Below are positions 1-64,000 of a DNA stretch of 64,000 nucleotides, piece by piece. The notes under the pieces were generated by a model. The model had not been told where the DNA came from, made no database searches, and saw nothing but the letters and a program-made list of their open reading frames with translations. The stretch lies in contig DATAUW010000002.1 of the NCBI GenBank assembly GCA_036268055.1, positions 28,124 to 92,123 of the forward strand, given 5' to 3'. This DNA is from Verrucomicrobiia bacterium. GTDB lineage: Bacteria > Verrucomicrobiota > Verrucomicrobiia > Limisphaerales > Pedosphaeraceae. Position 1 is the first letter of the stretch. Every line of letters begins with the position of its first letter. The position numbers and the translations under genes were made by a program.

Positions 1-1000
1 TCGGCTCGCCGCCCATCGTCAAGCGCACATCATTCTTTTTCAGGTCGGCGTCAATCTTGTGCCCAAGCGATTCGATCTCAATCCATTGTTCCTCGGTATA
101 AGGCTTCGTGACGCGCGGCGATTCGTAGATGCGCCGCACGGACATCTCGTGGGAAAATTTGGTTTTGCATTTGTCTATCGCGCCGCTCACGGGCGCCGCG
201 CCAGTGGGCTTGGGCGAACAGGCGAGGGGAATGTGCCCTTCCCCGGCGAAGAGTCCCGACGTGGGATCAAGACCGATCCAGCCGGCGCCAGGAAGATAAA
301 CTTCCGTCCACGCGTGCAGGTCAGTGAAATCAATTTCCGAACCGGATGGGCCGTCGAGCGATTTGACGTCGGGCTTGAGTTGAATCAGGTAGCCGGAAAC
401 GAAACGCGCAGCGAGGCCGAGTTGGCGAAGGATGTGGACGAATAGCCACGCGGAATCGCGGCAGGAACCCGAGCGGAGTTGCAAAGTCGTCTCGGGCTTT
501 TGCACGCCCGATTCCATGCGGATGAGATACTTGATGTCGCGCCAGAGCTTTTGGTTGATCTTGACCAGGAAATCAATCGTGCGCGCTTCCGACACATCCA
601 CGGTCTGAAGATATTCCGCGAGAAAGGGCCCGGGCGTCCGCTTTTTGATGAACGGGCCGAGTTCCTTTTTTAGGGCGGGCTCATATTGAAACGGATATTT
701 TTCAGCAGACGGTTCGAGGAAAAAATCGAACGGATTGTAAACCGCCATCTCGGCGATGAGATCAATTTCAACGAGGAATTCCGTGGCTTTATCAGGAATG
801 GTGAGGCGCGCGAGGTAATTGCTGAAGGGGTCCTGCTGCCAGTTGAGAAAATGTTTCTCGGGAAGAATTTTTTGCGAGTAACTGAGAATGGGCGTGCGGC
901 AATGCGGCGCGGGTCGTAGGCGGATGACGTGCGGCGAATGCGCGACCGGGCGGTCGTACAAATAATGGGTGCGATGATTAAGCGCGACGTGTATGGGCAT
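1..1000 (-). CDS. Transglutaminase-like family protein. Partial: the C-terminus runs off the left window edge. Third gene of the CP-ATP-grasp/alpha-E/transglutaminase module.
   Basis: Manual translation of the minus strand from the ATG at 1000 gives MPIHVALNHRTHYLYDRPVAHSPHVIRLRPAPHCRTP..., which is a Bact_transglu_N-type N-terminus. This is followed by ...LQLRSGSCRDSAWLFVHILRQLGLAARFVSGYL..., which contains the transglutaminase-core catalytic Cys. The frame is open to position 1. It is absent from the ORF track because it is edge-truncated. Confidence 0.85.
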   Translation of the reverse strand, partial: MPIHVALNHRTHYLYDRPVAHSPHVIRLRPAPHCRTPILSYSQKILPEKHFLNWQQDPFSNYLARLTIPDKATEFLVEIDLIAEMAVYNPFDFFLEPSAEKYPFQYEPALKKELGPFIKKRTPGPFLAEYLQTVDVSEARTIDFLVKINQKLWRDIKYLIRMESGVQKPETTLQLRSGSCRDSAWLFVHILRQLGLAARFVSGYLIQLKPDVKSLDGPSGSEIDFTDLHAWTEVYLPGAGWIGLDPTSGLFAGEGHIPLACSPKPTGAAPVSGAIDKCKTKFSHEMSVRRIYESPRVTKPYTEEQWIEIESLGHKIDADLKKNDVRLTMGGEP

Positions 1001-1044
1001 GAGTCGGTGGCGAGATGGTTTTTGTGCGCCGTGGTATGGGACGT

Positions 1045-1290
1045 TGATTTTGACGCAGAGGCGCAGAGGCGCAGAGGCGCAGAGGAGGAAAGAATGGCGA
1101 GATAATGAAAGAAATGAGTTTTTCTTCATCCCATTTCTGTCCTCGCTTAATTACGAAATGAGATTTCACGAGCGCCAACAGCTTGTGATTTATACGTCTA
1201 AGCCACCTGCTGGAGTCTTCTCCCTCTCCGCCGCTTGCGGGGGAGAGGGTTGGGGAGAGGTGGTCCCGTTCACCCCATTTATGGATAAGG
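1045..1290. repeat. Composite repeat region, a degenerate MITE-like relative of the element at 53091-53204. It includes a tandem octamer (gcagaggc) of about 4.5 copies at 1054-1090 and an inverted repeat ccctctccgcc..ggggagaggg at 1215-1250.
   Basis: ttttgacgcagaggcgcagagg... matches the left TIR of the element at 53091. The internal ggaaagaa..atgag string is shared with it. It occupies the unusually long spacer between the alpha-E and transglutaminase genes. Confidence 0.45.
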
Positions 1291-1387
1291 AGAAGATTGA
1301 GGGTTCGATTGTTTTGGGAGATTCGTGTGCATTGAGAGTTAGCAAGGTCTTCGCGCTCGGGGGCAGGGATGCTCGCGCGATTTGAGT

Positions 1388-2371
1388 TCATTGCACACGC
1401 TCTTTGACGGGAGTTTTGGCTTCGGGCATGCGCTTGGCGAGGAAGCGCTCGTAGATGCCGGTACTCGCGAGGTTCATGTTGGTTTGCAGCGCGTCGAGAT
1501 ATTCGTGGAGACCGCTGTTCATGATTTCGTCCATGTTCGCGTAGGCAAGGTCGGAGCAAATCTGGCCAAGCAATTTTTCAGCAGGCTTGCGGTACGTGCC
1601 GATGGGTGTGCCGGAAATGGCGTGGAGCGAATCGCGGGCGGTGCTGAGGCAAAAGCGAATCGCGCGCGGGAACTCGGGGTTGAGCAAAAGAAATTCGGCA
1701 ATCGCCTGCGGCGAGATGCGACCGTGGCATTTGCGATACATCTCAAACGCGCTGGCCGAACGCAACACGGCGATCCATTGCACCTCGTCCAGCGGCGTGC
1801 CGACGTCCTGCACGGAGCGAAGCAGAATAAAATATTTTACGTCGAGAATGCGGGAAGTTTTATCGGCGCGCTCAAGCAGTCGCCCAAGCCGGCCAAAGTG
1901 CCAGCCTTCGCCGTGAGTCATGGTGGCATCGGTGATGCCGCTGAAAAGATGGCTCGCGAGTTTGACCTCGGAAAAAAATTCGTTGGGCGAATAAAACCCC
2001 TTGCCGCTGGTGGCGGCGGAATTAACCATCAAAAAAAATGTGTTCAGTTGCAGCCACATTTCCGACGAGATGATTTCTCGGACGGAATGCGCATTTTCCC
2101 GCGCAGCGCGAAGGCAGGAAATGATCGAATTGGGATTATCACGATCGAAAGTCAAAAACTGGATGACGTTTTCCTGCGTGGCCGCGCCTTTGTAACGCTC
2201 ACCGAAAGATTCATGATCGCCGGTGATATTGACGAGCGGTTCCCATTGCTGATCCGCATTGCCGGAGTCCAGCATGAGATTCAAATTGACGTCCACAAAG
2301 CGCGCGACATTTTCCGCGCGCTCGACATAGCGGCTCATCCAGTAAATTGAATCGGCGACGCGGCTGAGCAT
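1388..2371 (-). CDS. Alpha-E domain protein (DUF403), the middle gene of the CP-ATP-grasp module
   Basis: 327 aa, MLSRVADSIYWMSRYVERAENVARFVDVNL... is a typical alpha-E N-terminus. Its start codon overlaps the upstream gene stop at 2371. Confidence 0.85.
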   Translation of the reverse strand: MLSRVADSIYWMSRYVERAENVARFVDVNLNLMLDSGNADQQWEPLVNITGDHESFGERYKGAATQENVIQFLTFDRDNPNSIISCLRAARENAHSVREIISSEMWLQLNTFFLMVNSAATSGKGFYSPNEFFSEVKLASHLFSGITDATMTHGEGWHFGRLGRLLERADKTSRILDVKYFILLRSVQDVGTPLDEVQWIAVLRSASAFEMYRKCHGRISPQAIAEFLLLNPEFPRAIRFCLSTARDSLHAISGTPIGTYRKPAEKLLGQICSDLAYANMDEIMNSGLHEYLDALQTNMNLASTGIYERFLAKRMPEAKTPVKERVQ

Positions 2372-3897
2372 CAGGCATTCGCTCCTGCCACCTGGGATTG
2401 GCTTTGGGTTTGAGGCTGGGGCTGAGTGTCTTTATGAGTATCGGTCTCGTGGGATATGGGACTGTCGGCCAGCACCCAGGTATCTTTGCTGCCGCCGCCC
2501 TGGGAGGAATTCACAACCAGCGAACCTTTCTTGAGCGCGACGCGAGTAAGGCCGCCCGGCAGTACGAAAATATCTTTGCCATATAATATATATGGCCGGA
2601 GATCCACATGACGGCCAGCGAGGCTGCCGTCCACCAGCGTGGGGACGCGCGAAAGCGCCAGCGTCGGCTGGGCGATGTAGTTGCGCGGATTGGCCACAAT
2701 TCGCTTGGCGAATTCCGCGTGATCTTCCTTCGTTGCGTGCGGACCGATGAGCATGCCGTAACCGCCGGATTCGTTGGCGGCTTTAACGACCAGTTCGGGC
2801 AGATGTTCGAGCACGTATTTCAAATCTTTTTCCTCGGCGCAAATATAGGTGGGCACATTGGGAAGAATAATATCTTCGCCCAGATAATATTTGATGATGC
2901 GCGGGACGTAAGCGTAAACGACTTTGTCATCGGCGACGCCGGTGCCGGGGGCATTGGCGAGAGCGACGTTGCCGGATTTGTAAACACTCATCAGGCCCGG
3001 CACGCCAAGCATGGAATCCGCGCGGAACGCCTCAGGGTCAAGAAAGTCATCATCCACTCGGCGGTAGATGACATCCACGCGCTCGAAGCCGTTCGTCGTG
3101 CGCATCCAGACGTAACCTTCCGACACGACGAGGTCGCTGCCTTCGACGAGTTCCACGCCCATTTGTTGCGCGAGAAACGAATGCTCAAAGTAAGCGGAAT
3201 TGAAAACGCCCGGCGTCAGCACAACCACGCGCGGAGAACTCGAGGCGTCAGGCGCGAGATATTCGAGCATGTCCCGCAGTCGAATGGGATAATTCGAGAC
3301 GGGCCGAATGTGCGACGCGGCGAAGACTTGCGGAAAAAGACTTTTCATCAACCGCCGATTTTCCAATACGTAGGAAACGCCGGATGGACAGCGAAGATTG
3401 TCTTCGAGAACGTAAATATTGCCGTCGCTGTGACGAACAAGGTCCGTGCCGGTGATGTGACACCAGATGTCGCGCGGCGGATTAATGCCGACGCATTGTT
3501 CGCGAAAACCTTTGGACGACGAGATGATGTCCATGGGAACCGCGCCGTCCTTGATGATCTTGCGGTCGTGATAAAGATCGTCAATGAACAGGTTCAGCGC
3601 GCGGATGCGCTGGGTGAGGCCGCGTTCAATACGCTGCCATTCGGTGGCATCCACGATTCGCGGGACCAGGTCGAAGGGCAAAGTCTTTTCCACGCCGGCG
3701 CTTTCGCCGTAAACATTAAAAGTGATGCCGGCCTGAATCAACGCACGGTCGGCGGCAAGCTGGCGGTTGAGCAATTCGCCGGGAGGAAGTGATTCGATGT
3801 TGCGAGCAAGAGGCTTTGCGGCGGCGCGTGGTTGGCCATTCTTGCAGAACATTTCATCAAAAAAACCGCCGCAATCGTATTCGTGAAAATAATTCAT
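2371..3897 (-). CDS. Circularly permuted ATP-grasp type 2 protein (DUF404/DUF407 amidoligase-like)
   Basis: 508 aa with conserved family-level similarity across its length. The gene order CP-ATP-grasp > alpha-E > transglutaminase is the canonical conserved operon. The C-terminal ~25 aa form a Thr/Gln/Pro-rich tail (DTHKDTQPQPQTQSQSQ). Confidence 0.85.
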   Translation of the reverse strand: MNYFHEYDCGGFFDEMFCKNGQPRAAAKPLARNIESLPPGELLNRQLAADRALIQAGITFNVYGESAGVEKTLPFDLVPRIVDATEWQRIERGLTQRIRALNLFIDDLYHDRKIIKDGAVPMDIISSSKGFREQCVGINPPRDIWCHITGTDLVRHSDGNIYVLEDNLRCPSGVSYVLENRRLMKSLFPQVFAASHIRPVSNYPIRLRDMLEYLAPDASSSPRVVVLTPGVFNSAYFEHSFLAQQMGVELVEGSDLVVSEGYVWMRTTNGFERVDVIYRRVDDDFLDPEAFRADSMLGVPGLMSVYKSGNVALANAPGTGVADDKVVYAYVPRIIKYYLGEDIILPNVPTYICAEEKDLKYVLEHLPELVVKAANESGGYGMLIGPHATKEDHAEFAKRIVANPRNYIAQPTLALSRVPTLVDGSLAGRHVDLRPYILYGKDIFVLPGGLTRVALKKGSLVVNSSQGGGSKDTWVLADSPISHETDTHKDTQPQPQTQSQSQVAGANA

Positions 3898-4526
3898 CGG
3901 TGGAGGCGGGTCGCCAGAGTTTGGACACGACTCGCCCGCATCGAAGGAGAAGCGGCAAGGCGCTCAAAAAAACGCCGACACGATGTGGATTCAGCCAGGT
4001 TTAACGCTTCCGTCATAAGAGTTTCGCGAGCCAGGAACTCAAGGCCATTGAGCATTTCAAGTGCCACGGCCCGACTGACGCGATGAACATTGCCGCAAAC
4101 CATCCCAGGCATGCAGTGGCGGGCATTTTCCATACCCGGGAGCATAGTCATTTCTGAAAGCGACAGCAAATAAATTGCCGGAAAGATGGTCATAAATTTG
4201 CGCCATGTTCAAAAGAAAACAGGGACAGTGCGGAATGCGGAGTGTGGAGTGCGGAATTGTCGCACTAAAATCCAGTTTGATCGTTTGGGTGCACGAAGGA
4301 GGACAGAAAATCGCGATTTTGTGCGCGATTTGCGAACCGAAAGGCAAATTGCTTTATGGAATTTTGCGAGCCGTTTTGTTTAAGCAGAGGCGTAATGGTT
4401 TAAAGATTTTGGAAATGAGGGGGTTAAAATTTTGAGTCCGCGCGACAATCTGTCGCCATCAAAATGTTTTTTGCGGGCATGGGCGTTGCTAAATAAAGCT
4501 GGCCCATTAACAAAAACCAAAAAAAT

Positions 4527-5888
4527 ATGACGACCCCAAATCAAACCGATACATCCACGGATACGGCGTCGCGTTTTCAAAACGCAACGGCGTCCACCAA
4601 CAATAAAAGCAAAATCACCAGCGCGAAGTCTGCGACCGGGTCGAAAGCGGCGTCCAGCAAAGCGAAAAATTCTTCGAGCCAAACGAAGCACACGGGTTCC
4701 AAGGCAAGTGCGAAAGGTTCGAGCGCAAAATTTTCCAAAGGAGCATCCCGTTCGGGCGCTTCCAGGGGAAAGAAAAACCAGAAAGCACAAACAGAAAGAT
4801 CAAATATGTCGAATCAACAGCAGCGAGGCCGAAATGGAAATCGCGGAAGCGATTACAATGACCGCTTTGAAAATCAAGACAACCGCCGGCGCGAAAGCCA
4901 ATCCTCGAACTGGGGACAAAGTTCGGATGATTGGTCTGAACGCTACGGCAACGGCGGGCGTCTCTCGAATCAGGAGCGTGATGAACGCAGCCGTTATGAA
5001 GAGACGGGCAGTCGGCAGGGCAACAACCGCCGGCAAGGGCGCGCGGGCAACGGGGGTTCGCAATCCTCTTCGCAATATCGCGGACAGGATTATTATGACC
5101 GGCAGGATCGCGAGAACTCCGGCACTTCTTCCTATGGATCGCAAAATGAAAATTGGGATGACCAGCGCAATTACGGCCAGAGCAGCCAGCGCGGAGGAAG
5201 TTACGGACGCGGAAGTAATTTCAATCGTGAAGGCCGCGGACATTCGCAGAATTCCCAGGGCTCGCAGAATTGGCGGAACACCGGTCAAAACGACGAGTAT
5301 GATTCGGGAAATTCGCGTTCACAAAACCGTGAGCGCAATCAGGGCTCACAGAGTCGCGGATATAACGAGGAATCGGATTGGGGCCCAGGCTTCAACCAGG
5401 GTTCTCAAAGTTCCAACCGGAATCAACAATCTGGTCAAAATTCGCAACCGCGCAATCGTCGCTCGGAATCGCAGAACCGCGATTGGGATGACGCCGCCGG
5501 ACGCTACGATCAACCAAACGATTATCAATCCTCATCGCGTTCGGGCAGCGGGCGCGATTGGAATGAAACTCATGCAGATCAGCAAGGCAGTCGCCGTCGC
5601 TCGCGCAATCAGACTCAGGAACAATACGACCAGGATCGCTTCCAGAATTCCGATTACGCGCGCGCTTACTCCGGTTCGAGCGACTGGGATGATTCCCAGG
5701 AATATGACCGTCCCGGCAACGTGAGTTCTTCCGGACGACCCGACCGCGAACGCGAAGAGTGGGATCGTTTTGAAAACGAAAGCACCGAGCAGCCCGGCCG
5801 TGAATATCAAAGCTACGATCAGCGTCAACGCGGATCGTCGCGCGGAAATTCGCGTCGGCAATCACGCGATTATTCTCGCTCGAATTAA
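4527..5888 (+). CDS. Hypothetical intrinsically disordered hydrophilic protein. N-terminal Lys/Ser/Ala-rich basic segment. C-terminal Q/N/S/R/G/D/E-rich domain with repeated DW/Y motifs.
   Basis: 453-aa ORF almost devoid of aliphatic residues. There are about 9 Trp residues, each in a xDW[DN][DE]...Y[GD] context. It contains [GS]Y[GS] and RG-rich motifs. A strong intrinsic terminator lies immediately downstream (5917-5952). It sits in a divergent arrangement with the amidoligase operon. The alternative frames are also open because of low complexity, so the coding frame is inferred from the start context and the terminator. Confidence 0.6.
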   Translation: MTTPNQTDTSTDTASRFQNATASTNNKSKITSAKSATGSKAASSKAKNSSSQTKHTGSKASAKGSSAKFSKGASRSGASRGKKNQKAQTERSNMSNQQQRGRNGNRGSDYNDRFENQDNRRRESQSSNWGQSSDDWSERYGNGGRLSNQERDERSRYEETGSRQGNNRRQGRAGNGGSQSSSQYRGQDYYDRQDRENSGTSSYGSQNENWDDQRNYGQSSQRGGSYGRGSNFNREGRGHSQNSQGSQNWRNTGQNDEYDSGNSRSQNRERNQGSQSRGYNEESDWGPGFNQGSQSSNRNQQSGQNSQPRNRRSESQNRDWDDAAGRYDQPNDYQSSSRSGSGRDWNETHADQQGSRRRSRNQTQEQYDQDRFQNSDYARAYSGSSDWDDSQEYDRPGNVSSSGRPDREREEWDRFENESTEQPGREYQSYDQRQRGSSRGNSRRQSRDYSRSN

Positions 5889-5916
5889 TCGGCTAATTCA
5901 GTCCGTAGTGTGAACA

Positions 5917-5952
5917 CGCGGGCAGGACGTTCGTTCTGCCCGCGATTTTTTT
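5917..5952 (+). terminator. Rho-independent terminator of the 4527-5888 gene
   Basis: cgcgggcag / gacgttcgtt / ctgcccgcg stem-loop followed by tttttt. Confidence 0.55.
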
Positions 5953-5990
5953 GACCACAGATTGAACACGAATAAACCCGAAATCGAACG
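5951..5990 (+). repeat. Small dispersed intergenic repeat, family A (ccacagattgaacacgaataaacccgaaatcgaac). It is a divergent member.
   Basis: Shares the ccacgga/ccacaga-t-gaacacg-a core with the copies at 12235, 12945 and 33699 (reverse orientation). Confidence 0.4.
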
Positions 5991-6087
5991 TAAAACAGAC
6001 TTTGACGCGTATTGCTAAAAGCTAATGCAAAGTTTTCGAGCCAATCGTTTCAAGCATTCGATTCAGCCTAACGCCTTTTTCCTTTTG

Positions 6088-6120
6088 AACTGAAAACTGA
6101 AAACTTGAAACTGAAAACTC
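6088..6120. repeat. Tandem heptamer array (tgaaaac)(tgaaaac)(ttgaaac)(tgaaaac), upstream of gltX
   Basis: Direct reading of ctgaaaactgaaaacttgaaactgaaaactc. Similar arrays occur at 58087-58122, 37318-37345, 12193-12215 and 13505-13530. Confidence 0.5.
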
Positions 6121-6231
6121 TCTGCCGCGTTTACTCTGTGGCTGAAAAAAGAGCATTGAGTAACACTTGCCAGTCTGGGCGGAGACGCATTAGGGTGGGG
6201 AGAATTTGATTTTGGAAATTTTATATTCAAT

Positions 6232-7578
6232 ATGAAAGTACGGGTAAGATTTGCTCCGAGTCCGACGGGTTTTTTGCACATCGGCGGCGCGCGAACGGCG
6301 TTGTTCAACTGGCTGTATGCGCGGCATACGGGCGGGACATTTGTATTGCGCGTCGAAGACACTGACGCGGCGCGCAACTCACAGGAGGCGGTGGATGTCA
6401 TCCTGAACGGCTTGCGCTGGCTGGGACTCGATTGGGACGAAGGCCCGATCAGCGGCGACGTGACCGGGCCGAGCAAGGGGGATCGCGGGCCGTATTTTCA
6501 GAGCCAGCGAAGCGAGAATTATAAATTGCGTGTGGAGGCATTGTTGTCGCACGGACTCGCGTACGAGCACGAAGGCGCGGTGAAATTCAGGATGCAGCGC
6601 GAACCGGTCGTCATCCCGGATTTGGTCGTGGGAAATGTGACGCGTGAATTGACCGACCGTGAAAAACTCGACCCGGATTTTGTGATCGTGCGCTCGGATG
6701 GTCAGCCGGTGTTTCATCTCGTGAACGTCATTGATGATTTGGAAATGGGCATCACGCACGTAATCCGCGGCGAAGATCATTTGAGCAACACCGCGAAGCA
6801 CATTGCGTTGTTCCGTGCGTTCGGCATCGAGCCGCCGAAGTATGCGCACATTCCGCTTATTTTGAATATTGACGGGTCGAAGATGAGCAAGCGCGATAAG
6901 GGCGCTTCACTGATGACGTATCTGGACGAAGGTTACGCGCCCGAAGCGGTGGTGAATTATTTGTCGCTGCTGGGGTGGTCACCCAAGGGCAATCGCGAGA
7001 AAGTGCCGATCAAGGAAGTCGTCGAGCTTTTTGATCTACCACAAATTTTGCGTCACAATTCCCGATTCGATCTGAATAAATTGCACTGGCTCAACGGCGA
7101 ATACATTCGTGAGATGACGCTGGACCGGTTTCACGAATTGGCGGTGCACGCGCTGGGGCGCCTCGGAATTGATACGAACAAGTATCCGCTGGATTATGTG
7201 AAGGCAGCGCTCGATACGTGCAAGGCGAAGGTGAAATTATTTTCCGAAGTGCCCACGTTTGCGGATTTTTATTTCAAGGACGTGATTGAATTGGACGCGG
7301 AAATGTTGAAAAAAGATTTCCCCGCCGAATTGAAACCGAAGCTGAAACATTTGCGCGATGCGCTCTCCATGTTGCTGAAGTTTGACTCGGACACATTGAA
7401 CCGGACGACGAAGGAAGTGGCGGGCCAACTCGGAGTGGGCATCGGCGTGCTGGTGCATCCAACGCGACTGGCATGCACCGGGCGAACGGTCGGACCGAGC
7501 TTGTATCACTTGATGGAGGTACTGGGAAAAGAGCGGGTGGTGGCGCGGTTTGATTGGGTATTGGGGATGATGGGGTAA
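6232..7578 (+). CDS. gltX: Glutamate--tRNA ligase
   Basis: 448 aa. The HIGH motif (PTGFLHIGGAR) and the KMSKS motif (KMSKR) are present. Family-level similarity along the whole length. Confidence 0.95.
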   Translation: MKVRVRFAPSPTGFLHIGGARTALFNWLYARHTGGTFVLRVEDTDAARNSQEAVDVILNGLRWLGLDWDEGPISGDVTGPSKGDRGPYFQSQRSENYKLRVEALLSHGLAYEHEGAVKFRMQREPVVIPDLVVGNVTRELTDREKLDPDFVIVRSDGQPVFHLVNVIDDLEMGITHVIRGEDHLSNTAKHIALFRAFGIEPPKYAHIPLILNIDGSKMSKRDKGASLMTYLDEGYAPEAVVNYLSLLGWSPKGNREKVPIKEVVELFDLPQILRHNSRFDLNKLHWLNGEYIREMTLDRFHELAVHALGRLGIDTNKYPLDYVKAALDTCKAKVKLFSEVPTFADFYFKDVIELDAEMLKKDFPAELKPKLKHLRDALSMLLKFDSDTLNRTTKEVAGQLGVGIGVLVHPTRLACTGRTVGPSLYHLMEVLGKERVVARFDWVLGMMG

Positions 7579-7845
7579 GTCCATGCGAGACTGCGGTGGT
7601 GGAGCGGCAGCATCGCGCCACCACGTCACAGTTGAAATAGCCCACCGACTCAATGCGCGGCTTGAAAACATTTGCCTTTCTTCCGACGTTGCTTCTGAAT
7701 CTACACCGACAATCAAAAAGTCATGGCCGTGGTTCCCGAACTCTATCACATTTTCAAATTAGGCCCGCCCAAGGCCGATGCCCACGAGTGTATGGTATTC
7801 CGGGTCGGATGATGCGCGCCGCAGAAAATTTGTGAACTGATCTCT

Positions 7846-10299
7846 ATGGCCAAGCGCTCCCACTCGAAGCCGCAAAAAGAGCCCAAGGCTGTCCCGTCTC
7901 AAAAGCGCGAACCGGCCCAAACGGATCCCGCAAATAACTTGGGACCGCTCGTCGCGGCTTTTCTGCTGACGTTCCTGATCACCAGAATCCCCCGCGAAGT
8001 GGTAAATGCCGGCCTGGATGCCGCCTGGGGTTACGTGCTGAATTTTGCGCATCAAAAGAACCTGCAGTTCGGAACGGACATCGTCTATACCTACGGTCCG
8101 CTGGGTTTTCTCGAGCAGGAATGGTTCGCGGGACCGGGTGAGGGACTGCGAATATTTTTCGCCTTCCTGCGCGGTTTCGGAATCGCCTACGGCGTTTGTC
8201 TCGTTGCCTGGCGAATGAGACTTGCGTGGAGATGTATTTTCCTCGGAGTCTTCATTCTGCTGCCCGCAACCGTTCACGCCAACCGAATCGAGCCTTTATT
8301 GGAAGTGGGCTTATTTTGCTGGGCCATGCTGAACCTGGTTGAACCAGACCAAAACAAAGGCGTATTTGCCATCGGTCTCATCGCCATCGCAACCATTGGC
8401 TCGCTGGGAAAGTTCACGTTCTTCTTGCTCGCGACTATGACCGTCGCGGTCGTCGCTTGGCATCTTGCGTTGCGCGGACGGCGAAAGTGGGGAATTGGCA
8501 TCGTGGTTGGTTACGTTTTGTCCTCGTTCCTTGGATGGATTTTGTTGCGTCAAAGCCCGCTGATATTGGGCGCTTATTTCAAAAACTCGCTGGCACTCTC
8601 GTTTGGTTATGAGGAAACCATGGGATGGAAAACGCCTTCCGAAATCTGGACCCCCGGCATTATCATGATGACGCTCGCGCTGGCGACTGCGCTCATCTAT
8701 TCCATCGCCGCTTATGACAAAACCGTTCGCCGGCCCGGATTACGCCCGACGCTGCTTTTCGGCTGGGTGGCTTGTTTCACGTTTCTGTTTTGGAAACACG
8801 GTTTCATCCGTCACAAAATGGATCTGTTCGCAACGTCCGTGCCAGTGACCGTGCTCGCATTGGACATCCTCCCAAGCCCATTCAAGGCAGCCCGGCTTTG
8901 GGCACGCGGTTGCGCCCTGGTTTGTTGCCTCGCCGCCGGTATTTTAATGACCACGCTGACGCCAGGATATTTTGGAGATTTCGTTTCCACCGATTTTCAT
9001 CTTCTCTCCGACAACATCAAGACACTGTTGAATCCCTCCGCCTACCTCGCCCGCATGAACCAGTCGCTCGACGCAGAACGCAATGGCGCGCAGTTGCCGC
9101 GCATCCGCCAAATCGTCGGTCAGGCTACGGTGGATGTGTTCGGCGAATATCAATCCTACGCGCTCTTCAATGGCCTAAATTACCGCCCGCGCCCCGATTT
9201 CCAAAGCTACTCGACTTATAATTCATCCCTGATGAAGGTGAACGAAAATCTATACAATTCCCCGGCGGCGCCGGAATTTGTATTATTTAATCTTGAAGCG
9301 ATTGATGCCCGTTTTCCTCCGTTGGAAGACGCGTATGTCCTGCGCGATTTGCTCATCAACTACGCGCCGATCGAATGCGAAGGCCGCTTCCTGCTGCTCA
9401 AGCGCAGCCAATCCAACACTCCTGAAATGTCGTTGCTCAAGGAAGGCACCGGCCACATCGGCGAAGCCATTAGTCTGAGCGAGTACAGCAACACCGATCT
9501 CTGGATGGAGATCTCGATGCAGCCAACCTTGCGCGGCCGTCTGCGGAAACTCTTCTTTAAACCGTCGGAAATTTATTTGAGCGTCTGGGGAAGTCAGCCC
9601 GCGTCGCAACCAGCCACATTTCGCGCGCCCGCGCCCATGCTTGCCGCCGGCTTCCTCGCAAGTCCATTTTTGCTCCGCGATTCCGACGTGGTGGATTTAT
9701 ACACGGGTGAAAACATTCACCGTCCCGGAGCCTTCGCGATCGAGGTGGAAAGGCGCGCCGAAAATTTCTGGCGCGAAGATTTCGATTATAAAATTTATCA
9801 AATCAAATCCAAACTCGGGCGCAGCGTTCCGGCAGAAATGGCCCGGTTGAAATTGCCGGGCTTTCAAATGATGCCGCAAATTGTATCTCCCGCCGGTCCG
9901 CCTGGCATCGCCGCCGTCGGCGGCAGCCCTGCGCTTTTGCTGCGCCCCGGTGGCTACATGGTTTTTAAGGTTCCCCAGGACGCACGAACTATTACGGGAA
10001 ATTTCGGATTTGCCGAGCCTGCCTACGTGCAAGGCTCGACCGAGGGTGCCGAGTTTCGGGTTGAAGAAGTTACTAGGGATGGCGCCTCCCATCTACTCTA
10101 TAGTCAATTCCTTTCACCACGAATCCGCGCGGAAGACCGCGGCCTGAAACATTTCTCTGTTCCTCTCCCGGCTCAGAACGATGAAACAATTGTGTTCCGT
10201 TCCATTTCTGCTACCAATTCCAATCCCCAATGGGACCTGACCTGCTGGTCAGAAATCAGATTCGAAACGAACCAGCCTCCGACCGGAACCCAACCATGA
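7846..10299 (+). CDS. Large polytopic membrane protein of unknown function. About 10 TM helices in the N-terminal half and a large C-terminal extracytoplasmic domain. Possibly a GT-C-like glycosyltransferase.
   Basis: 817 aa. Multiple hydrophobic segments at residues ~35-380. No confidently recognised catalytic motif. Confidence 0.55.
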   Translation: MAKRSHSKPQKEPKAVPSQKREPAQTDPANNLGPLVAAFLLTFLITRIPREVVNAGLDAAWGYVLNFAHQKNLQFGTDIVYTYGPLGFLEQEWFAGPGEGLRIFFAFLRGFGIAYGVCLVAWRMRLAWRCIFLGVFILLPATVHANRIEPLLEVGLFCWAMLNLVEPDQNKGVFAIGLIAIATIGSLGKFTFFLLATMTVAVVAWHLALRGRRKWGIGIVVGYVLSSFLGWILLRQSPLILGAYFKNSLALSFGYEETMGWKTPSEIWTPGIIMMTLALATALIYSIAAYDKTVRRPGLRPTLLFGWVACFTFLFWKHGFIRHKMDLFATSVPVTVLALDILPSPFKAARLWARGCALVCCLAAGILMTTLTPGYFGDFVSTDFHLLSDNIKTLLNPSAYLARMNQSLDAERNGAQLPRIRQIVGQATVDVFGEYQSYALFNGLNYRPRPDFQSYSTYNSSLMKVNENLYNSPAAPEFVLFNLEAIDARFPPLEDAYVLRDLLINYAPIECEGRFLLLKRSQSNTPEMSLLKEGTGHIGEAISLSEYSNTDLWMEISMQPTLRGRLRKLFFKPSEIYLSVWGSQPASQPATFRAPAPMLAAGFLASPFLLRDSDVVDLYTGENIHRPGAFAIEVERRAENFWREDFDYKIYQIKSKLGRSVPAEMARLKLPGFQMMPQIVSPAGPPGIAAVGGSPALLLRPGGYMVFKVPQDARTITGNFGFAEPAYVQGSTEGAEFRVEEVTRDGASHLLYSQFLSPRIRAEDRGLKHFSVPLPAQNDETIVFRSISATNSNPQWDLTCWSEIRFETNQPPTGTQP

Positions 10300-10450
10300 C
10301 CTTTCGCCCTTCACTCAGGCCGCACCGCGCCAAACTAAACGATAATGTTTCATACGGTTCTTAGCGCGTAGTGAAGCGGAACTTGGATTGGGGGCGAAGT
10401 GATCCGAGAATATGAGCGCTCGCGGAACGCTCATCTTCCCAATGAGAAGT

Positions 10451-10942
10451 TCATTTTAAATTTTTGTTTTTGGCGCGGGATTCACGGGCCATGCGGGATT
10501 TGAATTTTAAGATGGCGGATTGAAGTTTGAGGTCGGAGGTGGCGAGTATTTTCACCGCGAGAAGACCGGCGTTGCGGCCGTTGCCGATGGCAACGGTGGC
10601 GACGGGAACTCCGGCAGGCATTTGCACAATGGAGAGAAGTGAGTCGAGACCTTTTAATGCCTTGCTTTCGATGGGCACGCCGATGACGGGCAGGGGGGTG
10701 TGACTCGCGACCATTCCTGGCAGATGCGCTGCACCACCGGCTCCGGCGATGATGACCCGCAGGCCGCGCTTGTGCGCGGTGCGGGCATAGCGGGCCATGT
10801 CGTCGGGCGTGCGATGGGCGGAGACGACGCGGGTTTCGTGGGGCACGCCGAATTCGGCGCAGGCATCGGCGGCGGCCTTGAGCGTGGGCCAATCGGAATC
10901 GCTGCCCATGATGATGCCGACGAGTGGTGCGGATTTTTTCAA
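10451..10942 (-). CDS. purE: N5-carboxyaminoimidazole ribonucleotide mutase
   Basis: 163 aa, [40 protein letters not shown]... is a canonical PurE. Confidence 0.95.
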
Positions 10943-12156
10943 GAATTGTCTCCGAAGCGGATGAAACCCGCGGCGCGTTGAGCGGTGGCGAGGGCTTCAT
11001 CCATGGTTTGGCCGAGCGCGGTTAAATGCCCCATCTTGCGGCCGGGTGCGCTAAGCGATTTGCCGTAAATGTGCGGATGCGCGCCAGGCACGGCGAGCGC
11101 GTCAGCCAAGCCGTGCGGCGCACCAGAGCCTTTCGATGCGCCAAGAAGATTGACCATCACGGCAGCGGGCGCGCGCATGGCGGTCGAGCCCAGCGGCCAG
11201 CCGAGCACGGCGCGAATGTGATTTTCAAACTGCGAACAAACGCACGCCTCAATGGTGTAATGGCCGGAGTTATGAACGCGCGGCGCGAGTTCGTTGATCA
11301 AAATTTCGCCGGACATCTTGAAAAACATTTCGACGCCCATCGTTCCCACTGTGCCGACGGCTTCGACCGCGCGGCGCGCGAGGTTACCGGCGCGCGTGAC
11401 GAGTTCAGCGGGAATTTGCGCAGGGGCTTTGACGACGTGGCAGATATGATTGCGCTGGATGGTCTCGACCACCGGGTAGCAGGCGATTTCTCCGTTGCGG
11501 CCGCGCGTTATCATCTGGGCAAGCTCGCGCTCAAACGGACAAAACTGTTCGACGAAAAGGGCGTTCTTATCTCCGCCGAGTTGTGACCAGGCGGAATCAA
11601 GATCGGCGGGCGAATGCAGCGTGAAATTTCCTTTGCCATCGTAACCGTTGCGGCGTTTTTTCAGAAGCAACGGCCAGCCTAATTTTTGCGCGGCAGCGAG
11701 CACGGCGGCTTTGTCATCGGCGGGGAGAAATGCGGGGACCGGCAAACCGGCATCGGCGAGGGCTTGTTTTTGCAGGAGCTTGTCCTGCACGAGCCGGATG
11801 GTGCGCGACGTGGGATAAAGCGGATGACCAAACTGTTCGAGGGCCGCTAGGCTATCAGCATCCACGAATTCATTTTCGAGCGTGACGACATCCACGAGCG
11901 AGCCAAGGACGAGCAGAGAATCGGGATTGTCCCAATCGCCGATGACCGTCTCGGCAGCGAGATTTGCGGCGGGGCTATGATCGTTGCGTTCGAGGATGAC
12001 GATGTCGCAGCCGAATTGCGTGGCGGATTGCGCCAGCATCTTCGCGAGTTGGCCGCCGCCGATGATGCCAAGCGTGGACGCGGCTTTGGGTCGCCGCGCC
12101 GGGAGGCGGTCAAGGACAGGTTGAGGCATTGCAATCTCGCGCATGTGATTCAGCAA
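10939..12156 (-). CDS. purK: N5-carboxyaminoimidazole ribonucleotide synthase (ATP-grasp)
   Basis: 405 aa with an ATP-grasp fold. Glycine-rich loop [12 protein letters not shown]. Overlaps purE by 4 nt, giving a purK-purE operon. Confidence 0.9.
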
Positions 12157-12234
12157 AAATATTCCGCGTCAGGCGGACGAAGATTTGCGGGAAAAGGCGG
12201 AAGTTTCAAGGTTTGAGTTCGTCGGGAGAAAACT

Positions 12235-12272
12235 TTCAGCCACGGATTGAACACGGAAAAAACACCGATTGG
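12235..12272 (+). repeat. Dispersed intergenic repeat, family A (ttcagccacggattgaacacggaaaaaacaccgattgg), upstream of pgsA
   Basis: Near-identical to 12945-12983. The two copies flank pgsA in the same orientation. Confidence 0.5.
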
Positions 12273-12355
12273 AAATTAAACAGGATCGCTCCAATAGTTT
12301 TGCGGGTGAGGAGAAGATTTGACAATCGGCGCGACGGGTCAAGACTAGCTGAGAC

Positions 12356-12943
12356 ATGACGACGGCGAATAAAGTCACGATCGTGCGGATTCTGCTGGTG
12401 CCCGTGTTTATCGTGCAGGTGCTCTATTATTTTAAAAATGGCGATGAGGTGCATCGCTTTGCCGGGCTATTGTGCTTTGCGATTGCGGCGGTCCTTGACG
12501 GGGTGGATGGCTATATCGCGCGGCGCTACAATCAACGAAGTGAGTTGGGCGCGATCCTCGATCCGCTGGGCGACAAATTGCTTTTGGTATCGGGGGTGGT
12601 GTTGCTGAGTTTGCGGAGTTGCACCCTGACGCGGGTTCCGCTTTGGGTCACGGGAACGATCATCAGCCGCGATGTGGTGCTGGTGGCGGGAATGGTGTTG
12701 ATCCAGATGATTTGCGGGAAGGTGATTGTGCGCCCGCGAATGGTGGGCAAGATCGCGACGGTCTTGCAAATGGTGATGGTGTTATGGCGGCTGTTGAAAT
12801 GGAATGATCGCTGGTCGGAATATTTGGCGGCCGCGGCGGCGATTCTGACGGGCGTATCGGGATTATTATATGTGTGGGACGGAATGCGGCAGTTGAGCGC
12901 GAGTCCGAGAAGTCTGCCATCGCCGGAGCAGGGCAAGAAATAA
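12356..12943 (+). CDS. pgsA: CDP-diacylglycerol--glycerol-3-phosphate 3-phosphatidyltransferase (CDP-alcohol phosphatidyltransferase family)
   Basis: 195 aa. The CDP-OH phosphotransferase motif DGVDGYIARRYNQRSELGAILDPLGDK is present. Multiple TM helices. Confidence 0.85.
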   Translation: MTTANKVTIVRILLVPVFIVQVLYYFKNGDEVHRFAGLLCFAIAAVLDGVDGYIARRYNQRSELGAILDPLGDKLLLVSGVVLLSLRSCTLTRVPLWVTGTIISRDVVLVAGMVLIQMICGKVIVRPRMVGKIATVLQMVMVLWRLLKWNDRWSEYLAAAAAILTGVSGLLYVWDGMRQLSASPRSLPSPEQGKK

Positions 12944-12944
12944 T

Positions 12945-12983
12945 TTTCAGCCACGGATGAAACACGGATTAAACACGAATGGG
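12945..12983 (+). repeat. Dispersed intergenic repeat, family A (ttttcagccacggatgaaacacggattaaacacgaatgg), downstream of pgsA
   Basis: Direct-repeat partner of 12235-12272. Confidence 0.5.
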
Positions 12984-13025
12984 AAAAGATTGATGTTAAG
13001 GAGTTGATGGAACAAAATAATTTAT

Positions 13026-13499
13026 ATGGCAAATGAACCGGTTTTGAAATTGAAAGAAGGGGACAAAGCTCCGGCGTTTTCGGCGGCGACGAATGGCGGC
13101 GGAAAAATTTCGCTGGCGGATTTTAAAGGGCAGAACGTCATTTTATACTTCTACCCCAAGGACGATACGCCCGGTTGCACAAAGGAAGCCTGCGCGTTTC
13201 GAGATAACTGGGATGATTTCAAGAAGAAGGGCGCGGTGGTTTTCGGCGTGAGCACGGACCCGGTGAAGTCGCACGATAAATTTGTGAAGAAGTTTGAATT
13301 GCCCTTCACGCTGGTATCCGACGAGGACAAGAAAATCGTGGATGCCTATGGCGTGTGGGGGCCGAAGACTTTCATGGGCAGGAAATATAACGGGACGTAT
13401 CGTGTCACATTTTTGATCGGGCCGGATGGAAAAATAAAAAAAATTTGGCCCGCGGTGAAACCGACGGAGCATGTGGCGGAAGTGTTGGCGGAGCTTTGA
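13026..13499 (+). CDS. bcp: Thiol peroxidase / peroxiredoxin Bcp
   Basis: 157 aa. Peroxidatic Cys motif DDTPGCTKEAC. Bcp-type AhpC/TSA fold. Confidence 0.9.
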   Translation: MANEPVLKLKEGDKAPAFSAATNGGGKISLADFKGQNVILYFYPKDDTPGCTKEACAFRDNWDDFKKKGAVVFGVSTDPVKSHDKFVKKFELPFTLVSDEDKKIVDAYGVWGPKTFMGRKYNGTYRVTFLIGPDGKIKKIWPAVKPTEHVAEVLAEL

Positions 13500-13649
13500 T
13501 CAAAGAATTTCAAGTTTGGAGTTTGAAAATGCGGCGTGTGAACGCGGTTGGTGAAGCGATTTCCGCTACTCGCGGTTTGACACTCCTTTGCCTGGCAATT
13601 ATAACTGCGGCTCGAAGTGGTCAAGTTAACCAAATAACAAAATAATATT

Positions 13650-14129
13650 ATGGCATTATCTGTGGGGACAAAGGCTCCCGATTTTTCTTTGAAATCCAAG
13701 ACAGCGACCGGGCTGGTGGATGTGAAACTCTCGAACAATTTTGGCACCAAAAACACGGTGTTGCTGTTTTTCCCGGCGGCGTTCACGGGTGTTTGCACGA
13801 CAGAGTTGTGCGACATCACCGCGGGTCTGAGTCAATACACGGGGCTGAACGCAAACGTCATCGGCATCAGTGTGGATACTCCGTTTGCGCAGGAAGCGTG
13901 GGCGCAGAAGGAAAAAATCGGCATCACCCTGGTGAGCGATCTAAACAAATCCGTGACGAAAGAATATGATGTGCTGTTCCCGATGCTCGCGGGCGTGGGT
14001 GATACAGCAGCGCGCGCGGCGTTCGTGATTGATAAAAACGGCGTCATCCAATACAGCGAAAAAACCGCGACGCCAAAAGATTTGCCAAATTTCAATGCGG
14101 TGAAGGAAACATTGGCGAAGTTGAATTAA
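13650..14129 (+). CDS. Peroxiredoxin (redoxin / Prx5-like, AhpC-TSA family)
   Basis: 159 aa with FTGVCTTELCD active-site context. Second peroxiredoxin in tandem with bcp. Confidence 0.85.
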   Translation: MALSVGTKAPDFSLKSKTATGLVDVKLSNNFGTKNTVLLFFPAAFTGVCTTELCDITAGLSQYTGLNANVIGISVDTPFAQEAWAQKEKIGITLVSDLNKSVTKEYDVLFPMLAGVGDTAARAAFVIDKNGVIQYSEKTATPKDLPNFNAVKETLAKLN

Positions 14130-14146
14130 CGCGGTTAGGTTTTTCA

Positions 14147-14181
14147 GAAGCGGACGGAGGGCGACTTCCGTCCGCTTTTTC
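14147..14181 (+). terminator. Rho-independent terminator after the peroxiredoxin gene
   Basis: gaagcggacgga / gggcgact / tccgtccgc followed by ttttt. Confidence 0.6.
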
Positions 14182-14296
14182 GTAATCAGGGAAGGTTTTG
14201 TACGCGCGGGCGCATCGCCTTGCTTGACAGGGGGGCGGGCAAACCGCATTTTTCTTGGCGACAATTCGCAGGCCCTGACATGGACCGGATAATTAT

Positions 14297-17131
14297 ATGA
14301 CTAAATTGCATAATTTGTTTAATTCGTTGCAACAATTTGATTTGGGCAATGGGCAGCAGGGATTTTTTTACTCGCTCCCGGCGCTGGAAAAAGCGGGCGT
14401 GGGCGCGATTTCCAAATTGCCGGTGTCCATCCGCATCGTGCTCGAAGCGGTGTTGCGAAATTGCGATGGCAAAAAAGTCGCCGAGAAAAATATTAAGGAA
14501 CTGGCGCAATGGCAGGCCAAAGGCGCGCGCACTGAGGAAATTCCGTTCATCGTGGCGCGAATTGTTTTGCAGGACTTTACGGGCGTGCCGCTCTTGGTGG
14601 ATCTCGCGGCGATGCGTTCGGCGGTGGAGCGCATGGGCAAAAATCCAAAAATCATCGAGCCGCTGGTGCCCGTGGATTTGGTCGTGGATCATTCGGTGCA
14701 GGTGGATTTCGCGGGCACGGCGGATTCCTTGCAACGGAATTTGGACATCGAGTTTCAACGCAACCGCGAGCGTTATCAATTTTTGAAATGGGGCATGCAG
14801 GCGTTTGAGACGTTCAAGGTGGTGCCGCCGGGAATCGGCATTGTGCATCAAGTGAACCTCGAATATCTCGCGCAGGGAGTATTGTCGTCGAAGGATCGCG
14901 TTTATTATCCCGACACGCTCGTCGGCACGGATTCGCACACGACGATGATCAATGGCATCGGCATCGTTGGTTGGGGCGTGGGCGGCATCGAAGCGGAAGC
15001 GGGCATGCTGGGGCAGCCGGTTTATTTTCTGACGCCGGATGTGGTGGGCGTGCATCTGACCGGGGCGTTGCGTGATGGCGTGACGGCGACCGACCTCGCG
15101 CTGACGGTGACGCAACTTTTGCGCAAGGCAAAAGTCGTCGGAAAATTTGTGGAATTTTATGGTCCCGGCGCGGCAGCATTGCCAGTAGTGGATCGCGCGA
15201 CGATTGCGAACATGGCGCCGGAGTATGGCGCGACGATGGGCTTTTTCCCGATTGACGGCGAGTGCGTGAATTATTTGCGCGCGACCGGCCGCACGGAACT
15301 CCAGTGCAAGATGTACGAAAATTATTATCGCGCGCAGGGATTGTTCGGCATCCCGAAAAAGGGCGACATCGAATATTCGACGGACGTGGAACTTGATCTT
15401 TCGGCCGTCGTGCCAAGCGTCGCGGGGCCGAAGCGTCCGCAAGACCGCATCGAATTGCCGAAGATGAAGCAGGAATTTCTCGGCGCGTTTTCCAAGCCGG
15501 TCGCGGAAAATGGATTTGGAAAAAAGCCGGATGATTTGAAGTTGCGCGTGACGGTGGATACCGGCGCACCCATCGGCGAGAAAATTGATCACACCTACGG
15601 ATTGGATACGGCGCAACTTTCCAAGAGCGAATCGGAGATGCGCGACCAGCATCCCGCGCCGGACCCGGCGGAGAGCTTGCCGGCATCGGCCTTTCCGAAA
15701 GTGGAGGCGCATATCGGGCACGGCAGCGTATTGATCGCGGCGATCACGAGTTGCACAAATACGTCGAATCCAAGCGTGATGCTCGCAGCGGGTTTGCTCG
15801 CGAAGAAGGCGGTCGAGCGCGGGTTGCAACCGAACCCGGCGGTGAAGTCCTCGCTCGCGCCGGGCTCGCGCGTGGTGACGGATTATTTGAACAAGACCGG
15901 CTTGCAACCGTATCTCGACCAGCTCGGATTTAATCTGGTTGGTTATGGCTGCACGACGTGTATTGGAAATTCCGGACCCCTGGCTGCGCCGATTGAAGAA
16001 GCAATTATCAAAAATGATTTGGTGGCGGCTTCCGTGCTTTCCGGCAATCGCAATTTTGAGGCGCGCGTGCATCAAAACATCAAGGCAAACTTTTTGATGT
16101 CGCCGCCGCTGGTGGTGGCGTTCGCCTTGGCGGGCCGTGTGGACATTGACTTGAATAGCGAGCCGATTGGCAAAGGCAAAGATGGAAAGGAAGTTTTTCT
16201 CAAGGACATCTGGCCGTCGCTGAAGGAAATTCGCGATGAAATGCAGGCGGCGTTGAAGCCGGAAGTATTCCAGAAATTGTATCGCGATTTCGCGGGACAA
16301 AATCCCAAGTGGAACGAGATTCCGTCAAGCACGGGAAATGTTTACGAGTGGGACACCAAGAGCACTTACATCCAGGAGCCGCCGTTTTTCACGAACTTCA
16401 GTTTGCAGCCCGGCGAGATTCACGAGATCAAGGGCGCTAAGGCATTGGGAATTTTTGGCGACAGCGTGACGACGGATCACATTTCGCCAGCCGGCAGCAT
16501 CAAAAAAACTTCGCCCGCTGGAAAGTATTTGCTGGAGAACGGCGTGGATTACGCGGACTTCAACAGCTACGGATCGCGCCGCGGCAATGACCGCGTCATG
16601 ACTCGCGGGACGTTCGCGAATGTGCGAATTAAAAACCTCATGGTGCCGGGCGTGGAAGGCGGCGTGACCAAGGCGCCGGCGACGGGCGAGGTCATCAGCA
16701 TTTTTGACGCGGCGATGAAATACGCGGCGAACCATGTGCCGTTGATCGTGCTGGCCGGGCAGGAATACGGCACAGGCAGTTCGCGCGATTGGGCGGCGAA
16801 GGGGACGAATCTGCTCGGCGTGAAAGTGGTCATCGCGCAGAGCTTCGAGCGCATCCATCGGTCGAACCTCGTGGGCATGGGGGTATTGCCATTGCAATTC
16901 AAGGAAGGCACGACCGCGCAGACATTGAAGCTGGACGGCACGGAAACTTACGACGTGCTCGGGCTCGACGCGCATTTGAAGCCGCAACAGGACCTCACTG
17001 TGCGCATCACGCGCGCGGATGGTAAAGTGGAAAATATCGTGGCGCGCTGCCGGATTGATACGCCGATTGAGATTGATTACTACCAGCACGGTGGAATTTT
17101 GCCCTATGTGCTGAGGCAGTTGGTGGCCTAG
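14297..17131 (+). CDS. acnA: Aconitate hydratase A
   Basis: 944 aa. Full-length aconitase A family similarity with Fe-S ligating Cys motifs ([18 protein letters not shown]). Confidence 0.95.
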
Positions 17132-17194
17132 TAATTTTCGATTTTCGATTTCGACTCGCGCGCAGTTTTGATGCGCGGGATGACTTGAAAATAT

Positions 17195-18325
17195 ATGAGC
17201 CAAGCCATCCAAATTGCGGAGCGGGTCATTGCGAAGTCGAATCGAGAGCGTCCGGCGGATGGAGTGTTGCGCACGGAGTTAAAAAGCGCGCGAGGGATTT
17301 CGCGAAATGACGGTGCAGCGGCGAGTGAGGCGGTGTTTGCGTATTATCGCTGGCTTGGCTGGCTCAATCCGAACGCCAAGGTGTCGGAACAAATTGTGGA
17401 GGCGGTCGAACGCGACCGCGATTTTCAAAAAAAGTCTGATGAGATTTCCGCGCCCGAATTGCAACGCGCGATTCCCGGTTGGGTGAAGGCCGAGGTAAAA
17501 TATTCCCCGGAATGGCTGCGCGCTTTGCAGTTGCATCCGAAACTTTGGCTGCGCGCGAAATTAGGAACCGGCCGCGCGCTCGCAGAAAAATTGGGCGAAT
17601 GCTGGATCGGCGGCGAGAGATTTCCAACCGACGCGATCAGTTACGAGGGCAGGGAGGACTTGTTTCGCACGGCGGAATTTTATGCAGGCGAATTCGAATT
17701 GCAGGACATCAGTTCGCAAGCCGTCGGGCTTGTGTGCAATCCGCAGCCAAACGAAACATGGTGGGACGCCTGCGCGGGCGAGGGCGGCAAAGCGCTGCAT
17801 CTTTGTGATTTAATGCGGGGCAAGGGACTGCTTTGGGCAAGCGATCGCGCGGACTGGCGCTTGAAGAAATTGAAACGCCGCGCGGCGCGGGCGAAGGCTT
17901 TTAATTATCGAGCGGCGTTGTGGGACGGCGGCGCAAAACTGCCGACGAAAACGAAATTCGACGGAATTTTGGTGGACGCACCGTGCAGCGGACTGGGAAC
18001 GTGGCAGCGAAATCCACAAGCGCGCTGGACGACGACACTCAAGGACGTGCACGAGTTGAGTGCATTGCAGGAACAGTTGGTGGCTAACGCGATCGCAGCG
18101 TTGAAGCCAGGCGGACGTTTGATTTATTCCGTCTGCACGCTGACGGAATCGGAGACTACGCGCGTGGCAGATGCGATCATGAAACGCTTTGCGGAATTGA
18201 AACCGTTAAATTTTTTAAATCCACTCACGCCTGACGAACCAGCGGCGGAGCGTTTATGGCTTTGGCCGCAGACCATCCAGGGCAACGGCATGTTTATTTG
18301 CGGCTGGGAAAAGACGCGTGTCTAA
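17195..18325 (+). CDS. RsmB/NOP2/Sun-family RNA m5C methyltransferase
   Basis: 376 aa. SAM-binding and catalytic motifs are present (DACAGEGGKA, VDAPCSGLGT, YSVCTL). Confidence 0.85.
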   Translation: MSQAIQIAERVIAKSNRERPADGVLRTELKSARGISRNDGAAASEAVFAYYRWLGWLNPNAKVSEQIVEAVERDRDFQKKSDEISAPELQRAIPGWVKAEVKYSPEWLRALQLHPKLWLRAKLGTGRALAEKLGECWIGGERFPTDAISYEGREDLFRTAEFYAGEFELQDISSQAVGLVCNPQPNETWWDACAGEGGKALHLCDLMRGKGLLWASDRADWRLKKLKRRAARAKAFNYRAALWDGGAKLPTKTKFDGILVDAPCSGLGTWQRNPQARWTTTLKDVHELSALQEQLVANAIAALKPGGRLIYSVCTLTESETTRVADAIMKRFAELKPLNFLNPLTPDEPAAERLWLWPQTIQGNGMFICGWEKTRV

Positions 18326-18732
18326 TTTGAACGATAGTAATCGTCTGGATTTAGGACAGTGCTGTCGTCGAAGCGTTTGTTCGGGCCGGCGGACCGGACG
18401 AGGATGCCTTCACCGGCAAAATAGATGCGCAACGGCGTGCCCCACGGGTCAACGAACTGGCCCTTGGAATCGAGATCCTGCTTGCGGCCAACGAGGATGA
18501 TCAGGTTTTTGGAGTTGTTGCCCATGAGCGCCTTGGCGACCTCGGCGTTGTTGCCGACGGGATAGGAACCGACGCGTTCCTTGTATTGTTGCAAGGCGAA
18601 AAAGAGGTTGTCCACGTCTTCGTTAAACTGCGCGGTCCGGGCGTTCACGCGCCAGGTGCTCCAGGACTGAAAGGCCCAGCCGCCCCCGGCTAAAATGCAA
18701 AGAATGGCGACTACTGCGATTGCTTTTTTCAT
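18322..18732 (-). CDS. GspG-like pseudopilin-domain protein. It has a membrane anchor but lacks the canonical prepilin cleavage/methylation motif.
   Basis: 136 aa. The C-terminus VDPWGTPLRIYF...VRSAGPNKRFDD matches the T2SS GspG C-terminal signature (DPWGxPYxY...SxGxDG). Confidence 0.6.
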   Translation of the reverse strand: MKKAIAVVAILCILAGGGWAFQSWSTWRVNARTAQFNEDVDNLFFALQQYKERVGSYPVGNNAEVAKALMGNNSKNLIILVGRKQDLDSKGQFVDPWGTPLRIYFAGEGILVRSAGPNKRFDDSTVLNPDDYYRSN

Positions 18733-18766
18733 ACGGAAACAAAATCAGCATGCGTGATGCCAAGAA

Positions 18767-20311
18767 TCACTGGCTCCGCTGTGCGCCGTTTACGTAAGTC
18801 GTCCAGGCATTCGTTTCAACGTATAGCTCGAAAAAAGTTTGCGGCCGTAATTCAAAAAGGCCGGCCATGATATGCGTTTTTTTCTGGTCGAGATTGGCTT
18901 GAAAAGCCGTGGAGACGATCATGGCATCGGAATAGGGATCAGCGGGAACGCGCGGCCAGAAACCGACTTGCTTGAATTGCCGCAAATACCAGGGGAGGGG
19001 CCAGTATTCGCTGTCGGGCGCCATGACTTTGATCACAAAGGAATTTTTTTGCGCATCGGTCGGTGCCAGTTTATCAAGCCGCTCGACAAGGTTGAGAATG
19101 TCGTCCGAAGTTTGCGCGTAGATATAAGGATTATGGATGTTCGACGCGTAGGGCACGCTCACTTGCCACGCTTGATACGCGAGTTGCACGGTCAACGCGA
19201 GCAGGACGCAACTCACGGGAATTTTCCAAATGAATTGTGAGCCGAGATTGATCAGCGCCATCGCGCCAACGCCCGCGAGCAGAATCATCCCCTGCCAAAA
19301 ACTGAGCAGACACCACGGCGTCTTGTAGCTGATGGCACTGTAAATCGCCGTGAGGATAATAGTGTAAAGCGCGATGAAGCGAATGAACTTGCGATTGCCT
19401 TCGAGACGGCTTTTGGGATTGAAAGCCGCGATGATGCCGACGATGGCCAAAATCAAAACGAGCGCTTCACTCCAAACCGGACCTCTGCCCGAATGAAAAT
19501 AAATGAGCCGCGACAAATAATAATCCCACGGATGAAGATGCGGCGACGCGCCTTCGACGCGATGCAGCCAGGGAAAATAAGTGAGCACGGCATCAAGCGG
19601 GCCACGAGCGTTGGTGAAGAAAGAAGTAAATAGAACAATCACCGTGATGAACCACGCGGCAATGGCGGCGATAAGGTGCTGGCGATTGAGTGAAAACACA
19701 TTTGCAGTTTCGTTGGGGTCGCGATTGCAAAGTTTATTTAGAAAAATGGCGGCGACCGCGGCGGCGATTGAGAGCACAAAAGTTTCCTTGGTCGCTTGCA
19801 TTAAGCCGATTGACACACCGGCAAGCACGGCCCAACCGGGTTTTCGATTGCGCGTATAACGCCATCCCGCCGCGATGGTGAGAAATGTAAAAGCCACCAG
19901 CAACATTTCGTGGATAAAATAGCGGCTGTAGAAAACCATCGCGGGCGATACCGCAATCAATATTGCCGCGCAGACGATCGCGCCGCGGCCTAGCGCATCG
20001 GATATAAGAGGCAGAAACAAGATTAATCCCACGCCGAAAATAACTGTGATAAGGCGCAGTTGAATCTCGTCGAAGTGAGCGAATTGCACGGGCCCGATGA
20101 GTTTCATCCACGCGAACGTAAGATAGATCAGCGTGGGGCCGTGATATTCCTGCGGGTCGTATTTATAAGAGCCTTGTTCCCAGAGCGTGCGAAGTTTGAT
20201 GGCATTGACCGCCTCGTCGTTGTGCATCGGGCGGATGTCGAGCTGGGGACATCGCAACGCAAGCGCAGCCGCGAGGGCGAGCAGCAGGCCAAAAATCAGC
20301 GCCCGGCTCAT
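18767..20311 (-). CDS. GT-C fold membrane glycosyltransferase, GT39/ArnT/PMT-like
   Basis: 514 aa with about 11 TM segments. A DE motif in the first extracytoplasmic loop (MHNDEAVNAIKLR) is typical of GT39/GT83 enzymes. Confidence 0.55.
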   Translation of the reverse strand: MSRALIFGLLLALAAALALRCPQLDIRPMHNDEAVNAIKLRTLWEQGSYKYDPQEYHGPTLIYLTFAWMKLIGPVQFAHFDEIQLRLITVIFGVGLILFLPLISDALGRGAIVCAAILIAVSPAMVFYSRYFIHEMLLVAFTFLTIAAGWRYTRNRKPGWAVLAGVSIGLMQATKETFVLSIAAAVAAIFLNKLCNRDPNETANVFSLNRQHLIAAIAAWFITVIVLFTSFFTNARGPLDAVLTYFPWLHRVEGASPHLHPWDYYLSRLIYFHSGRGPVWSEALVLILAIVGIIAAFNPKSRLEGNRKFIRFIALYTIILTAIYSAISYKTPWCLLSFWQGMILLAGVGAMALINLGSQFIWKIPVSCVLLALTVQLAYQAWQVSVPYASNIHNPYIYAQTSDDILNLVERLDKLAPTDAQKNSFVIKVMAPDSEYWPLPWYLRQFKQVGFWPRVPADPYSDAMIVSTAFQANLDQKKTHIMAGLFELRPQTFFELYVETNAWTTYVNGAQRSQ

Positions 20312-21027
20312 TTCATCGGCCGCCCGTAAATTTCCACTTCGGTGTATTCGTTGAAGGAGCCGTCCGTGCTGCCCTTGGTATAGAGGCGGACATAACGCGC
20401 ATTCTCACCTTTTGCGTTAATGGTTTTGCCTTCAAACGATTCAAAATATTCGTGGTCCGTGCCCGCGCCGCGACCATCGGCGTTGGCCGCGTCATTGTTG
20501 AATATCGTGCGGACATTTTTGGTGAAGCCGGCATCGTCCGCGAGTTGCACCACCACGCCGTGATAAACTTTCGGTGTGTCATACGCGTGCCAGATGACCA
20601 GCGCGAAAATCTGTTGCGGGCTGCCAAAATCAAATTGGATATATTGCACTCCTTTGCGCAACAGGACGAGATTGGCGTCGTCGGCTTCCTTGATGCCATC
20701 GGTGATTTTGCGCAACGCATCCGGTTTGGCGTTGGCATCGCTCGTCGTGATTTGCGCGGACGGCGCAATGTTTACAGCGTCTTTCGGAATCCTCAGCGGC
20801 GGCTTGGATTTATCCACCGAGGGTTCAATGATCGAACCAGGGGGTATATCCTTGGGGGTGCCGACGAAGGCCGCGGCGGGCAATTTGGGCTTGAGCGGCA
20901 CGAGTTCATTCGAATCATCGGCCAATAAATTCACTGCTCCAAGCAAACTAGCAACGAACAAAATGGCAGCCGTAAATGCGGCGCGGCCTCTGCTTCGATG
21001 GCAAATTTCAGAGAAACTTTTGGTCAT
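20308..21027 (-). CDS. Secreted or membrane-anchored protein with a C-terminal F5/8 type C (discoidin, galactose-binding-like) domain
   Basis: 239 aa with an N-terminal signal/anchor. The C-terminal ...ARYVRLYTKGSTDGSFNEYTEVEIYGRP matches the discoidin-domain terminus. Overlaps the GT39-like gene by 4 nt, indicating an operon. Confidence 0.5.
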   Translation of the reverse strand: MTKSFSEICHRSRGRAAFTAAILFVASLLGAVNLLADDSNELVPLKPKLPAAAFVGTPKDIPPGSIIEPSVDKSKPPLRIPKDAVNIAPSAQITTSDANAKPDALRKITDGIKEADDANLVLLRKGVQYIQFDFGSPQQIFALVIWHAYDTPKVYHGVVVQLADDAGFTKNVRTIFNNDAANADGRGAGTDHEYFESFEGKTINAKGENARYVRLYTKGSTDGSFNEYTEVEIYGRPMK

Positions 21028-21120
21028 TGATTAATCATTAACGCAACCTCGCGCGGTGACAAGCCGTCTTTGCTACCGCGAAAATGATTGTTTGTTGGAA
21101 TCAAAACCACCCGTTATGTA

Positions 21121-21852
21121 ATGGGCATGGAACTGCCGCCCTTGATGCCCGGAACGCTTTACCTGGTCGCGACGCCGATTGGGAATCTCGAAGACATGAC
21201 GTTGCGCGCGCTGCGGACGTTGAAGGAGTGCGATGTCATCGCGGCGGAGGACACGCGCCGCACCGGGCAACTGCTCAAACACTTCGGCATCACCAAGCCG
21301 ATGATCAGTTATTTTCAATTCAACGAAGCGCGGCGCAGCGAGGAAATTTTGGAGCGATTGCAGCGGGGCGAAAAAGTTGCGTTGGTGACCGATGCCGGCA
21401 GCCCAGGCATCAGCGATCCCGGCGAACGCGTCGTGCGCGCGGCGCGGGCGGCGGGCTTGCGCGTGGAATCGGTGCCGGGACCCTGCGCGCTGGTGGCGGC
21501 GTTGACTGCGAGCGGATTGGCGACCGACGAATTTCATTTCATCGGTTTTCTGCCGCACAAGTCCGGCCAGCGGCGAAAGCAGCTTGAGGCGTTGAAGGCG
21601 TTCGCCGGCACGTTGATCTTGTATGAGTCGCCTTATCGGATTGAAAAATTGCTCGGCGAGTTACTCGAAGTCCTGCCGGAGCGGCGGGTTGTGCTGGCCC
21701 GGGAGCTTACAAAAAAATTCGAGGAGTATCTCAGCGGCACACCCACGGAACTGGCCGAGGTGCTCAAAAAACGGTCTTTAAAGGGCGAGTTTGTAGTATT
21801 AATCAGTGGCGAAACGGATTACGCCGATAAGCCAAATACTGATGTCACCTAA
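21121..21852 (+). CDS. rsmI: 16S rRNA (cytidine1402-2'-O)-methyltransferase
   Basis: GTLYLVATPIGNLEDMTLRAL...VIAAEDTR is the RsmI hallmark. The ORF-track start at 21088 is probably an N-terminal over-extension. Confidence 0.9.
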   Translation: MGMELPPLMPGTLYLVATPIGNLEDMTLRALRTLKECDVIAAEDTRRTGQLLKHFGITKPMISYFQFNEARRSEEILERLQRGEKVALVTDAGSPGISDPGERVVRAARAAGLRVESVPGPCALVAALTASGLATDEFHFIGFLPHKSGQRRKQLEALKAFAGTLILYESPYRIEKLLGELLEVLPERRVVLARELTKKFEEYLSGTPTELAEVLKKRSLKGEFVVLISGETDYADKPNTDVT

Positions 21853-22038
21853 AACCATCGCATTTTTTACTTGTGTCCAGCGAAAAAATGTCATTACTTT
21901 AGTGGCCGTCCGAGAGCAGTGGCTTAGTGATCCGGAAATTGTCAGATGAAAGCTTAGCGCTATGACGATTTGAGACCTAACAACGGGAACGTTCACCAAT
22001 GCACGACTTCGCGGATAAACAACGAAAGTATCAAGCTA

Positions 22039-22404
22039 ATGGCGACCAAATTATTCGTCGGGAACCTTCCCTTCAGTGTCACCGAAAATGATCTGCAAGA
22101 TTATTTTGCGACGGCCGGCACAGTTATCGCAGTAAACATCATGCAAGATCGCGCCACCGGACGTTCGCGCGGCTTTGCCTTTGTCGAGATGGGGTCTCAA
22201 GCGGAAGCCGATTCGGCTATCCAGCAGTTTCATCAAAAGGAATTTCAAGGTCGTCCCTTGACCGTCAACGAGGCGCGTCCTCGTGAAGAACGTCCTCCCG
22301 GCGGCGGTGGCGGCGGATACGGTGGCGGCCGTGGCGGTGGCGGCGGCGGTGGAGATCGCCGTGGCGGCGGTGGTGGCGGTGGCGGCTATCGCGATCGTCG
22401 CTAA
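22039..22404 (+). CDS. RNA-binding protein with one RRM domain and a C-terminal Gly/Arg-rich tail
   Basis: RNP2 (LFVGNL) and RNP1 (RGFAFVEM) motifs. A GGGGYGGGRGGGG tail. The likely start is MATKLFV (22039) inside the longer track ORF. Confidence 0.85.
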   Translation: MATKLFVGNLPFSVTENDLQDYFATAGTVIAVNIMQDRATGRSRGFAFVEMGSQAEADSAIQQFHQKEFQGRPLTVNEARPREERPPGGGGGGYGGGRGGGGGGGDRRGGGGGGGGYRDRR

Positions 22405-22421
22405 GTTCACCTGAACTTTTC

Positions 22422-22462
22422 AAAAAACCATCGTTCGAAGGAACGGTGGTTTTTTTATTTTT
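22422..22462. terminator. Bidirectional rho-independent terminator between the RRM gene and the convergent FAD oxidase gene
   Basis: aaccatcgttc / gaag / gaacggtggtt, flanked by A-run and T-run. Confidence 0.6.
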
Positions 22463-22484
22463 AGAGTCTGCCGAAAAAAAGGCT

Positions 22485-23864
22485 CTACTCGACGAATTTG
22501 CCAGGATTCAAAATTCCGTGCGGGTCGAGCGCGCGCTTGACGTCGCGATGAAGTTTCCGCACTTCGGGCGAGACAGCCAGCGACCACCACGGTTTTTTCG
22601 CGAGGCCGATTCCGTGTTCGCCGGTGATGACGCCGTTCCACGCGAGCACCTGTTTAAAGAGATCGTCCAACGCCGCTTGCGAACGCTCGAAGGCATTCGG
22701 CTGCGTCATGTCCACCATCACGTTCGTATGGATATTGCCATCGCCGGCATGCCCGAAACAGGCGAGCCGCAAACCGTGTTTCTTTTGCAGGCGAATCGCG
22801 AAACGAAACAAATCTTCGAGACGGCTGCGCGGGACGACGATATCCTGGTTTAATTTCGTGAGGCCAGTATCGCGCAGGGCATAGGAAAATTCACGGCGCA
22901 ATTTCCAGATCGCCTCGCATTCGACCTCGCCAAAACCCGTCTCGATGAAAAGAGGATTTTGCGCGCGCACGATTTTTTGGACGGATTTAAGTTCATTGCG
23001 CACGGAAAATTCCTGGCCGTCGAGTTCAACGATAAGATGGGCATTGCAACCGCTGAGGCGTTTGCTTTTGGTGCGCTCGCGGGCGGCGGCGAGAGTGAAG
23101 GCGTCCGCAACTTCCAGCGCGCAGGGCAAAAATCCGGCGGCAAGAATCGCGCGCAACGTGCCGATGGCTTCCTTCATCGCGGCGAATCCGACGGCGAGAC
23201 ACGCGCGATAAGGCGGCAGAGGCAAAAGCTTCAAGGTCGCTTCGGTCACGACGCCGAGCATGCCTTCGGAGCCGACGAACATTCTGGTGAGGTCGAAACC
23301 CGTTTTGTTTTTGTGCGTGCGCCCACCGACTTTGGCAATCGCGCCGTCGGCAGTAACCACTTCCAGGCCGAGAACATAATCGCGCGTGACTCCGTATTTC
23401 AAACAGCGCGGTCCGCCGGCATTGGTGGCGATGTTTCCGCCAATGGAACAATCCGCGCGGCTCGCGGGATCGGGTGGATAAAATAATCCCTGCCGTTCGA
23501 CGCTCTCCTGAAGTTGCTGCGTGATTACGCCGGGTTGCACCACGGCGACGAAATCATGCGCGTTGATTTCCTTGATGCGATTCATGCGCATCAGCGAAAG
23601 CGAGATGCCGCCCTCGACCGGGACGCAGCCACCGACGTAACCAAAACCCGCGCCGCGCGGAGTCACGGGGATGCGATGCTCATTGGCGAAGCGCAATATT
23701 CTGGCAACCGATTCAGTGTTGCGTGGCAGCGCGACGGCATCCGGCACATTCGCGGCGAACCATTTGTCACCGGCGGATTTTTCGCGGGCGGATTTTTCCA
23801 AACTGACTTCGCCGGGGAGAAGCCGTTTTAGTTTGGCGAGAGCTTTCAGGCTGCGCGCGTTCAT
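22485..23864 (-). CDS. FAD-binding oxidoreductase (GlcD / D-lactate dehydrogenase family, FAD_binding_4 plus FAD-oxidase_C)
   Basis: 459 aa. Family-level similarity throughout (RGAGFGYVGGCVP...). Confidence 0.85.
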   Translation of the reverse strand: MNARSLKALAKLKRLLPGEVSLEKSAREKSAGDKWFAANVPDAVALPRNTESVARILRFANEHRIPVTPRGAGFGYVGGCVPVEGGISLSLMRMNRIKEINAHDFVAVVQPGVITQQLQESVERQGLFYPPDPASRADCSIGGNIATNAGGPRCLKYGVTRDYVLGLEVVTADGAIAKVGGRTHKNKTGFDLTRMFVGSEGMLGVVTEATLKLLPLPPYRACLAVGFAAMKEAIGTLRAILAAGFLPCALEVADAFTLAAARERTKSKRLSGCNAHLIVELDGQEFSVRNELKSVQKIVRAQNPLFIETGFGEVECEAIWKLRREFSYALRDTGLTKLNQDIVVPRSRLEDLFRFAIRLQKKHGLRLACFGHAGDGNIHTNVMVDMTQPNAFERSQAALDDLFKQVLAWNGVITGEHGIGLAKKPWWSLAVSPEVRKLHRDVKRALDPHGILNPGKFVE

Positions 23865-24088
23865 TCTGATGGCGCGGGGCCGGGATCGGCAAGAAATTCG
23901 CGGGCAGCCTTGGCCTCGTCTTCGGGCACTTGCACCAAAATGCCGCCCACGCTGACGGAATAACCCATGGTGCTGAGCGCGCTTAATCCATTGGTGATGA
24001 CGGGATGAAATTCAGCCGCGTCGAGCCGTGAATTAACCAGATCGGCATCTATCGGACTAAAAGCAGTAAAGACCGTAACCAGTTGCAT
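23861..24088 (-). CDS. DUF2007-like small protein
   Basis: 75 aa. Overlaps the downstream gene by 4 nt. Pattern consistent with DUF2007. Weak call. Confidence 0.45.
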   Translation of the reverse strand: MQLVTVFTAFSPIDADLVNSRLDAAEFHPVITNGLSALSTMGYSVSVGGILVQVPEDEAKAAREFLADPGPAPSE

Positions 24089-24118
24089 GGCTCAACATCG
24101 CCTGACTAGCCAAGGACT

Positions 24119-25141
24119 TCAAGCCGTAACCGGTGGCGTCGCCGGTTTGGCTTCCGCAAATACAATCACGCCCGCGCCGGTTTGCAAAAGGCTTTGCACC
24201 TGCACGTGGACTTCCTGGCCGATCAGACTCTGGCCCTGGTTGACCACCACCATCGTTCCGTCGTTCAAGTAACCGACGCCCTGGCCTTTGTCTTTGCCTT
24301 CGCGCACCAGTTTGATGTGCAACATTTCGCCGGGGATGAGAACTGTTTTGAAAGACTTGGCGACTTCGTGGATGTTGACGTGCTTGACGGATTGCAACTC
24401 GGCGATCTTGCCGAGGTTGTAATCGTTGGTGAATAATTTCGCGTTCAGATTGCGCGCGAGTCGGACCAGCTTGGCGTCCACTTCCTTTTCCTCGGGAAAA
24501 TCGCCGTCGTGAATTTTCACTTCCGCGACGGTATTGCGTTGAAGACGATTGAGCATGTCGAGACCGCGGCGGCCGCGGGCGCGGCGGATGGGATCGCTCG
24601 AATCGCCAATCTGTTGAAGCTCCTTCAACACAAAACGCGGCACGACTACGAGCCCTTCGATCAATTTCGCCTCGATGAGATCGGCGATGCGACCGTCAAT
24701 GATCACGCTGGTGTCCAGCAATAGGAGATTGTCGGGCTTATTTTGCGGCGCGAAGCGGACGTAAGGAATGATGAGCGAAAAATCCTCCTTGTTGCTGCGC
24801 ATGGCGAGCACGATGCCAATGTAGCCAAAACCGAGAAACAACGAAAGGCGGATCAGCCAGCGGGTTTTGTCATCCACGTTTTCGAAGAGCGCGGAATGGT
24901 CTATGAGAAATGCGACGATGCTGCCCAGAAACAAACCGAAACTCGTCGCGGAAAATGCGCGCAGGGAAAATCCCTTGAGCATTTCGTCAATCGCGATCAA
25001 CAGGCCGCCGAAACCGAATCCAAAAAGAAAACCAAAAAATTCTCCACCATGCCCGATGGTTTCGGGGCGGACCTGGCTGATGGCCATGCCGCCAAAGGAA
25101 CAAAGGGTAAGGAAAAAAATCCGAATGTACCACAGCGACAT
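24119..25141 (-). CDS. Membrane-anchored PIN-domain plus TRAM-domain protein (YacL-like)
   Basis: 340 aa. About 4 N-terminal TM helices. PIN motif LLLDTSVIIDGRI. A C-terminal TRAM-like beta domain. Confidence 0.7.
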   Translation of the reverse strand: MSLWYIRIFFLTLCSFGGMAISQVRPETIGHGGEFFGFLFGFGFGGLLIAIDEMLKGFSLRAFSATSFGLFLGSIVAFLIDHSALFENVDDKTRWLIRLSLFLGFGYIGIVLAMRSNKEDFSLIIPYVRFAPQNKPDNLLLLDTSVIIDGRIADLIEAKLIEGLVVVPRFVLKELQQIGDSSDPIRRARGRRGLDMLNRLQRNTVAEVKIHDGDFPEEKEVDAKLVRLARNLNAKLFTNDYNLGKIAELQSVKHVNIHEVAKSFKTVLIPGEMLHIKLVREGKDKGQGVGYLNDGTMVVVNQGQSLIGQEVHVQVQSLLQTGAGVIVFAEAKPATPPVTA

Positions 25142-25148
25142 AGTTTAT

Positions 25149-26135
25149 TTATGGTTGCCGCGGCGGTGCCGGAGCAAACTTCAGTTGCTTGTCCTCATCG
25201 GCGGCCTTCGGATGATACCAGATGAAGTGCCATAATCCAAGACGATTCAGGTTGCCGGTGGTGACCGCGAGATTGCTGACGATAGACGACACATTATCCG
25301 CGACCTCCTGATTTTTTAATACCGTGCCGGCCAGCCCCTGGCCAGCCTGGACGCTGCCCAGAATGTTGGTCAACATATCCGTGGAAGTATTGATATTGCT
25401 CAGGGCCTGCGAGATTTGCGCCCGGTTCGTGTCCACGATACCGTGGATTTGGAGTGCCACATCGTTCAGGTGGTGGGAAAAAAGCACCAGATTGCTTACG
25501 GCCAGGTTGACCGGCTGGCCGTTGGTGCGGATGAGCTGGTTGATGTTGTCCACAGTGGTGAGGGCATCCACCGAAACCTGTTTCAATGTGCCGACAGTGA
25601 AGGAAAGGTTGGTCAGCGTGGTTTCATTGAGCACGAGACGGCGCACGTCGCTGATGGCGCCGTCCAATTTTTTCGCGGTTTCGTCCATGCGTTTGATGAA
25701 ACCATTCGCGGACTTGGCGGCTTCCTGGAGGTTGAACGGCGCTTCGACGTAAACGGTGGAACCATTGGTCAGCGGTTTGCCCTGGCTCAACTCGGGATAC
25801 ACTGCGACATATTGATCGCCCAAAAATCCGGCCGACTCGACGGCGAAACGGGCGTCGTCGCGAATGATATATTGGCCGTAAATCTTTACGTGAATGAGCA
25901 CGTTCGTGCCCTGCGGCGAAAGCTCAGTCTTCATCACCGTGCCGACTTTCACGCCGGACATCAACACGGCGGCATCGGCGCGCAAGCCCGCGACATTTTC
26001 GGCGTCGAGCGTGATTTGGTAGGTCTTGCGGAAAAGGGTGTTGCCCTTGCTGAATTGCAGCAGCAAAGCCGCCAGCAAAACAAGGCACATCACGACGAAG
26101 GCCCCGACTTTTAACTCCAGACGCGATTGGCTCAT
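25149..26135 (-). CDS. mlaD: MCE-domain protein MlaD (phospholipid ABC transporter substrate-binding component)
   Basis: 328 aa. An N-terminal TM followed by an MCE domain. Downstream of mlaF and mlaE. Confidence 0.85.
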   Translation of the reverse strand: MSQSRLELKVGAFVVMCLVLLAALLLQFSKGNTLFRKTYQITLDAENVAGLRADAAVLMSGVKVGTVMKTELSPQGTNVLIHVKIYGQYIIRDDARFAVESAGFLGDQYVAVYPELSQGKPLTNGSTVYVEAPFNLQEAAKSANGFIKRMDETAKKLDGAISDVRRLVLNETTLTNLSFTVGTLKQVSVDALTTVDNINQLIRTNGQPVNLAVSNLVLFSHHLNDVALQIHGIVDTNRAQISQALSNINTSTDMLTNILGSVQAGQGLAGTVLKNQEVADNVSSIVSNLAVTTGNLNRLGLWHFIWYHPKAADEDKQLKFAPAPPRQP

Positions 26136-26878
26136 AAATGATGCTCCTGAGGTTTGGAAATGCCGTTGACGAAATTATAAATGACCGGATCGGTCGAGCT
26201 GAATACTTGTTCTGGCGTTCCGCTGAAATAAATTTTTTTGTTGTAGAGCATGATGATTCTTTGGCCGACGCGCCGCGCGCTACGCATGTCGTGGGTTACG
26301 ACCAGGCTGGTGATTTTCAATTGGTCGCGCACGCGCATGATCAAGTGATCAATGCTGTCGGACACGACCGGGTCAAGGCCCGTGGTCGGTTCGTCGTACA
26401 GAACGATTTGCGGTTCGTAAACGATCGCGCGGGCGAGGCCGACGCGCTTGCGCATGCCGCCGGACAATTCGGAAGGATTTTTGGTTTCCGTGCCGGAAAG
26501 TTCAACCATGTCGAGCGCCTCAGCGACTTTATTATTGATTTCGGCTTCGGTAAATTTTCGCTGGCGGCGCAACGCGAAGGCGACATTCTCCGCCACGGTC
26601 ATCGAATCGAACAATGCCGCGCCTTGGAACAACATGCCGAATTTTTGGCGCACCCGGATGAGTTCGCGCTCGTTCATGCCGCGCATGTTTTCGTTGTCAA
26701 TGAGCACATCGCCTTCGTCCGGCAGCAACAAGCCGACGATGTGTTTGAGCAAAACGCTTTTGCCGCCGCCGCTGCGTCCGATAATGACGACGGATTCGCC
26801 GCGCTCGACGCGCAAGCTGACGTCATCGAGAATCAGGTTTTTCCCGAAGCTTTTCCGCAGATGACGGACCTCAATCAT
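26132..26878 (-). CDS. mlaF: Phospholipid ABC transporter ATP-binding protein
   Basis: Walker A GRSGGGKS, ABC signature LSGGMRKR, Walker B LYDEPTTGLD. Confidence 0.9.
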   Translation of the reverse strand: MIEVRHLRKSFGKNLILDDVSLRVERGESVVIIGRSGGGKSVLLKHIVGLLLPDEGDVLIDNENMRGMNERELIRVRQKFGMLFQGAALFDSMTVAENVAFALRRQRKFTEAEINNKVAEALDMVELSGTETKNPSELSGGMRKRVGLARAIVYEPQIVLYDEPTTGLDPVVSDSIDHLIMRVRDQLKITSLVVTHDMRSARRVGQRIIMLYNKKIYFSGTPEQVFSSTDPVIYNFVNGISKPQEHHL

Positions 26879-27656
26879 AGAGATGGAACAACTGGTTCAG
26901 GGTCAGCGTCAGGAAAAAATTGGAGATGAGAATGGTGATGGACGCGTAAACGACGGCTTCGGTCGTGGCGCGACCTACGCCCTCGGCGCCTTCGCCACAG
27001 GACATGCCTTTGTAACAACCGATGATCGAGAGGATGCCACCGAAGATGAATGCCTTGATCACGCCGACGAGCACGTCAATCGCGCCGGTATATTTTACCA
27101 TGTTGTTAAACAGAAATGCGGGGTCAATGCCGAGCAACACGACGCCCACGATGTAGCCGGACAGAATTCCCATCGCAATGGATTCCACGGTGAGCAGGGG
27201 CAGGGTGCTCAGCGAGGCGAGCAGGCGCGGCACGACGAGATAATCCACCGGATGCGTGGCGAGCGTGCGGAGGGCGTCAATTTGCTCGGTGACTTTCATC
27301 GTGCCAAGTTCGGCGGCCATCGAAGCGCCGACGCGCCCGGCGACCATCAACGCCGTCAGCACCGGACCGAGTTCGCTGCACATGGACACACTGACCACCG
27401 CGAGCGTGGCATTGTCCATCTTGACCTTGTGAAATTGGAAATAGGTTTGCGCGCAGAGAACCATGCCGGTGAACGCGCCGGTGACCAGCACGACCGATTG
27501 CGATTTCACGCCGATGAAGTAAAGTTGGTAGATGTAATCGCGCCACGACAGCTTGAACGTGAAGAGCGATTGCAATGATTCCTTGGCCAGCAGCGTGATC
27601 TTTCCCAGACCCTGCACCCATTCTGTCAGGACGGACTTGGCTAAAAAATTCATCAC
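26871..27656 (-). CDS. mlaE: Phospholipid ABC transporter permease
   Basis: 261 aa. MlaE-family TM topology and conserved blocks. Confidence 0.85.
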   Translation of the reverse strand: MMNFLAKSVLTEWVQGLGKITLLAKESLQSLFTFKLSWRDYIYQLYFIGVKSQSVVLVTGAFTGMVLCAQTYFQFHKVKMDNATLAVVSVSMCSELGPVLTALMVAGRVGASMAAELGTMKVTEQIDALRTLATHPVDYLVVPRLLASLSTLPLLTVESIAMGILSGYIVGVVLLGIDPAFLFNNMVKYTGAIDVLVGVIKAFIFGGILSIIGCYKGMSCGEGAEGVGRATTEAVVYASITILISNFFLTLTLNQLFHLYD

Positions 27657-27861
27657 TGATGATTTAACAAATGGACATTCGAGTTGCTAGTACAATGAAT
27701 ATGTTGCGCTGCCTACAATACCCGGGCTTTTTCCGCGACGGCAGCGCGTCCCGGGAAATATCATGTCACCAAAACTTTGCGTCCGCAAATGTTGTCTTTA
27801 TGTAAAAAAATATCGTCTTGCGACCTATTGAAATACTGCCTTTGAGGTTTTAGTTTGCATT

Positions 27862-28332
27862 GTGAATGCAAATTATCTTCTGCGGATTCGCGTTGCCTTG
27901 ACGATATTTATTTTCGGGTTGCTGCTCAGCGGCGCAACGGCGTTTCCATTGGAAACGGAAGTGACCTGGCTGGCAAAACAAACGGCGGCTTATCCAGACT
28001 CCGCGCTCAACCATTGGTTCGTCACGGTGCGGGACGCGCTCGTGACTACAAACGGACATTACTCGTTTCTTGCGTATGGAACCGATTGGCTGGGATTCGC
28101 GCACATCGTTTTAGCGATTGCGTTCCTTGGGCCGTGGCGTGATCCAATTAAAAATATTTGGATGATCGAATTTGGAATGGTGGCGTGTGTGTTGGTGCTG
28201 CCGTTTGCGTTCATCGCAGGAGGCGTTCGCGGGATTCCGCTCGGTTGGCGGTTGGTGGATTGTTCGTTTGGGATTTTGGGGATTATTCCGCTGCTTTATT
28301 GCTGGTCGCAGATTAAGCGGATGAAACAATAA
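27862..28332 (+). CDS. Hypothetical membrane protein (4 TM). Apparent GTG start embedded in a palindrome.
   Basis: 156-aa hydrophobic ORF. No recognised domain. Confidence 0.4.
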   Translation: MNANYLLRIRVALTIFIFGLLLSGATAFPLETEVTWLAKQTAAYPDSALNHWFVTVRDALVTTNGHYSFLAYGTDWLGFAHIVLAIAFLGPWRDPIKNIWMIEFGMVACVLVLPFAFIAGGVRGIPLGWRLVDCSFGILGIIPLLYCWSQIKRMKQ

Positions 28333-28374
28333 ATAGACTTGCGGGAACGCTCGCCCTTCTTGAGCGGAAATGAA

Positions 28375-28405
28375 AAACGCCAACCGCGTTTGCGATTGGC
28401 GTTTA
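28375..28405. terminator. Hairpin, candidate bidirectional terminator between 27862-28332 and clpC
   Basis: aaacgccaa / ccgcgtttgcgat / tggcgttt. Confidence 0.35.
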
Positions 28406-28426
28406 GCAACCTTCAACCAATATGGT

Positions 28427-30934
28427 TTAGCTCGAGAGCGCGCCGTGCGCGGACGTGTTCTGGATGAACACAAGTTTGTCGTTTTCCAAGGTGACCTGGA
28501 TGGGATCGTTTTCGTGGAGATTGCCCTTGAGCAATTCCTCCGCCAGCGGATCTTCGAGGAAACGCTCGACCGCGCGGCGCATCGGACGCGCGCCATAATT
28601 CGGGTCGTAGCCCTTCTGCACGAGGAAGTCCATCGCCTTTTCATCCAGCGTGAGATGAATATTCTTGTGCTTCAGGCGCGTCGTGACCTTGCTGATCTCG
28701 AGGTCGAGAATCTGGATCAAGTCCGGTTTCGTAAGCGAGCGGAAGACAATAACATCATCCAAACGATTCAGGAATTCCGGCTTAAACGTGCGCTTGGCTT
28801 CATCCATGATTTTCTCGCGCATGCCTTCGTAGGTATGCTGATCGGAGATCGGCGAAAAGCCCATCGTGGATTGTTTCTTGATGGTTTCTGAACCGACGTT
28901 CGAAGTCATCAATATGATCGTGTTGCGGAAATTCACCACGCGGCCCACGCTGTCGGTCAACTTGCCTTCCTCCAAAATTTGGAGAAGCATGTTCCAGACG
29001 TCCGGATGCGCTTTTTCAATTTCGTCGAATAGCACAACCGAATAAGGCTTGCGGCGCACTTGTTCCGTCAACTGGCCGCCTTCTTCATAACCCACATATC
29101 CGGGCGGCGAACCGACGAGGCGCGACACATTGAATTTTTCCATGTATTCGCTCATGTCGAGTTGAATGAGCGATTTGGTATCGCCGAACATCTGTTCCGC
29201 GAGAGTTTTCGCGAGCAAGGTTTTGCCAACGCCGGTCGGCCCAAGCAACGCGAACGTGCCGATCGGGCGCTTCGGATCTTTCAAGTCCGCGCGAGCGCGG
29301 CGCAAGGCCTTGCACATCGCCACCACGGCTTCGTGCTGGCCGACGACGACCTTGGACATTTCCTGCTCGACCGCGAGCAACCGCTGGGCTTCGCCTTGTT
29401 CCATGCGCTTGAGCGGAATGCCGGTCCACTTGGCGACCACATGCAGAATATCTTCCTCGTCCACGCGAACACGTTTTTCTTCGCGGTTCGTGCGCCATGC
29501 GGTGAGGATGGCGTCGAGTTTTTCCTTCGCCTGCTTTTCTTTATCGCGCATGGACGCCGCGCCTTCAAAATCCTGTTCCTTGATGGCGCGTTCCTTCTTG
29601 ACCTTGATGTCTTCGATCTCGACTTCCACGTCCTTCACTTCGGGCGGGCGAGTCATCGTGCCGATGCGTGCGCGCGAACCGGCTTCGTCCATCAAATCAA
29701 TCGCCTTGTCCGGCAGGAAACGATCGGGGATATAACGGTCGGAAAGCTTGACCGCCGCCTCAATGGCTTTATCAGTGAATTCTGCCTTATGATGCTCTTC
29801 GTATTTGCCGCGAAGGCCCTTGAGAATAAGCACGGCTTCCTCGATGGAAGGCGCTTCGACTTTCACACTCTGGAAACGACGTTCGAGCGCGGCGTCTTTC
29901 TCGATATATTTGCGATATTCATTGAGCGTGGTCGCGCCGATGCATTGCATCTCGCCGCGGCTGAGCGCGGGCTTGATGATGTTCGAGGCGTCCATCGTGC
30001 CTTCGGCGGAACCCGCGCCGACGATGGTGTGCAACTCGTCAATGAACAAAATAATATTCTTCGCGCGGCGGATTTCGTCCATGACCGCTTTGATGCGCTC
30101 TTCGAACTGGCCGCGATATTTAGTGCCCGCCACCATCAACGCGAGGTCGAGAGTGATGACGCGTTTTTCGCGCAGCAATTCCGGCACGTTGCCTTGGGCG
30201 ATTTCCTGCGCGAGACCTTCGACGATGGCGGTCTTGCCGACACCCGCTTCACCGAGCAGCACGGGATTATTTTTCGTGCGGCGGCAAAGGATTTGAATGA
30301 CGCGCTCGATCTCGTTCTTGCGGCCGATGACCGGGTCCATTTCATTTTTGCGCGCAATCTCCGTGAGGTCGCGCCCAAAGGCTTTCAACGCCGGGGTTTT
30401 GACATCGCCTTTTTTCTCCGGCGGGGCAGGGCGTTCCGCGCCTTCGCCACCTTGCGGCGGAGTTTGTTCTTCTGAGGCGGAAAAATTCGGATCAAGTTCC
30501 TTGAGGATTTCCTGGCGCGTCTGTTCGATGTCAATGTCCAGATTCTTCAACACGCGTGCGGCCACGCCGTCGCCTTCACGCAGCAGGCCCAATAATATAT
30601 GCTCCGTGCCGACGTAGGTGTGATTGAGCGCCTTGGCTTCCTTGGCGGCGAGTTGCAAAACCTTCTTCACGCGCGGCGTATAAGGAATATTGCCGATCAT
30701 TTTTTGATCGGGACCGGTGCCGACTTGCTTCTCGACTTCCATGCGGACGGTTTCGAGATCGAGCCCGAGTTTTTGCAAGACGTTGACCGCGACGCCCTGT
30801 CCCAATTTGATCAGGCCGAGCAAAAGATGTTCGGTGCCAACGAAGTTATGGTTAAAGCGATCGGCCTCTTTGCGCGCCAGCGCGAGCACTTGTTGTGCGC
30901 GTGGCGTAAAATTATTCATTGATTCATCACTCAT
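28427..30934 (-). CDS. clpC: ATP-dependent Clp protease ATP-binding subunit ClpC
   Basis: 835 aa. Two Clp_N repeats, two AAA+ modules ([16 protein letters not shown]), a UVR motif. Confidence 0.95.
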
Positions 30935-30945
30935 AATTCAAAATG

Positions 30946-32064
30946 CTACGGTTTTTCAGGTTTGTCCACTTTACCGCCTTCCATGCCCGCGCCGCGAGCG
31001 ACTGGCCGGCTCACGCCGCGCAAATGTTCCCGCACCATATCCGCACGCAGCAAATCCCGTTCCTCAGCCGAAAGTTTCTCCGAATGCTGCTTCTGCAAAT
31101 GCGCCGGCTGCGTCAATATAAATAACTCATCGGTCAAGGACCGGTCGCCGCCGGGGAACAAATCCAAGTCTATTCCCAGGCGCATGAATGACAACAGGTT
31201 CATCGTTTCTTTGGACGTAATCGTATGGGCGTTCGCGAGAATGCCGTAGGCGCGACCTATATGGTTGAAAAGCATTTTGGGCTTCTTTTCCAGGAGCATC
31301 GCACGCGAATTTTCTTCGTGCTCGATGATCTGGGAAAGCACTTTGTCGAGGCGTTCGACTATGGCAGTTTCGGTTTCGCCCAAGGTCATTTGGTTGGAAA
31401 CCTGGAAAACATTGCCCAGTGCTTCAGTACCTTCGCCATACAAACCGCGCACGGCCAGGCCAAGTTTGTTCACGGATTGGATGATCGGGTTGATCTGTTC
31501 GTGGAGGACGAGTCCGGGCAGGTGCAACATCGCGCTTACGCGGATGCCGGTGCCGAGATTCGTCGGGCAAGCGGTGAGATACCCGATGTCCGAGCTATAG
31601 GCGTAATTCAATTTGCGCTCAAGCGCGGTATCCGCCTGATCAATCGCCAGCCACGCCTGCTTAAGTTGCAAACCGGGGCGAAGCGCTTGCATGCGCAAAT
31701 GATCTTCCTCGTTGATCATCACGCAAAGGGATTCTTCGCGATTGAGAACAAGTCCGCTGCCGGCGCTTTTCGCGGCGTGCTCGCGGCTGATGAGATGGCG
31801 TTCGATGAGAATCTGTTTATCGAGCGCGGAAAGATTATCCATGGACTCCGAGAACGCGCCTTTCATTTCCGAAAGGCTTTCGACGGCGGGCCGGATGATG
31901 TCCATGAGGCGGACCTTCTCCGATTTTTTCGCCCAACCCGGAAACGCCCCGTCCCGGACATTGCGCGCGAGCCGCACCCGGCTCGACATCACGATCCGGT
32001 CGTGCGGGCCTTTGCGGCGCACGCTGTCAGCCGGCGGGATGAGGAAGTCATGAATGTTCATCAA
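30946..32064 (-). CDS. mcsB: Protein arginine kinase (ATP:guanido phosphotransferase)
   Basis: 372 aa. Phosphagen-kinase signature CPTNLGTGIR. Confidence 0.9.
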   Translation of the reverse strand: MMNIHDFLIPPADSVRRKGPHDRIVMSSRVRLARNVRDGAFPGWAKKSEKVRLMDIIRPAVESLSEMKGAFSESMDNLSALDKQILIERHLISREHAAKSAGSGLVLNREESLCVMINEEDHLRMQALRPGLQLKQAWLAIDQADTALERKLNYAYSSDIGYLTACPTNLGTGIRVSAMLHLPGLVLHEQINPIIQSVNKLGLAVRGLYGEGTEALGNVFQVSNQMTLGETETAIVERLDKVLSQIIEHEENSRAMLLEKKPKMLFNHIGRAYGILANAHTITSKETMNLLSFMRLGIDLDLFPGGDRSLTDELFILTQPAHLQKQHSEKLSAEERDLLRADMVREHLRGVSRPVARGAGMEGGKVDKPEKP

Positions 32065-32574
32065 TCAAGTCGTCGCTAAATTGCCCAGCTTATTGGACAT
32101 CTGTTTGATCTCGTCGCGCAACAAGGCGGCCTGCTCAAAATTTTCGTCGTCCACGGCCTTGGAAAGTTTTTTCTGCAACGTCTTCAAACGCTCGGTCAAC
32201 TCGCGGCTCTGTTGAAGCGATTGCGGCACCTTGCCGACGTGGTGCGTGCCCTTGTGCATGGTCTTGAGCAACCCTTCGAGGCCCTCCGCGAAGGTCGCAT
32301 AACATTCCGCGCAACCGAGGCGTCCGGCTTTTTTGAAATCCGCTTGCGTGAAACCGCACTTGGGACATTTCAAATCCGCGCCGCCGGAGGCCGCTTCCAA
32401 TTCCTGCGAAGCGCCGAGGCCGAGCAAAAGATCGGCAAGCGAAAAGCCGGTGGGATCGTTGACGCCTTTTTGCTTGGCGCATTCTTCGCACAAATCTACC
32501 TTCTGCATCTTGTCGCCCTGAATCTGGGTCAGATGCACGGTGGCTTCTTTTTCTTTGCAAACACAACACAACAT
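32065..32574 (-). CDS. mcsA: Protein arginine kinase activator McsA (two CxxC zinc ribbons plus a UVR domain)
   Basis: 169 aa. CCVC..CEEC and CPKC..CAEC pairs. A C-terminal UVR-like helix (AALLRDEIKQM). Confidence 0.8.
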   Translation of the reverse strand: MLCCVCKEKEATVHLTQIQGDKMQKVDLCEECAKQKGVNDPTGFSLADLLLGLGASQELEAASGGADLKCPKCGFTQADFKKAGRLGCAECYATFAEGLEGLLKTMHKGTHHVGKVPQSLQQSRELTERLKTLQKKLSKAVDDENFEQAALLRDEIKQMSNKLGNLATT

Positions 32575-32578
32575 ACGG

Positions 32579-32743
32579 TCAATTTTTATCGCTTAACAAC
32601 TGCGCCAAATCTATTCCGGCGGGATTGTTCAATCCCTTTTTCCGGGCGCATTCTTCGCAGAAATCTTTCGCCCGCGCGGTGTCTCCCTGCACCTGGCTCA
32701 AGTGCACGGACGCTTCCTTCTCTTTACAGACGCAACACAGCAT
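32579..32743 (-). CDS. Mini-McsA. A 54-aa stand-alone zinc-ribbon paralogue of the McsA N-terminus.
   Basis: Manual translation gives MLCCVCKEKEASVHLSQVQGDTARAKDFCEECARKKGLNNPAGIDLAQLLSDKN. This is near-identical to McsA residues 1-50 (MLCCVCKEKEATVHLTQIQGD...CEECAKQKGVNDPTGFSLADLL). Its stop lies 4 nt before the mcsA start. It is below the ORF-track size cut-off. Confidence 0.5.
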   Translation of the reverse strand: MLCCVCKEKEASVHLSQVQGDTARAKDFCEECARKKGLNNPAGIDLAQLLSDKN

Positions 32744-32754
32744 ATCCTTGATAT

Positions 32755-33621
32755 TTATATCGGCTCACCGGAGCTATTAGTCAAGGTGTGGTAGGCCTTA
32801 ATCAGCTTTTGAGTCACGGGACCAGGCTTGCCGGTGCCGATGACGCGGCCATCAATTTTCACCACGGAAATCACTTCCGCACCGGTGCCGGTCAGGAAGC
32901 ATTCTTCCGCATTGAACATATCGTAACGCGTCAGGTTCGGCTCGTTTACGGTCAAACCAGCTTCGACCGCGAGATCCATCACCGCTTTGCGGGTGATGCC
33001 GTAAAGCGCGCCTGCCGAAAGCGGCGGGGTGGACAAAGTATTGCCATTGAGGATGAAGATATTGTCGCCAGTGCATTCCGCGACGTAACCCTCGGCGTTG
33101 AGCATGATGGCTTCTTCGACGCCGCCATTGTTCGCCTCGATTTTCGCGAGGATGTTGTTGAGATAATTAAGCGACTTGATCGCCGGATTGAGCGCGCTGT
33201 GCAGGTTGCGCGTTGTGGCCACGGTGATGATGTCCAGTCCGCGTTTGTAGAACGATTCAGGATAAAGCTGGATTTTGTCCGCGATGATGATGACGGACGG
33301 ATTTTTGCAGCGGTTGGGATTCAGTCCGAGCGTGCCCACGCCGCGTGTCACGACGAGGCGGATATAGCAATCACGCAATTTATTTCTGCGGCAGGTCTCG
33401 ACGACGGCTTTCATCATCTCGGCATGCGAGAGAGGAATGGTGAGCAGCAGTGCCTTGGCCGAGCAAAAAAGCCGGTCAATGTGTTCTTTCAAACGAAAGA
33501 CGCGGCCATTGTAAGCGCGAATTCCTTCAAAGATTCCATCGCCATAAAGCAAGCCGTGATCGAACACGGACACCTTGGCGTCCTTCTCTGCCACATATTT
33601 TCCGTCGAGATATATTTTCAT
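32755..33621 (-). CDS. ilvE: Branched-chain amino acid aminotransferase (class IV PLP enzyme)
   Basis: 288 aa. Family-level similarity (DHGLLYGDGIFEGIRAY, catalytic Lys region). Confidence 0.9.
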   Translation of the reverse strand: MKIYLDGKYVAEKDAKVSVFDHGLLYGDGIFEGIRAYNGRVFRLKEHIDRLFCSAKALLLTIPLSHAEMMKAVVETCRRNKLRDCYIRLVVTRGVGTLGLNPNRCKNPSVIIIADKIQLYPESFYKRGLDIITVATTRNLHSALNPAIKSLNYLNNILAKIEANNGGVEEAIMLNAEGYVAECTGDNIFILNGNTLSTPPLSAGALYGITRKAVMDLAVEAGLTVNEPNLTRYDMFNAEECFLTGTGAEVISVVKIDGRVIGTGKPGPVTQKLIKAYHTLTNSSGEPI

Positions 33622-33698
33622 GATTAAAACAAACTCAACCTACGTTAAACCCCCGCCAATGCGCAACAAATAAGGTCGCTTTATTTTCTTCGATATTC

Positions 33699-33775
33699 GA
33701 ATCCGTGTTCCTCCGTGTTCCATCCGTGGCCAAAATTTCTTTCCCCCAGTGGCCGTCCGCAAGGATCTTCGTGGT
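33699..33775. repeat. Junction of two dispersed repeat families. A family A copy in reverse orientation (gaatccgtgttcctccgtgttccatccgtggccaaaa) lies immediately next to the family B core (tttcccccagtggccgtccgcaaggatct).
   Basis: Sequence matches to 12945-12983 (reverse complement) and to 53155-53185. Confidence 0.45.
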
Positions 33776-33828
33776 AAAAAAATGCTTCTCACTATACACA
33801 ACCGCAAATGTTTGCTAATCTCTCCGAT

Positions 33829-34389
33829 ATGGCACTCGACGACATCATATTGGAAGCGGAAGAAAAAATGCTCAAGACCGAGGAAGTAGTCCAGCACGAG
33901 TTCTCTGGCGTGCGCACCGGCAAGGCTTCGCCGGGGCTGGTCGAAAATATTTTGGTGGACGTTTACGGTTCGCAGATGCGCATCCGCGAACTCGCTGGCA
34001 TCACCACGCCCGAGCCGCGCATGCTGCTCATCCAGCCGTGGGACGCCGGTTCAGTCAGCGCCATTGAGAAGGCGATTCAAAAAAGCAATCTGGGCCTCAA
34101 TCCGATGACGGACAAAAAATTCATCCGCATCGTTTTGCCGGAATTGAGTCAGGAACGCCGTCAGGAATTTATCAAAATCGTAAAAAAAATGTCCGAGGAT
34201 GGGCGCGTGGCCATCCGCCATGTCCGTCGCGATGCCCTCGAGCAACTAAAAAAAGATGGCAAAGCGGGTGGTGTGACTGAAGATCAAGTGGAAGCGGCGG
34301 ACAAGGAAGTTCAAAAGCTGACGGATCAATATATCGCGAAAATTGACACGCATCTCGCCCACAAGGAAAAAGAAATTATGACGGTGTGA
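33829..34389 (+). CDS. frr: Ribosome recycling factor
   Basis: Aligns along its full length with Frr (RTGKASPGLVENILVDVYG...). The start at 33829 (MALDDI) is preferred over the track start at 33808. Confidence 0.95.
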   Translation: MALDDIILEAEEKMLKTEEVVQHEFSGVRTGKASPGLVENILVDVYGSQMRIRELAGITTPEPRMLLIQPWDAGSVSAIEKAIQKSNLGLNPMTDKKFIRIVLPELSQERRQEFIKIVKKMSEDGRVAIRHVRRDALEQLKKDGKAGGVTEDQVEAADKEVQKLTDQYIAKIDTHLAHKEKEIMTV

Positions 34390-34405
34390 GTGAGCAAAAG
34401 CTCGT

Positions 34406-34726
34406 TCAATGCGTGGCGCCGTTGGTGGTCGTTTGATCGAAGCGAATGACCGTTTCGCCGGGCTTGGCGTAGCCGAGTCTTTCGCGGGTAAGACGTTCAA
34501 CGGTTTTCGGGTCATGCTGCAAGGCATCAATCGCCGCGCGCAATTTCCGGCCGACTTCGTCTTCCTGCTGCGTTTGGGCCGTAAGCTTGAAGATCTCGTG
34601 GCGCATGCGCTCGTTCTCGTTGATCAGCGGTAGATACCAGCCGACCACGAGCGCGAGTCCGCCCGCCAGCGCGAGTATCGTTACCACCCAGGTCAGCTTG
34701 CCCCAAATGCCGAGGTCAACTTTCAT
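34406..34726 (-). CDS. ftsB: Septum formation initiator / cell division protein FtsB (DivIC family)
   Basis: 106 aa. An N-terminal TM, a coiled coil, and a C-terminal ERLTRERLGYAKPGETVIRF signature. Confidence 0.7.
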   Translation of the reverse strand: MKVDLGIWGKLTWVVTILALAGGLALVVGWYLPLINENERMRHEIFKLTAQTQQEDEVGRKLRAAIDALQHDPKTVERLTRERLGYAKPGETVIRFDQTTTNGATH

Positions 34727-34833
34727 TTTTTATCAATAAACCGCTTTTTTGCGGATTTGCAAAGCACAATAGTTGAACGCCGCAGATAAAGAGTTGTCAT
34801 TTTAGTGGTTCATCAGTAAGACTTTTCGCGTAC

Positions 34834-35442
34834 ATGATTAAAGCCATACAACTTATTTTTGAGCCCGTCTCCACCTGGGCCAAAATCGGCCTCGACCGCA
34901 AATCCATTTTCCAGATATTCAGCTTTTTTTTAACGCCCCTGATCGTCCTGTCCGTGGCCGCCGAAGTGGCCGGTATTTTTTATCTCAACAAATATCGTAA
35001 TCCGAATGGATTGCTCACCATTCCGCGCACCCGCCTTTTTGAATACATCGGGGCGGAATTCTTTGGCAGTTTTCTGATGGTGTTTGTAGCGGCATTGGTA
35101 TTGAGGTCGCTGGCGCGTTCCTTTCATCCGCGCCATACCTACGCGCAGTGTTTCACGCTTGCGGCTTACGCCTACAGCCCGCTTTTTCTGGTGCGCATGT
35201 TGGACGCAATTCCCCCGATCAATCCTTGGGCCACGTTTGCCCTGGGAATTCTCCTGACGGTTGCCACCGTATATTATGGCGTGCCCGCCGCGCTCCAACC
35301 CGACCCGCCAAACGCCTTCGGTATTTATCTGATGAGCGCGTTATTGATCGCGGGTATCGCCGGAATATTTCGTTTGCTGACGCTGCTGTTGCTTGCAGGC
35401 AAGTTGAAAATTCTCAACGCCGACGCGCTTTATAACTACTAG
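34834..35442 (+). CDS. Yip1-family-like integral membrane protein (5 TM)
   Basis: 202-aa hydrophobic protein with a topology resembling the Yip1/DUF1282 family. Weak call. Confidence 0.4.
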   Translation: MIKAIQLIFEPVSTWAKIGLDRKSIFQIFSFFLTPLIVLSVAAEVAGIFYLNKYRNPNGLLTIPRTRLFEYIGAEFFGSFLMVFVAALVLRSLARSFHPRHTYAQCFTLAAYAYSPLFLVRMLDAIPPINPWATFALGILLTVATVYYGVPAALQPDPPNAFGIYLMSALLIAGIAGIFRLLTLLLLAGKLKILNADALYNY

Positions 35443-37273
35443 CGCGCCGGTCGAGCCACGCGCAGGCGTCTTTAATCACCCAGCGCGTATTGCGCAATGC
35501 CTCCTCAGCGACCGCGTAATCCACGCCGCGCAATTCCCGCACGATCCGTGCCGCGCGATCCTGCAATTTGATGTTCGAGGGATTGAGGTCCACCATCAGA
35601 TTGCTGATTACTTTGCCCGTGCGCACCATGGCGAGCGTCGTGAAAATATTCAGCACGAGCTTGGTCGCTGTGCCGGATTTCAAGCGCGTGGAACCGGTCA
35701 AAATTTCCGGCCCGACATTCGGCGTGATCATCAGCGTGGGCTGCGCGGCTTTTGAAATAGTCACGAACGGGTTGAACGCCACCAAAATTGTTTTTGCGCC
35801 GCGCTTTTTGGCTTCGCCAAGCGCGCCCCATACATAAGGCGTTCGTCCGCTCGCGGCGATTCCCACTACCACGTCTTTTTTGGTGACGCCGCGAAACTCG
35901 ATCGCGCGTGCGCCCGCCACCGGGTCGTCTTCTGCGCCTTCCACCGCGCGCCACAACGCGCCCTGGCCGCCCGCGATGATTCCCTGCACCAACTCCGGCG
36001 GTGTGCGAAATGTCGGTGGGCATTCGCTCGCATCCAGCACACCAAGCCGCCCGCTCGTGCCCGCGCCGATGTAAAAAAGCCGCCCGCCCCGCTTGAACGC
36101 GGCCGTGATATATTCCACCGCGCGCGCAATTTTTTTGCTCTCAACGCGGATGGCCGCGGGAATTTTTTCATCCTCGGAAAGCATCAATTCGACGGCATCG
36201 GAAATTGGCAACACGTCCAGTTTCAGTGAACGAGGATTGCGCTGTTCCGTGGGCGAGAGTTTGACCAGTTGCGAAAGCGGCATTTCGGGAACTCCCGATT
36301 TCAATGATGGTTTTATTTTGCGTTGAGGCGGGGAAGATACTTTTTGCACGTCATTTTCCCAAATTTTCTCTGCCAACACGACCGCGCCCCAGGCACTTTC
36401 GCGTTCAAGCGGCGAAACGATTGCGCCAGGCCACGCTTTTTTTATTTCAGTCGCCAGCATGCGCGTGAACTTCGGTTGCTTGAGCAAAACGCTGCCAGCC
36501 AAAATAAATTGCGCCGGGTTTTTTTCGCCCGTCAATTTTTTCGCGCAGGTGACGGCGTCGCGCGCAAGGCTCGACTTCGCGCCGGACAAAATATCCGCGG
36601 CGATTTTATCGCCTTGATCCCACGCGTCAAAAACCTGCACCGCGAGGGCCGCGATCTCCGATTTTTCCGCGCTCTGCACCCAGCCGATAAGATCGTTAGG
36701 TTCGTTGAGTTCCAACCGGTGCAATAGCCGTTCTCCGAGCTTCGGCCATTTGCCATCGCGATCATAATAATAGACGACGGCTTTCAAACCGCGCAGGCCT
36801 ATTTCATAACCGCTGCCTTTATCGCCGAGAATGTGGCCCCAGCCGCCGCTCCTGGCCGTTCGATCACCGTTGCGGCCATAACAACAGGAACCCGTGCCGC
36901 TCAACACAAGCACACGGGTCGCGGGAGATTTTTTATTTTCTCCGGCGGCGAGCGCCGTTTCCAAATCATTCGTGGCGTGGCAGGGAATTTCCGGCCACAC
37001 GCGCGCCGCGGCCAAACGGATTCGCACCCAATCGGATTCGACCCGCGCCCCCGCCATGCCGATGCCGACCGCCGCCGGTTGTGGCAAAGCCGCGGCGATG
37101 GATTTGAATAACTCAAATAATTGCGCGTCGCTTAACAAACGCACATTCGCCGGGCCCGCTTCAAAGCGTTTGATGAGGTTCTGTTTCGCGTCCGCCAGAA
37201 TGGCGACCGTATGGCTGCCGCCGCCTTCGATGCCGAGAAATAATGGGCCGGTCGTTTGATTCGAGCTACTCAT
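35414..37273 (-). CDS. murQ: Bifunctional fusion. The N-terminal half is a BadF/BadG/BcrA/BcrD-type sugar kinase (MurNAc/GlcNAc kinase-like, MurK-like). The C-terminal half is N-acetylmuramic acid 6-phosphate etherase MurQ (SIS domain).
   Basis: 619 aa. The N-terminus LFLGIEGGGSHTVAI is an ASKHA kinase fold. The C-terminus ...AVEYITAAFKRGGRLFYIGAGTSGRLGVLDASECPPTF... is the MurQ hallmark. Confidence 0.75.
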   Translation of the reverse strand: MSSSNQTTGPLFLGIEGGGSHTVAILADAKQNLIKRFEAGPANVRLLSDAQLFELFKSIAAALPQPAAVGIGMAGARVESDWVRIRLAAARVWPEIPCHATNDLETALAAGENKKSPATRVLVLSGTGSCCYGRNGDRTARSGGWGHILGDKGSGYEIGLRGLKAVVYYYDRDGKWPKLGERLLHRLELNEPNDLIGWVQSAEKSEIAALAVQVFDAWDQGDKIAADILSGAKSSLARDAVTCAKKLTGEKNPAQFILAGSVLLKQPKFTRMLATEIKKAWPGAIVSPLERESAWGAVVLAEKIWENDVQKVSSPPQRKIKPSLKSGVPEMPLSQLVKLSPTEQRNPRSLKLDVLPISDAVELMLSEDEKIPAAIRVESKKIARAVEYITAAFKRGGRLFYIGAGTSGRLGVLDASECPPTFRTPPELVQGIIAGGQGALWRAVEGAEDDPVAGARAIEFRGVTKKDVVVGIAASGRTPYVWGALGEAKKRGAKTILVAFNPFVTISKAAQPTLMITPNVGPEILTGSTRLKSGTATKLVLNIFTTLAMVRTGKVISNLMVDLNPSNIKLQDRAARIVRELRGVDYAVAEEALRNTRWVIKDACAWLDRRASSYKARRR

Positions 37274-37381
37274 GTATGTGAATTATCTGTAACTCAAAAG
37301 TTTTTACAAAGCTTTCTTGCTCCTGCGGAAAACTTGAAACTGAACGCTTTAAACTTTCCGCAATTCGGATTAACTACATCC

Positions 37382-37639
37382 ATGACCGCGACCGAACAGA
37401 CGATTTTGCAAACGCTGGTGGAACTCGATTCCGCCGTGCGCTCCATGCCCACGGCAAATCCCAAGCCGAACCTTTTGCCAATCTTTTCGCGGTTGGACGC
37501 CTTGACGAACCAGCTCCCACGCGGCACCGATGCGCAACTTCTTCATTATCTGCACAAGAAAAGTTACGAGAAGGCGCGTTTGTTTTTGTCCGGCCGTGAT
37601 GCCGAAAATGCCGCGGGAAATTGCCGGCACGTTGACTGA
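37382..37639 (+). CDS. Hypothetical small protein (about 85 aa) translationally coupled to mnmE
   Basis: An ORF ending with a TGATG overlap onto the mnmE start codon. No recognised domain. It could alternatively be a 5' leader. Confidence 0.3.
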   Translation: MTATEQTILQTLVELDSAVRSMPTANPKPNLLPIFSRLDALTNQLPRGTDAQLLHYLHKKSYEKARLFLSGRDAENAAGNCRHVD

Positions 37640-39012
37640 TGCTTGACGATACCATCGCCGCAATCGCAACGCCGCTGGGCGAGGGCGGCCTGGCGGTCAT
37701 TCGCCTTTCAGGAAAGCACGCGCTCGCCATCGCCGATAAAAGTTTCGTCGCCTTGGGAAAATCCGCCGTCGCGCCGAGCGCCGCGCCCACGCACACCCTT
37801 CATTACGGCAAAGTCGTCCGCCACGGTCGCGATGTGGATGAGGCGATGCTCGCGGTGATGCGCGCGCCGCGCACGCTTACGCGCGAAGACGTGGTGGAGA
37901 TCACCTGCCACGGCGGATTGCTTCCAGCGCGATCGGTGCTGGACACTGTTTTAGAAAACGGCGCGCGCCTCGCCGAACCCGGTGAATTCACGCGCCGCGC
38001 TTTTCTCAACGGGCGGATTGATCTCACGCAGGCGGAGGCGGTCAATGATTTAATTTCCGCACGCACGGAACTCGCGCTGGCCGCCGCGAATGAACAACTG
38101 GCCGGAAAACTATCGCAACGTATTAATCTATTGCGCGATGATTTGGTGAAGACGCTGGCGCACGTTGAAGCGCACATTGATTTTCCCGACGAAGACATTG
38201 CGCCCGACACCAAGGGAAAATTAATTTTACGCCTTGAGCATGGCGTGAAATTCATGGACGAACTTTTGCGCACGGCGAATGAAGGCCAGATTTTGCGCCG
38301 TGGCATTCGCGCGGCCATTGTTGGCCGGCCCAACGCGGGCAAGTCGAGTTTGTTAAATCAACTGCTTGGCCACGACCGCGCCATCGTTTCGCCGATTGCC
38401 GGGACGACGCGCGACACGATTGAGGAGACGGCGAATATTCGCGGACTGCCGGTGATTTTCGTGGACACGGCGGGCTTGCGCGAAGCGGGCGACGAGCTTG
38501 AGGCGGAAGGCATCCGGCGCAGCCGCGAATCGTTCGCACGCGCGGAATTTATTTTGCAGGTGTTGGACGCGTCGGAGCCATTGAGCGCCGCTGATGAAAA
38601 ATATCTTGCCGAATTTTCCGGCAAGCCGCGCATTCTCGTGCGCAATAAAATGGATTTGCCGATGCGATTGGTTTTGCCGGAGAGTGTTGGCGGTTTGCCG
38701 GTCGTGGAGGTGTGTTGCCTCACGGGGAAGGGGATCGAGGCGTTGAAAGATGCGATTAAGGAATTAGTTTGGGCGGGCGAAATCCGCGCGGAGATGTTGC
38801 AGATGATGATCAACTCGCGGCATCAGGAAGCGTTAACGCGCGCGCGCGCCGGGGCACAGCGGACGATTGACGCGCTGCGGTCGGACCATACGCTTGAACT
38901 TGCGGCAATGGATCTGCGCATCGCGACGAATGCGGTGGGAGAAATCGTCGGCAAAACGACTACGGAAGATTTGCTTGATTCCATCTTCAGCCAGTTTTGT
39001 ATTGGGAAATGA
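37639..39012 (+). CDS. mnmE: tRNA modification GTPase MnmE (TrmE)
   Basis: 457 aa. G-domain motifs (GRPNAGKSSLLN, DTAG). A C-terminal CIGK tetrapeptide. Confidence 0.95.
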   Translation: MLDDTIAAIATPLGEGGLAVIRLSGKHALAIADKSFVALGKSAVAPSAAPTHTLHYGKVVRHGRDVDEAMLAVMRAPRTLTREDVVEITCHGGLLPARSVLDTVLENGARLAEPGEFTRRAFLNGRIDLTQAEAVNDLISARTELALAAANEQLAGKLSQRINLLRDDLVKTLAHVEAHIDFPDEDIAPDTKGKLILRLEHGVKFMDELLRTANEGQILRRGIRAAIVGRPNAGKSSLLNQLLGHDRAIVSPIAGTTRDTIEETANIRGLPVIFVDTAGLREAGDELEAEGIRRSRESFARAEFILQVLDASEPLSAADEKYLAEFSGKPRILVRNKMDLPMRLVLPESVGGLPVVEVCCLTGKGIEALKDAIKELVWAGEIRAEMLQMMINSRHQEALTRARAGAQRTIDALRSDHTLELAAMDLRIATNAVGEIVGKTTTEDLLDSIFSQFCIGK

Positions 39013-39077
39013 GGGGCGGCATCCTCGCTAATCAGCGAAGACATAGTCTTGCGCAGGAGGGAGCGTAAATCTTAGTC

Positions 39078-39335
39078 TTGCATTGGATGACTTGGAAACA
39101 AATCTTTTTTGTAGTCACCGGTTGCGCGCTGGCCGGAATGGTTATGGGCGGTTTGTTTGGCGTGGCAGCCGGCAAACTGGCACCGGAGTTTTTTCGGCAT
39201 ATTATTATTTGGCAGGACGTTGAGCCGGTGGGATTTGCGGCTTTTTGCGGCGCGACGATTGGTATTTTGCTGGGCGGTGGCCTGGGATGTTTTGGCGTCG
39301 TATTACAGACGATCGCTCAGTGGCGGAAAAAATAG
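39078..39335 (+). CDS. Hypothetical small membrane protein (2 TM, Gly-rich)
   Basis: 85-aa hydrophobic ORF. No domain recognised. Confidence 0.35.
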   Translation: MHWMTWKQIFFVVTGCALAGMVMGGLFGVAAGKLAPEFFRHIIIWQDVEPVGFAAFCGATIGILLGGGLGCFGVVLQTIAQWRKK

Positions 39336-39471
39336 GGAGCGCTCCTTCGGAGCTTTTTTGGATGTCGTAATTCACCGGCTTTTCTTCCGACGAAATCCTT
39401 TCATTACACACTTGCCCCGAAGGCTTGGTTAGCGCAATATCCCCGACCCGTGATTGTTCACGGGTTGTCGA

Positions 39472-40347
39472 ATGAAGAATAAATTACGCTTTGGGTTGCC
39501 CAAAGGCAGCTTGCAGGACGCCACGATCGAGAAGATGGCGAAGGCCGGATTTAATATCCAGGTCAGCAGCCGCTCGTACGTGCCGTATGTGGATGATGAG
39601 GAATTGGAAATCCGGCTGATTCGTGCGCAGGAAATCAGCCGCTATGTCGAGCACGGTTATTTGGATTGCGGCATCACCGGCCACGATTGGATTCAGGAAA
39701 ATCATTCGGACGTCCATGAAGTCGGTGAATTTAAATTCAGCAAAATGACCCGCCAAGCCGCCCGCTGGGTGCTGGCGGTGCCGGAGAATTCGCCGATCAA
39801 GTCAGTGAAAGATTTGAAGGGCAAACGCATCGCGACCGAGGTCGTGAATCTCACCAAAAGATACCTGCGCAAGCATGGCGTGAAGGCCGAAGTGGAGTTT
39901 TCCTGGGGCGCGACGGAATTCAAGGCGCATGAGTTGGTGGACGCGATTGTTGAGTTGACGGAGACGGGTTCTTCGTTGCGCGCGAATAAGTTGCGCATTG
40001 TGGACACGCTGCTTTCCTCGACGCCGCGGCTCATTTCCAACCACGAAGCGTGGAAGAATAAATGGAAGCGCAAGAAGATTGAGACGATGGCGATGCTCCT
40101 GCGTGGGGCGTTGGAAGCCGAGGTCAAGGTGGGCCTCAAGATGAACATCGCCGAGAAAAATGTGGCAAAGTTGTTGCAAAGTTTGCCATCTCTGCGTAAT
40201 CCAACGGTGTCCAACCTCAGTCTTAAAGGCTGGGTGGCCATCGAAACGATCATAGATGAACACGTCGTCCGCGAATTGATCCCGCTGCTGAAAGCCGCGG
40301 GCGCGGAAGGCATCATCGAATATCCTTTGAATAAAGTAGTTTACTGA
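39472..40347 (+). CDS. hisG: ATP phosphoribosyltransferase (long form)
   Basis: [16 protein letters not shown]... together with the C-terminal regulatory domain. The start at 39472 ([14 protein letters not shown]) is preferred over the track start at 39454. Confidence 0.9.
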
Positions 40348-40362
40348 AACGCAAATTAATAT

Positions 40363-40464
40363 ATGGGTTCACTGAAAAAACGCCGCAAGTCGAAAATCAA
40401 TAAACATAAACGCCGCAAGCAGCTTCGGGCCAACCGCCACAAGAAGCGCACCTGGCAGAAGTAA
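40363..40464 (+). CDS. Small basic protein, bS22-like (AURKAIP1/COX24-family ribosomal protein homologue)
   Basis: Manual translation gives [33 protein letters not shown] (33 aa). This closely resembles the mycobacterial bS22 pattern MGSxxKKRRK..K.HRKLLR.TR.QRR. It is below the ORF-track cut-off. Confidence 0.5.
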
Positions 40465-40547
40465 CCGCCGTTTTGGCGAAGTGCTTTTTGAGTCCGCGCA
40501 ACTTTTCGCGAGAGTTGCGCGGACGCTTAAAAGAGTTACCTTACCGC

Positions 40548-42245
40548 ATGCTGTGTGGTCGCAATCGCGGGTTGTTGCTGCTGCTGGCCCTAAGCTTTGT
40601 GCTGCTGGCCGGTTGCGTTACGCCGTCTAACCGCGCCACCAGTCTCGCTTCCGATCAAACAACGGTCGCTCCACCGTTGCCGGAAGTGGATGATCACCTC
40701 GTTCAGGCTTATGCGCATTACGCGCAGGGCATGATCTATGACATGGACGAACAGCCGGACCTCGCTTTGGATGAATTGGCGAAGGCTGCCGCCGAGGATC
40801 CTTCCAACACCGATTTAGTGCTGGATCTTTCCCGCCGTTATCTTCAACTGAAACAACTCGACCGCGCACAGGATTTGTTGACTCGCGCCACGGCGGTTCC
40901 CGGAGCTTCGGGAGTTCTCTTTGCGCGCCTGGCGATGGTTGATTCCGCGCTGGACAAGGGGCCGCAAGCGGTGGATGCCTGCGCGACGGCCATCAAGCGC
41001 TCCCCTGATTCGATCGAGGGTTATCGTATTTTATTTTTCATCCAACTGCAAAAAGGCCAGCACAAGGATGCGCTGAAAACTTTGCAGCAGGCGGCCAAAG
41101 TTCCCGATACGAGCGCGGAATTCGATCTCGATTTGGTGGAGCTTTTCGTGACGCTCGAACATCAGGCGCCGGCGGAAACGGTGTCGGCCGGAAAAACACC
41201 GCTGGAAGTTTTGCATCGCGCGGCCGCTTTGCAACCGGACAACGCGCAACTGCGCATGAAACTGGGCGACAGTTACAGCGCGCTTGGAGACATCACCAAC
41301 GCCACGCAGGTTTATCTTGATCTCGTGGATGCCTATAATGATCTGCCCGCCGCGCGCGCGGTCGTTCACGACAAGCTCGCGCGGATTTATTTGCGCGAAA
41401 AGGATTACACGAATGCCACCGTCCAGCTCAAGGCCATTGTCCAGGACGATCCAGCGAATGCGCAAGCGTATTATCTGCTCGGCAGTTTGGCGGATGACCA
41501 GCGCCAGTTGCCCGAAGCCGTGGATTATTTTCAGAAGACGCTGATCTTGAGCGAGGATTTTGAGGAAGCATATTACGACCTAGCGCGGGTGCAAATTGAT
41601 ATTAATGATCCCAAGGCCGCACTGGAAACATTGGCGAAGGCGCATACGAAATTTCAACTGGGTTTCGTGCCGGAAGTCCTGACCGCGCTCGCGTACGAGA
41701 AACAGAAAGATTTCACCAACGCGATCAATCATTTCACCTCGGCGGAAGTCATCGCAAAAGCTTCCGACCCGAAGCGGTTGAACAGCGGATTTTATTTTGA
41801 CCAGGGCGCGGCGTATGAACGCGGCGGGGATTATGAAGAGGCCGAGCGTTGCTTTCAGAAAAGTTTGGAGCTTTCGCCGGATTCCGCTGAAGCGTTGAAT
41901 TACCTTGGTTACATGTGGGCTGACCGCGGCGTCAAACTGGAAAAGGCGCACGACCTCATCGAGAAAGCCGTCAGGCTCGAGCCGAAGAGTCCCGCATATC
42001 TCGATAGCCTCGGCTGGGTGCTTTACAAACTGAATCGTCCGCAGGAAGCCTTGCCGCAACTGCAAAAGGCCATCGAACTTTCCGACGAGCCGGACCCCAC
42101 GCTTTACGATCATCTCGGCGATATTTATGCGCTGCTCAAGCAGACTGACAAGGCGCGCGAAGCGTGGACAAAATCCCTTTCGCTCGATCCCAATACCGAG
42201 GTGCGCAAAAAACTGAACGACGTCGTCAGCAAGCCCAGCCAATGA
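40548..42245 (+). CDS. TPR-repeat lipoprotein
   Basis: A lipoprotein-like signal (LLLLALSFVLLAGC) followed by multiple TPR motifs (e.g. AYYDLARVQ, ALNYLGYMWADRG). Confidence 0.7.
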   Translation: MLCGRNRGLLLLLALSFVLLAGCVTPSNRATSLASDQTTVAPPLPEVDDHLVQAYAHYAQGMIYDMDEQPDLALDELAKAAAEDPSNTDLVLDLSRRYLQLKQLDRAQDLLTRATAVPGASGVLFARLAMVDSALDKGPQAVDACATAIKRSPDSIEGYRILFFIQLQKGQHKDALKTLQQAAKVPDTSAEFDLDLVELFVTLEHQAPAETVSAGKTPLEVLHRAAALQPDNAQLRMKLGDSYSALGDITNATQVYLDLVDAYNDLPAARAVVHDKLARIYLREKDYTNATVQLKAIVQDDPANAQAYYLLGSLADDQRQLPEAVDYFQKTLILSEDFEEAYYDLARVQIDINDPKAALETLAKAHTKFQLGFVPEVLTALAYEKQKDFTNAINHFTSAEVIAKASDPKRLNSGFYFDQGAAYERGGDYEEAERCFQKSLELSPDSAEALNYLGYMWADRGVKLEKAHDLIEKAVRLEPKSPAYLDSLGWVLYKLNRPQEALPQLQKAIELSDEPDPTLYDHLGDIYALLKQTDKAREAWTKSLSLDPNTEVRKKLNDVVSKPSQ

Positions 42246-42266
42246 CGCGGCTCAATCACGGAAATT

Positions 42267-42650
42267 GTGGCGCATAAATTCAAAAAACATTATACGCGCG
42301 AAGAGGCGAGCGCGCTGTTGCCCAAGCTTCGCGAATGGCTTGACCGCCTTGTAGAATTGCGGAGCGAGTTGGAAAAAAATGACCGGCGAATTGCGGGCTT
42401 GATGGCGGAAGGGCAGGACACGGGCGGCGAGTTGGTCAATCAGTCCATCAAATTGTTGAGCGAGATCAAGGGACTGCTGCAGCATTTCAGCGACCGTGAA
42501 ATCATGATCAAGGATCTGGCGCGCGGGCTGATAGATTTTCCCGCGCTGATCGGCGACCGCGAAGTTTTTTTGTGCTGGGAAAAAGACGAGGAAAATGTGG
42601 AGTTCTGGCATGATATTGACTCGGGATTTGCGGGGCGGGAACCGTTGTAG
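42267..42650 (+). CDS. DUF2203-like small protein
   Basis: 127 aa. The N-terminal FT(L/R)EEA..LLP.L pattern is consistent with DUF2203. Weak call. Confidence 0.45.
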   Translation: MAHKFKKHYTREEASALLPKLREWLDRLVELRSELEKNDRRIAGLMAEGQDTGGELVNQSIKLLSEIKGLLQHFSDREIMIKDLARGLIDFPALIGDREVFLCWEKDEENVEFWHDIDSGFAGREPL

Positions 42651-42765
42651 TAGTTGCATAGGATCCATACGGCCTCTGGGCCTTATAATTTTCTCTTTGA
42701 ACAAAACCCTCTTTTGCTGCGTCAGAATTATTTGACAACTTGCGGCAAAAATTTATAAATCGAAA

Positions 42766-42806
42766 AAAGCCCGGCACGCAACCGGGCGGGCCGGTAAATT
42801 TTTTTT
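42766..42806 (+). terminator. Candidate intrinsic terminator or structured leader upstream of the ABC operon
   Basis: aaaaaagcccggcacgcaaccgggcgggccgg followed by a T10 run. Confidence 0.35.
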
Positions 42807-42959
42807 GAACATCCGGCGGGCAGATTGTCAAAATTTGCGGAACACTTTTACGTGAGCGCGCCGGCAGTGGCGCGCGCGCGGTGTGAGAAACGAGTTTACA
42901 TTTGGACCTGAACTGGTTATCTCCACCCGTCACCTACGACAAGAAACGGAGCTAGTTTA

Positions 42960-43916
42960 ATGATTAAGGTTCAGAATCTGGTAAAATTATTCGGTTCGAA
43001 GCGGGCAGTTGACGACATATCTTATTCGGTAGAACGCGGTGAAGTGCTGGGCTTTCTCGGGCCGAACGGCGCGGGGAAATCCACCACCATGCGCATGATC
43101 ACGGGGTTCATCCCGCCTTCCTCCGGCTCGGTGACGGTCGGTGGATTCGACATGGCGGAAAATCCCATCCCCGCCAAACGTCTGATCGGTTACCTTCCGG
43201 AAAATGCTCCCGCTTACACCGACATGACGGTGTTTGGCTTCCTGAGTTTCTGCGCGGAAATTCGCGGACTCAACGGCGACTCGCGCCGCAAGGCCGTTCA
43301 TCGCGCCGTCGAAATGTGCTTTCTCGAAGCGGTGCTGCATCAAAGTGTGGAGACGCTTTCCAAGGGCTACCGGCATCGCACCTGTTTCGCGCAATCCATC
43401 ATTCACGATCCTGACGTGCTGATTCTCGACGAGCCGACCGATGGCCTCGACCCCAATCAAAAGCACGAAGTCCGCACGCTCATCCGCAAGATGGGCGAAA
43501 AAAAGGCGATCATTTTTTCGACGCACATCCTGGAAGAAGTGGATGCCGTGTGTTCGCGCGCCATCATCATTGATCGCGGCAAAATCGTCGCCAACGGCAC
43601 ACCGCAACAGCTTCGCCAGAAATCGGATTTCGCCGGCGCGGTCACTTTGCGCGTGAACGGCGTGAATGCCGCGTCGTTGAACCAGAAACTTTCGCAACTT
43701 TCGACCGTGAAAAATATTGTCATCGTAAAAGAAGAAGCCACGAGCGTCACCGCACGCATCACGCCGCGGTCCGGCGCGGCCAACGGCGCGCTCGCGCAAA
43801 GCATCGCGGACGCGGCGACAGGACTGCGCATCGAAGAATTGCACACGGAGGAAGGGCGGCTGGACGAGGTGTTTCGCACCATCACCATGCCGGACACCGC
43901 GAAGGAGGCGAAATGA
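42960..43916 (+). CDS. ABC transporter ATP-binding protein (GldA-like, ABC-2 type)
   Basis: Walker A GPNGAGKST, signature LSKGYRHR, Walker B LILDEPTDGLD. Confidence 0.9.
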   Translation: MIKVQNLVKLFGSKRAVDDISYSVERGEVLGFLGPNGAGKSTTMRMITGFIPPSSGSVTVGGFDMAENPIPAKRLIGYLPENAPAYTDMTVFGFLSFCAEIRGLNGDSRRKAVHRAVEMCFLEAVLHQSVETLSKGYRHRTCFAQSIIHDPDVLILDEPTDGLDPNQKHEVRTLIRKMGEKKAIIFSTHILEEVDAVCSRAIIIDRGKIVANGTPQQLRQKSDFAGAVTLRVNGVNAASLNQKLSQLSTVKNIVIVKEEATSVTARITPRSGAANGALAQSIADAATGLRIEELHTEEGRLDEVFRTITMPDTAKEAK

Positions 43917-44662
43917 ATTCCTGGGCCAACATCAAAGCCATCGCCAAGCGCGAACTCGTCGCGTATTTCGATTCGCCGGTAGCGTATGTGTTCATCGTGA
44001 TCTTCCTGCTGCTCACGGGATTTTTCACATTCATGCTCGGCGGGTTTTTTGAGCAGGGACAAGCCACGCTGCATTCGTTTTTCATGTGGCATCCGTGGTT
44101 GTATTTATTTCTCGTGCCGGCGGCGGGAATGCGTTTGTGGTCCGAGGAGCGAAGACTCGGCACGATGGAATTATTGCTCACCATGCCGATTACTCCGTGG
44201 CAGGCGATCATCGGAAAATTTCTGGCGTCATGGTTGTTCCTGGCGATTGCGCTGGTGCTGACATTCCCAGTGATCATCACGGTGAATTATCTTGGCGCGC
44301 CGGACAACGGTGTGATCCTTACCAGTTACATCGGCAGTTTCCTGCTCGCGGGCGGTTATCTGGCGATCAGTTGCATGACCTCGGCGATGACGCGCAATCA
44401 GGTGGTGAGTTTTATCATTTCGGTGGTGCTGTGCTTCCTGTTGATTCTCGTCGGTTATCCGCCGGTGACGAATTTTCTCTATCAAGTGATGGGCTTCAAG
44501 CAATCGCTGGTGGAGACGGTGGCGGCGTTCAGTGTGATGACGCATTTCGAGAGTTTACAGCGCGGCGTGCTCGATTCGCGCGACATCATCTTTTTCCTGT
44601 CGGTGATCATTTTCTCGTTGTTCACCACGGGCGTAATCATCCGCAGTCACCGTGCCGGCTAA
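43913..44662 (+). CDS. ABC-2 family transporter permease (GldF-like)
   Basis: 249 aa, 6 TM. Overlaps the ATPase gene by 4 nt. Confidence 0.8.
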   Translation: MNSWANIKAIAKRELVAYFDSPVAYVFIVIFLLLTGFFTFMLGGFFEQGQATLHSFFMWHPWLYLFLVPAAGMRLWSEERRLGTMELLLTMPITPWQAIIGKFLASWLFLAIALVLTFPVIITVNYLGAPDNGVILTSYIGSFLLAGGYLAISCMTSAMTRNQVVSFIISVVLCFLLILVGYPPVTNFLYQVMGFKQSLVETVAAFSVMTHFESLQRGVLDSRDIIFFLSVIIFSLFTTGVIIRSHRAG

Positions 44663-44677
44663 AAAATTTTTCAAGCG

Positions 44678-46573
44678 ATGAAGAAGAACTCTTTCGAAAA
44701 TATCCTCTACTCGGTTGGCGGCGTGGTGATCCTGCTGATCATCATCATTGCGTTTAACGCGCTTACTGCAACAGTCAAACAGCGGTTTGATTTTACGAAG
44801 GAAAAAGCCTACACGCTTTCCGCCGGCACCAAGGCCATTCTCGCGCACCTGGACACGCCGGTGAAGATTCGTTTTTACTATTCTTCCGGTGATAACGAAT
44901 CGCCGGACACTATTTTTTTCAAGACCTACGCCCAACACGTTTCCGACCTGTTGCAGGAATACAAACAGGCAGGTCACGGCAAAATCATCGTTGAGCAATA
45001 CGATCCCAAGCCGGATTCTGATGCCGAAGATTCCGCGCGGCTGGATGGTGTCGAAGGCCAGCCTTTGCCGACCGGTGAAAAACTTTATCTCGGCTTGTCA
45101 GTGAGCCAGGTGGACACCAAGGAAGCGATTCCCTTTCTCGACCCGAGCCGCGAGCGTTTGCTGGAATACGACTTGTCGCGCGCCATCACGCGCGTGACTG
45201 AACCGCAGAAGCCGATCGTGGGGGTGATGAGTCCGCTGCCGATTTTTGGCAAGCCCGCCAATCCGATGCTCGTGCAAATGGGGCAGGGCGGGCAAGGCGA
45301 ACCGGCGTGGGTGTTCATCAGCGAATTGAAATCGGATTTTGACGTTCGCGAAATTGAGATGACCACGGCGAAGATTGATAACGACGTCAAGGTGCTGGTG
45401 GTGGTGGATCCCAAGGATATTTCCGACACGGCGCAATATGCGATTGATCAATTCGTCCTGCGCGGCGGAAAGTTGATCGCGTTTCTCGACGCCGTTTCCA
45501 TCGTGGACAGCCGCAGCCAAAGCATGATGGGCCAGATGCCGGGACAGGGCTCGTCGCTGGACAAATTGCTCAAGGCGTGGGGCATTCAATTTGAGACGAG
45601 CAAAGTCGTCGCTGACATGAATTTCAAAGTGAAGACGATGGGGCCGAATAATCAGCCGGTGGACGCGCCGACATTTCTGGCGCTCGACACCAGCGGCATC
45701 AATACCAACGACGTCGCGACGAGTGAGATTCACGATATTTGGTATGCGATGGGCGGCGTCTTCACTGGCACGCCGGTGGCGGGGCTCAATGAAACGGTTT
45801 TGCTGAAGACCACCAAGGATTCGCAACTTGTGGACGGCATGATGGCGAGTTTTTCGAGTGATAACATCATGCGCGACTTCAAGCCTTCGGGCACGGAGTA
45901 CGCGCTGGCGCTTCGCTTGACCGGCAAATTCAAGACGGCATTTCCCGACGGGCAGCCCAAGGACAAAGACAGCACGAATGCTGCTCCCGCCGGGAATTCG
46001 TTGAAGGAATCCACAGACAGTCCGGTAGTGGTATTGTTCGGCGATGCCGATATGATGGCGGACCAATTCTGTCTTCGCCAGCAGCAGACTTTTTTGGGCA
46101 CGGAAGTTATTCCGGCAAATGGCAATCTTATCCTTGCGCAGAATTTAGTGGACCAGCTTGGTGGGGATGTGAATCTCATTACGGTTCGCAGCCGCGCGGC
46201 GATGGATCGTCCATTCACGCGCATCAAGGCGTTGCAGGCGAAGGCGGAGGAAGCTTCGCAGAGTAAGATCAAGGCGTTCGAGGCGACGCTGCAGGACGCG
46301 CAGGAAAAAATCAATGAGATGCAAAAGAGCAAGGGCGAAGGCCAGCAGAAGTTCATTCTCTCGCCCGAGCAGCAAGTCGAACTGGAGAAGCTCAAGAAGA
46401 ACGAGGCCGAGGTCAACGTCCAGTTGAAGCAGGAGAAGAAAAATTTAACGCGGGAAATCAACGCGCTTGAGAACACGATCAAGTGGAGCAACATCATCGC
46501 CATGCCGGCGCTGGTGGCCATCTCGGGCATCGGCCTCGCCATCTTTAAACGTAAACGCACGTCTGCCAAATGA
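44678..46573 (+). CDS. GldG-family ABC transporter auxiliary component
   Basis: 631 aa. N-terminal and C-terminal TM anchors. GldG-like periplasmic domain. A C-terminal coiled coil. Confidence 0.7.
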   Translation: MKKNSFENILYSVGGVVILLIIIIAFNALTATVKQRFDFTKEKAYTLSAGTKAILAHLDTPVKIRFYYSSGDNESPDTIFFKTYAQHVSDLLQEYKQAGHGKIIVEQYDPKPDSDAEDSARLDGVEGQPLPTGEKLYLGLSVSQVDTKEAIPFLDPSRERLLEYDLSRAITRVTEPQKPIVGVMSPLPIFGKPANPMLVQMGQGGQGEPAWVFISELKSDFDVREIEMTTAKIDNDVKVLVVVDPKDISDTAQYAIDQFVLRGGKLIAFLDAVSIVDSRSQSMMGQMPGQGSSLDKLLKAWGIQFETSKVVADMNFKVKTMGPNNQPVDAPTFLALDTSGINTNDVATSEIHDIWYAMGGVFTGTPVAGLNETVLLKTTKDSQLVDGMMASFSSDNIMRDFKPSGTEYALALRLTGKFKTAFPDGQPKDKDSTNAAPAGNSLKESTDSPVVVLFGDADMMADQFCLRQQQTFLGTEVIPANGNLILAQNLVDQLGGDVNLITVRSRAAMDRPFTRIKALQAKAEEASQSKIKAFEATLQDAQEKINEMQKSKGEGQQKFILSPEQQVELEKLKKNEAEVNVQLKQEKKNLTREINALENTIKWSNIIAMPALVAISGIGLAIFKRKRTSAK

Positions 46574-47805
46574 ATCGTAAACAGTTCGGAATTCTGCTAA
46601 TTCTTTTAGTCATCCTCGGAGGGGCTGGTCTGCTCCTGCGGAAAAATCATGAACGCGCCGCCAATGAAGGTGAGCAGGGCACGGGGCAAAAATTGCTCGG
46701 AGATAATTTTCCGATCAACGATGTCACGGAACTCGACATCAAGCATGGCACGAACGAATTGGTTTTGTTCAAAAAGGACGATATGTGGCGGGTGCGCGAG
46801 CGCTCGGATTATCCCGCGAATTTTTCCCAGATCAGTGATTTTCTCATCAAGGCCGCGGACCTGAAAGTCATTCAGAATGAAGAAGTCGGGCCGTCGCAGT
46901 TGGCGCGATTGGAACTGGAGCCCGGCACGGGCACGAATTCCGGCGTCATCGTTGATCTAAAAAACAAGGATGGAAAATCCATCAAGACACTGGCGCTCGG
47001 GAAAAAGCACATAAACAAATCGGCGCGGCCGCCGTCGCAGTTCTCGATGGGTGGCGATAATATGTCCGATGGCCGCTATGTGTTTGTGGGCGGCAACACG
47101 CATAATGCTTTGCTGATTGCCGATCCGCTCAACAATCTCGAAGCGAAGCCGGACGTGTGGGTGAGCAAGGATTTTTTCAAGATCGAGCGTCCGAAAGCCA
47201 TCGCTGTGACTTTTCCGGCGGCGACGAATTCGTGGAAGATTGTTCGTGATACGGAAACGGGCGATTGGAATTTCTCTGATGCGAAGGGTGATGAGAAATT
47301 GGATCAGGCGCGGGCGTCGGGTGTGTCGAGTCCGTTTTCGTCACCGTCATTTACAGATGTTTTACCCGCCAATACGCAACCCCAACCCGCCGGTCTGGAT
47401 AAGCCGACGGTTGTCACCGTGGACACATTTGACGATCTCACTTACACGGTAAAAGTCGGCAGCAAGACGAACGACGATTATCCAATCACGGTGACCGTGG
47501 CGGCGAATTTTCCGAAGCAGCGCGTACCTGCGAAGGATGAAAAGCCGGAGGATAAAGCCAAGGCCGACACCGCGTGGGCGAAGCGCCAGTCTGACCTTGA
47601 AGCCAGGGTAAAACAGACGAAAGAATTTGAGAATTGGATTTATTTGATTCCGTCGTGGACGGTGGAACCGGTCTTGAAAGACCGCAAAGATTTGGTGGCC
47701 GAGAAAAAGGAAGAGACGAAGAAAGAAGATTCGACGGATTCGCAACCGGTGATCGAGAAACACGAGGAGGGGCTGGTTCCTCCCGAGAAGCCTGACGCGA
47801 AATAA
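46570..47805 (+). CDS. DUF4340 domain protein (typically found downstream of GldG-like genes)
   Basis: 411 aa with an N-terminal TM anchor. The gene context and the architecture fit. The C-terminal region is Lys/Glu-rich. Confidence 0.55.
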   Translation: MNRKQFGILLILLVILGGAGLLLRKNHERAANEGEQGTGQKLLGDNFPINDVTELDIKHGTNELVLFKKDDMWRVRERSDYPANFSQISDFLIKAADLKVIQNEEVGPSQLARLELEPGTGTNSGVIVDLKNKDGKSIKTLALGKKHINKSARPPSQFSMGGDNMSDGRYVFVGGNTHNALLIADPLNNLEAKPDVWVSKDFFKIERPKAIAVTFPAATNSWKIVRDTETGDWNFSDAKGDEKLDQARASGVSSPFSSPSFTDVLPANTQPQPAGLDKPTVVTVDTFDDLTYTVKVGSKTNDDYPITVTVAANFPKQRVPAKDEKPEDKAKADTAWAKRQSDLEARVKQTKEFENWIYLIPSWTVEPVLKDRKDLVAEKKEETKKEDSTDSQPVIEKHEEGLVPPEKPDAK

Positions 47806-47910
47806 GTTCTTCCATCAGTCTCTCTGCGTCTCCGGGTCTCCGCGGTTAAATTGGACTTGCCGTCTCCACACTTGCCAAGTCTGCGGGATGAAACTATCTT
47901 GCGTGCCCTT

Positions 47911-48840
47911 ATGGAAAAAGTTGTGATTATTGGGACAGGTTGCGCGGGACTCACTGCCGCGCTCTACACCGCCCGCGCCAATCTGCAACCGCTCGTGCTG
48001 ACCGGCTTGCATCCCGGCGGTTTGCTGACCACGACGAGCATCGTTGAAAATTTTCCCGGTTTTCCCGAAGGCATTGACGGTTATGAATTGATGTGCCGCA
48101 TGCAGAAGCAGGCCGAACGCTTCGGCGCGCGCATCAAATTTGCGACGGTCGAATCGGTGGATTTTTCCGGCACGCCGCTGGTGCTCACCGTGGATGGCGA
48201 GCGGGTGGAAGCCGAGACGGTGATCATCGCGAGCGGTGCGGGGCATCGCCATCTGGGTTTGGACTCGGAACATTTGCTGGAGAAAAAGGGCGTGACGTAT
48301 TGCGCGACCTGCGATGGGGCGTTGCCGATATTTCGCAATCAGCCGCTGGTGGTCGTTGGCGGCGGCGACTCGGCTTGCGAAGAGGCGACTTATCTCACGC
48401 GCTTCGCATCGGTGGTTTATCTGGTGCATCGGCGCGATACCTTGCGGGCATCGCAAGTAATGGCGGAACGCACTTTGGCGCATGCGAAGGTCAAACCGAT
48501 TTGGGACACGGAAGTGACGGAGATTTTAGATGTCAAACAGGACAAGGTTACCGGCGTGCGCTTGAAGAATTTAAAGACCGAGGCCGAGAGCGTGCTCGAT
48601 TGCGCCGGAGTTTTTGTGGCGGTCGGCCAGATGCCGAACACGCATTTGTTCAAAGGCATCATAGACATGGATGCGAACGGTTACATCGTGCAAAAACGAG
48701 GAACGGCGACGAATATTCCGGGCGTGTTTGTGGCGGGCGATTGCGCCGATTATGTTTATCGCCAGGCGGTGACGGCAGCGGGCGAGGGTTGCGCGGCGGC
48801 GATTGATACGGAGCGTTATCTCGCGGCGCGGAATGAATAA
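47911..48840 (+). CDS. trxB: Thioredoxin-disulfide reductase
   Basis: FAD motif VVIIGTGCAGLTAA. Redox-active CATCDG. NADPH motif VVGGGDSACEEA. Confidence 0.9.
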   Translation: MEKVVIIGTGCAGLTAALYTARANLQPLVLTGLHPGGLLTTTSIVENFPGFPEGIDGYELMCRMQKQAERFGARIKFATVESVDFSGTPLVLTVDGERVEAETVIIASGAGHRHLGLDSEHLLEKKGVTYCATCDGALPIFRNQPLVVVGGGDSACEEATYLTRFASVVYLVHRRDTLRASQVMAERTLAHAKVKPIWDTEVTEILDVKQDKVTGVRLKNLKTEAESVLDCAGVFVAVGQMPNTHLFKGIIDMDANGYIVQKRGTATNIPGVFVAGDCADYVYRQAVTAAGEGCAAAIDTERYLAARNE

Positions 48841-48852
48841 AGGGGTTGGATT

Positions 48853-49473
48853 ATGGAATCGTTGGACAAGGAAATAAGCGAGTTAAAAGTTTTCATAGCG
48901 GACCTGAAGGCGGACCGCGTTTCGCAGAAGGAAAAAGAGAAGCGCGAGTCGTGGACGAAATATACTTCGATGTCCATCGTGTTCATCGCGGTGTTCGCGG
49001 CGGTGGCGACGCAATGGGCGGGGAAATATTCGAGCCGGACGCTGACCTCGCTGAACGACGCGACGTATCATCAGGCATTGGCGACGGACAAGTGGGGGCA
49101 ATACCAGGCGGATTCCATCAAGCGAAATCTTTACGAGGTGGTTCACGATCTTTCGACCAACGTGGCGGCGGTGGGCGTTGACGCGGACAAGCGGGAAAAA
49201 GTTTTCACGGCGAAAGTGAAAAAATATCAGGATGACCAGGACAAGGTCAAAGCGGACGCGGATAATGAAACGAGCTTGAGCGGGCAGGCCTTGGATACGG
49301 CGAGGAATTCGAGCGCGCATGGCGGACGAATGGGCAATGTGACTTCGATTTTCCAAATTTCAATCGCGATGGGTTCGATCTGTCTTGTGGCGAAGAAGAA
49401 ATGGCTTTGGTACGTTTCATTGGCGCTGGCGGCGATTGCGACGGGGCAGATGGTGATGGTTTGGCTGCATTGA
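48853..49473 (+). CDS. DUF4337-like membrane protein (coiled-coil N-terminus, C-terminal TM pair)
   Basis: 206 aa. Architecture consistent with DUF4337. Weak call. Confidence 0.4.
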   Translation: MESLDKEISELKVFIADLKADRVSQKEKEKRESWTKYTSMSIVFIAVFAAVATQWAGKYSSRTLTSLNDATYHQALATDKWGQYQADSIKRNLYEVVHDLSTNVAAVGVDADKREKVFTAKVKKYQDDQDKVKADADNETSLSGQALDTARNSSAHGGRMGNVTSIFQISIAMGSICLVAKKKWLWYVSLALAAIATGQMVMVWLH

Positions 49474-49621
49474 GGAGAGCGTAGATAGAGTTTAGAGTTG
49501 CGGTATAAGCCGGGGGCGGCAGTCTTAGCCGTGCGTTGCTGCGAGTCATAGACTCGCGGTCCATTAGGAGTATGAAACGGTTGCAAGTTTGGGGCGCGGG
49601 GTGTTATATCGGGGTAATTCT

Positions 49622-50515
49622 ATGGGCACAGATAATAATTCAGGGCAGGGGATTAAACTTCCGGAAGGCGTCACTTTAACCAAGGGTTCGGGCGGCTTGC
49701 CGATGGTAAGCATCAAGGCAGGGCAAAGTGTGGCGGAGATTTATTTGCACGGGGCGCATGTGACCCATTTTCAAAAACAAGGCGAGGCGCCGCTTTTGTG
49801 GATGAGCGCGAAGAGCAAGTTCGATGAGGCGAGCGCGATTCGCGGGGGCATCCCGGTAATTTTTCCGTGGTTCGGCGGGCGCACCGGTTGTCCAGCGCAT
49901 GGATTTGCACGCGTGAAGAATTGGATTTTGGCGGGAGCGTCGAAGGGCGCGAATGGAGCGGTGACGGTTCATTTGCATTTGCCGGAGACGAATGAGGCGG
50001 GCTTCGCCAATTTTGAGGCGGATTATTTCGTGACGGTGAGTGAGGTTTTGGAAGTCAAATTAACGGTGACAAATAAATCTTCCAGTGAGGAATTCAAATA
50101 TGAAGATTGTTTGCACAGTTACTTTACCATCGGTGACATCGGCTCAGTCGCGGTGAAAGGACTCAAGGGTGTGCGCTATTTGGACAAGGTGGATGGCGGC
50201 GCGGAGAAGACGGAGACGAATGATGCGATCGTGATTTCGTCCGAGGTGGACCGGGTTTATATGGAGACCAAGGCAACGGTGGAGATTCACGATGGCAAAT
50301 TGCACCGGAAAATTTTGGTGGAGAAAACCGGTTCAGCGGCGACGGTGGTTTGGAATCCGTGGATAGCGAAATCCAAGGCGATGGCGGATTTTGGCGATGA
50401 AGAATATCACACGATGGTTTGCGTGGAGTCGGGCAACGTCAGCAAAAATAGTGTGACGCTGGCGCCGGGAAAAACGGCCACGCTAACGGCCAGGTTGTCG
50501 AGCGCGCCTTTGTAA
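49622..50515 (+). CDS. D-hexose-6-phosphate mutarotase (aldose 1-epimerase family, YeaD-like)
   Basis: GIPVIFPWFG...HGFAR and downstream conserved blocks. The start at 49622 is preferred. Confidence 0.85.
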   Translation: MGTDNNSGQGIKLPEGVTLTKGSGGLPMVSIKAGQSVAEIYLHGAHVTHFQKQGEAPLLWMSAKSKFDEASAIRGGIPVIFPWFGGRTGCPAHGFARVKNWILAGASKGANGAVTVHLHLPETNEAGFANFEADYFVTVSEVLEVKLTVTNKSSSEEFKYEDCLHSYFTIGDIGSVAVKGLKGVRYLDKVDGGAEKTETNDAIVISSEVDRVYMETKATVEIHDGKLHRKILVEKTGSAATVVWNPWIAKSKAMADFGDEEYHTMVCVESGNVSKNSVTLAPGKTATLTARLSSAPL

Positions 50516-50596
50516 TTGGGTTTTCCAGCACAATACCAAAGCTGTTGGTGTTAAATTTGAGAAACGGTTAAAACCGTTTCTTGCATACGTTGGGAT

Positions 50597-50775
50597 TTTC
50601 CCCTAACTGAAGTTAGGGATTAATGAGAAGTGTTGGGCAAGTAGGTGAGGGTTGGTTCCATAAGCGGATTTCTTTCGTCCCTTCGGGACTTGATTTGCAA
50701 TGGACGCAAACCCAGCAATAAATTGCTGGGCAAATATCTGCCGTCCCTGCGGGACTTCGGACGGGGAGCGTCAGC
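50597..50775 (+). repeat. Structured ~180-nt repeat element, copy 1 (candidate ncRNA or MITE). It contains a 7-bp-stem/UGAA-loop hairpin, two gtccc-N3/4-gggac hairpins, and the 20-nt perfect palindrome cccagcaataaattgctggg.
   Basis: About 80% identical to 60270-60445. Both copies lie in convergent intergenic spacers. Confidence 0.55.
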
Positions 50776-50887
50776 TCCGTCCTGCGCGCGTTGGAATCTT
50801 CCTGCCGGACTGGGGCGAGACGTTTATAGTTATGCTCTTCCATCAAGGACGGTTACGCGCGCCGCTTGTAGCTTATCTTATAAAATT

Positions 50888-52483
50888 CTAGTGCGGTGCG
50901 GCCTTGGGACTGCCCTGCCATTCCAAAACTTGTTTTTCGGCGAGGAGTTGGGCCTGGAGTTTGGCGACGTCAATTTTTTGCACCGCCACTTTATCATTGA
51001 TCGCTTCGCAAGCGGCAGCGGCGGAGGATTGACCGAGCACCATGAAAACCGGTTCCATACGAATGGAGCCGTAAGCGATGTGCGTTGAGGAAAGGCAGAC
51101 GGGGACGAAAAGATTTTCGCACTCGGACACTTTCGGCACGATGGAACGATAGGCGATTTGATAGGGTGGGAAGCCGCCGATTTGAGTATCGCCTTCATTT
51201 TCGACGCGGCCATTTTTTACGATGCGCTGGCAGTTGTGCGAATCCATCGTGTAGGCGGCGAGGCCGATGGCGTCGGGAAGTTTGGTCGAGTCGCGGCAAT
51301 TATTTTCCGTCATGACGTAATCAGAAATCATGCGGCGCGCCTCGCGGATGTAAAGTTGATGGGGCCAGCCGCCGGTGTCGGTGAATTCATCTTTGGCCAG
51401 GCCCCATGATTGCATGTAGCGGCGCATGGTTTCGGGAACGCGCGGGCTGGTCGCGAGAAAGTAGAGGAAACCGCGCGTGTAATCTTCGTGTTCGCGAAAG
51501 ATCTGTTCACGTCGCGTGTAATTCGCCTCGGGATAATCGTAACTCGCGCCAATAAAATCAGTGGAGAAACCGCCGTTGTTGTTGATGTCGGTTTTGCCGT
51601 TCGGCATCGGCTGGATGTGCATGAACTCGCCAAGCTTGGGGTTTTTGCCGGCGGCGACAAGGGCTTCGAGGTAACGCGCGAGTAGTTCGTAGCGCGCGGG
51701 ATCGTAATTGGCAGGCGCGGCGATGGGAATTTTGTTGGTGGGATTTTGCGTGAGGCAGAGGCGGAAATTGTACGCTTGCACGCAACGGTCACCGGCACCG
51801 GGCACGCCGCCATCGCCGGGTTGAACCAGGGGAATCAAGCCGCTGGTTGGGTCGCCGGGTTTCACGTAGGGATCTACGGCAATGGTGAATTGATGCTTGG
51901 GCGTTTGGGGGCGGACGCCATCGAGGGTTTCGTGATATTGCGAATTGGGTTCACGCCCGACGAAATAGGAAACGCCGGCGCGCGCCATGAGGTCGCCTTC
52001 ATAGCTGGCATCAATGAACATTTTCGCGCGAAAAATATTGCCATTTTCCATCACGATTTCCGTGATGCGCGCGCCGTCTTTTTTTACGGAGGCAAGGCGT
52101 TGTTGAAAATAGACGGGCACTTTGGTTTCGTGCGCCATTTTGACGAAGATATTTTCGGCGACGCTAGGCTCGAAGGACCATTGTTCCTCCTTGTGATAAT
52201 GGCGGCCCATGCGCTGATAGAATTCGCGCGAGAGACCGCCGATGGCGGCTTTGTTGCCGATGTCGGTTTGGCTGAGGCCGCCAGAACTCATGCCGCCGAG
52301 ATGCGAACCGAATTCGGTGAGGACGACAGATTTGCCAAGGCGCGCGGTTTCAACGGCGGCGATGACTCCGCCGGCAGTGCCGTCGTAAACGCAAACGTCG
52401 GCGGTGATGATTTCAGCGGCGGAATTGTGCGCAGCGAGCGCGGACGCGGCGCAGAACAAAAACGCGCGCCAGAATTTTTTCAT
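50888..52483 (-). CDS. Secreted FAD-dependent oxidoreductase (FAD_oxidored family)
   Basis: Signal peptide MKKFWRAFLFCAASALAA. FAD-binding dinucleotide motif VCVYDGTAGGVIAAVETAR. The ORF-track N-terminal extension to 52579 was rejected. Confidence 0.7.
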   Translation of the reverse strand: MKKFWRAFLFCAASALAAHNSAAEIITADVCVYDGTAGGVIAAVETARLGKSVVLTEFGSHLGGMSSGGLSQTDIGNKAAIGGLSREFYQRMGRHYHKEEQWSFEPSVAENIFVKMAHETKVPVYFQQRLASVKKDGARITEIVMENGNIFRAKMFIDASYEGDLMARAGVSYFVGREPNSQYHETLDGVRPQTPKHQFTIAVDPYVKPGDPTSGLIPLVQPGDGGVPGAGDRCVQAYNFRLCLTQNPTNKIPIAAPANYDPARYELLARYLEALVAAGKNPKLGEFMHIQPMPNGKTDINNNGGFSTDFIGASYDYPEANYTRREQIFREHEDYTRGFLYFLATSPRVPETMRRYMQSWGLAKDEFTDTGGWPHQLYIREARRMISDYVMTENNCRDSTKLPDAIGLAAYTMDSHNCQRIVKNGRVENEGDTQIGGFPPYQIAYRSIVPKVSECENLFVPVCLSSTHIAYGSIRMEPVFMVLGQSSAAAACEAINDKVAVQKIDVAKLQAQLLAEKQVLEWQGSPKAAPH

Positions 52484-53001
52484 TTGGGGGAGGGACGTGA
52501 ATGAGGGGCTTCGGACTTGGCTTTGGCATTGGCGGCGGACTGGTCTTTCATGGGGCGAAAATTTCCCTGTTCGCAGCATTGCACAAAACCTTCAGTGACG
52601 GATTTCAATTCCTCCCAGCGGCCGCGGATGTCGGCGGCTTCACTGGCGACGATTTGGTTGTCGGCAACGGCGGTGGCGATGACAGCGAGGAGGTCGGCGA
52701 ATTCCTGGATGATTTCATTGGTGGCGGGAATGAGAAATTCCTGGTGAGCATTATGCGTCTTGGGATTCTTGATGAAGAATCCGCCGTTGCGCTGGCAGAG
52801 CCATTGGACGATGCGCAGATCGCCGGTGCATTTTTGGAGGGCGTCAATGCGATCGAGGGGATTGGCGGTTCCGCTGCCGACGGTGGCCTCGGGTGGCTCA
52901 GCCCATTTGTAAATCATGGAGAGCGAAAGGCTCAACTCGGCGGCGACTTGTTTGGCGCTGCATTTCTGAAAAACTTCGCGCAATAACTCGTGAGATTGCA
53001 T
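52480..53001 (-). CDS. Hypothetical protein, possibly a helix-turn-helix DNA-binding regulator
   Basis: 173 aa. The segment QVAAELSLSLSMIYKWAEP resembles an HTH. No confident family assignment. Confidence 0.35.
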   Translation of the reverse strand: MQSHELLREVFQKCSAKQVAAELSLSLSMIYKWAEPPEATVGSGTANPLDRIDALQKCTGDLRIVQWLCQRNGGFFIKNPKTHNAHQEFLIPATNEIIQEFADLLAVIATAVADNQIVASEAADIRGRWEELKSVTEGFVQCCEQGNFRPMKDQSAANAKAKSEAPHSRPSPK

Positions 53002-53090
53002 GGGAAACTAAAATGCAGGGAGCGGTGGGAATTGCAAGCCAGAAGGGCGTGTGGTGTATTCGTGAGCGTTGGGGTTTTCGGTGAATTAGA

Positions 53091-53204
53091 TTTGACGCAG
53101 AGGCGCAGAGCGGGGAAAGAAATGAGACGAGGATGAAGGGATATTATTCATGACTCTTTTTCCCAGTGGCCGTCCGCAAGGACCTCTGTGCCTCTGCGTC
53201 AAAA
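53091..53204. mobile_element. MITE-like non-autonomous element (~114 bp) with 20-nt perfect TIRs tttgacgcagaggcgcagag / ctctgtgcctctgcgtcaaa
   Basis: TIRs read directly from the sequence. The internal core tttcccagtggccgtccgcaagga recurs at 33745. The left TIR plus an octamer expansion recurs at 1048-1090. No coding capacity. Confidence 0.5.
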
Positions 53205-53393
53205 ATGATTTGGAATGATGGCGTGATTGCTTCGATGCGGGTTATAAACGCGGGATGAAATTATAAATGATTTTGAATCGGGCGCGTTGTATCAAATGGA
53301 GCATGCGAAGCGGAGAGGATTTGGCGGCTTGAAATTCCTTGCTGGGCAAATGGATTTCGCGGATAAGTAAAGAAAACGAACAGGCGGGTATTT

Positions 53394-53957
53394 ATGGAAT
53401 TCTTTATCTATCTTATTTGCTTGGGGGTTGGACTGGTTTTCACTTTGTTGACCGCATTTTTTGGGCACGTGATGGGCGGGGGCGGGCATGATGCGCACGT
53501 GGGCGGGAGCGGCGGGCATGCGGAGGCAGGCGGAGATGCGAGTGACATGCCGGGGGTTTCGATTTTCAGCCCGACGGTCATCACGACGTTCATAACGGCC
53601 TTTGGCGGATTCGGAATTATTTTTCATCAGATTCCGGCGACGCATAATGTTTTGTTGAGCGCGCCGTTGGCCGCGGTGTTCGCGGTGCTGACGTCGGGAG
53701 TGGTGCTGATGGGCTTGCGGCAATTATTTAAGCGGACCCAAAGTTCGAGCGAATCGAAAGTTGGTGATTTGGAAGGAGCGGTTGGGCATATCATCACGCC
53801 GATTCCGCAGAATGGCGTCGGAGAAATCGCTTACGTGCAGTCGGGCAGCCGCTATACCGCGCCGGCGCGTGAAACCGATGGGGCACCGGTGCCGACGGGC
53901 GCGACCGTCAAGATTGTGCGCATTGTCGGTTCGCAATTTTACGTGAAGACGGTTTGA
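53394..53957 (+). CDS. NfeD-family membrane protein (partner of flotillin/SPFH proteins)
   Basis: 187 aa. N-terminal TM helices. A C-terminal OB-fold/beta-barrel segment (GEIAYVQSGSRYTAPAR...VKIVRIVG). Confidence 0.7.
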   Translation: MEFFIYLICLGVGLVFTLLTAFFGHVMGGGGHDAHVGGSGGHAEAGGDASDMPGVSIFSPTVITTFITAFGGFGIIFHQIPATHNVLLSAPLAAVFAVLTSGVVLMGLRQLFKRTQSSSESKVGDLEGAVGHIITPIPQNGVGEIAYVQSGSRYTAPARETDGAPVPTGATVKIVRIVGSQFYVKTV

Positions 53958-53977
53958 AATTCAGAGAGACGAATTCT

Positions 53978-55537
53978 ATGACAAACTTGAATCCAATTCT
54001 GGCGGATATAGGCGGGTTGACTACGACGGCCATGGTAGTTGCGGCGGTACTGATCATCGCGGTGGTTCTTTTCACATTGGTGGTAACCATTTTGAGCCGG
54101 TACACAAAAGTGGGGCCGAACCAGGTGTTGATTGTTTCCGGCAAGAGCCACCGGTACACCGATCCGGACGGCCAGGTAAACACGCGCGGCTTTCGCATCG
54201 TCAAAGGCGGCGGCACATTTGTTTATCCGGTGGTAGAAAAGGTGGACATCCTTTCGCTGGAGTTGCTCACGATTGATGTGAACACGCCGGAAGTCTATAC
54301 GAGCAAAGGCGTGCCAGTGAAGGTGGATGGCATCGCGCAGATCAAGGTGAAGGGCGATGATATTTCGGTGGCGACGGCGGCGGAACAGTTTTTGAGCAAG
54401 TCCACGGACGAAGTCAAAAACGTGGCGATGCAAACGCTCGAAGGCCATTTGCGTGCGATTCTCGGCACGATGACGGTGGAGGATATTTATCAGAACCGCG
54501 ATGCGTTCGCCTCGAAGGTGCAGGAAGTGGCGGCGGGCGACATGGCGAACATGGGTTTGACCATCGTCAGTTTTACGATTCGGGATATTCGCGATGCGCA
54601 GGGTTATCTCGAAGCGCTGGGGCGTCCGCGGATCGCACAGGTAAAGCGCGACGCGCAGATCGCGCAGGCGGAGGCTGACCGTGACGCGATGATCCGTTCG
54701 GCGGCGGCGACGCAGGCGGGGCAGGAAGCGAAATTCGTGGCGGACTCGAAGATTGCCGAGGCGCAACGGGATTATCAATCGAACGTGGCGACTTACCAGG
54801 CGGTGGTGAACCAGAAAAAAGCCGAGGCGGATCTGGCGTACGATTTGCAGAAGTTCAAGACCGGGCAGTTGGTGAAGGCGGAAGAAATTCAGGTCAACAT
54901 CATCGAAAAGCAGAAGCAGATCGAATTACAGCAACAGGAAATTTTACGCAAGCAGCGCGAACTCGAAGCGATGGTGCAGAAGCCGGCGGACGCCGAGCGG
55001 TACCGCGTGGAGACATTGGCGAACGCGAAGAAATATCAATTAGAAGCGGAAGCGTCCGGCGCGGCGGCGGCGGCGAAGGCGACGGGCTTTGCGAATGCGG
55101 ACGTGGCGAAGGCGACGGGCATCGCGGAAGCGGAAGCGAACAAGGCGCGCGGTTTGGCGGAGGCGGCGATTATTGAGGCGCAAGGTACTGCAACGGCTGA
55201 AGCGATGAAGCTGAAAGCGGAGTCGTTTAAGATTTATAATGAGGCGGCGGTGATCGAAATGATCGTCCGTATTTTGCCGGAGGTTGCCGGCAAGATCAGC
55301 GAACCGCTGGCCAAGACGGACAAGATGGTGATCATCAATAGCGGCAGCGGACCGGGCGGCGGCGCGAGCAAATTGACGGGCGACGTGGCGCAAATCATCA
55401 GCCAATTACCGCCGGTGATCGAGAGTTTGACGGGCATCCGGTTCGAGAAATTGCTTCAACAGGTGCCGGCGATCAAACGGGCGATGGAATCGGAAAACGA
55501 CGTGAAGAAAACGGAAGATGACAAGAAACAGACGTAA
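53978..55537 (+). CDS. Flotillin-like SPFH/band-7 protein (FloT/YuaG-like)
   Basis: SPFH domain followed by Ala/Glu-rich flotillin repeats (AEAEANKARGLAEAAIIEAQGTATAEA). Downstream of NfeD, as in the canonical nfeD-floT pair. Confidence 0.9.
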   Translation: MTNLNPILADIGGLTTTAMVVAAVLIIAVVLFTLVVTILSRYTKVGPNQVLIVSGKSHRYTDPDGQVNTRGFRIVKGGGTFVYPVVEKVDILSLELLTIDVNTPEVYTSKGVPVKVDGIAQIKVKGDDISVATAAEQFLSKSTDEVKNVAMQTLEGHLRAILGTMTVEDIYQNRDAFASKVQEVAAGDMANMGLTIVSFTIRDIRDAQGYLEALGRPRIAQVKRDAQIAQAEADRDAMIRSAAATQAGQEAKFVADSKIAEAQRDYQSNVATYQAVVNQKKAEADLAYDLQKFKTGQLVKAEEIQVNIIEKQKQIELQQQEILRKQRELEAMVQKPADAERYRVETLANAKKYQLEAEASGAAAAAKATGFANADVAKATGIAEAEANKARGLAEAAIIEAQGTATAEAMKLKAESFKIYNEAAVIEMIVRILPEVAGKISEPLAKTDKMVIINSGSGPGGGASKLTGDVAQIISQLPPVIESLTGIRFEKLLQQVPAIKRAMESENDVKKTEDDKKQT

Positions 55538-55572
55538 CCAATCCGTGGGCGTTCCGCGGAGAAAGGGATGAT

Positions 55573-55872
55573 ATGAGTTTGTTCGTTGGAATCATTGCGG
55601 TGTTTGTGTTGTTCATAGCGGCCGTGGTTTTGTGCCTGACGCTGGTGCCGATGGCGGTTGGGTTGTTGTTTCCGCTGGTGTTGCTGGCGCTGATCGCATT
55701 CGCCTTTGTGTTTTGGATATGGATGCTGGTGGATTGCATCCGAAATGAAAATATCAGCGGCACGGAAAGGGTGATTTGGGCGCTGGTGATATTTTTCACG
55801 CATTGTTTGGGCGCGTTGATTTATTTTTTTGTCGGACGTTCCAGAAGCCCGCGGGCAAGTTTTGTCCGATAG
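55573..55872 (+). CDS. PLDc_N-domain small membrane protein
   Basis: 99 aa, 2 TM. The WMLVDCIRNE...W.LVIFF...G..IYFF pattern matches the PLD-nuclease N-terminal domain. Confidence 0.5.
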   Translation: MSLFVGIIAVFVLFIAAVVLCLTLVPMAVGLLFPLVLLALIAFAFVFWIWMLVDCIRNENISGTERVIWALVIFFTHCLGALIYFFVGRSRSPRASFVR

Positions 55873-55887
55873 TTTGGCGAAAAATTC

Positions 55888-56736
55888 ATGCGACTATTTG
55901 AAGCAATCGTTGAAGCGAATCACCGCGCCCTCGCGGGGGATTTGACAGCGGGATTGCACCAGGCGGAGTTTGCCGAGTCGTTGCCAATTGTGGCGCTGAC
56001 GTGCATTGATCCGAGGCTGAACCCGATCTTTCCCGATGTGCTGGGGGTGACGAAGGAAAATTTCATCCAGTTGCGCACGGCGGGAAATATCGTGGATGGT
56101 TCGATAACGGGGACAGCGCGTTCGCTGGCGCTGGCGTGCGCGCTCAAGGGCGCGAAGGAGATTGCCATCATCGGCCATACGGATTGCGCGGTGCGCAAGA
56201 CTTCGGCGATGAATTTGACGGAATGTTTTCGCGCGCTGGGGATTGAGCGGGGGATGCTGCCGGATAATTTGACGGAATTTTTCGGCTTGTTCGCCAGTGA
56301 GCCGCAGAACGTGATGAGGGGAGTCGAGCATATTCGACAGAGTCCGTTGATCGGCCCGAAAATACCGGTGCATGGGTTGATGGTGGACATCGTCACGGGG
56401 AAATTGAATTGGGTGGTGAACGGTTATGAGGCGACGACGCTGGCGGCGGTGCGGAACACCGAGGGCGCGACTTTGACCGGCGGGTTTAATGTGGCAGTCA
56501 ATTCGCTGCCGGATTTCAAGATTGGCGAGATGAAATTTCCGGAGACGAAGATTGGAGATTTGGCGTCGAAGGTGGAACGGACTTTGCAGGTGAATGAACC
56601 AAAGCCGGCGGGAGGGACTCCGGTTGCACCCGCGACTGCGCCGCCGGTGATCGTGAAATCACCGCCGGTTCCGCCAAAGGTTCCGATGCCGGTGGTGCCG
56701 CCGGGATTCAAGCTGCCGCGGAACATGAAATTTTAG
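55888..56736 (+). CDS. Beta-class carbonic anhydrase-like protein with a Pro-rich C-terminal tail
   Basis: Zinc-site residues in the expected order (CIDPR ... HTDCA). The tail PPVIVKSPPVPPKVPMPVVPP is Pro-rich. Confidence 0.5.
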   Translation: MRLFEAIVEANHRALAGDLTAGLHQAEFAESLPIVALTCIDPRLNPIFPDVLGVTKENFIQLRTAGNIVDGSITGTARSLALACALKGAKEIAIIGHTDCAVRKTSAMNLTECFRALGIERGMLPDNLTEFFGLFASEPQNVMRGVEHIRQSPLIGPKIPVHGLMVDIVTGKLNWVVNGYEATTLAAVRNTEGATLTGGFNVAVNSLPDFKIGEMKFPETKIGDLASKVERTLQVNEPKPAGGTPVAPATAPPVIVKSPPVPPKVPMPVVPPGFKLPRNMKF

Positions 56737-56816
56737 CGCGGTTGTGGCGGATAAATGAATGGAGTGATGGCGAGCGGGGTTTCAAAGCGTATTTCTAAAT
56801 CACAAATAAATATTTT

Positions 56817-57497
56817 ATGACTGACATCTCAACGGTTGAACCGGTGCAAAAAAAGAAGCGCGGCTGTTTTTTCTACGGGTGCATCACTTGTATCATTTTG
56901 GCGGTGCTGGTGGCGATCGGCGTTGGGGTGGCGACCCATTACGCCTACAAGTTTATGAGCGAGATGGTGTCCGATTATACGGACACGAGCCCGATAGCGC
57001 TGCCGAGTTCGGGAATTTCGGCGGACGATCTGAAAAAATTAAATGAGCGGATGGCGGCGTTCGACGCGGCGGTGGATGCGCACACGAATGTGCCGCCGCT
57101 AGTGTTGACGGGGCCGGAGTTGACGGCGTTGATCAATGATTGCGAGCCGGTGAAGGCGGTGGGCGGGAAAGTTTATCTGACGCTCGACGGCGACCAGATC
57201 AAGGGGCAGATGAGTTTGCCGCTCGATAACATCCAGGCGTTGCAGATGTTGAACGCGAAGGGGCGTTATTTCAATGGCAGTGGGACGTTCAAGGCGTCGG
57301 TCTCGAATGGGAATTTGTCGGTGTCCATTATTTCGCTGGAGGTCAAGGGGAAGCCGTTGCCGCCAAAATATGTCGCGGCGTTCCAGACGAGCATGTCGCA
57401 GCAGTTCAATGGCCAGCCGAACAAGCCGGCGTTTGATAGTTACGAGAGCATTCAGGTGAAGGATGGAACGCTGGTGGTGACGCCGAAGAAGAATTAA
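56817..57497 (+). CDS. Hypothetical membrane-anchored exported protein
   Basis: 226 aa with a single N-terminal TM (CFFYGCITCIILAVLVAIGVGV). No recognised domain. Confidence 0.4.
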   Translation: MTDISTVEPVQKKKRGCFFYGCITCIILAVLVAIGVGVATHYAYKFMSEMVSDYTDTSPIALPSSGISADDLKKLNERMAAFDAAVDAHTNVPPLVLTGPELTALINDCEPVKAVGGKVYLTLDGDQIKGQMSLPLDNIQALQMLNAKGRYFNGSGTFKASVSNGNLSVSIISLEVKGKPLPPKYVAAFQTSMSQQFNGQPNKPAFDSYESIQVKDGTLVVTPKKN

Positions 57498-57532
57498 CGA
57501 TGTGTGTGCCAGCTTACGTTTTTCGTAAAAAT

Positions 57533-57565
57533 AAAAAACCAGCCGGGGAGCCGGCTGGTTTTGAT
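57533..57565. terminator. Bidirectional rho-independent terminator
   Basis: aaaaccagccgg / gga / gccggctggtttt. Confidence 0.6.
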
Positions 57566-57587
57566 TTAAATATTTTTTGCGGCGTTT

Positions 57588-58004
57588 TTAATGGTGGCAA
57601 CCGCAGCCGGAACCGCAACCGCCGCCGGATTCGAGATCGCTTTCTTCGGGGACGCGGCCAAGTTCAAAGGTTTTGCTGACGTATTGGGAAACGGTTTGTT
57701 GAACTTTCTGCATGCCTTCCTGGGCGTCGAGGAAACCGCGGGCGATGGGGTTTTTCAGAAAAGCGTCGCGGAGGCGGTCGAAATCTTCGACTTCGGCATC
57801 GGTGAGTTGGGCGCCGGAGTGTTGCTTTTGCTGGAGCGCTTGGCCTTTCATCATGAGGGCGTCGTATTGGCCGCGAACGGCGTCGTCAGCGGAGAAGGCA
57901 TCGAGCTTCTGCCGCATGGCGCGAACCTCGGGTTCGTCCAGGATGGCCTGGCAGAGTTCGCGGGTTTTGGAGATGAGAGCGGAGGCTTCGATTTGAGTTT
58001 CCAT
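57588..58004 (-). CDS. YlbF/YmcA-family protein (RicA/RicF-like) with a C-terminal Cys cluster
   Basis: 138-aa helical protein with YlbF/YmcA-like length and pattern. The terminal GGGCGSGCGCHH suggests a metal or Fe-S ligand site. Confidence 0.5.
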   Translation of the reverse strand: METQIEASALISKTRELCQAILDEPEVRAMRQKLDAFSADDAVRGQYDALMMKGQALQQKQHSGAQLTDAEVEDFDRLRDAFLKNPIARGFLDAQEGMQKVQQTVSQYVSKTFELGRVPEESDLESGGGCGSGCGCHH

Positions 58005-58086
58005 AATTTAAATTGTTACCAGGTTTTGGACTTTGTCACTGGGTTTAATACACCACAGGCGGGTCATAAATGCAAATGGCAATGTG

Positions 58087-58122
58087 GCGGGGAAGTTTCA
58101 AGTTTGAAGTTTCAAGTTTTCA
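58087..58122. repeat. Heptamer array (minus-strand reading: tgaaaac ttgaaac ttcaaac ttgaaac), upstream of sixA
   Basis: Direct reading. Related to the 6088-6120 array. Confidence 0.45.
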
Positions 58123-58286
58123 GTTGGGACGGCGGAGCGGCAGTTCCGCCCTACCGCGCGGTGGATTTCCGAATGCGGTGGTAAAGATCGAGAGTTGATA
58201 GGTGCGGAAATGAGTTGAGGCAGGTTGCGTGTGGGATTGACTTCTGTTGCGTGGAGACGGAATGATTGCGGGAACACAATTCACCC

Positions 58287-58793
58287 ATGGAACTTTATCT
58301 CTTGCGACACGGCATTGCGGAAGATCGAAACCCGGAGGCGCCGAATGACGACAGTCTGCGGCGTTTGACGGCCGAGGGGCGGACGAAGATGCGCCGCGCC
58401 ACGGGGGGAATGAAGTCACTGGAATTGGAATTTGACTTGATCCTGGCGAGTCCCTACCTGCGCACGAAAGAGACGGCGAAGATCGTGGCGGAAGGGCTGG
58501 GGTGCGAGGAGTTGATGGAGGTGTCGGGGGCGCTGGCATCCGAAGGGGGCAATCCCCGGGTGTTGATTGAGGAATTGAAGCGTGACTACGGCGAGTGTGA
58601 GAGCCTTTTGGTGGTGGGGCACGAGCCTTATTTGAGCCGGTTGATCGGGCGGCTGATTTCGGGGGATGACCGGTCGCTGGTGACGATGAAAAAGGGGGCG
58701 TTGTGCAAATTGGCAGTGGGCGACTTGTCCTATGGACGTTGCGCCTGCCTGGAATGGCTGCTGACGTCATCACAGTTGCGCCAAGCAGGTTGA
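58287..58793 (+). CDS. sixA: Phosphohistidine phosphatase SixA
   Basis: MELYLLRHGIAE... is the histidine-phosphatase RHG motif. About 165 aa. Confidence 0.8.
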   Translation: MELYLLRHGIAEDRNPEAPNDDSLRRLTAEGRTKMRRATGGMKSLELEFDLILASPYLRTKETAKIVAEGLGCEELMEVSGALASEGGNPRVLIEELKRDYGECESLLVVGHEPYLSRLIGRLISGDDRSLVTMKKGALCKLAVGDLSYGRCACLEWLLTSSQLRQAG

Positions 58794-58994
58794 AATGGGG
58801 AGTGTCAAGGGTCGGCGGGAGGGGGCTTGCGTGAGAATTTTTTCTGTCTTGAATCAAGACAGGTGGTAGAAAATCTTTCAAAAACCACAATCTGTAGTGG
58901 TATCTGCTTCAATGACCCTGCCTATGGGAGTTGACGAAGGGCGTTTCTATGCTAGAATTTGGACGCTTTAATTCATTCTAACGAGGTTTACCCC

Positions 58995-59516
58995 ATGTCG
59001 AAACTTACACACATAAATCCATTGTTCATGGCGCGCGCGGCTTTTACCGGCTGCCTCGTCATGGCCGGCGGCCTATGTTTTCCTGGAACCGCCGGAGCCA
59101 TCACACCTGGACCAACCACTGCCGTTGTCAAATCGGTGGATGATCCGGCGTCACTTGATGCGAAACGGCTATATGCCCTGGGGATGATCGAAACGGGGAA
59201 TGATGACCGCGCGGTGGGCGCGGCGGGCGAAGTGAGCCGTTATCAATTAAGTCCCCCGGTTTGGAAGAGCTATTCCAAATCGGTGGAGTATCAAAATCCC
59301 GGGATCGCACTGCAAGTGGCGCGATTGCACTGGGCGTATCTGGCGGCGTATTTCAAGGAGAAGAACGGCCACATGCCGGACGACTACGACATGTATGTCA
59401 TGTGGAACACGCGGTTCGGGTATTACGCGCACAAGGGTTTTTCCAAGCGCACGATTTCTCCGGTCGTGCAGGACCGCGCACAACGCTTTGTCAATTTGGT
59501 TCGCCGGAAAGATTGA
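58995..59516 (+). CDS. Secreted lysozyme-like / lytic transglycosylase-like protein
   Basis: Signal peptide. The segment IETGNDDRAVGAAGEVSRYQL loosely matches the GH23 E..S...AGA.G..Q block. Weak call. Confidence 0.35.
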   Translation: MSKLTHINPLFMARAAFTGCLVMAGGLCFPGTAGAITPGPTTAVVKSVDDPASLDAKRLYALGMIETGNDDRAVGAAGEVSRYQLSPPVWKSYSKSVEYQNPGIALQVARLHWAYLAAYFKEKNGHMPDDYDMYVMWNTRFGYYAHKGFSKRTISPVVQDRAQRFVNLVRRKD

Positions 59517-59549
59517 TGTCAGCGGTCGTTCAGCGTATGAATTGACCGC

Positions 59550-60035
59550 ATGAACAAAATCATCGCCGCCTGGCTGATTGGTCTCGCACTGATTTTGCCA
59601 CAGTTCGGCGCGCGGTCGGAGGAGGCATCGCCGGGCGATGAAATCATCGGCGTGTGGCACACGACGGGTGATCGCGGCGATGTAAAAATCTTCAAGCGAG
59701 ATGGCCGTTACTTCGGAGAGGTGTTAAACATCGCCGAGCCGAATTGGCCGGCGAATGACAAGCACGGCATGGGCGGCAAGCCCAAGAACGACCGCTATAA
59801 TCCCAATCCAAAACTACGCGATCGTCCGGTGATCGGGATCGAACTGATGACGGAGTTTGTCTATGCGCGAAAAAATCTGTGGGACGAGGGCAAAATCTAT
59901 GATCCCGAAACGGGCAAGACTTATAAGTGCAAAATGATTTTGAAATCGCCGAACAAGCTTGAAGTGCATGGATATATCGGGATTTCACTGTTTGGCCGGA
60001 CGGTGACTTGGACGCGGGCGGAGGAGACGAAGTAA
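59550..60035 (+). CDS. DUF2147-domain secreted protein
   Basis: Signal peptide. GVWHTTGDRG...KIYDPETGKTYKCKMIL...GRTVTWTR matches the DUF2147 pattern. Confidence 0.7.
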   Translation: MNKIIAAWLIGLALILPQFGARSEEASPGDEIIGVWHTTGDRGDVKIFKRDGRYFGEVLNIAEPNWPANDKHGMGGKPKNDRYNPNPKLRDRPVIGIELMTEFVYARKNLWDEGKIYDPETGKTYKCKMILKSPNKLEVHGYIGISLFGRTVTWTRAEETK

Positions 60036-60269
60036 GTTGCCGTATGAAAGCGAAAACTGAAAAGCGAAAAACTACTGACGCCATTGAGATTGTTGACCGG
60101 ATGGCAGGGGACAGTCCCGAACTAGCCAATTCGACGAACGGGCACAGAGAGGAAAACGAGATTAGGGATTGTTGGAATATGGATTGGGTGAAATTTTTGT
60201 TGGTTCGGTTTTGTTCCAAGGAACGGGCCCGCCTCGCTTTGCTCGGGATAGATTTTTTAAGGAGCGGCA

Positions 60270-60445
60270 TTTCCCCCGGCTGAAGCCGGGGGTTAATGAG
60301 AAGCGATTGGTTTTTGCGGGCGATGGAAGAGTGGCGGCGGAATTTCTTTCGTCCCTGCGGGACTTAATTTATGACGGATGGGAACCCAGCAATAAATTGC
60401 TGGGCTAAGTTCTGTCGTCCCTGAGGGGACTTTGGACGGCCGAGC
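60270..60445 (+). repeat. Structured ~180-nt repeat element, copy 2 (candidate ncRNA or MITE)
   Basis: Paralogue of 50597-50775. The 5' hairpin ccccggc-tgaa-gccgggg retains pairing through 3 compensatory changes relative to copy 1. Confidence 0.55.
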
Positions 60446-60748
60446 GGCGGTTCCGCACTGGCATGCCATGACATTTTCCGGCGTCCTTTCAGGACGCGAG
60501 AGAAAAGGGGATTGGCGTTCCGGGGGTGTTCGTCGCGCTGCGCGCTTCTCGACCGCCCGGCTAATTTTCGTCAACCCTCCGGGTTGAAAAAATCGGAAAT
60601 GCGATCAGTAAAAGCCGCCGCCGCAATATGACGCACGATCTGGCGGCAGATGCGCTTGCACCACAAATTTTATGTCAGCGCCAAATGATATTCATGACCG
60701 CAGATGCAGTTCAAAGTTGGGTTGAGATTGGAACGGCCAAAGCACCCA

Positions 60749-61528
60749 TTATTTTTTTAATTGCGAAGAAAGAATGCAGAGATGAGTTCCGTCTTTAATG
60801 TCTTTATCGGTTCCTCCTAGTAGAACAAGGGCGCCGCCTTTTGGCACTATTGCCCGGCAAGCAGCGTCAAATTTCAGTTCCGGAGCAGGGGCGGTGTTGG
60901 ACGGTGGCAGGCTCCAGCCGCTAATATAGACTTCCGTGAGAAGGTTAATGTCCTTGCCCGAGACTCGGGGACAAATACTAATAATTGGTCCTATAGACAC
61001 GGGCTTACCCCCAAAATTAGAAGTGGTCACCGATTGAATTTGAGCTGAGCTTCCAGCGGCAGTGATAATTTCGAGATGCTCCATTCCGTCCACATGGTCC
61101 GTACGCTCAACGCGATCTATCAAAGTCTTCGCTTGAGCAGATGAAAGAATCCAGGCACGAGTGCCATTGGCATTGGTTGTGATCGCTGCACCCAAATCCA
61201 ATAGTTCAATCGGAGACGAGAGCGTGAACAACGATGCTTTCACGGATATGCCGGGTTGTTTGGGGGTGAAACGCGACCAAAGCCGCAATATCCATAGGGG
61301 AAGCTTTCCTTCGATCCTTCTCCACCCTCCATCGTAAGCTTGATGAAACTCCGGTCCGGTAAGCCAGACAATTTGTTGCGCCGGCCTTTTGCGGACGGTA
61401 AAAAACGAAATGGAGATTGTGGCGATGATGATGACAACAAAGGCGAATCGCGCGGCGCGAAATCGGGACCGTTTTTGCGGTTTGGTCACGGCAGTGGTTT
61501 CCACCGGTAAAAGGGTTTCGTGGTTCAT
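60749..61528 (-). CDS. Hypothetical membrane-anchored protein
   Basis: 259 aa with a single TM near the N-terminus. No recognised domain. Confidence 0.4.
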   Translation of the reverse strand: MNHETLLPVETTAVTKPQKRSRFRAARFAFVVIIIATISISFFTVRKRPAQQIVWLTGPEFHQAYDGGWRRIEGKLPLWILRLWSRFTPKQPGISVKASLFTLSSPIELLDLGAAITTNANGTRAWILSSAQAKTLIDRVERTDHVDGMEHLEIITAAGSSAQIQSVTTSNFGGKPVSIGPIISICPRVSGKDINLLTEVYISGWSLPPSNTAPAPELKFDAACRAIVPKGGALVLLGGTDKDIKDGTHLCILSSQLKK

Positions 61529-61551
61529 CGCTGGTTCGAAGATTGATCGAA

Positions 61552-62229
61552 TTAATTGATTCCAGTTTTGGCGGCAGCGATGGGGTCGATTTTCATTAGG
61601 GCGTTAGTCATTTCTCTGCGAACGGTTGGATTGGTTTCAGCCAAATTTATGAGGAGAATCGGCACGACTTCGCTTGCCTTGGGGCCAAAAGAGCCAACGA
61701 CTACGGCGGCGTGATAACGCACCCATTGGTTGGTATCGGTCAAAGCCTTTGCCAACGCTGGAATAACGCCCGGCCCCATGTATTGGAAAGTGTCCAGACA
61801 AAATGGATTTTCTACGGACAGTCGCATGAGTTCCGGTGCGGCAGATTCTCCAGCCGGTCCCAAAACCCAAAAAGCCTGAACCGCTCGGTGGCTGCGGTCA
61901 TTAAAGGTTACGAACCTGAACCGATTCTGATTGATATACATTTTGCCGAGAAGATCGTTGCCCAAATTCGCCATCCCTTCCCGCAGCCGATGACGGGGCC
62001 GGTCAAGATCCGATAGCAGTCGGGGCAAAATGTTTGTGCCCAGTTCCCTGATTGCGATGGTGGCGTTGCTGCGCACAAGCGGCGGCTGGCCATAATCCAT
62101 TCCGGCCAGCCATTCACTCAATGGCTTTCCTTTATAAATTTTTTCATTCGATCGCTCTATTAGCCAGGCCACGCCGCTGAACAAAACAAGCGCCGCTATA
62201 GCCAAAATTATAAGACGGTGTTTTCCCAT
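61552..62229 (-). CDS. HEAT-repeat (PBS-lyase-like) protein with an N-terminal anchor
   Basis: Repeated A..AL..IG/..A...L..LL.D.N..VR blocks (DTNQWVRYHAAVVVGSFGPKA, ETNPTVRREMTNAL). Confidence 0.55.
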   Translation of the reverse strand: MGKHRLIILAIAALVLFSGVAWLIERSNEKIYKGKPLSEWLAGMDYGQPPLVRSNATIAIRELGTNILPRLLSDLDRPRHRLREGMANLGNDLLGKMYINQNRFRFVTFNDRSHRAVQAFWVLGPAGESAAPELMRLSVENPFCLDTFQYMGPGVIPALAKALTDTNQWVRYHAAVVVGSFGPKASEVVPILLINLAETNPTVRREMTNALMKIDPIAAAKTGIN

Positions 62230-62268
62230 AAACTCAGACTTAGGATCATGATTATGGGTGTCTGATTA

Positions 62269-63648
62269 TTATTGCGCCGTCTTGAGAATCGAAGATTTTG
62301 GGAGGGAGCTTTGGAGGAGGGATTCGGCTTGGTCGGCGCAGGCGTGCGAGCTATCGGCTAATCCGGCGGCGGCTCCGCTGACGAAGGCGGTGGCGGTGGA
62401 GGTTCCTTCTACGAGGTAGCTTTGGCCGTCGTAGGGGACGACGTTGTCGCCGGGGGCGGTCATGTCTATGAAGCTGCCGCGATTGGCATACGAGGCGATG
62501 TTTCCGCTGCTGTCGGTGGCGGTCACGGAGATGACTTCGGGATAGGCCGCGGGATAGGTCGGGGTGGTGACGGGGTCGTTGCCGGCCGCGGCGTAGATGG
62601 GGATGCCTTGTTGCGAAACCTGGATGATGGTGTTGTGCAAAACCTGGCTGTCGCCCGTGCCGCCGAGGCTGAGGTTGATAATGTTCGCGCCGTTGTTCAC
62701 GGCTTGCACGATGCCGCTGGCGACGTCGAAGGTGGTGGTGGATTCACTGTTGCCATAGACATCCACGGGCAAGATTTGCACGGAAGTGCTGCCGCCGGTC
62801 TTGGCTTGCAGCGCGTCGAGAATGGTTTCAGCCATCGCCGTGCCGTGGGTGAGCGCGGTGGAGGCGGAAACATCTCCGGCGACGTGGATGGCCGGTTTCA
62901 GGAAGCTGTTGAGGTTGCCGGAAAGGGATTGCACCGGCGTATCAATCAAGCCGACGACCAACTGGCAATTATCTTCGCTGGAACGCGGTTTGAGTTGCAG
63001 GTCGGGACTGGAACTGTCGGAGGCCACAGCGGTTGGGGGCGCGTCCACCGGGAAATTCACATCCACGCTGGCGACGTCGGGATTGTTGGCGAGTTCTGTG
63101 CGCGCGAGTTGCGTGGCGGCATCGTCCTGGAACTGGAGGAGATATTCATTTTGGCCATCAATGCGCCCGATGATTTTCGCGTTGAGCGCGCGCGCGAGGT
63201 CTTCAATCTTGGTTTTAGAATGTGACTTGAGCGTGACCACGAGTTCGTTGGGAATCGGCTCGGCGGGTTTGTGCGCGGCAATGAGCGTAGTGGCCTGCTG
63301 GCGCGAGGTGCGGAACACATACAAGCGCGAAGGGCCGTGCGCCTCGGGAACCAGCGCGAAATTCAAACTGCCGAGCAGCGAACGAAGCGCATCGCCGCTG
63401 TTGAGGTTCTTGAATTTGGCGGAAACTTTGTGGACGGCATTGGGATCGAGATAAACGCGCCAGCCGGTCTCCGCGGCGATGCGTGTCAGCAGTTGGCGGA
63501 CGTCCCAGGAGCTGACATCGGCATCCACTTTATTGCTGTCCTTGTGCCATGCCAGCGAATTGGCCGGGGCGGGAGCGGCGGGCGCGCTTGCGCAACTTGC
63601 GAAACACACAAACAGCCAAACCAGCCAGCAACGCCAGATCATTTTCAT
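62269..63648 (-). CDS. Subtilisin-family serine peptidase (S8) with a long N-terminal pro-region
   Basis: Catalytic triad contexts VVGLIDT, HGTAMAE, GTSTATAFVSG. Oxyanion NLSLGG. Signal peptide MKMIWRCWLVWLFVCFA. The start at 63648 is preferred. Confidence 0.85.
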   Translation of the reverse strand: MKMIWRCWLVWLFVCFASCASAPAAPAPANSLAWHKDSNKVDADVSSWDVRQLLTRIAAETGWRVYLDPNAVHKVSAKFKNLNSGDALRSLLGSLNFALVPEAHGPSRLYVFRTSRQQATTLIAAHKPAEPIPNELVVTLKSHSKTKIEDLARALNAKIIGRIDGQNEYLLQFQDDAATQLARTELANNPDVASVDVNFPVDAPPTAVASDSSSPDLQLKPRSSEDNCQLVVGLIDTPVQSLSGNLNSFLKPAIHVAGDVSASTALTHGTAMAETILDALQAKTGGSTSVQILPVDVYGNSESTTTFDVASGIVQAVNNGANIINLSLGGTGDSQVLHNTIIQVSQQGIPIYAAAGNDPVTTPTYPAAYPEVISVTATDSSGNIASYANRGSFIDMTAPGDNVVPYDGQSYLVEGTSTATAFVSGAAAGLADSSHACADQAESLLQSSLPKSSILKTAQ

Positions 63649-63667
63649 CGTCCTGCCCAAAGCATAT

Positions 63668-64000
63668 CTAGGGTGTAACACTGATGCGATAGAATTGTTG
63701 CGCGGGAGATGCGTCGGTTGCCGTCCATTGCGCGGCGGAACTGGCGGGCACGAACATGGCGCGAGTTTGAAAGGGGGTCGTGTCCAGATTCGTAGTGCTT
63801 TGGATAAAATAACTGCGACCGGCAGTCGCAGGCCAAAACAGCGTCAGCGGCGACGGGTTGAACGTGAGCGTGAACGGATAATCCACACCGATGAGATTTG
63901 CGCCATTGTTCGCCACGCTGATGAAACGCACATTCTGAGTTTGGGTGCGATACTGATGCCCGGTGTTGTCGGTCACAATGGCGTAAAATGGATGCAAGCC
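63668..64000 (-). CDS. Hypothetical protein, C-terminal fragment. The gene continues beyond the right window edge.
   Basis: The open frame continues through position 64000. The C-terminus ...QFYRISVTP lies immediately upstream of, and co-oriented with, the subtilase gene. Confidence 0.35.
   Translation of the reverse strand, partial: GLHPFYAIVTDNTGHQYRTQTQNVRFISVANNGANLIGVDYPFTLTFNPSPLTLFWPATAGRSYFIQSTTNLDTTPFQTRAMFVPASSAAQWTATDASPAQQFYRISVTP

What the first reader, a model, noticed from the sequence alone, without database searches (positions are those of the whole stretch)
1001..1387. Repeat-filled 387-bp insertion between the alpha-E and transglutaminase genes of the amidoligase operon
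In the canonical CP-ATP-grasp > alpha-E > transglutaminase operon the genes are tightly packed; here the first two overlap at 2371. Yet alpha-E (ending at 1388) and the transglutaminase start (1000) are separated by 387 bp. This spacer consists of the MITE-like left TIR, an octamer tandem array and a second inverted repeat (ccctctccgcc...ggggagaggg, 1215-1250). An insertion like this could decouple or re-regulate the third gene, through an internal promoter or a terminator hairpin.
Basis: partly seen in the sequence, partly recalled or inferred. Interest (0 to 1): 0.5.

Follow-up and report, generated by a model that had tools for sequence, protein, structure and literature searches.

The report
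Repeat-cluttered spacer inside an amidoligase cluster
The 387-base gap between two genes of a Verrucomicrobial amidoligase cluster is real and unusually long, but it is built from two already-described kinds of short intergenic repeat plus a small ancestral leader, and nothing in the sequence shows that it regulates anything.

Summary
Alpha-E ends at 1388, the next gene starts at 1000, and the 387 nt between them hold a perfect (CGCAGAGG)x4 array and a 13-nt-arm hairpin.

The downstream gene is not the small transglutaminase of the canonical triad. It is a 1123-aa Bact_transglu_N/Transglut_core/DUF2126 protein that opens a second module of a conserved five- to six-gene cluster.

In 37 relatives with the same adjacency the spacer has a median of 32 nt and a maximum of 212 nt, so this one is the longest. 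It consists of:
- About 40 nt of ancestral leader next to the ATG.
- A truncated, one-armed copy of a palindromic element whose arms are tandem octamers. A full copy lies at 53088-53206. The family is common in metagenomes and is also found in Nostoc and Thiodictyon. The architecture was described in Geobacter metallireducens.
- A BoxC/PIT-type potential intrastrand-triplex motif.
- Unassigned DNA.

Other lineages carry different tandem-repeat-armed palindromes or a BoxC motif at this same junction, so these look like independent gains.

I found no sigma-70-like promoter, no intrinsic terminator, no Rfam family and no credible ORF. The best reading is passive accumulation of structure-prone repeats at a permissive junction. 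Interest is low to moderate.

The parts
2371..3897 (-). CP-ATP-grasp gene (508 aa), first gene of module 1
   Evidence: PF14403 at E=2.8e-172 and PF04174 at E=1.9e-147. Its stop overlaps the alpha-E start by one base.
1388..2371 (-). Alpha-E gene (327 aa)
   Evidence: PF04168 at E=4e-109. The exact protein lies on the 715-kb JGI contig Ga0376694_0000005.
1..1000 (-). First 333 codons of a 1123-aa Bact_transglu_N / Transglut_core / DUF2126 protein (runs off the window). This is the first gene of module 2, not the small transglutaminase.
   Evidence: Pfam hits. The full gene is at L001 7372-10743 and is followed by a fused CP_ATPgrasp + Alpha-E gene. The same order is seen in relatives.
1001..1387 (.). 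The 387-nt spacer. It is non-coding and the longest non-coding version of this junction among the relatives examined.
   Evidence: Gap table. All six frames score as non-coding: -0.17 to -0.64 per codon, against +0.17 for the 5th percentile of gene windows. No Pfam or NCBIfam hit. The 113-aa ORF called by JGI finds only itself among 1.84 billion representatives.
1001..1040 (-). ATG-proximal leader retained from the ancestral short spacer
   Evidence: Aligns with the whole 34-nt spacer of L085 and with the last ~40 nt of the L088 spacer, CATAC..CGGCGC...CCGCCAC.GACT.ATG.
1047..1148 (+). Truncated, one-armed copy of an octamer-armed palindromic element. It has the outer end TTTTGA, four perfect octamers, degenerate inner octamers and an interior homologous to the 53-kb copy. 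The right arm is missing.
   Evidence: Local alignment to the reverse complement of 53088-53206, score 72. Homology ends at ...CCTCGCT, where the 53-kb copy continues into its arm CTGCGCCTCTGCGTCAAA. BLAST matches. Inner degenerate octamers resemble those of metagenomic copies.
1054..1085 (+). (CGCAGAGG)x4 perfect tandem array. On the operon's sense strand it reads (CCTCTGCG)x4, and it ends 53 nt upstream of the ATG at 1000.
   Evidence: TRF score 64, 100% matches; the repeat finder family D1.
1222..1260 (+). BoxC/PIT/TM-type potential intrastrand-triplex motif: CCCTCTCCGCCGC-TT-GCGGGGGAGAGGG-TTG-GGGAGAGG
   Evidence: 12 of 13 Watson-Crick pairs. After the linker TTG there are 8 consecutive mirror-repeat positions. 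DNA hairpin of -13.4 kcal/mol, z=-3.2. Aligns with the TM(ECO) sequences of Holder et al. 2015 Table 1.
1324..1399 (-). 12-nt-arm inverted repeat (1324-1335 / 1388-1399) that encloses the alpha-E stop codon, with an inner CGCGCGAGC...GAGCGCG hairpin. Meaning unknown.
   Evidence: the repeat finder I4, 92% complementary. It forms the first helix of the minimum-energy RNA fold of the sense strand.
1338..1387 (-). Stop-proximal ~50 nt of the spacer, shared with the closest relative found (94% aa)
   Evidence: Local alignment with the 55 nt that follow alpha-E in L083.
53088..53206 (.). Complete two-armed copy of the octamer-armed palindrome, used as the reference for the truncated copy in the spacer
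   Evidence: Arms TTTGACGCAGAGGCGCAGAG / CTCTGTGCCTCTGCGTCAAA. DNA hairpin of -31.3 kcal/mol, z=-7.5, with 0 of 200 shuffles as stable.
12952..12982 (+). Solo arm of a variant unit (CACGGAT.AAA) of the same superfamily
33701..33775 (-). Solo arm (ACACGGAG/ACACGGAT x3) followed by a fragment that shares the interior CCCAGTGGCCGTCCGCAAGGA with the 53-kb copy

Best explanation
The spacer is a non-coding mosaic that grew from a short (~30-40 nt) ancestral intergenic region. It grew by acquiring structure-prone short repeats, which then partly decayed. Two classes are identifiable:
- One arm and the interior of a palindromic element whose arms are tandem octamers (TTTGA-(CGCAGAGG)n ... (CCTCTGCG)n-TCAAA).
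- A BoxC/PIT-type hairpin-plus-purine-tract motif.

The junction lies between two functional modules of a conserved amidoligase cluster: CP-ATP-grasp + alpha-E, then DUF2126 protein + fused ATP-grasp/alpha-E + small transglutaminase. This junction tolerates insertions, so such elements accumulate there without a dedicated function.

Inferred consequences:
- Any translational coupling between alpha-E and the DUF2126 gene is lost.
- The transcript, if continuous, carries a long structured untranslated stretch.
- The four perfect octamers probably reflect recent replication slippage.

Shown: the anatomy, the comparison with relatives, the repeat families and the non-coding status. Inferred: neutrality, read-through transcription and slippage.
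For: 1. **Short spacers in relatives.** The median is 32 nt in 37 loci. Relatives at 77-88% identity have 25-35 nt. Several have 3-6 nt, consistent with tight packing.
2. **Only the last ~40 nt align.** That stretch before the ATG aligns with the short spacers of L085 and L088.
3. **1047-1148 is a copy of the element at 53088-53206, minus its right arm**.
4. **The arm type is multicopy.** It occurs at 4 intergenic places in the window, 6 clusters against 0.49 expected. It also occurs in more than 120 metagenome contigs, where 59 of 129 arms have an inverted partner 61-246 nt away and about half are solo. Copies exist in plasmids of Nostoc and Thiodictyon.
5. **The architecture is published.** Paired arrays of 3-5 tandem 7-8-mers on opposite strands at variable distance are described for Geobacter metallireducens, including a unit TCTCCGTS[Y] and a pair between proB and proA (PMC2700814).
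6. **1222-1260 fits the BoxC/PIT/TM motif**. That motif is always intergenic in E. coli, is associated with intergenic variability, and lacks promoter or terminator activity (PMC4666352).
7. **Independent gains at the same junction.** L212 carries a complete palindrome with heptamer arms (AGCWCCA)n. L009 and L043 carry AATCAGT-like arms. L049 carries about 9 GGAYTTY units. L088 carries a BoxC motif in the opposite orientation. Eleven further relatives have whole genes inserted there.
8. **No regulatory or coding signal.** No promoter, terminator or Rfam match, and no coding signal.
Against: - The closest relative (94% aa) shares at least the first ~50 nt after the stop codon, so part of the long spacer is older than a very recent insertion. 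Its contig ends there, so the rest is unknown.
- About 190 nt (1149-1221 and 1263-1337) match nothing I could find, so their origin is unexplained.
- Four perfect octamers close to a start codon, and the recurrence of analogous elements at this junction in several lineages, could also mean selection for something.
- The promoter scan covers only sigma-70-type consensus, and Verrucomicrobial promoters are poorly known.
- No expression data exist for this uncultured organism.
Confidence: 0.65

Rival explanations
1. Regulatory insertion. The inserted DNA supplies an internal promoter for the DUF2126 gene, or a terminator or attenuator hairpin after alpha-E, so that the two modules are expressed separately.
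For: - The junction separates two modules, and in 11 relatives it holds whole inserted genes, so separate expression is plausible there.
- The spacer RNA folds better than shuffles, z=-3.2.
- A 12-bp stem encloses the alpha-E stop codon.
Against: - No sigma-70-like promoter and no stem-plus-T-run terminator on either strand in 800-1600.
- Neither hairpin is followed by a T run.
- PIT/BoxC elements had no promoter or terminator activity in E. coli tests summarised in PMC4666352.
- The octamer element is only a single arm here and cannot form its long hairpin.
Confidence: 0.15
2. Protein-binding array. The tandem octamers, read (CCTCTGCG)x4 on the mRNA or as DNA, are binding sites for a nucleoid-associated or global regulator, as guessed for the Geobacter paired sites. 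Alternatively they bind a post-transcriptional regulator, as proposed for TAACTGA repeats upstream of start codons. Either way they would control the second module.
For: - The array is perfect and ends 53 nt upstream of the ATG.
- The arm sequence is conserved across very different bacteria while the loops vary freely.
- In many pairs the arms are not strictly complementary. Identity between an element's own arms is 0.49, against 0.34 for arms from different elements. This fits unit-level rather than hairpin-level constraint.
- There is precedent for such hypotheses in PMC2700814 and PMC4679880.
Against: - No binding protein is known for any of these families; both published proposals are untested.
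- Copies show no consistent position relative to genes. They lie next to unrelated housekeeping genes, at variable distances and in both orientations.
- About half of the arms are solo or decayed.
- Relatives do without any such array at this junction.
Confidence: 0.12
3. Ancestral regulatory leader. The long spacer is the original state, and the short spacers of relatives are deletions.
For: The 94% relative shares the first ~50 nt after the stop. The last ~40 nt are conserved in two relatives.
Against: - 28 of 37 relatives have less than 100 nt.
- Those with 100 nt or more carry unrelated sequences.
- BLAST and tblastx of the spacer against all other spacers and inserts find nothing beyond the repeat motifs.
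Confidence: 0.04
4. A hidden gene. This would be either the 113-aa ORF that JGI called on the opposite strand (1044-1385 +), or a small sense-strand peptide such as a substrate of the amidoligase.
For: An ORF is open for 113-130 codons, and a gene caller accepted it.
Against: - Its codon score is -0.17, against +0.17 for the 5th percentile of real gene windows. Its GC3 is 0.57, against 0.68 in genes.
- No Pfam or NCBIfam hit.
- An exhaustive HMMER search finds only itself plus two weak hits over the stretch encoded by the BoxC motif.
- It runs through both repeat elements.
- Relatives have no room for it.
Confidence: 0.02

Closest known systems
BoxC / PIT (potential intrastrand triplex) / TM(ECO) motif: Bachellier et al. 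1990s, Hoyne and Maher 2000, Holder et al. 2015 (PMC4666352)
   Same: The layout matches: a pyrimidine tract CCCTCTCC, a short loop, the complementary purine tract GGGAGAGGG, a 3-nt linker, and a mirror purine tract GGGAGAGG. It is strictly intergenic. It sits at a junction that varies between relatives, as reported for TM loci.
   Different: - The hairpin stem is extended to 13 bp (GCCGC/GCGGG) with one G-G mismatch.
- The third tract is GGGAGAGG rather than GGGTGAGGG.
- Only one copy lies in this 64-kb window.
- The host is a Verrucomicrobium, a phylum not mentioned in the text I read.
- Triplex formation is untested.
Paired tandem-repeat 'global regulator binding sites' of Geobacter metallireducens, classes 1-3: Aklujkar et al. 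2009 (PMC2700814)
   Same: - The architecture matches: 3-5 tandem 7-8-mers, a partner array on the opposite strand at variable distance, many intergenic copies and occasional unpaired vestigial sites.
- The class 2 unit TCTCCGTS[Y] is close to CTCTGCGY/CTCCGTGT here.
- One class 3 pair lies between the co-oriented genes proB and proA, as here.
   Different: The outer ends here are TTTGAC...GTCAAA, and the outer octamers are the best conserved, whereas in Geobacter class 1 the outer two are the poorest. The copy in the spacer has a single arm. The IHF/HU-binding idea of that paper is untested and is not supported or refuted here.
Intergenic TAACTGA heptamer direct repeats of Beggiatoaceae, Cyanobacteria and Bacteroidetes (MacGregor 2015, PMC4679880), and cyanobacterial STRR heptamers (Mazel et al. 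1990; the latter from my own knowledge)
   Same: Both are short tandem 7-8-mers in intergenic DNA, often in 5' leaders, with a patchy cross-phylum distribution that includes Chromatiaceae and Nostocales and no known transfer mechanism.
   Different: TAACTGA arrays are mostly single, sit within a few nt of the start codon and overlap the ribosome-binding region. The octamer arrays here typically come as inverted pairs that form long hairpins, and they lie at variable distance from genes.
REP/REPIN elements (Bertels and Rainey 2011, PMC3116915) and MITEs
   Same: All are short, non-coding, multicopy intergenic elements. Doublets form hairpins of about 60-250 nt, with singlets as decay products.
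   Different: The arms are tandem direct repeats, not themselves palindromic, and lack the GTAG head of REPs. I saw no target-site duplication at the ends. No transposase or RAYT was found between or beside arms in 120 contigs. The arm sequence is shared across phyla, unlike typical species-specific REPINs.
CP-ATP-grasp / alpha-E / transglutaminase amidoligase operons (Iyer, Aravind and co-workers 2009; from my own knowledge)
   Same: The first two genes are the canonical pair with overlapping stop and start.
   Different: The gene after the spacer is the large DUF2126-type protein, which starts a second module. The small transglutaminase lies two genes further on in relatives.

Membership tests
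BoxC/PIT/TM intrastrand-triplex motif | Pyrimidine tract (CCCTCKCCC) and complementary purine tract forming a hairpin with a short loop | tested here: met
   CCCTCTCCGCCGC / GCGGGGGAGAGGG, 12 of 13 pairs, 2-nt loop. Hairpin of -13.4 kcal/mol, z=-3.2.
BoxC/PIT/TM intrastrand-triplex motif | Third purine tract, mirror-symmetric to the purine arm, after a 1-6-nt linker | tested here: met
   Linker TTG, then GGGAGAGG, giving 8 consecutive mirror positions. The criteria are taken from PMC4666352.
BoxC/PIT/TM intrastrand-triplex motif | Intergenic location | tested here: met
   It lies in the non-coding spacer.
BoxC/PIT/TM intrastrand-triplex motif | Many near-identical copies per genome | tested here: inconclusive
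   There is one copy in the 64-kb window. Similar motifs occur in relatives L040 and L088 (two copies) and in a Synechococcus locus. The rest of the source genome was not available.
BoxC/PIT/TM intrastrand-triplex motif | Actual triplex formation (CD, NMR, DMS footprint) | not testable with these tools
   Needs wet-lab biophysics.
Paired tandem-repeat sites / octamer-armed palindromes (Geobacter class 1-3 type) | Array of 3-5 tandem 7-8-nt units | tested here: met
   CGCAGAGG x4.0, 100% matches, followed by degenerate units.
Paired tandem-repeat sites / octamer-armed palindromes (Geobacter class 1-3 type) | Partner array on the opposite strand at variable distance | tested here: not met
   There is no inverted partner within the spacer. 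This feature is met by the copy at 53088-53206 and by 59 of 129 metagenomic arms. The spacer copy is therefore a solo or truncated member.
Paired tandem-repeat sites / octamer-armed palindromes (Geobacter class 1-3 type) | Multicopy, mainly intergenic | tested here: met
   6 clusters in the window against 0.49 expected; 5 of them lie at 4 intergenic places. The arm also occurs in more than 120 metagenome contigs.
Paired tandem-repeat sites / octamer-armed palindromes (Geobacter class 1-3 type) | Bound by IHF/HU or another global regulator (as hypothesised) | not testable with these tools
   This is an untested hypothesis in PMC2700814.
MITE | Two terminal inverted repeats | tested here: not met
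   Only the left arm is present in the spacer.
MITE | Target-site duplication flanking the element | tested here: not met
   No direct duplication flanks the 53-kb copy or the 50 paired metagenomic copies. The flanks simply continue the palindrome, TTT...AAA.
MITE | A parent insertion sequence with the same ends and a transposase | tested here: inconclusive
   No transposase was seen between or next to arms in 120 contigs. Long 'pairs' merely flank ordinary genes. This was not an exhaustive search.
REP/REPIN | Each repeat unit is itself an imperfect palindrome with a conserved GTAG-type head; a RAYT gene is present in the genome | tested here: not met
   The arms are tandem direct octamers without internal palindromy. 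I did not search for a RAYT gene.
Intrinsic (Rho-independent) terminator | GC-rich stem-loop followed by a T run | tested here: not met
   0 sites in 800-1600 on either strand, against 1.0 in shuffles.
Sigma-70-type promoter | -35 and -10 hexamers with 16-18-nt spacing | tested here: not met
   0 sites in 800-1600. Other promoter types are not covered by the scan.
Known structured RNA (Rfam) | Match to a covariance model at gathering score | tested here: not met
   The only hit was a chance-level miRNA match, 21.7 bits against an 88-bit cut-off. There were no hits on 20 family members.
Canonical CP-ATP-grasp > alpha-E > small transglutaminase triad | The third gene is a ~300-aa Bact_transglu_N + Transglut_core protein | tested here: not met
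   The gene after the spacer is 1123 aa and has a DUF2126 domain. The ~299-aa transglutaminase lies two genes downstream in relatives.

The most novel reading that the evidence does not exclude
The octamer-armed palindromes (TTTGAC-(GCAGAGGC)n ... (GCCTCTGC)n-GTCAAA) may be a single family that spreads between phyla. Copies occur in Verrucomicrobiota, Nostoc, Thiodictyon, many soil metagenome contigs and, with a near-identical unit, Geobacter class 2 sites. Their partner protein, either a mobilising enzyme or a sequence-specific binder of tandem octamers, is unknown. On this reading the perfect four-unit array 53 nt upstream of the DUF2126 start is a working binding array that sets expression of the second amidoligase module. 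The recurrence of analogous arrays at this junction in other lineages would then reflect selection rather than tolerance.
Probability: 0.1. Interest if true: 0.6.

Novelty: new member of a known kind. Interest (0 to 1): 0.3.

Why it matters
For the amidoligase cluster itself it matters little. The genes are intact, and the spacer only shows that the alpha-E/DUF2126 junction is a boundary between modules that tolerates insertions.

The wider point is descriptive. Growth of this junction in Verrucomicrobiota is mostly due to two poorly understood classes of short, structure-prone repeat. These are BoxC/PIT motifs and palindromes with tandem 7-8-mer arms. Both recur across phyla, and neither has a known function or mobilising mechanism. 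A named, searchable definition of the octamer-armed family would help annotation, because gene callers turn these repeats into spurious ORFs, as JGI did here. It would also give a handle on the open question of what maintains such elements.

Tried and rejected
- **Remnant of an inserted gene.** Some relatives carry PFK-like or PEPCK_PPi-like genes at this junction. tblastx and blastn of the spacer against those inserts gave only chance-level hits.
- **A real protein gene.** Rejected on codon statistics, Pfam, NCBIfam and an exhaustive HMMER search.
- **A known RNA.** Rfam gave nothing.
- **Cargo-carrying versions of the octamer element.** The five arm pairs more than 260 nt apart enclose ordinary genes (a GxxExxY protein, a photolyase-like protein and others). 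They look like separate elements flanking a gene, and no transposase is present. My recollection that such arrays precede GxxExxY or four-helix-bundle genes was supported by only one case (L136), so I dropped it.
- **attC sites, dif sites, terminators.** I considered these from memory and rejected them. The ends TTGAC...GTCAA do not fit the attC R''/R' cores, and there is no T run.
- **A closer relative for the ATG-proximal side of the spacer.** A second protein search with the DUF2126 N-terminus found nothing above 83% identity, so the age of the octamer insertion is not bracketed.
- **Literature search for the octamer arm sequence.** It found nothing.
- **BLAST of the BoxC-like 55-mer against E. 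coli genomes.** No match. The query is short and the database huge, so membership rests on the motif test instead.
- **The BoxC pyrimidine tract (CTCTCCGCC) as the missing right arm of the octamer element.** It is one mismatch from CTCTGCGCC. I noted this and judged it a compositional coincidence, because the terminal GTCAAA and further octamers are absent.
Full report
**Source and gene context**

The alpha-E protein of the window is encoded on a 715-kb JGI metagenome contig, Ga0376694_0000005. Its nearest genomic relatives are Pedosphaera-like Verrucomicrobiota MAGs.

On the minus strand the window carries:
- A CP-ATP-grasp gene at 3897..2371.
- An alpha-E gene at 2371..1388, overlapping the previous stop by one base.
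- After 387 nt, an ORF starting at 1000 that runs off the window.

The extended locus L001 shows that this ORF is a 1123-aa Bact_transglu_N + Transglut_core + DUF2126 protein, followed by a fused CP_ATPgrasp/Alpha-E gene. Relatives continue with a ~299-aa transglutaminase and a PEPCK_PPi-like gene. The spacer therefore lies between two modules of a conserved five- to six-gene cluster. It does not lie in front of the small transglutaminase of the canonical triad.

**Check of the observation**

- (CGCAGAGG)x4 lies at 1054-1085 with 100% matches.
- An inverted repeat has 13-nt arms at 1222-1234 and 1237-1249. Its pattern is unique in the window, against 0.00 expected.
- A 20-22-nt stretch at 1048-1069 matches both arms of an inverted-repeat element at 53088-53206.

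The 'TIR' and the 'octamer array' are the same object, because the arm of that element is made of tandem octamers.

**Comparison with relatives**

I located the three genes by tblastn in 80 genomic loci and in contigs that encode the closest alpha-E proteins.
- In 37 loci alpha-E is directly followed by the DUF2126 orthologue. The gap there has a median of 32 nt and a maximum of 212 nt, and nine gaps reach 100 nt or more.
- Eleven further loci have 1.1-4.8 kb with inserted genes, a phosphofructokinase-like gene and a PEPCK_PPi-like gene.
- Relatives at 77-88% alpha-E identity have 25-35 nt (L003, L005-L007, L085).
- The last ~40 nt before the ATG in the window (1001-1040) align with the whole spacer of L085 and with the end of the spacer of L088. 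This stretch is the ancestral spacer.
- The only closer relative, L083 (94% aa, 86% nt), is a 1240-nt contig that stops 55 nt after alpha-E. Those nucleotides align with the window, so the stop-proximal part of the long spacer predates the split of these two lineages.

That is not the case.

**The octamer arm**

Window 1047-1148 aligns with the reverse complement of 53088-53206 through the arm and the interior. The homology stops where the 53-kb copy enters its second arm. The spacer copy is therefore truncated.

The 53-kb copy folds as a long DNA hairpin of -31.3 kcal/mol (z=-7.5), whereas the spacer copy cannot.

Arms of this type, with units matching C[AG]C[AG]GA[GT], occur at four intergenic places in the window. 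There are six clusters against 0.49 expected.

- Of 129 arms, 59 have an inverted partner, 54 of them 61-246 nt away. About half are solo.
- Loops vary freely in length and sequence.
- Inner octamers are progressively degenerate.
- An element's own arms are only moderately more complementary to each other than arms from different elements, 0.49 against 0.34.
- Pairs further apart enclose ordinary genes and no transposase.

Annotated plasmid records place copies in Thiodictyon syntrophicum, Nostoc edaphicum, Nostoc sp. HK-01 and, weakly, Sphingopyxis. The Nostoc edaphicum copy is a solo arm in the 43-nt gap between the two cytochrome oxidase subunit genes.

There is no Rfam family, and no paper in the library contains the sequence. 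The architecture is nevertheless published. Aklujkar et al. 2009 describe paired sites on opposite strands at variable distance in Geobacter metallireducens. Each site consists of 3-5 tandem 7-8-mers. One unit, TCTCCGTS[Y], is close to the one here, and one pair lies between proB and proA. The authors guessed that IHF/HU-type regulators bind them (PMC2700814). MacGregor 2015 describes the cross-phylum TAACTGA heptamer arrays and proposes a translational role (PMC4679880).

**The hairpin**

The sequence at 1222-1260 reads CCCTCTCCGCCGC-TT-GCGGGGGAGAGGG-TTG-GGGAGAGG.
- The stem has 12 of 13 Watson-Crick pairs.
- After a 3-nt linker, an 8-nt purine tract mirrors the purine arm.

This is the layout of the BoxC/PIT/TM(ECO) motif, and it aligns with the E. 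coli copies listed by Holder et al. 2015. That paper reports four things about the motif:
- It is always intergenic in E. coli.
- It is abundant in more than 260 genomes.
- It is associated with intergenic rearrangement.
- In earlier work by the Maher laboratory it showed no promoter or terminator activity.

The 87% relative L088 has a motif of the same kind in its 156-nt spacer, in the opposite orientation and with non-homologous flanks. That points to an independent gain.

**Recurrence at the junction**

Most relatives with spacers of 100 nt or more carry elements of the same two kinds, but with different sequences.
- L212 has a complete palindrome with (AGCWCCA)n / (TGGWGCT)n arms.
- L009 and L043 have AATCAGT-like arms, with a weaker trace in L022.
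- L049 has about nine GGAYTTY units.
- L030 has TTCGGA-type units.

Growth of this junction is thus mostly due to these repeats. I read this as tolerance of the junction plus abundance of the elements in these genomes, but selection cannot be excluded.

**What the spacer is not**

- It has no sigma-70-like promoter and no intrinsic terminator on either strand.
- It has no Rfam match.
- All six frames score as non-coding.
- The 113-aa ORF that JGI called on the opposite strand runs through both repeats. It has no family match and finds only itself among 1.84 billion representatives, plus two weak hits over the BoxC-encoded stretch.
- The sense-strand RNA of the whole spacer folds somewhat better than shuffles, z=-3.2. 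Its first helix encloses the alpha-E stop codon. I cannot assign a role to it.

**Mechanism and verdict**

The most likely account (confidence about 0.65) runs as follows. A ~30-40-nt ancestral spacer at a module boundary was enlarged stepwise by an octamer-armed palindrome, a BoxC/PIT motif and about 190 nt of DNA of unknown origin. The palindrome later lost one arm, and its outer octamers probably expanded by slippage. No dedicated function followed.

The likely effects are loss of any translational coupling and a long structured untranslated stretch in a probably continuous transcript. These effects are inferred, not shown.

The rivals are, in order of confidence:
- A regulatory insertion (0.15).
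- A protein-binding array (0.12).
- An ancestral leader (0.04).
- A hidden gene (0.02).

Both repeat classes belong to kinds already described, so the finding is a new member of known kinds and its interest is low to moderate. The least ordinary aspect lies outside the finding as posed. The octamer-armed family is widespread across phyla, unnamed, and has no known partner protein.

Noticed in passing
window 53088-53206: A complete 119-nt palindromic element with octamer arms (TTTGACGCAGAGGCGCAGAG / CTCTGTGCCTCTGCGTCAAA). It lies in the divergent intergenic region between ORFs 52480..53001(-) and 53394..53957(+). Its DNA hairpin has z=-7.5.
   Followed up: yes
window 12952-12982 and 33701-33775: Solo arms with variant units (CACGGATGAAA; ACACGGAG/ACACGGAT). 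The second is followed by a fragment (CCCAGTGGCCGTCCGCAAGGA) that is also the interior of the 53-kb element. These look like decayed pieces of the same superfamily.
   Followed up: partly
window 50711-50756 and 60385-60431: Two matches to the Rfam Acido-Lenti-1 RNA motif above gathering score (47.9 and 46.4 bits; cut-off 37). Each is embedded in a longer ~190-nt stretch that looks repeated between the two sites.
   Followed up: no
window 6086-6120 and 58093-58125: Tandem heptamer arrays (AACTGAA x4.6; AAGTTTC x4.7). The first is one mismatch from the TAACTGA repeat of MacGregor 2015 and lies about 110 nt upstream of the glutamyl/glutaminyl-tRNA synthetase-like gene at 6232.
   Followed up: no
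window 4527-5888 (+): A 453-aa ORF of extreme low complexity, rich in S, N, Q, R, G, D and E, with no Pfam hit on record. It is called as a gene by JGI and sits next to the cluster.
   Followed up: no
L014, L017, L018, L031, L039, L042 (about 1.4-1.5 kb) and L020, L026, L033, L034 (about 3.5-4.8 kb), between alpha-E and the DUF2126 gene: In eleven relatives the same junction holds inserted genes. One is a ~470-aa phosphofructokinase-like protein and another is a ~1150-aa protein resembling the PEPCK_PPi gene that lies at the end of the cluster in other relatives. The cluster may therefore be linked to PPi-dependent glycolytic or gluconeogenic enzymes.
   Followed up: partly
L002 (Logan SRR11836410 contig, 1283 nt), end of contig; corresponds to window ~1218: An independent assembly of the same sequence breaks off exactly inside the BoxC-like hairpin. 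This hints that the motif is repeated elsewhere in that genome or is hard to assemble.
   Followed up: no
L126, L132, L191, L197, L199 (metagenome contigs): In one subfamily the octamer-armed element is itself enclosed by a further outer inverted repeat (AGAYTGTTTGAAAAG ... CTTTTCAAACARTCT). This suggests nesting inside another palindrome.
   Followed up: no
L209 (Thiodictyon syntrophicum plasmid pTs485) 1500-1575: Here two arms face each other by their outer ends (…CTCTGCGTGAGA-13 nt-TCTCACGCAGAG…). This is the reverse of the usual arrangement and looks like two abutting elements.
   Followed up: no
window 52483-53001 (-): A 173-aa ORF with a weak match, below cut-off, to the YmfL family of putative phage regulatory proteins (30.5 bits; cut-off 90).
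   Followed up: no

What the first reader, a model, noticed from the sequence alone, without database searches (positions are those of the whole stretch)
4527..5888. 453-aa ultra-hydrophilic low-complexity protein with regularly spaced Trp/Tyr stickers and a basic histone-H1-like N-terminus
The ORF encodes a protein with essentially no aliphatic core. Residues 1-90 are Lys/Ser/Ala-rich (KSATGSKAASSKAKNSSSQTKHTGSKASAKGSSAK), like histone H1 / AlgP-type basic tails. The remaining ~360 aa are Q/N/S/R/G/D/E-rich with about 9 copies of a motif built around a single Trp (SDDWSERYGNGG, NENWDDQRNYGQSS, NRDWDDAAGRYDQ, GRDWNETHADQ, SSDWDDSQEYDRPG, EEWDRFENES, ESDWGPGFNQGS...). It also carries [GS]Y[GS] and RG/RGG-like motifs reminiscent of eukaryotic FUS-type prion-like domains and of bacterial or plant hydrophilins (KGG/LEA-like). 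An aromatic sticker/polar spacer architecture like this is the grammar of phase-separating or desiccation-protective proteins. It has a dedicated strong terminator (5917-5952). It sits divergently from the amidoligase operon across a 630-bp regulatory region.
Basis: partly seen in the sequence, partly recalled or inferred. Interest (0 to 1): 0.8.

Follow-up and report, generated by a model that had tools for sequence, protein, structure and literature searches.

The report
Orphan fully disordered hydrophilic bacterial protein
A soil-type Verrucomicrobium carries a real-looking gene for a 453-residue protein with almost no hydrophobic residues, no predicted fold and no detectable relative in billions of sequences; it may be a stress-protective or condensate-forming protein, but nothing beyond its composition supports a function yet.

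Summary
The ORF at 4527-5888 (+) exists as described. It encodes 453 aa with one Ile, one Leu, one Val and no Cys, GRAVY -2.12, and no AlphaFold structure (pLDDT 42).

It looks like a real gene in this frame. T at codon position 2 occurs 12 times in 453 codons, against 96 and 114 at positions 1 and 3 (p 9e-27). This holds in all four segments tested, and the flanks are flat. Synonymous codon use is best in this frame. A -24 kcal/mol hairpin with a U7 run follows the stop by 29 nt.

It has two modules. Residues 1-95 are Lys/Ser/Ala/Thr-rich with net charge +15. Residues 96-453 contain no Lys and are Arg/Asp/Glu-balanced, with 34 aromatic residues. All nine Trp follow D, E or N (p<5e-5).

"Regular spacing" is only marginal (p 0.05-0.07). 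FUS-type, RGG and KGG motifs are nearly absent, and nothing supports histone H1 or AlgP membership.

No homologue was found in any protein, family, structure or contig search. Relatives with 85-86% identical neighbouring genes lack the whole 2.3-kb segment.

The best reading is a lineage-restricted intrinsically disordered protein that meets the compositional definition of a hydrophilin. Its function is inferred, not shown.

The parts
4527..5888 (+). Coding sequence of the 453-aa disordered protein (stop codon 5886-5888)
   Evidence: ORF listing. It was called as a gene on JGI contig Ga0376694_0000005. T at codon position 2 is 12/453 against 96 and 114 at positions 1 and 3, chi-square p 9e-27, significant in each of the four segments tested. 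Synonymous codon score is highest in this frame, 0.098, against a native-gene mean of 0.153.
4527..4811 (+). Module 1: residues 1-95, a Ser/Ala/Lys/Thr-rich polycationic tail (14 K, 4 R, 3 acidic; pI 11.3). It contains all the Lys of the protein.
   Evidence: K/R segregation between the two modules has Fisher p 7e-12. Base periodicity within this segment has p 2.6e-7.
4812..5885 (+). Module 2: residues 96-453, a Lys-free polar polyampholyte. It has R 16%, D+E 16%, Q+N 24%, S 17% and G 12%. Fraction of charged residues is 0.32, net charge per residue about 0, pI 6.35. It has 34 aromatic residues (9 W, 20 Y, 5 F).
4908..5768 (+). Array of nine [D/E/N]-W motifs. The Trp codons start at 4911, 4932, 5154, 5271, 5379, 5484, 5559, 5685 and 5760. 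The commonest form is D-W-D-D-x(2-5)-Y/F.
   Evidence: At the DNA level only three 14-nt copies are recognisable (5478, 5553, 5679) and there is no tandem repeat.
5917..5952 (+). Intrinsic terminator: 12-bp stem with 9 GC pairs, 4-nt loop, then a T7 run, 29 nt after the stop codon. On the minus strand the stem is not followed by a T run.
   Evidence: -24.4 kcal/mol, z -4.5, 0 of 200 shuffles fold as well. The minus-strand point is read directly from the sequence.
3898..4526 (.). Upstream gap shared with the divergent ATP-grasp operon. GC is about 0.47. No convincing sigma-70 promoter and no Shine-Dalgarno sequence; the leader before the ATG is A-rich.
   Evidence: Shine-Dalgarno sequences are absent from most genes in this window, so their absence here says nothing. 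No Rfam family matches.
3898..6231 (.). Lineage-specific 2.3-kb segment between two conserved gene blocks (the ATP-grasp operon and gltX).
   Evidence: No blastn similarity to any of 160 related loci. The closest relatives have an MFS transporter (L002) or a 618-aa ORF (GMC-oxidoreductase-like by eye, not family-searched; L082) at the corresponding junctions.

Best explanation
**Shown**
- This is a monocistronic, chromosomal, protein-coding gene of an uncultured Pedosphaera-like Verrucomicrobium.
- Its product is predicted to be disordered from end to end.
- It has no detectable homologue.

**Inferred**
- It acts as a stand-alone intrinsically disordered protein of the hydrophilin, sticker-spacer kind.
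- The Lys/Ser/Ala-rich N-terminal tail (net +15) would bind polyanions such as DNA, RNA or polyphosphate by charge.
- The 358-residue Lys-free tract would supply many weak contacts: 56 Arg, 57 Asp+Glu and 34 aromatic residues, including nine acidic-Trp motifs, set in Ser/Gln/Asn/Gly spacers. These would be Arg-aromatic and charge-charge contacts.
- At high concentration or low water activity the protein would then self-associate, or coacervate with nucleic acid. It would act as a water-retaining or shielding matrix, or as a condensate scaffold.
- The strict use of Lys in one module and Arg in the other fits different roles. Lys gives plain electrostatic binding. Arg acts as a sticker towards aromatic residues.
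For: **Coding in this frame**
- Frame-specific base periodicity along the whole ORF, absent in the flanks.
- The open frame is longer than in all 1000 shuffles.
- Best synonymous codon score of the six frames, and within the range of native genes.
- Strong terminator 29 nt after the stop.
- No Pfam family for any alternative-frame ORF.

**Disorder**
- pLDDT 42 and no secondary structure.
- The most hydrophobic 19-residue window has a Kyte-Doolittle average of -0.46.
- The charge-hydropathy position is far inside the disordered field.

**Hydrophilin criteria**
- Both are met (definition in PMC7448490).

**Non-random grammar**
- [DEN]W in 9 of 9 cases, p<5e-5.
- Trp followed by another aromatic residue, p 0.017.
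- K/R segregation, p 7e-12.
- The protein has 36 aromatic residues and 60 Arg. From my own knowledge this is comparable to FUS-family proteins, where Tyr x Arg valence sets the saturation concentration (Wang et al. 2018, Cell). This was not tested here.

**Ecology**
- The nearest relatives' contig names resemble those I recall from soil and peat metagenomes, but the tools gave no habitat information. A soil setting would make a water-deficit role more plausible.
Against: - There is no evidence of expression.
- There is no homologue, so there is no evidence of purifying selection or of a conserved frame.
- The gene is absent from the corresponding positions in relatives whose flanking genes are 85-86% identical.
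- No recognisable promoter was found.
- Aromatic spacing is not clearly more even than chance (p 0.07).
- Charge patterning is that of a random mix.
- Known bacterial hydrophilins are, as far as I recall, small proteins of under about 150 aa. This one has 453.
- The high charge fraction (0.32) could keep the chain soluble rather than condensing.
Confidence: 0.4

Rival explanations
1. It is a multivalent linker. The nine acidic-Trp motifs are short linear motifs that each dock onto a folded, probably oligomeric, partner protein. The disordered chain would then cross-link or recruit many copies of that partner. This is how EPYC1 and CsoS2 bind Rubisco and how GW182 binds Argonaute. The basic N-tail would anchor the assembly to nucleic acid.
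For: The Trp context is highly non-random (9 of 9 preceded by D, E or N). The motifs share flanks (p 0.02) and a downstream Tyr or Phe (p 0.017). Gaps of 25-74 residues resemble linker-motif architectures. The DNA copies have diverged while the motif is kept, which suggests selection on the peptide motif.
Against: No candidate partner lies nearby. The 64-kb window encodes ordinary housekeeping genes. The motif is short and degenerate, and a profile built from it does not even detect the protein itself at database scale. Only 2 of the 9 Trp are in GW or WG context.
Confidence: 0.2
2. It is a young, lineage-specific proto-gene, or a mis-called ORF, with little or no function. It would be an open frame that persists because the DNA is T-poor, translated weakly if at all.
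For: No homologue in 1.84 billion representative proteins, among the 6,684 word-sharing candidates drawn from 5.8 billion clusters, or in the metagenome pattern scan. It is absent from syntenic positions and the whole 2.3-kb segment is unique. GC3 is 0.54, between the intergenic value of 0.46-0.47 and the 0.63-0.68 of neighbouring genes. Shuffles of this T-poor DNA reach open frames of up to 454 codons. No promoter was recognised.
Against: The eight-fold depletion of T at codon position 2, uniform over 1.36 kb and absent in the flanks, is hard to obtain without selection on the encoded residues. The non-random Trp context and the K/R segregation point the same way. So do the genome-like codon choice for Arg, Ser, Gln, Asn and Tyr and the dedicated terminator.
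Confidence: 0.2
3. It is a substrate or partner of the divergently transcribed ATP-grasp / Alpha-E / transglutaminase gene cluster. For example, Lys of the N-tail and Gln of the C-tract could be cross-linked, or peptide tags could be ligated onto the protein.
For: The arrangement is divergent across a shared 629-bp gap. The cluster encodes transglutaminase-core proteins. The protein has 14 Lys confined to one end and 46 Gln in the other module.
Against: The ATP-grasp cluster is widespread, and none of the 80 related loci, including six Verrucomicrobiota loci at 75-86% identity, has a comparable hydrophilic ORF nearby. In the closest relative the neighbour is an MFS transporter. Adjacency here looks like the result of a rearrangement.
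Confidence: 0.05

Closest known systems
Hydrophilins (the compositional class that includes LEA proteins, yeast Hsp12, and E. coli RMF and YciG)
   Same: It meets both defining numbers: Gly 10.6% (threshold above 6%) and mean hydrophilicity 2.1 (threshold above 1.0). It is predicted fully disordered and comes from an organism whose relatives appear to be soil or peat bacteria (my inference, not a tool result).
   Different: It has no sequence or profile similarity to any LEA, dehydrin, KGG or CsbD family. It has no K-segments and no KGG motif. At 453 aa it is, as far as I recall, several times longer than known bacterial hydrophilins. It is rich in Arg, Trp and Tyr, which classic hydrophilins are not. 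Induction by water deficit is unknown.
Eukaryotic sticker-spacer disordered regions (FUS/hnRNPA1 prion-like domains with RGG domains; Ddx4 and LAF-1 N-terminal regions)
   Same: Polar Ser/Gln/Asn/Gly spacers carry about 9.5% aromatic residues and many Arg. Aromatic and Arg counts (36 and 60) are of the order seen in FUS-family proteins (from my own knowledge). The near-neutral polyampholyte character resembles Ddx4 and LAF-1.
   Different: There are only 2 [GS]Y[GS] and 1 RGG. A charged fraction of 0.32 is far above that of prion-like domains. Trp rather than Tyr or Phe carries the conserved context. Even aromatic spacing is not demonstrated (p 0.07). There is no folded RNA-binding domain. There is no homology.
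Multivalent Trp-motif linkers (GW182/TNRC6 Ago-hook repeats; Chlamydomonas EPYC1)
   Same: A long disordered chain has single Trp residues in a recurring local context, tens of residues apart.
   Different: The context here is acidic ([DEN]-W-[DE]) rather than Gly-Trp. There is no helical W-containing repeat as in EPYC1, and no Argonaute or Rubisco gene in the window. This comparison comes from my own knowledge and is a lead only.
Lys-rich nucleoid tails (histone H1 C-terminal domain, chlamydial Hc1/Hc2, Pseudomonas AlgP)
   Same: It has a basic, low-complexity, Ala/Ser/Lys-containing segment with net charge +15 over 95 residues, in a member of the PVC superphylum.
   Different: Lys is only 15%, against roughly 30-40% in those tails (from my own knowledge). 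Pro is 1%. There are no KPAA or AKKA-type repeats and no Pfam match. It is only one fifth of the protein.
Bacterial condensate or positioning disordered proteins (McdB, PopZ, RNase E C-terminal domain)
   Same: It is a bacterial, largely disordered, charged protein. McdB proteins have functionally important Trp (PMC8359340, seen; abstract only).
   Different: There is no adjacent ParA/McdA-type ATPase. There are no charge blocks; the sequence charge decoration is like that of shuffles. There is no oligomerisation helix and no homology.

Membership tests
Hydrophilins (Garay-Arroyo et al. 2000 criteria, as quoted in PMC7448490) | Glycine content above 6% | tested here: met
   Gly is 10.6%. The definition was read.
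Hydrophilins (Garay-Arroyo et al. 2000 criteria, as quoted in PMC7448490) | Average hydrophilicity index above 1.0 | tested here: met
   Kyte-Doolittle GRAVY is -2.12 for the whole protein, -1.26 for the N module and -2.35 for the C module.
Hydrophilins (Garay-Arroyo et al. 2000 criteria, as quoted in PMC7448490) | Accumulation under water deficit or osmotic stress | not testable with these tools
   No expression data are available for this uncultured organism.
LEA / dehydrin / KGG-repeat / CsbD families | Match to the family profile, or presence of K-segments or KGG motifs | tested here: not met
   Pfam gave 0 families at E<=0.1 for the whole protein and at E<=10 for the C-terminal module; the N-terminal module gave one chance-level match (Epiglycanin_TR, E 3.8, 8 bits against a cut-off of 27). 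NCBIfam gave 0 families at E<=10. There are no KGG motifs.
FUS-type prion-like low-complexity domain | Dense [G/S]Y[G/S] motifs in an almost uncharged Ser/Tyr/Gly/Gln tract | tested here: not met
   There are 2 [GS]Y[GS] motifs in 453 residues. The fraction of charged residues in the C module is 0.32.
FUS-type prion-like low-complexity domain | Aromatic residues more evenly spaced than chance | tested here: inconclusive
   The coefficient of variation of the aromatic gaps is 0.72. 7% of shuffles are as even or more so. For Trp alone the figure is 5%.
RGG/RG domain | Clustered RGG or RG repeats | tested here: not met
   There are 1 RGG and 10 RG, scattered.
Histone H1 / Hc1 / AlgP-type basic proteins | Family profile match, or Lys/Ala/Pro repeat tract with very high Lys content | tested here: not met
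   There is no Pfam match. The N module has K 15%, P 1% and no short repeat.
GW182-type Ago-hook repeats | Multiple GW or WG dipeptides in a disordered region | tested here: not met
   2 of the 9 Trp are in GW or WG context. All 9 are in [DEN]W context.
Intrinsically disordered protein (operational) | No predicted stable structure, and low hydropathy for its net charge | tested here: met
   AlphaFold2 with a single sequence gives mean pLDDT 42, no residue at 70 or above, and no secondary structure. Normalised hydropathy is 0.26 against a boundary of 0.42. Caveat: single-sequence models are often poor.
Orphan (taxonomically restricted) gene | No homologue outside the lineage despite exhaustive search, and absence at syntenic positions in relatives | tested here: met
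   Searches found no hit. A self-hit would score 900 bits, so the method is not blind to this sequence. Syntenic positions in relatives are empty.

The most novel reading that the evidence does not exclude
A Verrucomicrobium has evolved, apparently within its own genus-level lineage, a stand-alone 51-kDa sticker-spacer protein. A Lys-only polyanion-binding tail is fused to a Lys-free Arg/aromatic polyampholyte with nine acidic-Trp stickers. The protein would form nucleic-acid-containing condensates or a protective glass under water stress. That would make it a bacterial, independently invented counterpart of eukaryotic FUS/Ddx4-type scaffolds or tardigrade-type protectants.
Probability: 0.15. 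Interest if true: 0.65.

Novelty: new variant of a known kind. Interest (0 to 1): 0.4.

Why it matters
Long, entirely disordered, stand-alone proteins are, as far as I know, uncommon in bacteria. Few bacterial condensate scaffolds or protectants are known, and those that are were found by genetics rather than by sequence.

If this protein is expressed and behaves as its composition suggests, it would be a compact natural test case. It separates Lys and Arg, and Trp and Tyr, into distinct modules, which is useful for studying sticker-spacer rules in a bacterial cytoplasm. It would also be an example of recent birth or very fast divergence of a large disordered protein.

If it is not expressed, it shows how T-poor DNA can mimic a gene.

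At present it is a single sequence from one metagenome contig. There is no conservation, expression or genetic evidence, so its value is as a candidate and not as a result.

Tried and rejected
**Homology searches**
- phmmer over the 6,684 word-sharing candidates drawn from 5.8 billion clusters found nothing at E<=1e-3, and nothing again at E<=10.
- Exhaustive phmmer against 1.84 billion representatives found nothing.
- I checked that this is not blindness. A self-hit scores 900 bits with default filters. The exact sequence is not in that collection. Default tblastn finds the gene in the window.

**Family and structure searches**
- Pfam, NCBIfam, PHROGs and PADLOC gave nothing at E<=0.1. Relaxed to E<=10, the only match was chance-level: Epiglycanin_TR on residues 1-95, E 3.8, 8 bits against a cut-off of 27.
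- Sequences of solved PDB structures gave nothing.

**Contig searches**
- Peptide-pattern scans of metagenome and viral contigs gave nothing.
- tblastn against plasmids and phages gave nothing.

**Synteny**
- I fetched 80 ATP-grasp loci from genomes and 80 gltX loci from metagenomes, about 2 Mb in all.
- No comparable hydrophilic ORF was present; only off-frame junk in high-GC DNA turned up.
- There was no DNA similarity to positions 3898-6231.

**Strain variants for dN/dS**
- Exact look-ups of the ORF, gltX and the ATP-grasp protein return only the one JGI contig, present twice.

**Motif profile**
- A profile of the Trp motif (alignment A2) was meant to find motif arrays in other proteins.
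- I rejected it after a local test showed that it does not detect even the parent protein at database scale.
- The third homology search was therefore left unused.

**Other readings**
- Alternative frames give no Pfam family.
- There is no RNA family and no tRNA.
- A sigma-54 promoter reading of 4475-4490 is rejected as evidence. The window-wide count of such matches is at chance, 41 against 35±6.
- The inverted repeat bracketing the gene (4446-4465 / 5945-5964, 16 of 20) is about what chance gives for a 1.6-kb region, by my own estimate of roughly 0.5 expected.
- A fold search was not run, because a pLDDT-42 model would give meaningless matches.
- Literature searches for comparable bacterial proteins found nothing specific.
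Full report
**1. What is there**

Its product is 18% Ser, 13% Arg, 11% Gln, 11% Gly, 10% Asn, 7.5% Asp and 5.7% Glu. It has one Ile, one Leu, one Val, two Met and no Cys. GRAVY is -2.12, and the most hydrophobic 19-residue window still averages -0.46.

The window is an ordinary chromosomal stretch of an uncultured Pedosphaera-like Verrucomicrobium.
- The exact protein is called on a 715-kb JGI metagenome contig.
- The neighbouring circularly permuted ATP-grasp protein is 86% identical to that of a Pedosphaera MAG.
- The other genes in the window are housekeeping genes.

**2. Is it a gene, and in this frame?**

- *Open frame.* The 463-codon open frame is longer than in any of 1000 dinucleotide-preserving shuffles. 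The DNA has only 16% T, so shuffles average 181 codons and reach 454. Length alone is therefore weak evidence.
- *Frame-specific composition.* This is the stronger evidence. T occupies codon position 2 in 12 of 453 codons, against 96 at position 1 and 114 at position 3 (chi-square p 9e-27). The pattern is significant in each of the four segments tested, including the Lys-rich N-terminus. The flanking 629 and 343 bp show no periodicity. T at position 2 encodes Ile, Leu, Val, Met and Phe, so the sequence has been shaped against hydrophobic residues in this frame over its whole length.
- *Codon use.* Synonymous codon use fits the genome best in this frame: 0.098 per codon, against -0.14 to 0.058 in the other five frames. 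Native genes average 0.153 and range from -0.13 to 0.26.
- *Terminator.* A 12-bp, 9-GC hairpin with a U7 run sits 29 nt after the stop (-24.4 kcal/mol, z -4.5). It separates the gene from gltX.
- *Translation and transcription signals.* There is no Shine-Dalgarno sequence, but most genes in the window lack one too. No sigma-70-like promoter was found upstream. A sigma-54-like match at 4475-4490 is at chance level.
- *Alternative frames.* ORFs in the other frames hit no Pfam family.
- *RNA genes.* No Rfam family or tRNA is present.

**3. Anatomy**

The protein has two sharply different modules.
- Residues 1-95 are Ser 23%, Ala 15%, Lys 15% and Thr 14%, with net charge +15 and pI 11.3.
- Residues 96-453 have no Lys at all. 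They have 56 Arg balanced by 57 Asp+Glu (net -1, pI 6.35), 24% Gln+Asn, 17% Ser, 12% Gly and 34 aromatic residues.
- The Lys/Arg segregation has Fisher p 7e-12.

All nine Trp lie in the second module, and each is preceded by Asp, Glu or Asn. None of 20,000 shuffles reached 9 of 9. Eight are followed by another aromatic residue 3-9 positions later (p 0.017), and the flanks resemble each other (p 0.02). The commonest form is D-W-D-D-x(2-5)-Y/F.

At the DNA level there is no tandem repeat, and only three 14-nt copies of the motif are recognisable. The motif is therefore kept at the peptide level, or the copies are old.

- The spacing of Trp (p 0.05) and of all aromatics (p 0.07) is only marginally more even than chance.
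- Charge patterning is like that of shuffles.
- There are just 2 [GS]Y[GS], 1 RGG and 0 KGG.

AlphaFold2 on the single sequence gives mean pLDDT 42, no residue at 70 or above, and no secondary structure. The charge-hydropathy position is deep in the disordered field.

**4. Relatives**

None was found.
- Word-seeded phmmer over the 6,684 word-sharing candidates drawn from 5.8 billion clusters gave nothing at E<=1e-3, and nothing again at E<=10.
- Exhaustive phmmer against 1.84 billion representatives gave nothing.
- Pfam, NCBIfam, PHROGs, PADLOC and PDB sequences gave nothing at E<=0.1; relaxed to E<=10, only a chance-level Epiglycanin_TR match on residues 1-95 appeared.
- Pattern scans of metagenome and viral contigs gave nothing.
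- tblastn against plasmids and phages gave nothing.

The methods are not blind to this sequence. A self-match scores 900 bits and default tblastn recovers the gene. The exact sequence is simply not in the protein collection.

Synteny gives the same answer.
- In the closest genome (L002; ATP-grasp 86% identical) the divergent neighbour is an MFS transporter.
- In the closest metagenome contig (L082; gltX 85% identical) the gene upstream of gltX is a 618-aa ORF (GMC-oxidoreductase-like by eye; I did not run a family search on it).
- No comparable hydrophilic ORF occurs in about 2 Mb of 160 related loci.
- Positions 3898-6231 have no DNA similarity to any of those loci.
- Exact look-ups of the flanking proteins return only this contig, so there are no strain variants and dN/dS cannot be computed.

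The gene is therefore either restricted to a narrow lineage or acquired from an unsampled source. Its largely genome-like codon choice argues against very recent foreign origin. Its GC3 of 0.54 lies between intergenic DNA (0.46-0.47) and neighbouring genes (0.63-0.68), which is compatible with a young gene.

**5. How it most likely works**

What is shown is a coding frame, a disorder-type composition, a two-module layout and a non-random Trp context. The rest is inferred.
- The Lys-rich tail would bind polyanions by charge.
- The Arg/acidic/aromatic tract would provide many weak Arg-aromatic and charge contacts in flexible polar spacers.
- The protein would therefore self-associate or coacervate with nucleic acids when concentrated or dehydrated, and act as a protectant or condensate scaffold.
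- It meets the two numerical hydrophilin criteria (definition).

Rivals:
- The Trp motifs are docking sites for a folded partner, making the protein a multivalent linker.
- The ORF is a barely functional proto-gene.
- It is a substrate of the neighbouring ATP-grasp/transglutaminase cluster. This is disfavoured, because none of the 80 related clusters has such a neighbour.

**6. Comparison with known proteins**

It works like, and numerically qualifies as, a hydrophilin. It is not a member of any LEA, dehydrin, KGG, CsbD, H1, Hc1 or AlgP family, because the profile and motif tests were not met. It shares the sticker-spacer idea with FUS, Ddx4 and LAF-1 but fails the FUS-type and RGG motif tests. 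Its acidic-Trp context differs from GW182 hooks.

**7. Verdict**

With one sequence and no conservation or expression evidence, this is a moderately interesting candidate (interest 0.4). It is a new variant of a known compositional kind, not a demonstrated new system.

Noticed in passing
window 3894-4193 (-): JGI called a 99-aa ORF whose stop overlaps the ATP-grasp start codon by 4 nt. It has no Pfam family, only a chance-level NCBIfam match (NanR, E 0.069), and no tblastn match in 160 related loci. Its codon periodicity is weak (p 0.08). It may be a second orphan or a mis-call. If it is real, the true intergenic gap to the disordered-protein gene is 333 bp rather than 629.
   Followed up: partly
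window 4051-4066 (-), 4165-4180 (-), 4475-4490 (+): Three sigma-54-like -24/-12 matches (TGGCAC-N5-TTGCW with 1, 2 and 2 mismatches) fall within the 629-bp divergent gap. The 1-mismatch site faces the ATP-grasp operon. The window-wide count of such matches is at chance (41 against 35±6), so this is only a lead.
   Followed up: partly
window 6088-6119: A 7-nt tandem repeat, AACTGAA x 4.6, lies in the 343-bp gap upstream of gltX. Its purpose is unknown.
   Followed up: no
window 4768-4804: A 13-nt imperfect repeat, GAAAGAACAAACA x 2.8, lies just upstream of the junction between the Lys-rich and Arg-rich modules (residue 95/96, nt 4811/4812), a few nt before the internal Met94 codon (ATG at 4806). 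This could mark a fusion point or an alternative start.
   Followed up: no
window 4446-4465 and 5945-5964: An imperfect inverted repeat (16 of 20 complementary) brackets the ORF plus its terminator. By my rough estimate about 0.5 such pairs are expected by chance in 1.6 kb, so it is probably coincidence. Mobility of the gene cassette was not otherwise tested.
   Followed up: partly
window 28427-32574 (-): A ClpC-type AAA+ chaperone (835 aa) is followed by an ATP:guanido phosphotransferase (372 aa, McsB-like protein arginine kinase by family) and a 169-aa ORF. I know this arrangement best from Firmicutes, and here it is in a Verrucomicrobium. An Arg-rich disordered protein would be an obvious potential substrate; that is pure speculation.
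   Followed up: no
L001 1-9371 (window about 1-3897 and beyond the window start): Two sets of ATP-grasp / Alpha-E / transglutaminase genes lie side by side. One has a fused 848-aa ATP-grasp+Alpha-E protein, and the other has separate 508-aa and 327-aa proteins. There is also a 1123-aa transglutaminase+DUF2126 protein.
   Followed up: no
window 7846-10299 (+): An 817-aa ORF downstream of gltX, which reads as a multi-pass membrane protein, has no Pfam family above the cut-off. Its only match is a faint DUF7549 hit at E 0.023.
   Followed up: no

What the first reader, a model, noticed from the sequence alone, without database searches (positions are those of the whole stretch)
6088..6120. Recurrent tandem TGAAAAC/TTGAAAC heptamer arrays in promoter-proximal intergenic regions
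Four tandem heptamers lie upstream of gltX (6088-6120). Closely related arrays occur upstream of sixA (58087-58122, opposite strand), upstream of the mnmE leader (37318-37345, embedded in a gcggaaa...tttccgc inverted repeat), in the purK/pgsA divergent region (12193-12215) and after bcp (13505-13530). A strict 7-bp register places the repeats on alternating helical faces. This is typical of arrays of regulator half-sites, UP-element-like A/T phasing, or slipped-strand phase-variable tracts. The recurrence across unrelated promoters suggests a global DNA-binding protein or a sigma-factor recognition feature.
Basis: seen in the sequence. Interest (0 to 1): 0.5.

Follow-up and report, generated by a model that had tools for sequence, protein, structure and literature searches.

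The report
Heptamer simple-sequence repeats, not regulator sites
The short 7-base tandem repeats upstream of gltX and a few other genes are real. They look like the heptanucleotide simple-sequence repeats already known to litter bacterial intergenic DNA, not conserved binding sites for a global regulator or sigma factor.

Summary
The window comes from a Pedosphaera-like Verrucomicrobiota metagenome contig. It holds two clear heptamer arrays, 6083-6119 (+) and 58089-58130 (-), and two shorter degenerate ones, 37326-37353 (+) and 13508-13528 (-). A marginal array lies at 60050-70. The purK/pgsA site is not in 7-bp register. All share the unit CT[T/G][G/A/C]AAA. Period-7 arrays with at least 3 copies number 4, against 0.16 in shuffles.

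Three arrays lie 20-49 bp upstream of the -35 hexamer of sigma-70-type core promoters that are conserved in relatives. The arrays themselves are not conserved. All three are missing in other Pedosphaera-like genomes. The gltX array is also missing in a strain with 96.8% nucleotide identity, where homology stops 11 bp before the -35. Orientation and distance vary, and no RNA structure is predicted.

In about 1.9 Mb from 160 other loci, period 7 is the commonest non-coding tandem period, with many different units. One related array shows a clean two-unit indel between strains.

This matches the known class of heptanucleotide long SSRs, such as cyanobacterial STRR, Xanthomonas GGGAATC and Beggiatoaceae TAACTGA. 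The global-regulator or sigma-factor reading is not supported. Interest is low.

The parts
6083..6119 (+). Array A1: TTTTGAA CTGAAAA CTGAAAA CTTGAAA CTGAAAA. It lies in the spacer between the terminator of the upstream gene and the gltX promoter. Its last unit ends 49 bp before the -35 hexamer and 113 nt before the ATG.
   Evidence: TRF period 7, 4.6 copies, score 50. Scores 21/21 over three units. Units listed. Absent in strain L082 and in relatives L083, L084 and L086.
58089..58130 (-). Array A4: (GTCCCAA) CTGAAAA CTTGAAA CTTCAAA CTTGAAA CTTCCCC. It lies in the divergent region between the YlbF-family gene and sixA. Its last good unit ends 20 bp before the conserved TTGCAT block.
   Evidence: TRF 58093-58125, 3.9-4.7 copies. 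Scores 21/21. Identical in the 97.3% strain L173 and absent in relative L174. Flanking genes.
37326..37353 (+). Array A3 (degenerate): CGGAAAA CTTGAAA CTGAACG CTTTAAA. It lies in the divergent region 30 nt upstream of an 85-aa ORF that precedes mnmE, and is flanked by GCGGAAA / TTTCCGC 7-nt inverted arms.
   Evidence: Scores 18/21. Not reported by TRF. Sequence. Only a 100% identical copy was available for comparison.
13508..13528 (-). Array A2 (three units): TTTCAAA CTCCAAA CTTGAAA. It starts 9 nt after the bcp stop codon and ends 48 bp upstream of the -35 of the second AhpC/TSA gene. Its orientation is opposite to that gene.
   Evidence: Scores 19/21. Identical in the 98.4% strain L175. Absent in L176 and in P. 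parvula L086.
60050..60070 (+). Marginal array A5: GCGAAAA CTGAAAA GCGAAAA, just after the stop codon of the DUF2147 gene.
   Evidence: Scores 17/21. TRF 60047-60070, period 7, 3.4 copies, score 34. Sequence.
12193..12215 (-). It holds two GTTTCAAG / GTTTGAG units 8 nt apart. It is not a heptamer array in register and lies next to a CACGGAT 11-bp repeat element.
   Evidence: Below 17/21. Sequence. The neighbouring repeat is family D10.
6167..6196 (+). gltX core promoter (inferred): TTGCCA-N18-TAGGGT.
   Evidence: Coordinates. The pattern TTGCCA-N17/18-TAnnnT recurs upstream of gltX in L001, L003, L005, L008, L083, L084 and L086. Homology with strain L082 starts at 6156.
13577..13605 (+). Core promoter (inferred) of the second AhpC/TSA gene: TTGACA-N17-TATAAC.
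   Evidence: Conserved in L086 and L176.
58045..58075 (-). Conserved promoter-like block upstream of the YlbF-family gene: TTGCAT-N19-TATTAA.
   Evidence: The block TTTGCA..CCTGTGGTGTATTA is conserved in L174. The assignment as a promoter is an inference.
5917..5951 (+). Intrinsic-terminator-like hairpin plus T-run after the upstream 453-aa gene. It places A1 outside that transcript.
   Evidence: 12-pair stem with 9 GC pairs, followed by ATTTTTTT.

Best explanation
The arrays are heptanucleotide simple-sequence repeats, of the class called long SSRs or STRR-like repeats. They are short head-to-tail runs of a 7-bp unit. They most likely arose and are kept in register by replication slippage or unequal exchange in A/T-rich, non-coding spacer DNA. 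In this lineage the favoured unit family is CT[T/G][G/A/C]AAA, which can also be written AAACTKV.

They sit in intergenic spacers because a 7-bp period cannot be tolerated in reading frames. Spacers upstream of promoters are the least constrained DNA available. The arrays are young, lineage-specific additions placed beside conserved sigma-70-type core promoters, not parts of those promoters. After a few point mutations the units are no longer identical, so the arrays become stable. This explains why they are unchanged between strains at 97-98% identity.

Any effect on the neighbouring promoters, through A-tracts or local DNA flexibility, would be incidental. No such effect was shown here.

Shown here: the existence, register and non-coding location of the arrays; their position upstream of conserved -35/-10 pairs; their absence in relatives; the slippage signature in a related array; and the dominance of period 7 in other genomes. 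Inferred: the slippage origin and the lack of a sequence-specific function.
For: 1. Period-7 arrays exceed chance: 4 against 0.16 in shuffles.
2. The phenomenon is general. In 80 gltX loci from many phyla plus the window (about 1.3 Mb), period 7 is the commonest tandem period with at least 3 copies: 58 TRF rows (overlapping rows are counted separately), against 27 for period 6 and 8 for period 8. The units are very diverse, for example AACATCC, CTCACTG, GATTGCG and AAACTTC. With crude gene calls over 1.95 Mb, 39% of period-7 arrays are intergenic, against 9% intergenic DNA overall and 11% for period 6.
3. A1 is absent in a 96.8%-identical strain, where homology starts at 6156, 11 bp before the -35. 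It is also absent in L083, L084 and P. parvula, although TTGCCA-N18-TAnnnT is conserved.
4. A4 is absent in L174 although the TTTGCA...TGTATTA block is conserved.
5. A2 is absent in L176 and L086 although TTGACA-N17-TATAA is conserved.
6. The relative at 90% gltX amino-acid identity has a similar array (AGTTTAA, 4.6 copies) at a non-orthologous place, L083 9166-9197. The lineage therefore keeps producing this unit family at new sites.
7. Slippage signature: near-identical strains L134 and L135/L140 differ by exactly 14 nt, two units, inside an AAAACTC array.
8. Orientation is mixed and distances to the -35 are 20, 48 and 49 bp.
9. The literature describes heptanucleotides as the most abundant long-SSR class, with polymerase slippage proposed as the cause (Mrazek 2007, as summarised in PMC4679880, and PMC4692102).
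Against: The same unit family recurs at 4-5 unlinked loci in 64 kb. In about 1.8 Mb of other genomes it occurs about 9 times, which predicts about 0.3 per 64 kb. The consensus came from this window, so that comparison is biased. Pure random slippage does not by itself explain why one unit family is favoured.

Variation between units is concentrated at positions 3-4, while AAACT stays fixed. This could reflect selection.

Three arrays lie between about -58 and -120 of inferred promoters, a zone where activators often bind.

No copy-number change was seen in the two arrays that could be compared between strains.

Only 64 kb of a 715-kb contig was available, so positional statistics are weak.
Confidence: 0.65

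Rival explanations
1. The arrays are binding sites for a lineage-specific DNA-binding protein, such as an activator or a nucleoid-associated protein. It would read AAACT every 7 bp and act from about -60 to -120 on several sigma-70 promoters.
For: The same unit family occurs at 4-5 loci. AAACT is invariant while positions 3-4 vary. A1 and A2 end 49 and 48 bp upstream of their -35 hexamers. A2 and A4 are unchanged between strains at 97-98% identity.
Against: Arrays are not conserved at orthologous promoters in any other genus-level relative. A1 is missing in a same-species strain that keeps the same promoter. A2 has the opposite orientation to A1 at the same distance, and A4 lies at a different distance. 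Two-unit matches are not enriched outside the arrays. A 7-bp step puts successive sites 240 degrees apart, which is awkward for cooperative binding on one face of the helix.
Confidence: 0.13
2. The arrays are SSRs in origin but are kept because their A-tracts act as UP-element-like or DNA-structure modulators of the adjacent promoters.
For: The arrays are 71-86% A+T in a 55% G+C genome. If the conserved TTGCAT block is the -35, A4 abuts the UP-element zone at about -42 to -85.
Against: A1 and A2 end about 49 bp upstream of the -35, near -84, which is outside the -40 to -60 UP zone. A 7-bp phase does not add up to planar curvature. Relatives keep the promoters without arrays.
Confidence: 0.1
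3. The arrays are phase-variable contingency tracts whose copy number switches expression of the neighbouring genes.
For: The tracts are tandem and lie near promoters. A two-unit indel occurs in a related perfect array in other Verrucomicrobia.
Against: The units are imperfect, which suppresses slippage. A2 and A4 have the same copy number in strains at 98.4% and 97.3% identity. The arrays lie outside the -35/-10 spacer and outside coding sequence. The neighbouring genes are housekeeping: gltX, peroxiredoxin and mnmE.
Confidence: 0.04
4. The arrays act at the RNA level, as 5'-leader targets of a post-transcriptional regulator. This was proposed for TAACTGA repeats in Beggiatoaceae.
For: The unit AAACTGA differs by one base from TAACTGA. 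A1, A3 and A4 are in sense orientation relative to a downstream gene.
Against: A1, A2 and A4 lie upstream of the conserved -35 hexamers. A1 also lies downstream of a terminator, so it is probably not in the downstream mRNAs. The arrays are 30-113 nt from start codons, whereas the TAACTGA repeats lie within a few nt. The folds are no better than shuffles, with z = -1.0 and -0.2.
Confidence: 0.04
5. The arrays are stacked -35 elements (TGAAAC) for an ECF-type sigma factor.
For: TGAAAC is a typical ECF -35 core (own knowledge; B. subtilis SigW recognises TGAAAC-N16-CGTA). A1 contains TGAAAC-N16-CGT. Pedosphaera relatives encode ECF-like sigma proteins (L086 gene 18482-19975).
Against: Only one of the five arrays has a CGT at the right spacing, and this is the only such match in the whole window. 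Tandem -35 copies are not a known promoter architecture. The arrays are absent in relatives.
Confidence: 0.04

Closest known systems
Heptanucleotide long simple-sequence repeats (LSSRs) of prokaryotes (Mrazek, Guo and Shah 2007, as summarised in PMC4679880 and PMC4692102)
   Same: Tandem 7-bp units, a few copies per array, intergenic, several arrays per genome, unit sequence differs by lineage, poorly conserved between relatives. Period 7 was also the dominant non-coding period in my own survey.
   Different: The unit family CTKVAAA in a Pedosphaera-like Verrucomicrobiota genome was not mentioned in the three papers I opened. The arrays here are short (3-5 units) and imperfect.
TAACTGA direct repeats of marine Beggiatoaceae, cyanobacteria and some Bacteroidetes (MacGregor 2015, PMC4679880)
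   Same: Heptamer, A-rich, contains a stop codon (TGA), 2-6 copies, intergenic, often 'split' by related 7-mers. The unit AAACTGA is one base from TAACTGA.
   Different: TAACTGA sets mostly end within a few nt of the start codon in forward orientation, and number 169 sets per genome. The arrays here lie 30-113 nt upstream, beyond the inferred -35, in mixed orientation. AAACTGA doublets are rare in the Beggiatoaceae genome.
GGGAATC and GGGGA(T/C)T heptamer repeats of Xanthomonas and Nostoc (Rehm 2015, PMC4692102), and cyanobacterial STRR heptamers (Calothrix PCC 7601)
   Same: A genome-specific favoured heptamer, intergenic, heterogeneous units, extensive length and sequence variation between related species. 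Some occur as inverted pairs, as I saw in L047 and L134.
   Different: Those units are G-rich and can form quadruplexes. The units here are A/T-rich and cannot. No inverted partner occurs in this window.
UP elements of sigma-70 promoters
   Same: A/T-rich DNA upstream of a -35 hexamer.
   Different: UP elements occupy about -40 to -60. A1 and A2 end near -84, and only A4 overlaps the zone.
Phase-variable SSR contingency loci (Haemophilus, Neisseria, Moraxella)
   Same: Tandem short repeats near promoters that can change by slippage.
   Different: Those are long perfect tracts, located in coding sequence or in the promoter spacer or 5' UTR of surface and restriction-modification genes, and they vary between isolates. 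None of this is seen here.

Membership tests
Heptanucleotide long SSR / STRR-like repeats | Head-to-tail tandem copies of a 7-bp unit, more than chance gives | tested here: met
   TRF period 7 with at least 3 copies: 4 arrays against 0.16 in 100 shuffles.
Heptanucleotide long SSR / STRR-like repeats | Non-coding (intergenic) location | tested here: met
   All arrays fall between called genes. In the pooled survey 39% of period-7 arrays are intergenic, against a 9% background.
Heptanucleotide long SSR / STRR-like repeats | The same or related unit recurs at several unlinked loci of one genome, and differs between lineages | tested here: met
   4-5 loci with CTKVAAA. A second family, TGCGGAR, occurs at 4229-4257. 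Other genomes favour other units.
Heptanucleotide long SSR / STRR-like repeats | Rapid turnover: presence or absence, or copy-number change, between relatives | tested here: met
   A1 absent in a 96.8% strain. A1, A2 and A4 absent in genus-level relatives. A 2-unit indel in a related array. However, A2 and A4 are unchanged in strains at 97-98% identity.
TAACTGA repeat system (MacGregor 2015) | Unit TAACTGA | tested here: not met
   The units are CTGAAAA (= AAACTGA), CTTGAAA and CTTCAAA.
TAACTGA repeat system (MacGregor 2015) | Forward orientation ending within a few nt of a start codon | tested here: not met
   Distances to the start codon are 113, 85, 30 and 122 nt. One array is in reverse orientation.
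Transcription-factor binding-site array (regulon operator) | Conserved at orthologous promoters in related genomes | tested here: not met
   Absent upstream of gltX, the YlbF-family gene and the second peroxiredoxin gene in relatives with conserved core promoters.
Transcription-factor binding-site array (regulon operator) | Fixed position and orientation relative to the promoter | tested here: not met
   Gaps to the -35 of 49, 48 and 20 bp. A2 is inverted relative to A1.
Transcription-factor binding-site array (regulon operator) | A protein binds it specifically | not testable with these tools
   Needs pull-down, DAP-seq or ChIP.
UP element | A/T-rich tract at about -40 to -60 of a sigma-70 promoter | tested here: not met
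   A1 and A2 end about 49 bp upstream of the -35. Only A4 overlaps the zone. Transcription start sites are inferred, not mapped.
Phase-variable contingency SSR | Perfect repeats whose number differs between closely related strains | tested here: not met
   Imperfect units. A4 is identical in L173 at 97.3% identity and A2 is identical in L175 at 98.4%.
ECF sigma promoter | -35 GAAAC followed at 16-17 nt by CGT | tested here: not met
   Present only at A1 (6107-6130). Absent at A2 to A5.
Structured RNA or terminator hairpin | A fold more stable than shuffles, or an inverted partner array | tested here: not met
   z = -1.04 and -0.24. No Rfam family matches at the arrays.

The most novel reading that the evidence does not exclude
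CTKVAAA arrays, and perhaps heptamer arrays in general (their near-twin is TAACTGA in Beggiatoaceae and cyanobacteria), could be landing pads for an uncharacterised protein that reads DNA in 7-bp steps. That protein would act from about -60 to -120 on housekeeping promoters. The favoured unit in each lineage would then reflect co-evolution with the protein, not neutral slippage. The recurrence of AAACT-type heptamer arrays in Acidobacteriota (L047), Fibrobacterota (L068) and several Verrucomicrobiota (L004, L036, L083, L134) is compatible with this.
Probability: 0.1. Interest if true: 0.6.

Novelty: new member of a known kind. Interest (0 to 1): 0.2.

Why it matters
It matters little for the biology of gltX, sixA or mnmE. 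Their conserved promoters do not include the arrays.

The result is useful as a caution. Short 7-bp tandem arrays are a common, fast-evolving feature of bacterial intergenic DNA, and recurrence alone does not make them regulatory motifs. Why 7 bp is the favoured period, and why each lineage favours particular units, remains unanswered. This window adds a Verrucomicrobiota example with the unit family CTKVAAA, but it does not make that question easier to test.

Tried and rejected
1. Rfam scan of the whole window. Nothing matched at the arrays; there were only two Acido-Lenti-1 hits elsewhere.
2. RNA folding of the A1 and A4 regions. The folds are no better than shuffles, so a hairpin or terminator role was rejected for this window. 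Inverted pairs of similar arrays do exist elsewhere (L047, L134).
3. Enrichment of heptamer arrays directly upstream of gltX across phyla. Arrays of unrelated units lie next to gltX in L016, L047, L048, L055 and L078. With 58 period-7 TRF rows across about 1.3 Mb (roughly 1,100 intergenic regions, by my estimate) and 80 gltX loci, about 4 are expected by chance, so this was dropped.
4. Conserved flanks or a mobile element. The arrays have no shared flanking sequence and are not part of the dispersed repeat families found by the repeat finder. A1 and the marginal purK/pgsA site do each have a CACGGAT 11-bp repeat element within about 10-90 nt.
5. ECF-type promoter. Only A1 fits.
6. The metagenome scan with the YlbF-family protein returned no relative closer than 70%. 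It served only as extra background sequence.
7. Exact-protein look-ups for bcp and mnmE returned only 100% identical copies, which are uninformative for variation. The A3 (mnmE-side) array could therefore not be compared with any diverged strain.
The promoter assignment rests on cross-species conservation instead.

Full report
**Source of the window**

The gltX protein encoded at 6232-7578 is found identically on JGI metagenome contig Ga0376694_0000005 (715 kb, sample 3300036823). Its closest named relatives are Pedosphaera sp. MAGs and Pedosphaera parvula, at 84-86% amino-acid identity. The best species representatives in GTDB are Limisphaerales/Verrucomicrobiota MAGs at 72-77%. G+C is about 55% throughout.

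Reading the five sites and running Tandem Repeats Finder gives two clear heptamer arrays:
- 6088-6119: 4.6 copies, score 50.
- 58093-58125: 3.9-4.7 copies, score 47.

From these two arrays I derived the unit CT[T/G][G/A/C]AAA and scored three consecutive units along both strands. Four loci reach 18 of 21 or better, where dinucleotide shuffles give 0.1 windows:
- 6083-6117, plus strand.
- 13508-13528, minus strand.
- 37326-37353, plus strand.
- 58089-58130, minus strand.

The first and last of these are the source of the consensus, so only the middle two are independent matches.

- A marginal fifth site is 60050-60070, at 17/21.
- The purK/pgsA site (12193-12215) does not reach 17/21. Its two GTTT units are 8 nt apart, so it is not in 7-bp register.

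An unbiased test gives the same answer. TRF finds four period-7 arrays with at least three copies in the window, against a mean of 0.16 and a maximum of 1 in 100 shuffles. One of the four, 4229-4257, has a different unit (TGCGGAR).

The units are listed:
- A1: TTTTGAA CTGAAAA CTGAAAA CTTGAAA CTGAAAA
- A4: CTGAAAA CTTGAAA CTTCAAA CTTGAAA CTTCCCC
- A3: CGGAAAA CTTGAAA CTGAACG CTTTAAA
- A2: TTTCAAA CTCCAAA CTTGAAA

**Gene context**

- A1 lies after a strong terminator-like hairpin (5917-5944 plus a T-run) and before gltX.
- A2 starts 9 nt after the stop codon of a peroxiredoxin (bcp) gene and precedes a second AhpC/TSA gene.
- A3 is in the divergent region between a BadF/SIS-domain gene and an 85-aa ORF that precedes mnmE.
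- A4 is in the divergent region between a YlbF/YmcA-family gene (57588-58004, minus strand) and sixA (58266-58793, plus strand; His_Phos_1). It is closer to the YlbF-family gene than to sixA.

**Promoters and conservation**

Upstream of gltX, all Pedosphaera-like and several more distant Verrucomicrobiota loci share TTGCCA-N17/18-TAnnnT. In the window this is 6167-6172 and 6191-6196. A1 ends 49 bp upstream of that -35.

A contig from a sister strain (L082) is 96.8% identical to the window over 3,070 nt. The homology begins at window position 6156, 11 bp before the -35. Upstream of that point the two sequences are unrelated, and L082 has no array. L083 (90% GltX identity), L084 (87%) and P. parvula (L086) also lack an array there.

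For the second peroxiredoxin gene, TTGACA-N17-TATAAC (13577-13605) is conserved in P. parvula and in Pedosphaera sp. L176. A2, which ends 48 bp upstream of the -35, is absent from both. It is identical in a 98.4% strain, L175.

For the YlbF-family gene, a block TTTGCA...CCTGTGGTGTATTA (58075-58045) is conserved in L174 (81% protein identity). A4, whose last good unit ends 20 bp upstream of this block, is absent in L174. It is identical in the 97.3% strain L173.

Three arrays therefore sit next to conserved sigma-70-type core promoters. They are not part of the conserved architecture, their spacing differs, and A2 is inverted relative to A1.

A3 could not be compared, because only a 100% identical copy was found.

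**Is this special to these promoters or general?**

I ran TRF on the 80 gltX loci fetched from GTDB genomes of many phyla, together with the window (about 1.3 Mb). Period 7 was the commonest tandem period with at least three copies: 58 TRF rows (overlapping rows counted separately), against 27 for period 6, 20 for period 9 and 8 for period 8. The units were very diverse (AACATCC, CTCACTG, GATTGCG, TTGGAAC, AAACTTC and others).

In a second set of 80 metagenome loci (0.56 Mb), period 7 was again prominent, with 21 rows. Period 6 had more there, with 47. In the pooled set only 11% of period-6 arrays are intergenic, so most are probably coding.

With crude gene calls over 1.95 Mb, 39% of period-7 arrays were intergenic, against 9% intergenic DNA overall.

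AAACT-type units also occur elsewhere:
- An inverted pair of CTTCAAA arrays between a gene end and gltX in a Vicinamibacterales genome, L047.
- CTCCAAA/CTTCAAA/CTGAAAA in a Chitinispirillia genome, L068.
- TTTCAAA in Prosthecobacter, L036.
- AGTTTAA, 4.6 copies, at a non-orthologous site about 800 bp upstream of gltX in the 90% relative L083.

Outside the window the CTKVAAA pattern reaches 18/21 at about 9 arrays in about 1.8 Mb. This predicts about 0.3 per 64 kb, against 4 observed. This genome therefore looks enriched for the unit family, with the caveat that the consensus came from here.

**Slippage signature**

Three near-identical contigs (L134, L135, L140) differ by exactly 14 nt, two units, inside an AAAACTC array that forms one arm of an inverted pair. 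This is the expected product of slipped-strand mispairing in a perfect heptamer tract. The window's arrays have non-identical units. This fits their stability between strains at 97-98% identity.

**Other readings tested**

- RNA folds of the A1 and A4 regions are no better than shuffles, with z = -1.04 and -0.24.
- No Rfam family covers the arrays.
- An ECF-type TGAAAC-N16-CGT arrangement occurs only at A1, and it is the only such match in the window.
- Two-unit matches with up to three mismatches are not enriched once the arrays themselves are set aside: 15 against 7.9 +/- 3.3.
- The arrays are not pieces of the longer dispersed repeats of the window.
- A 7-bp step is about 240 degrees of helical rotation, so the units lie on three faces, not two. 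A-tracts at this spacing do not sum to planar bending (established DNA geometry).

**Comparison with what is known**

According to MacGregor (PMC4679880) and Rehm et al. (PMC4692102), Mrazek and co-workers found in 2007 that heptanucleotide repeats are the most abundant long-SSR class in most prokaryotic genomes. They suggested that about 7 nt may be the length that interacts with the polymerase and favours slippage.

Described families include:
- Three tandem heptanucleotides in Calothrix PCC 7601.
- GGGAATC in Xanthomonas and GGGGA(T/C)T in Nostoc. These are intergenic and heterogeneous, vary strongly between related species, and are sometimes in inverted pairs.
- TAACTGA in marine Beggiatoaceae, cyanobacteria and some Bacteroidetes. 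There are 169 sets of 2-6 copies, mostly ending within a few nt of a start codon in forward orientation, and they have been proposed as targets of a post-transcriptional regulator.

The main unit here, AAACTGA, is one base from TAACTGA. The positional rule is not met, however. The arrays here are 30-113 nt from start codons and lie upstream of the inferred -35 hexamers. AAACTGA repeats are also rare in that Beggiatoaceae genome.

I therefore file the arrays as a new member of the general heptanucleotide-SSR class (a new unit family in a Verrucomicrobiota lineage), not as TAACTGA-type elements.

**Verdict**

The favoured interpretation, a global DNA-binding protein or a sigma-factor feature, is not supported.

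The best explanation, at confidence about 0.65, is that the arrays are slippage-generated heptanucleotide simple-sequence repeats. They accumulate in unconstrained spacers next to promoters and turn over quickly between relatives.

One point is unexplained: why a single unit family recurs within a genome. This leaves a modest probability, about 0.1-0.15, for a lineage-specific protein that reads the repeat. Testing it needs genome-wide positions, mapped transcription start sites and binding experiments.

Interest is low, at 0.2.

Noticed in passing
window 5955-5998, 12226-12275, 12937-12986, 33701-33728 (minus strand); also L082 about 320-340 and L009 just upstream of gltX: A different repeat family. 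It has two to three direct copies of CACGRAT separated by a 4-bp A/T-rich spacer, giving an 11-bp period as in a Pho box. It is found in five intergenic regions. CACGRAT-N4-CACGRA gives 6 matches against 0.61 expected. It recurs upstream of gltX in a sister strain and in a relative. It looks more like a genuine regulator-binding array than the heptamers do.
   Followed up: partly
window 50711-50756 and 60385-60431 (within 50597-50753 / 60270-60427): Two Rfam Acido-Lenti-1 RNA matches (47.9 and 46.4 bits; gathering threshold 37). Each is embedded in a copy of a dispersed repeat of about 160 nt, with 76-84% identity between copies.
   Followed up: no
window 4229-4257: A second heptamer array with an unrelated unit: TGCGGAA TGCGGAG TGTGGAG TGCGGAA. 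It lies 36 nt upstream of a 99-aa minus-strand ORF. Similar units (TCCGCAA, 5.1 copies; TGCGGAG, 4.1 copies) occur in the related metagenome loci L148 and L149.
   Followed up: partly
window 5889-6155 compared with L082 1-348: The segment between the Alpha-E/ATP-grasp/transglutaminase cluster and the gltX promoter varies between strains. Homology with a 96.8% strain stops at 6156. The 90% relative L083 carries different small ORFs there.
   Followed up: partly
L134 8646-8742, L135 17069-17151, L140 16661-16743: An inverted pair of heptamer arrays (GAGTTTT... / ...AAAACTC) forms a long hairpin between genes. One arm differs by exactly two units (14 nt) between near-identical strains.
   Followed up: yes
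L047 9822-9965: In a Vicinamibacterales genome, an inverted pair of CTTCAAA arrays flanks about 70 nt between the stop codon of the upstream gene and gltX. It could act as a terminator or form a cruciform.
   Followed up: no
L002 about 9780-9840 (upstream of gltX): Five tandem copies of a 12-nt unit, CTCGATTGTTGC, in a Limisphaerales MAG.
   Followed up: no
window 1054-1091 and 53096-53117: A perfect octamer array, (CGCAGAGG)4, with a second short copy 52 kb away.
   Followed up: no
window 32447-32758: Two adjacent 143-nt copies at 73% identity (start-to-start spacing 169 nt) in the region of the ORFs at 32065-32574 (-) and 32755-33621 (-).
   Followed up: no
window 33738-33773 and 53155-53190: A 36-nt dispersed repeat, TCTTTCCCCCAGTGGCCGTCCGCAAGGATC..., at 86% identity. 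One copy lies directly beside the CACGGAT element at 33701-33728.
   Followed up: no
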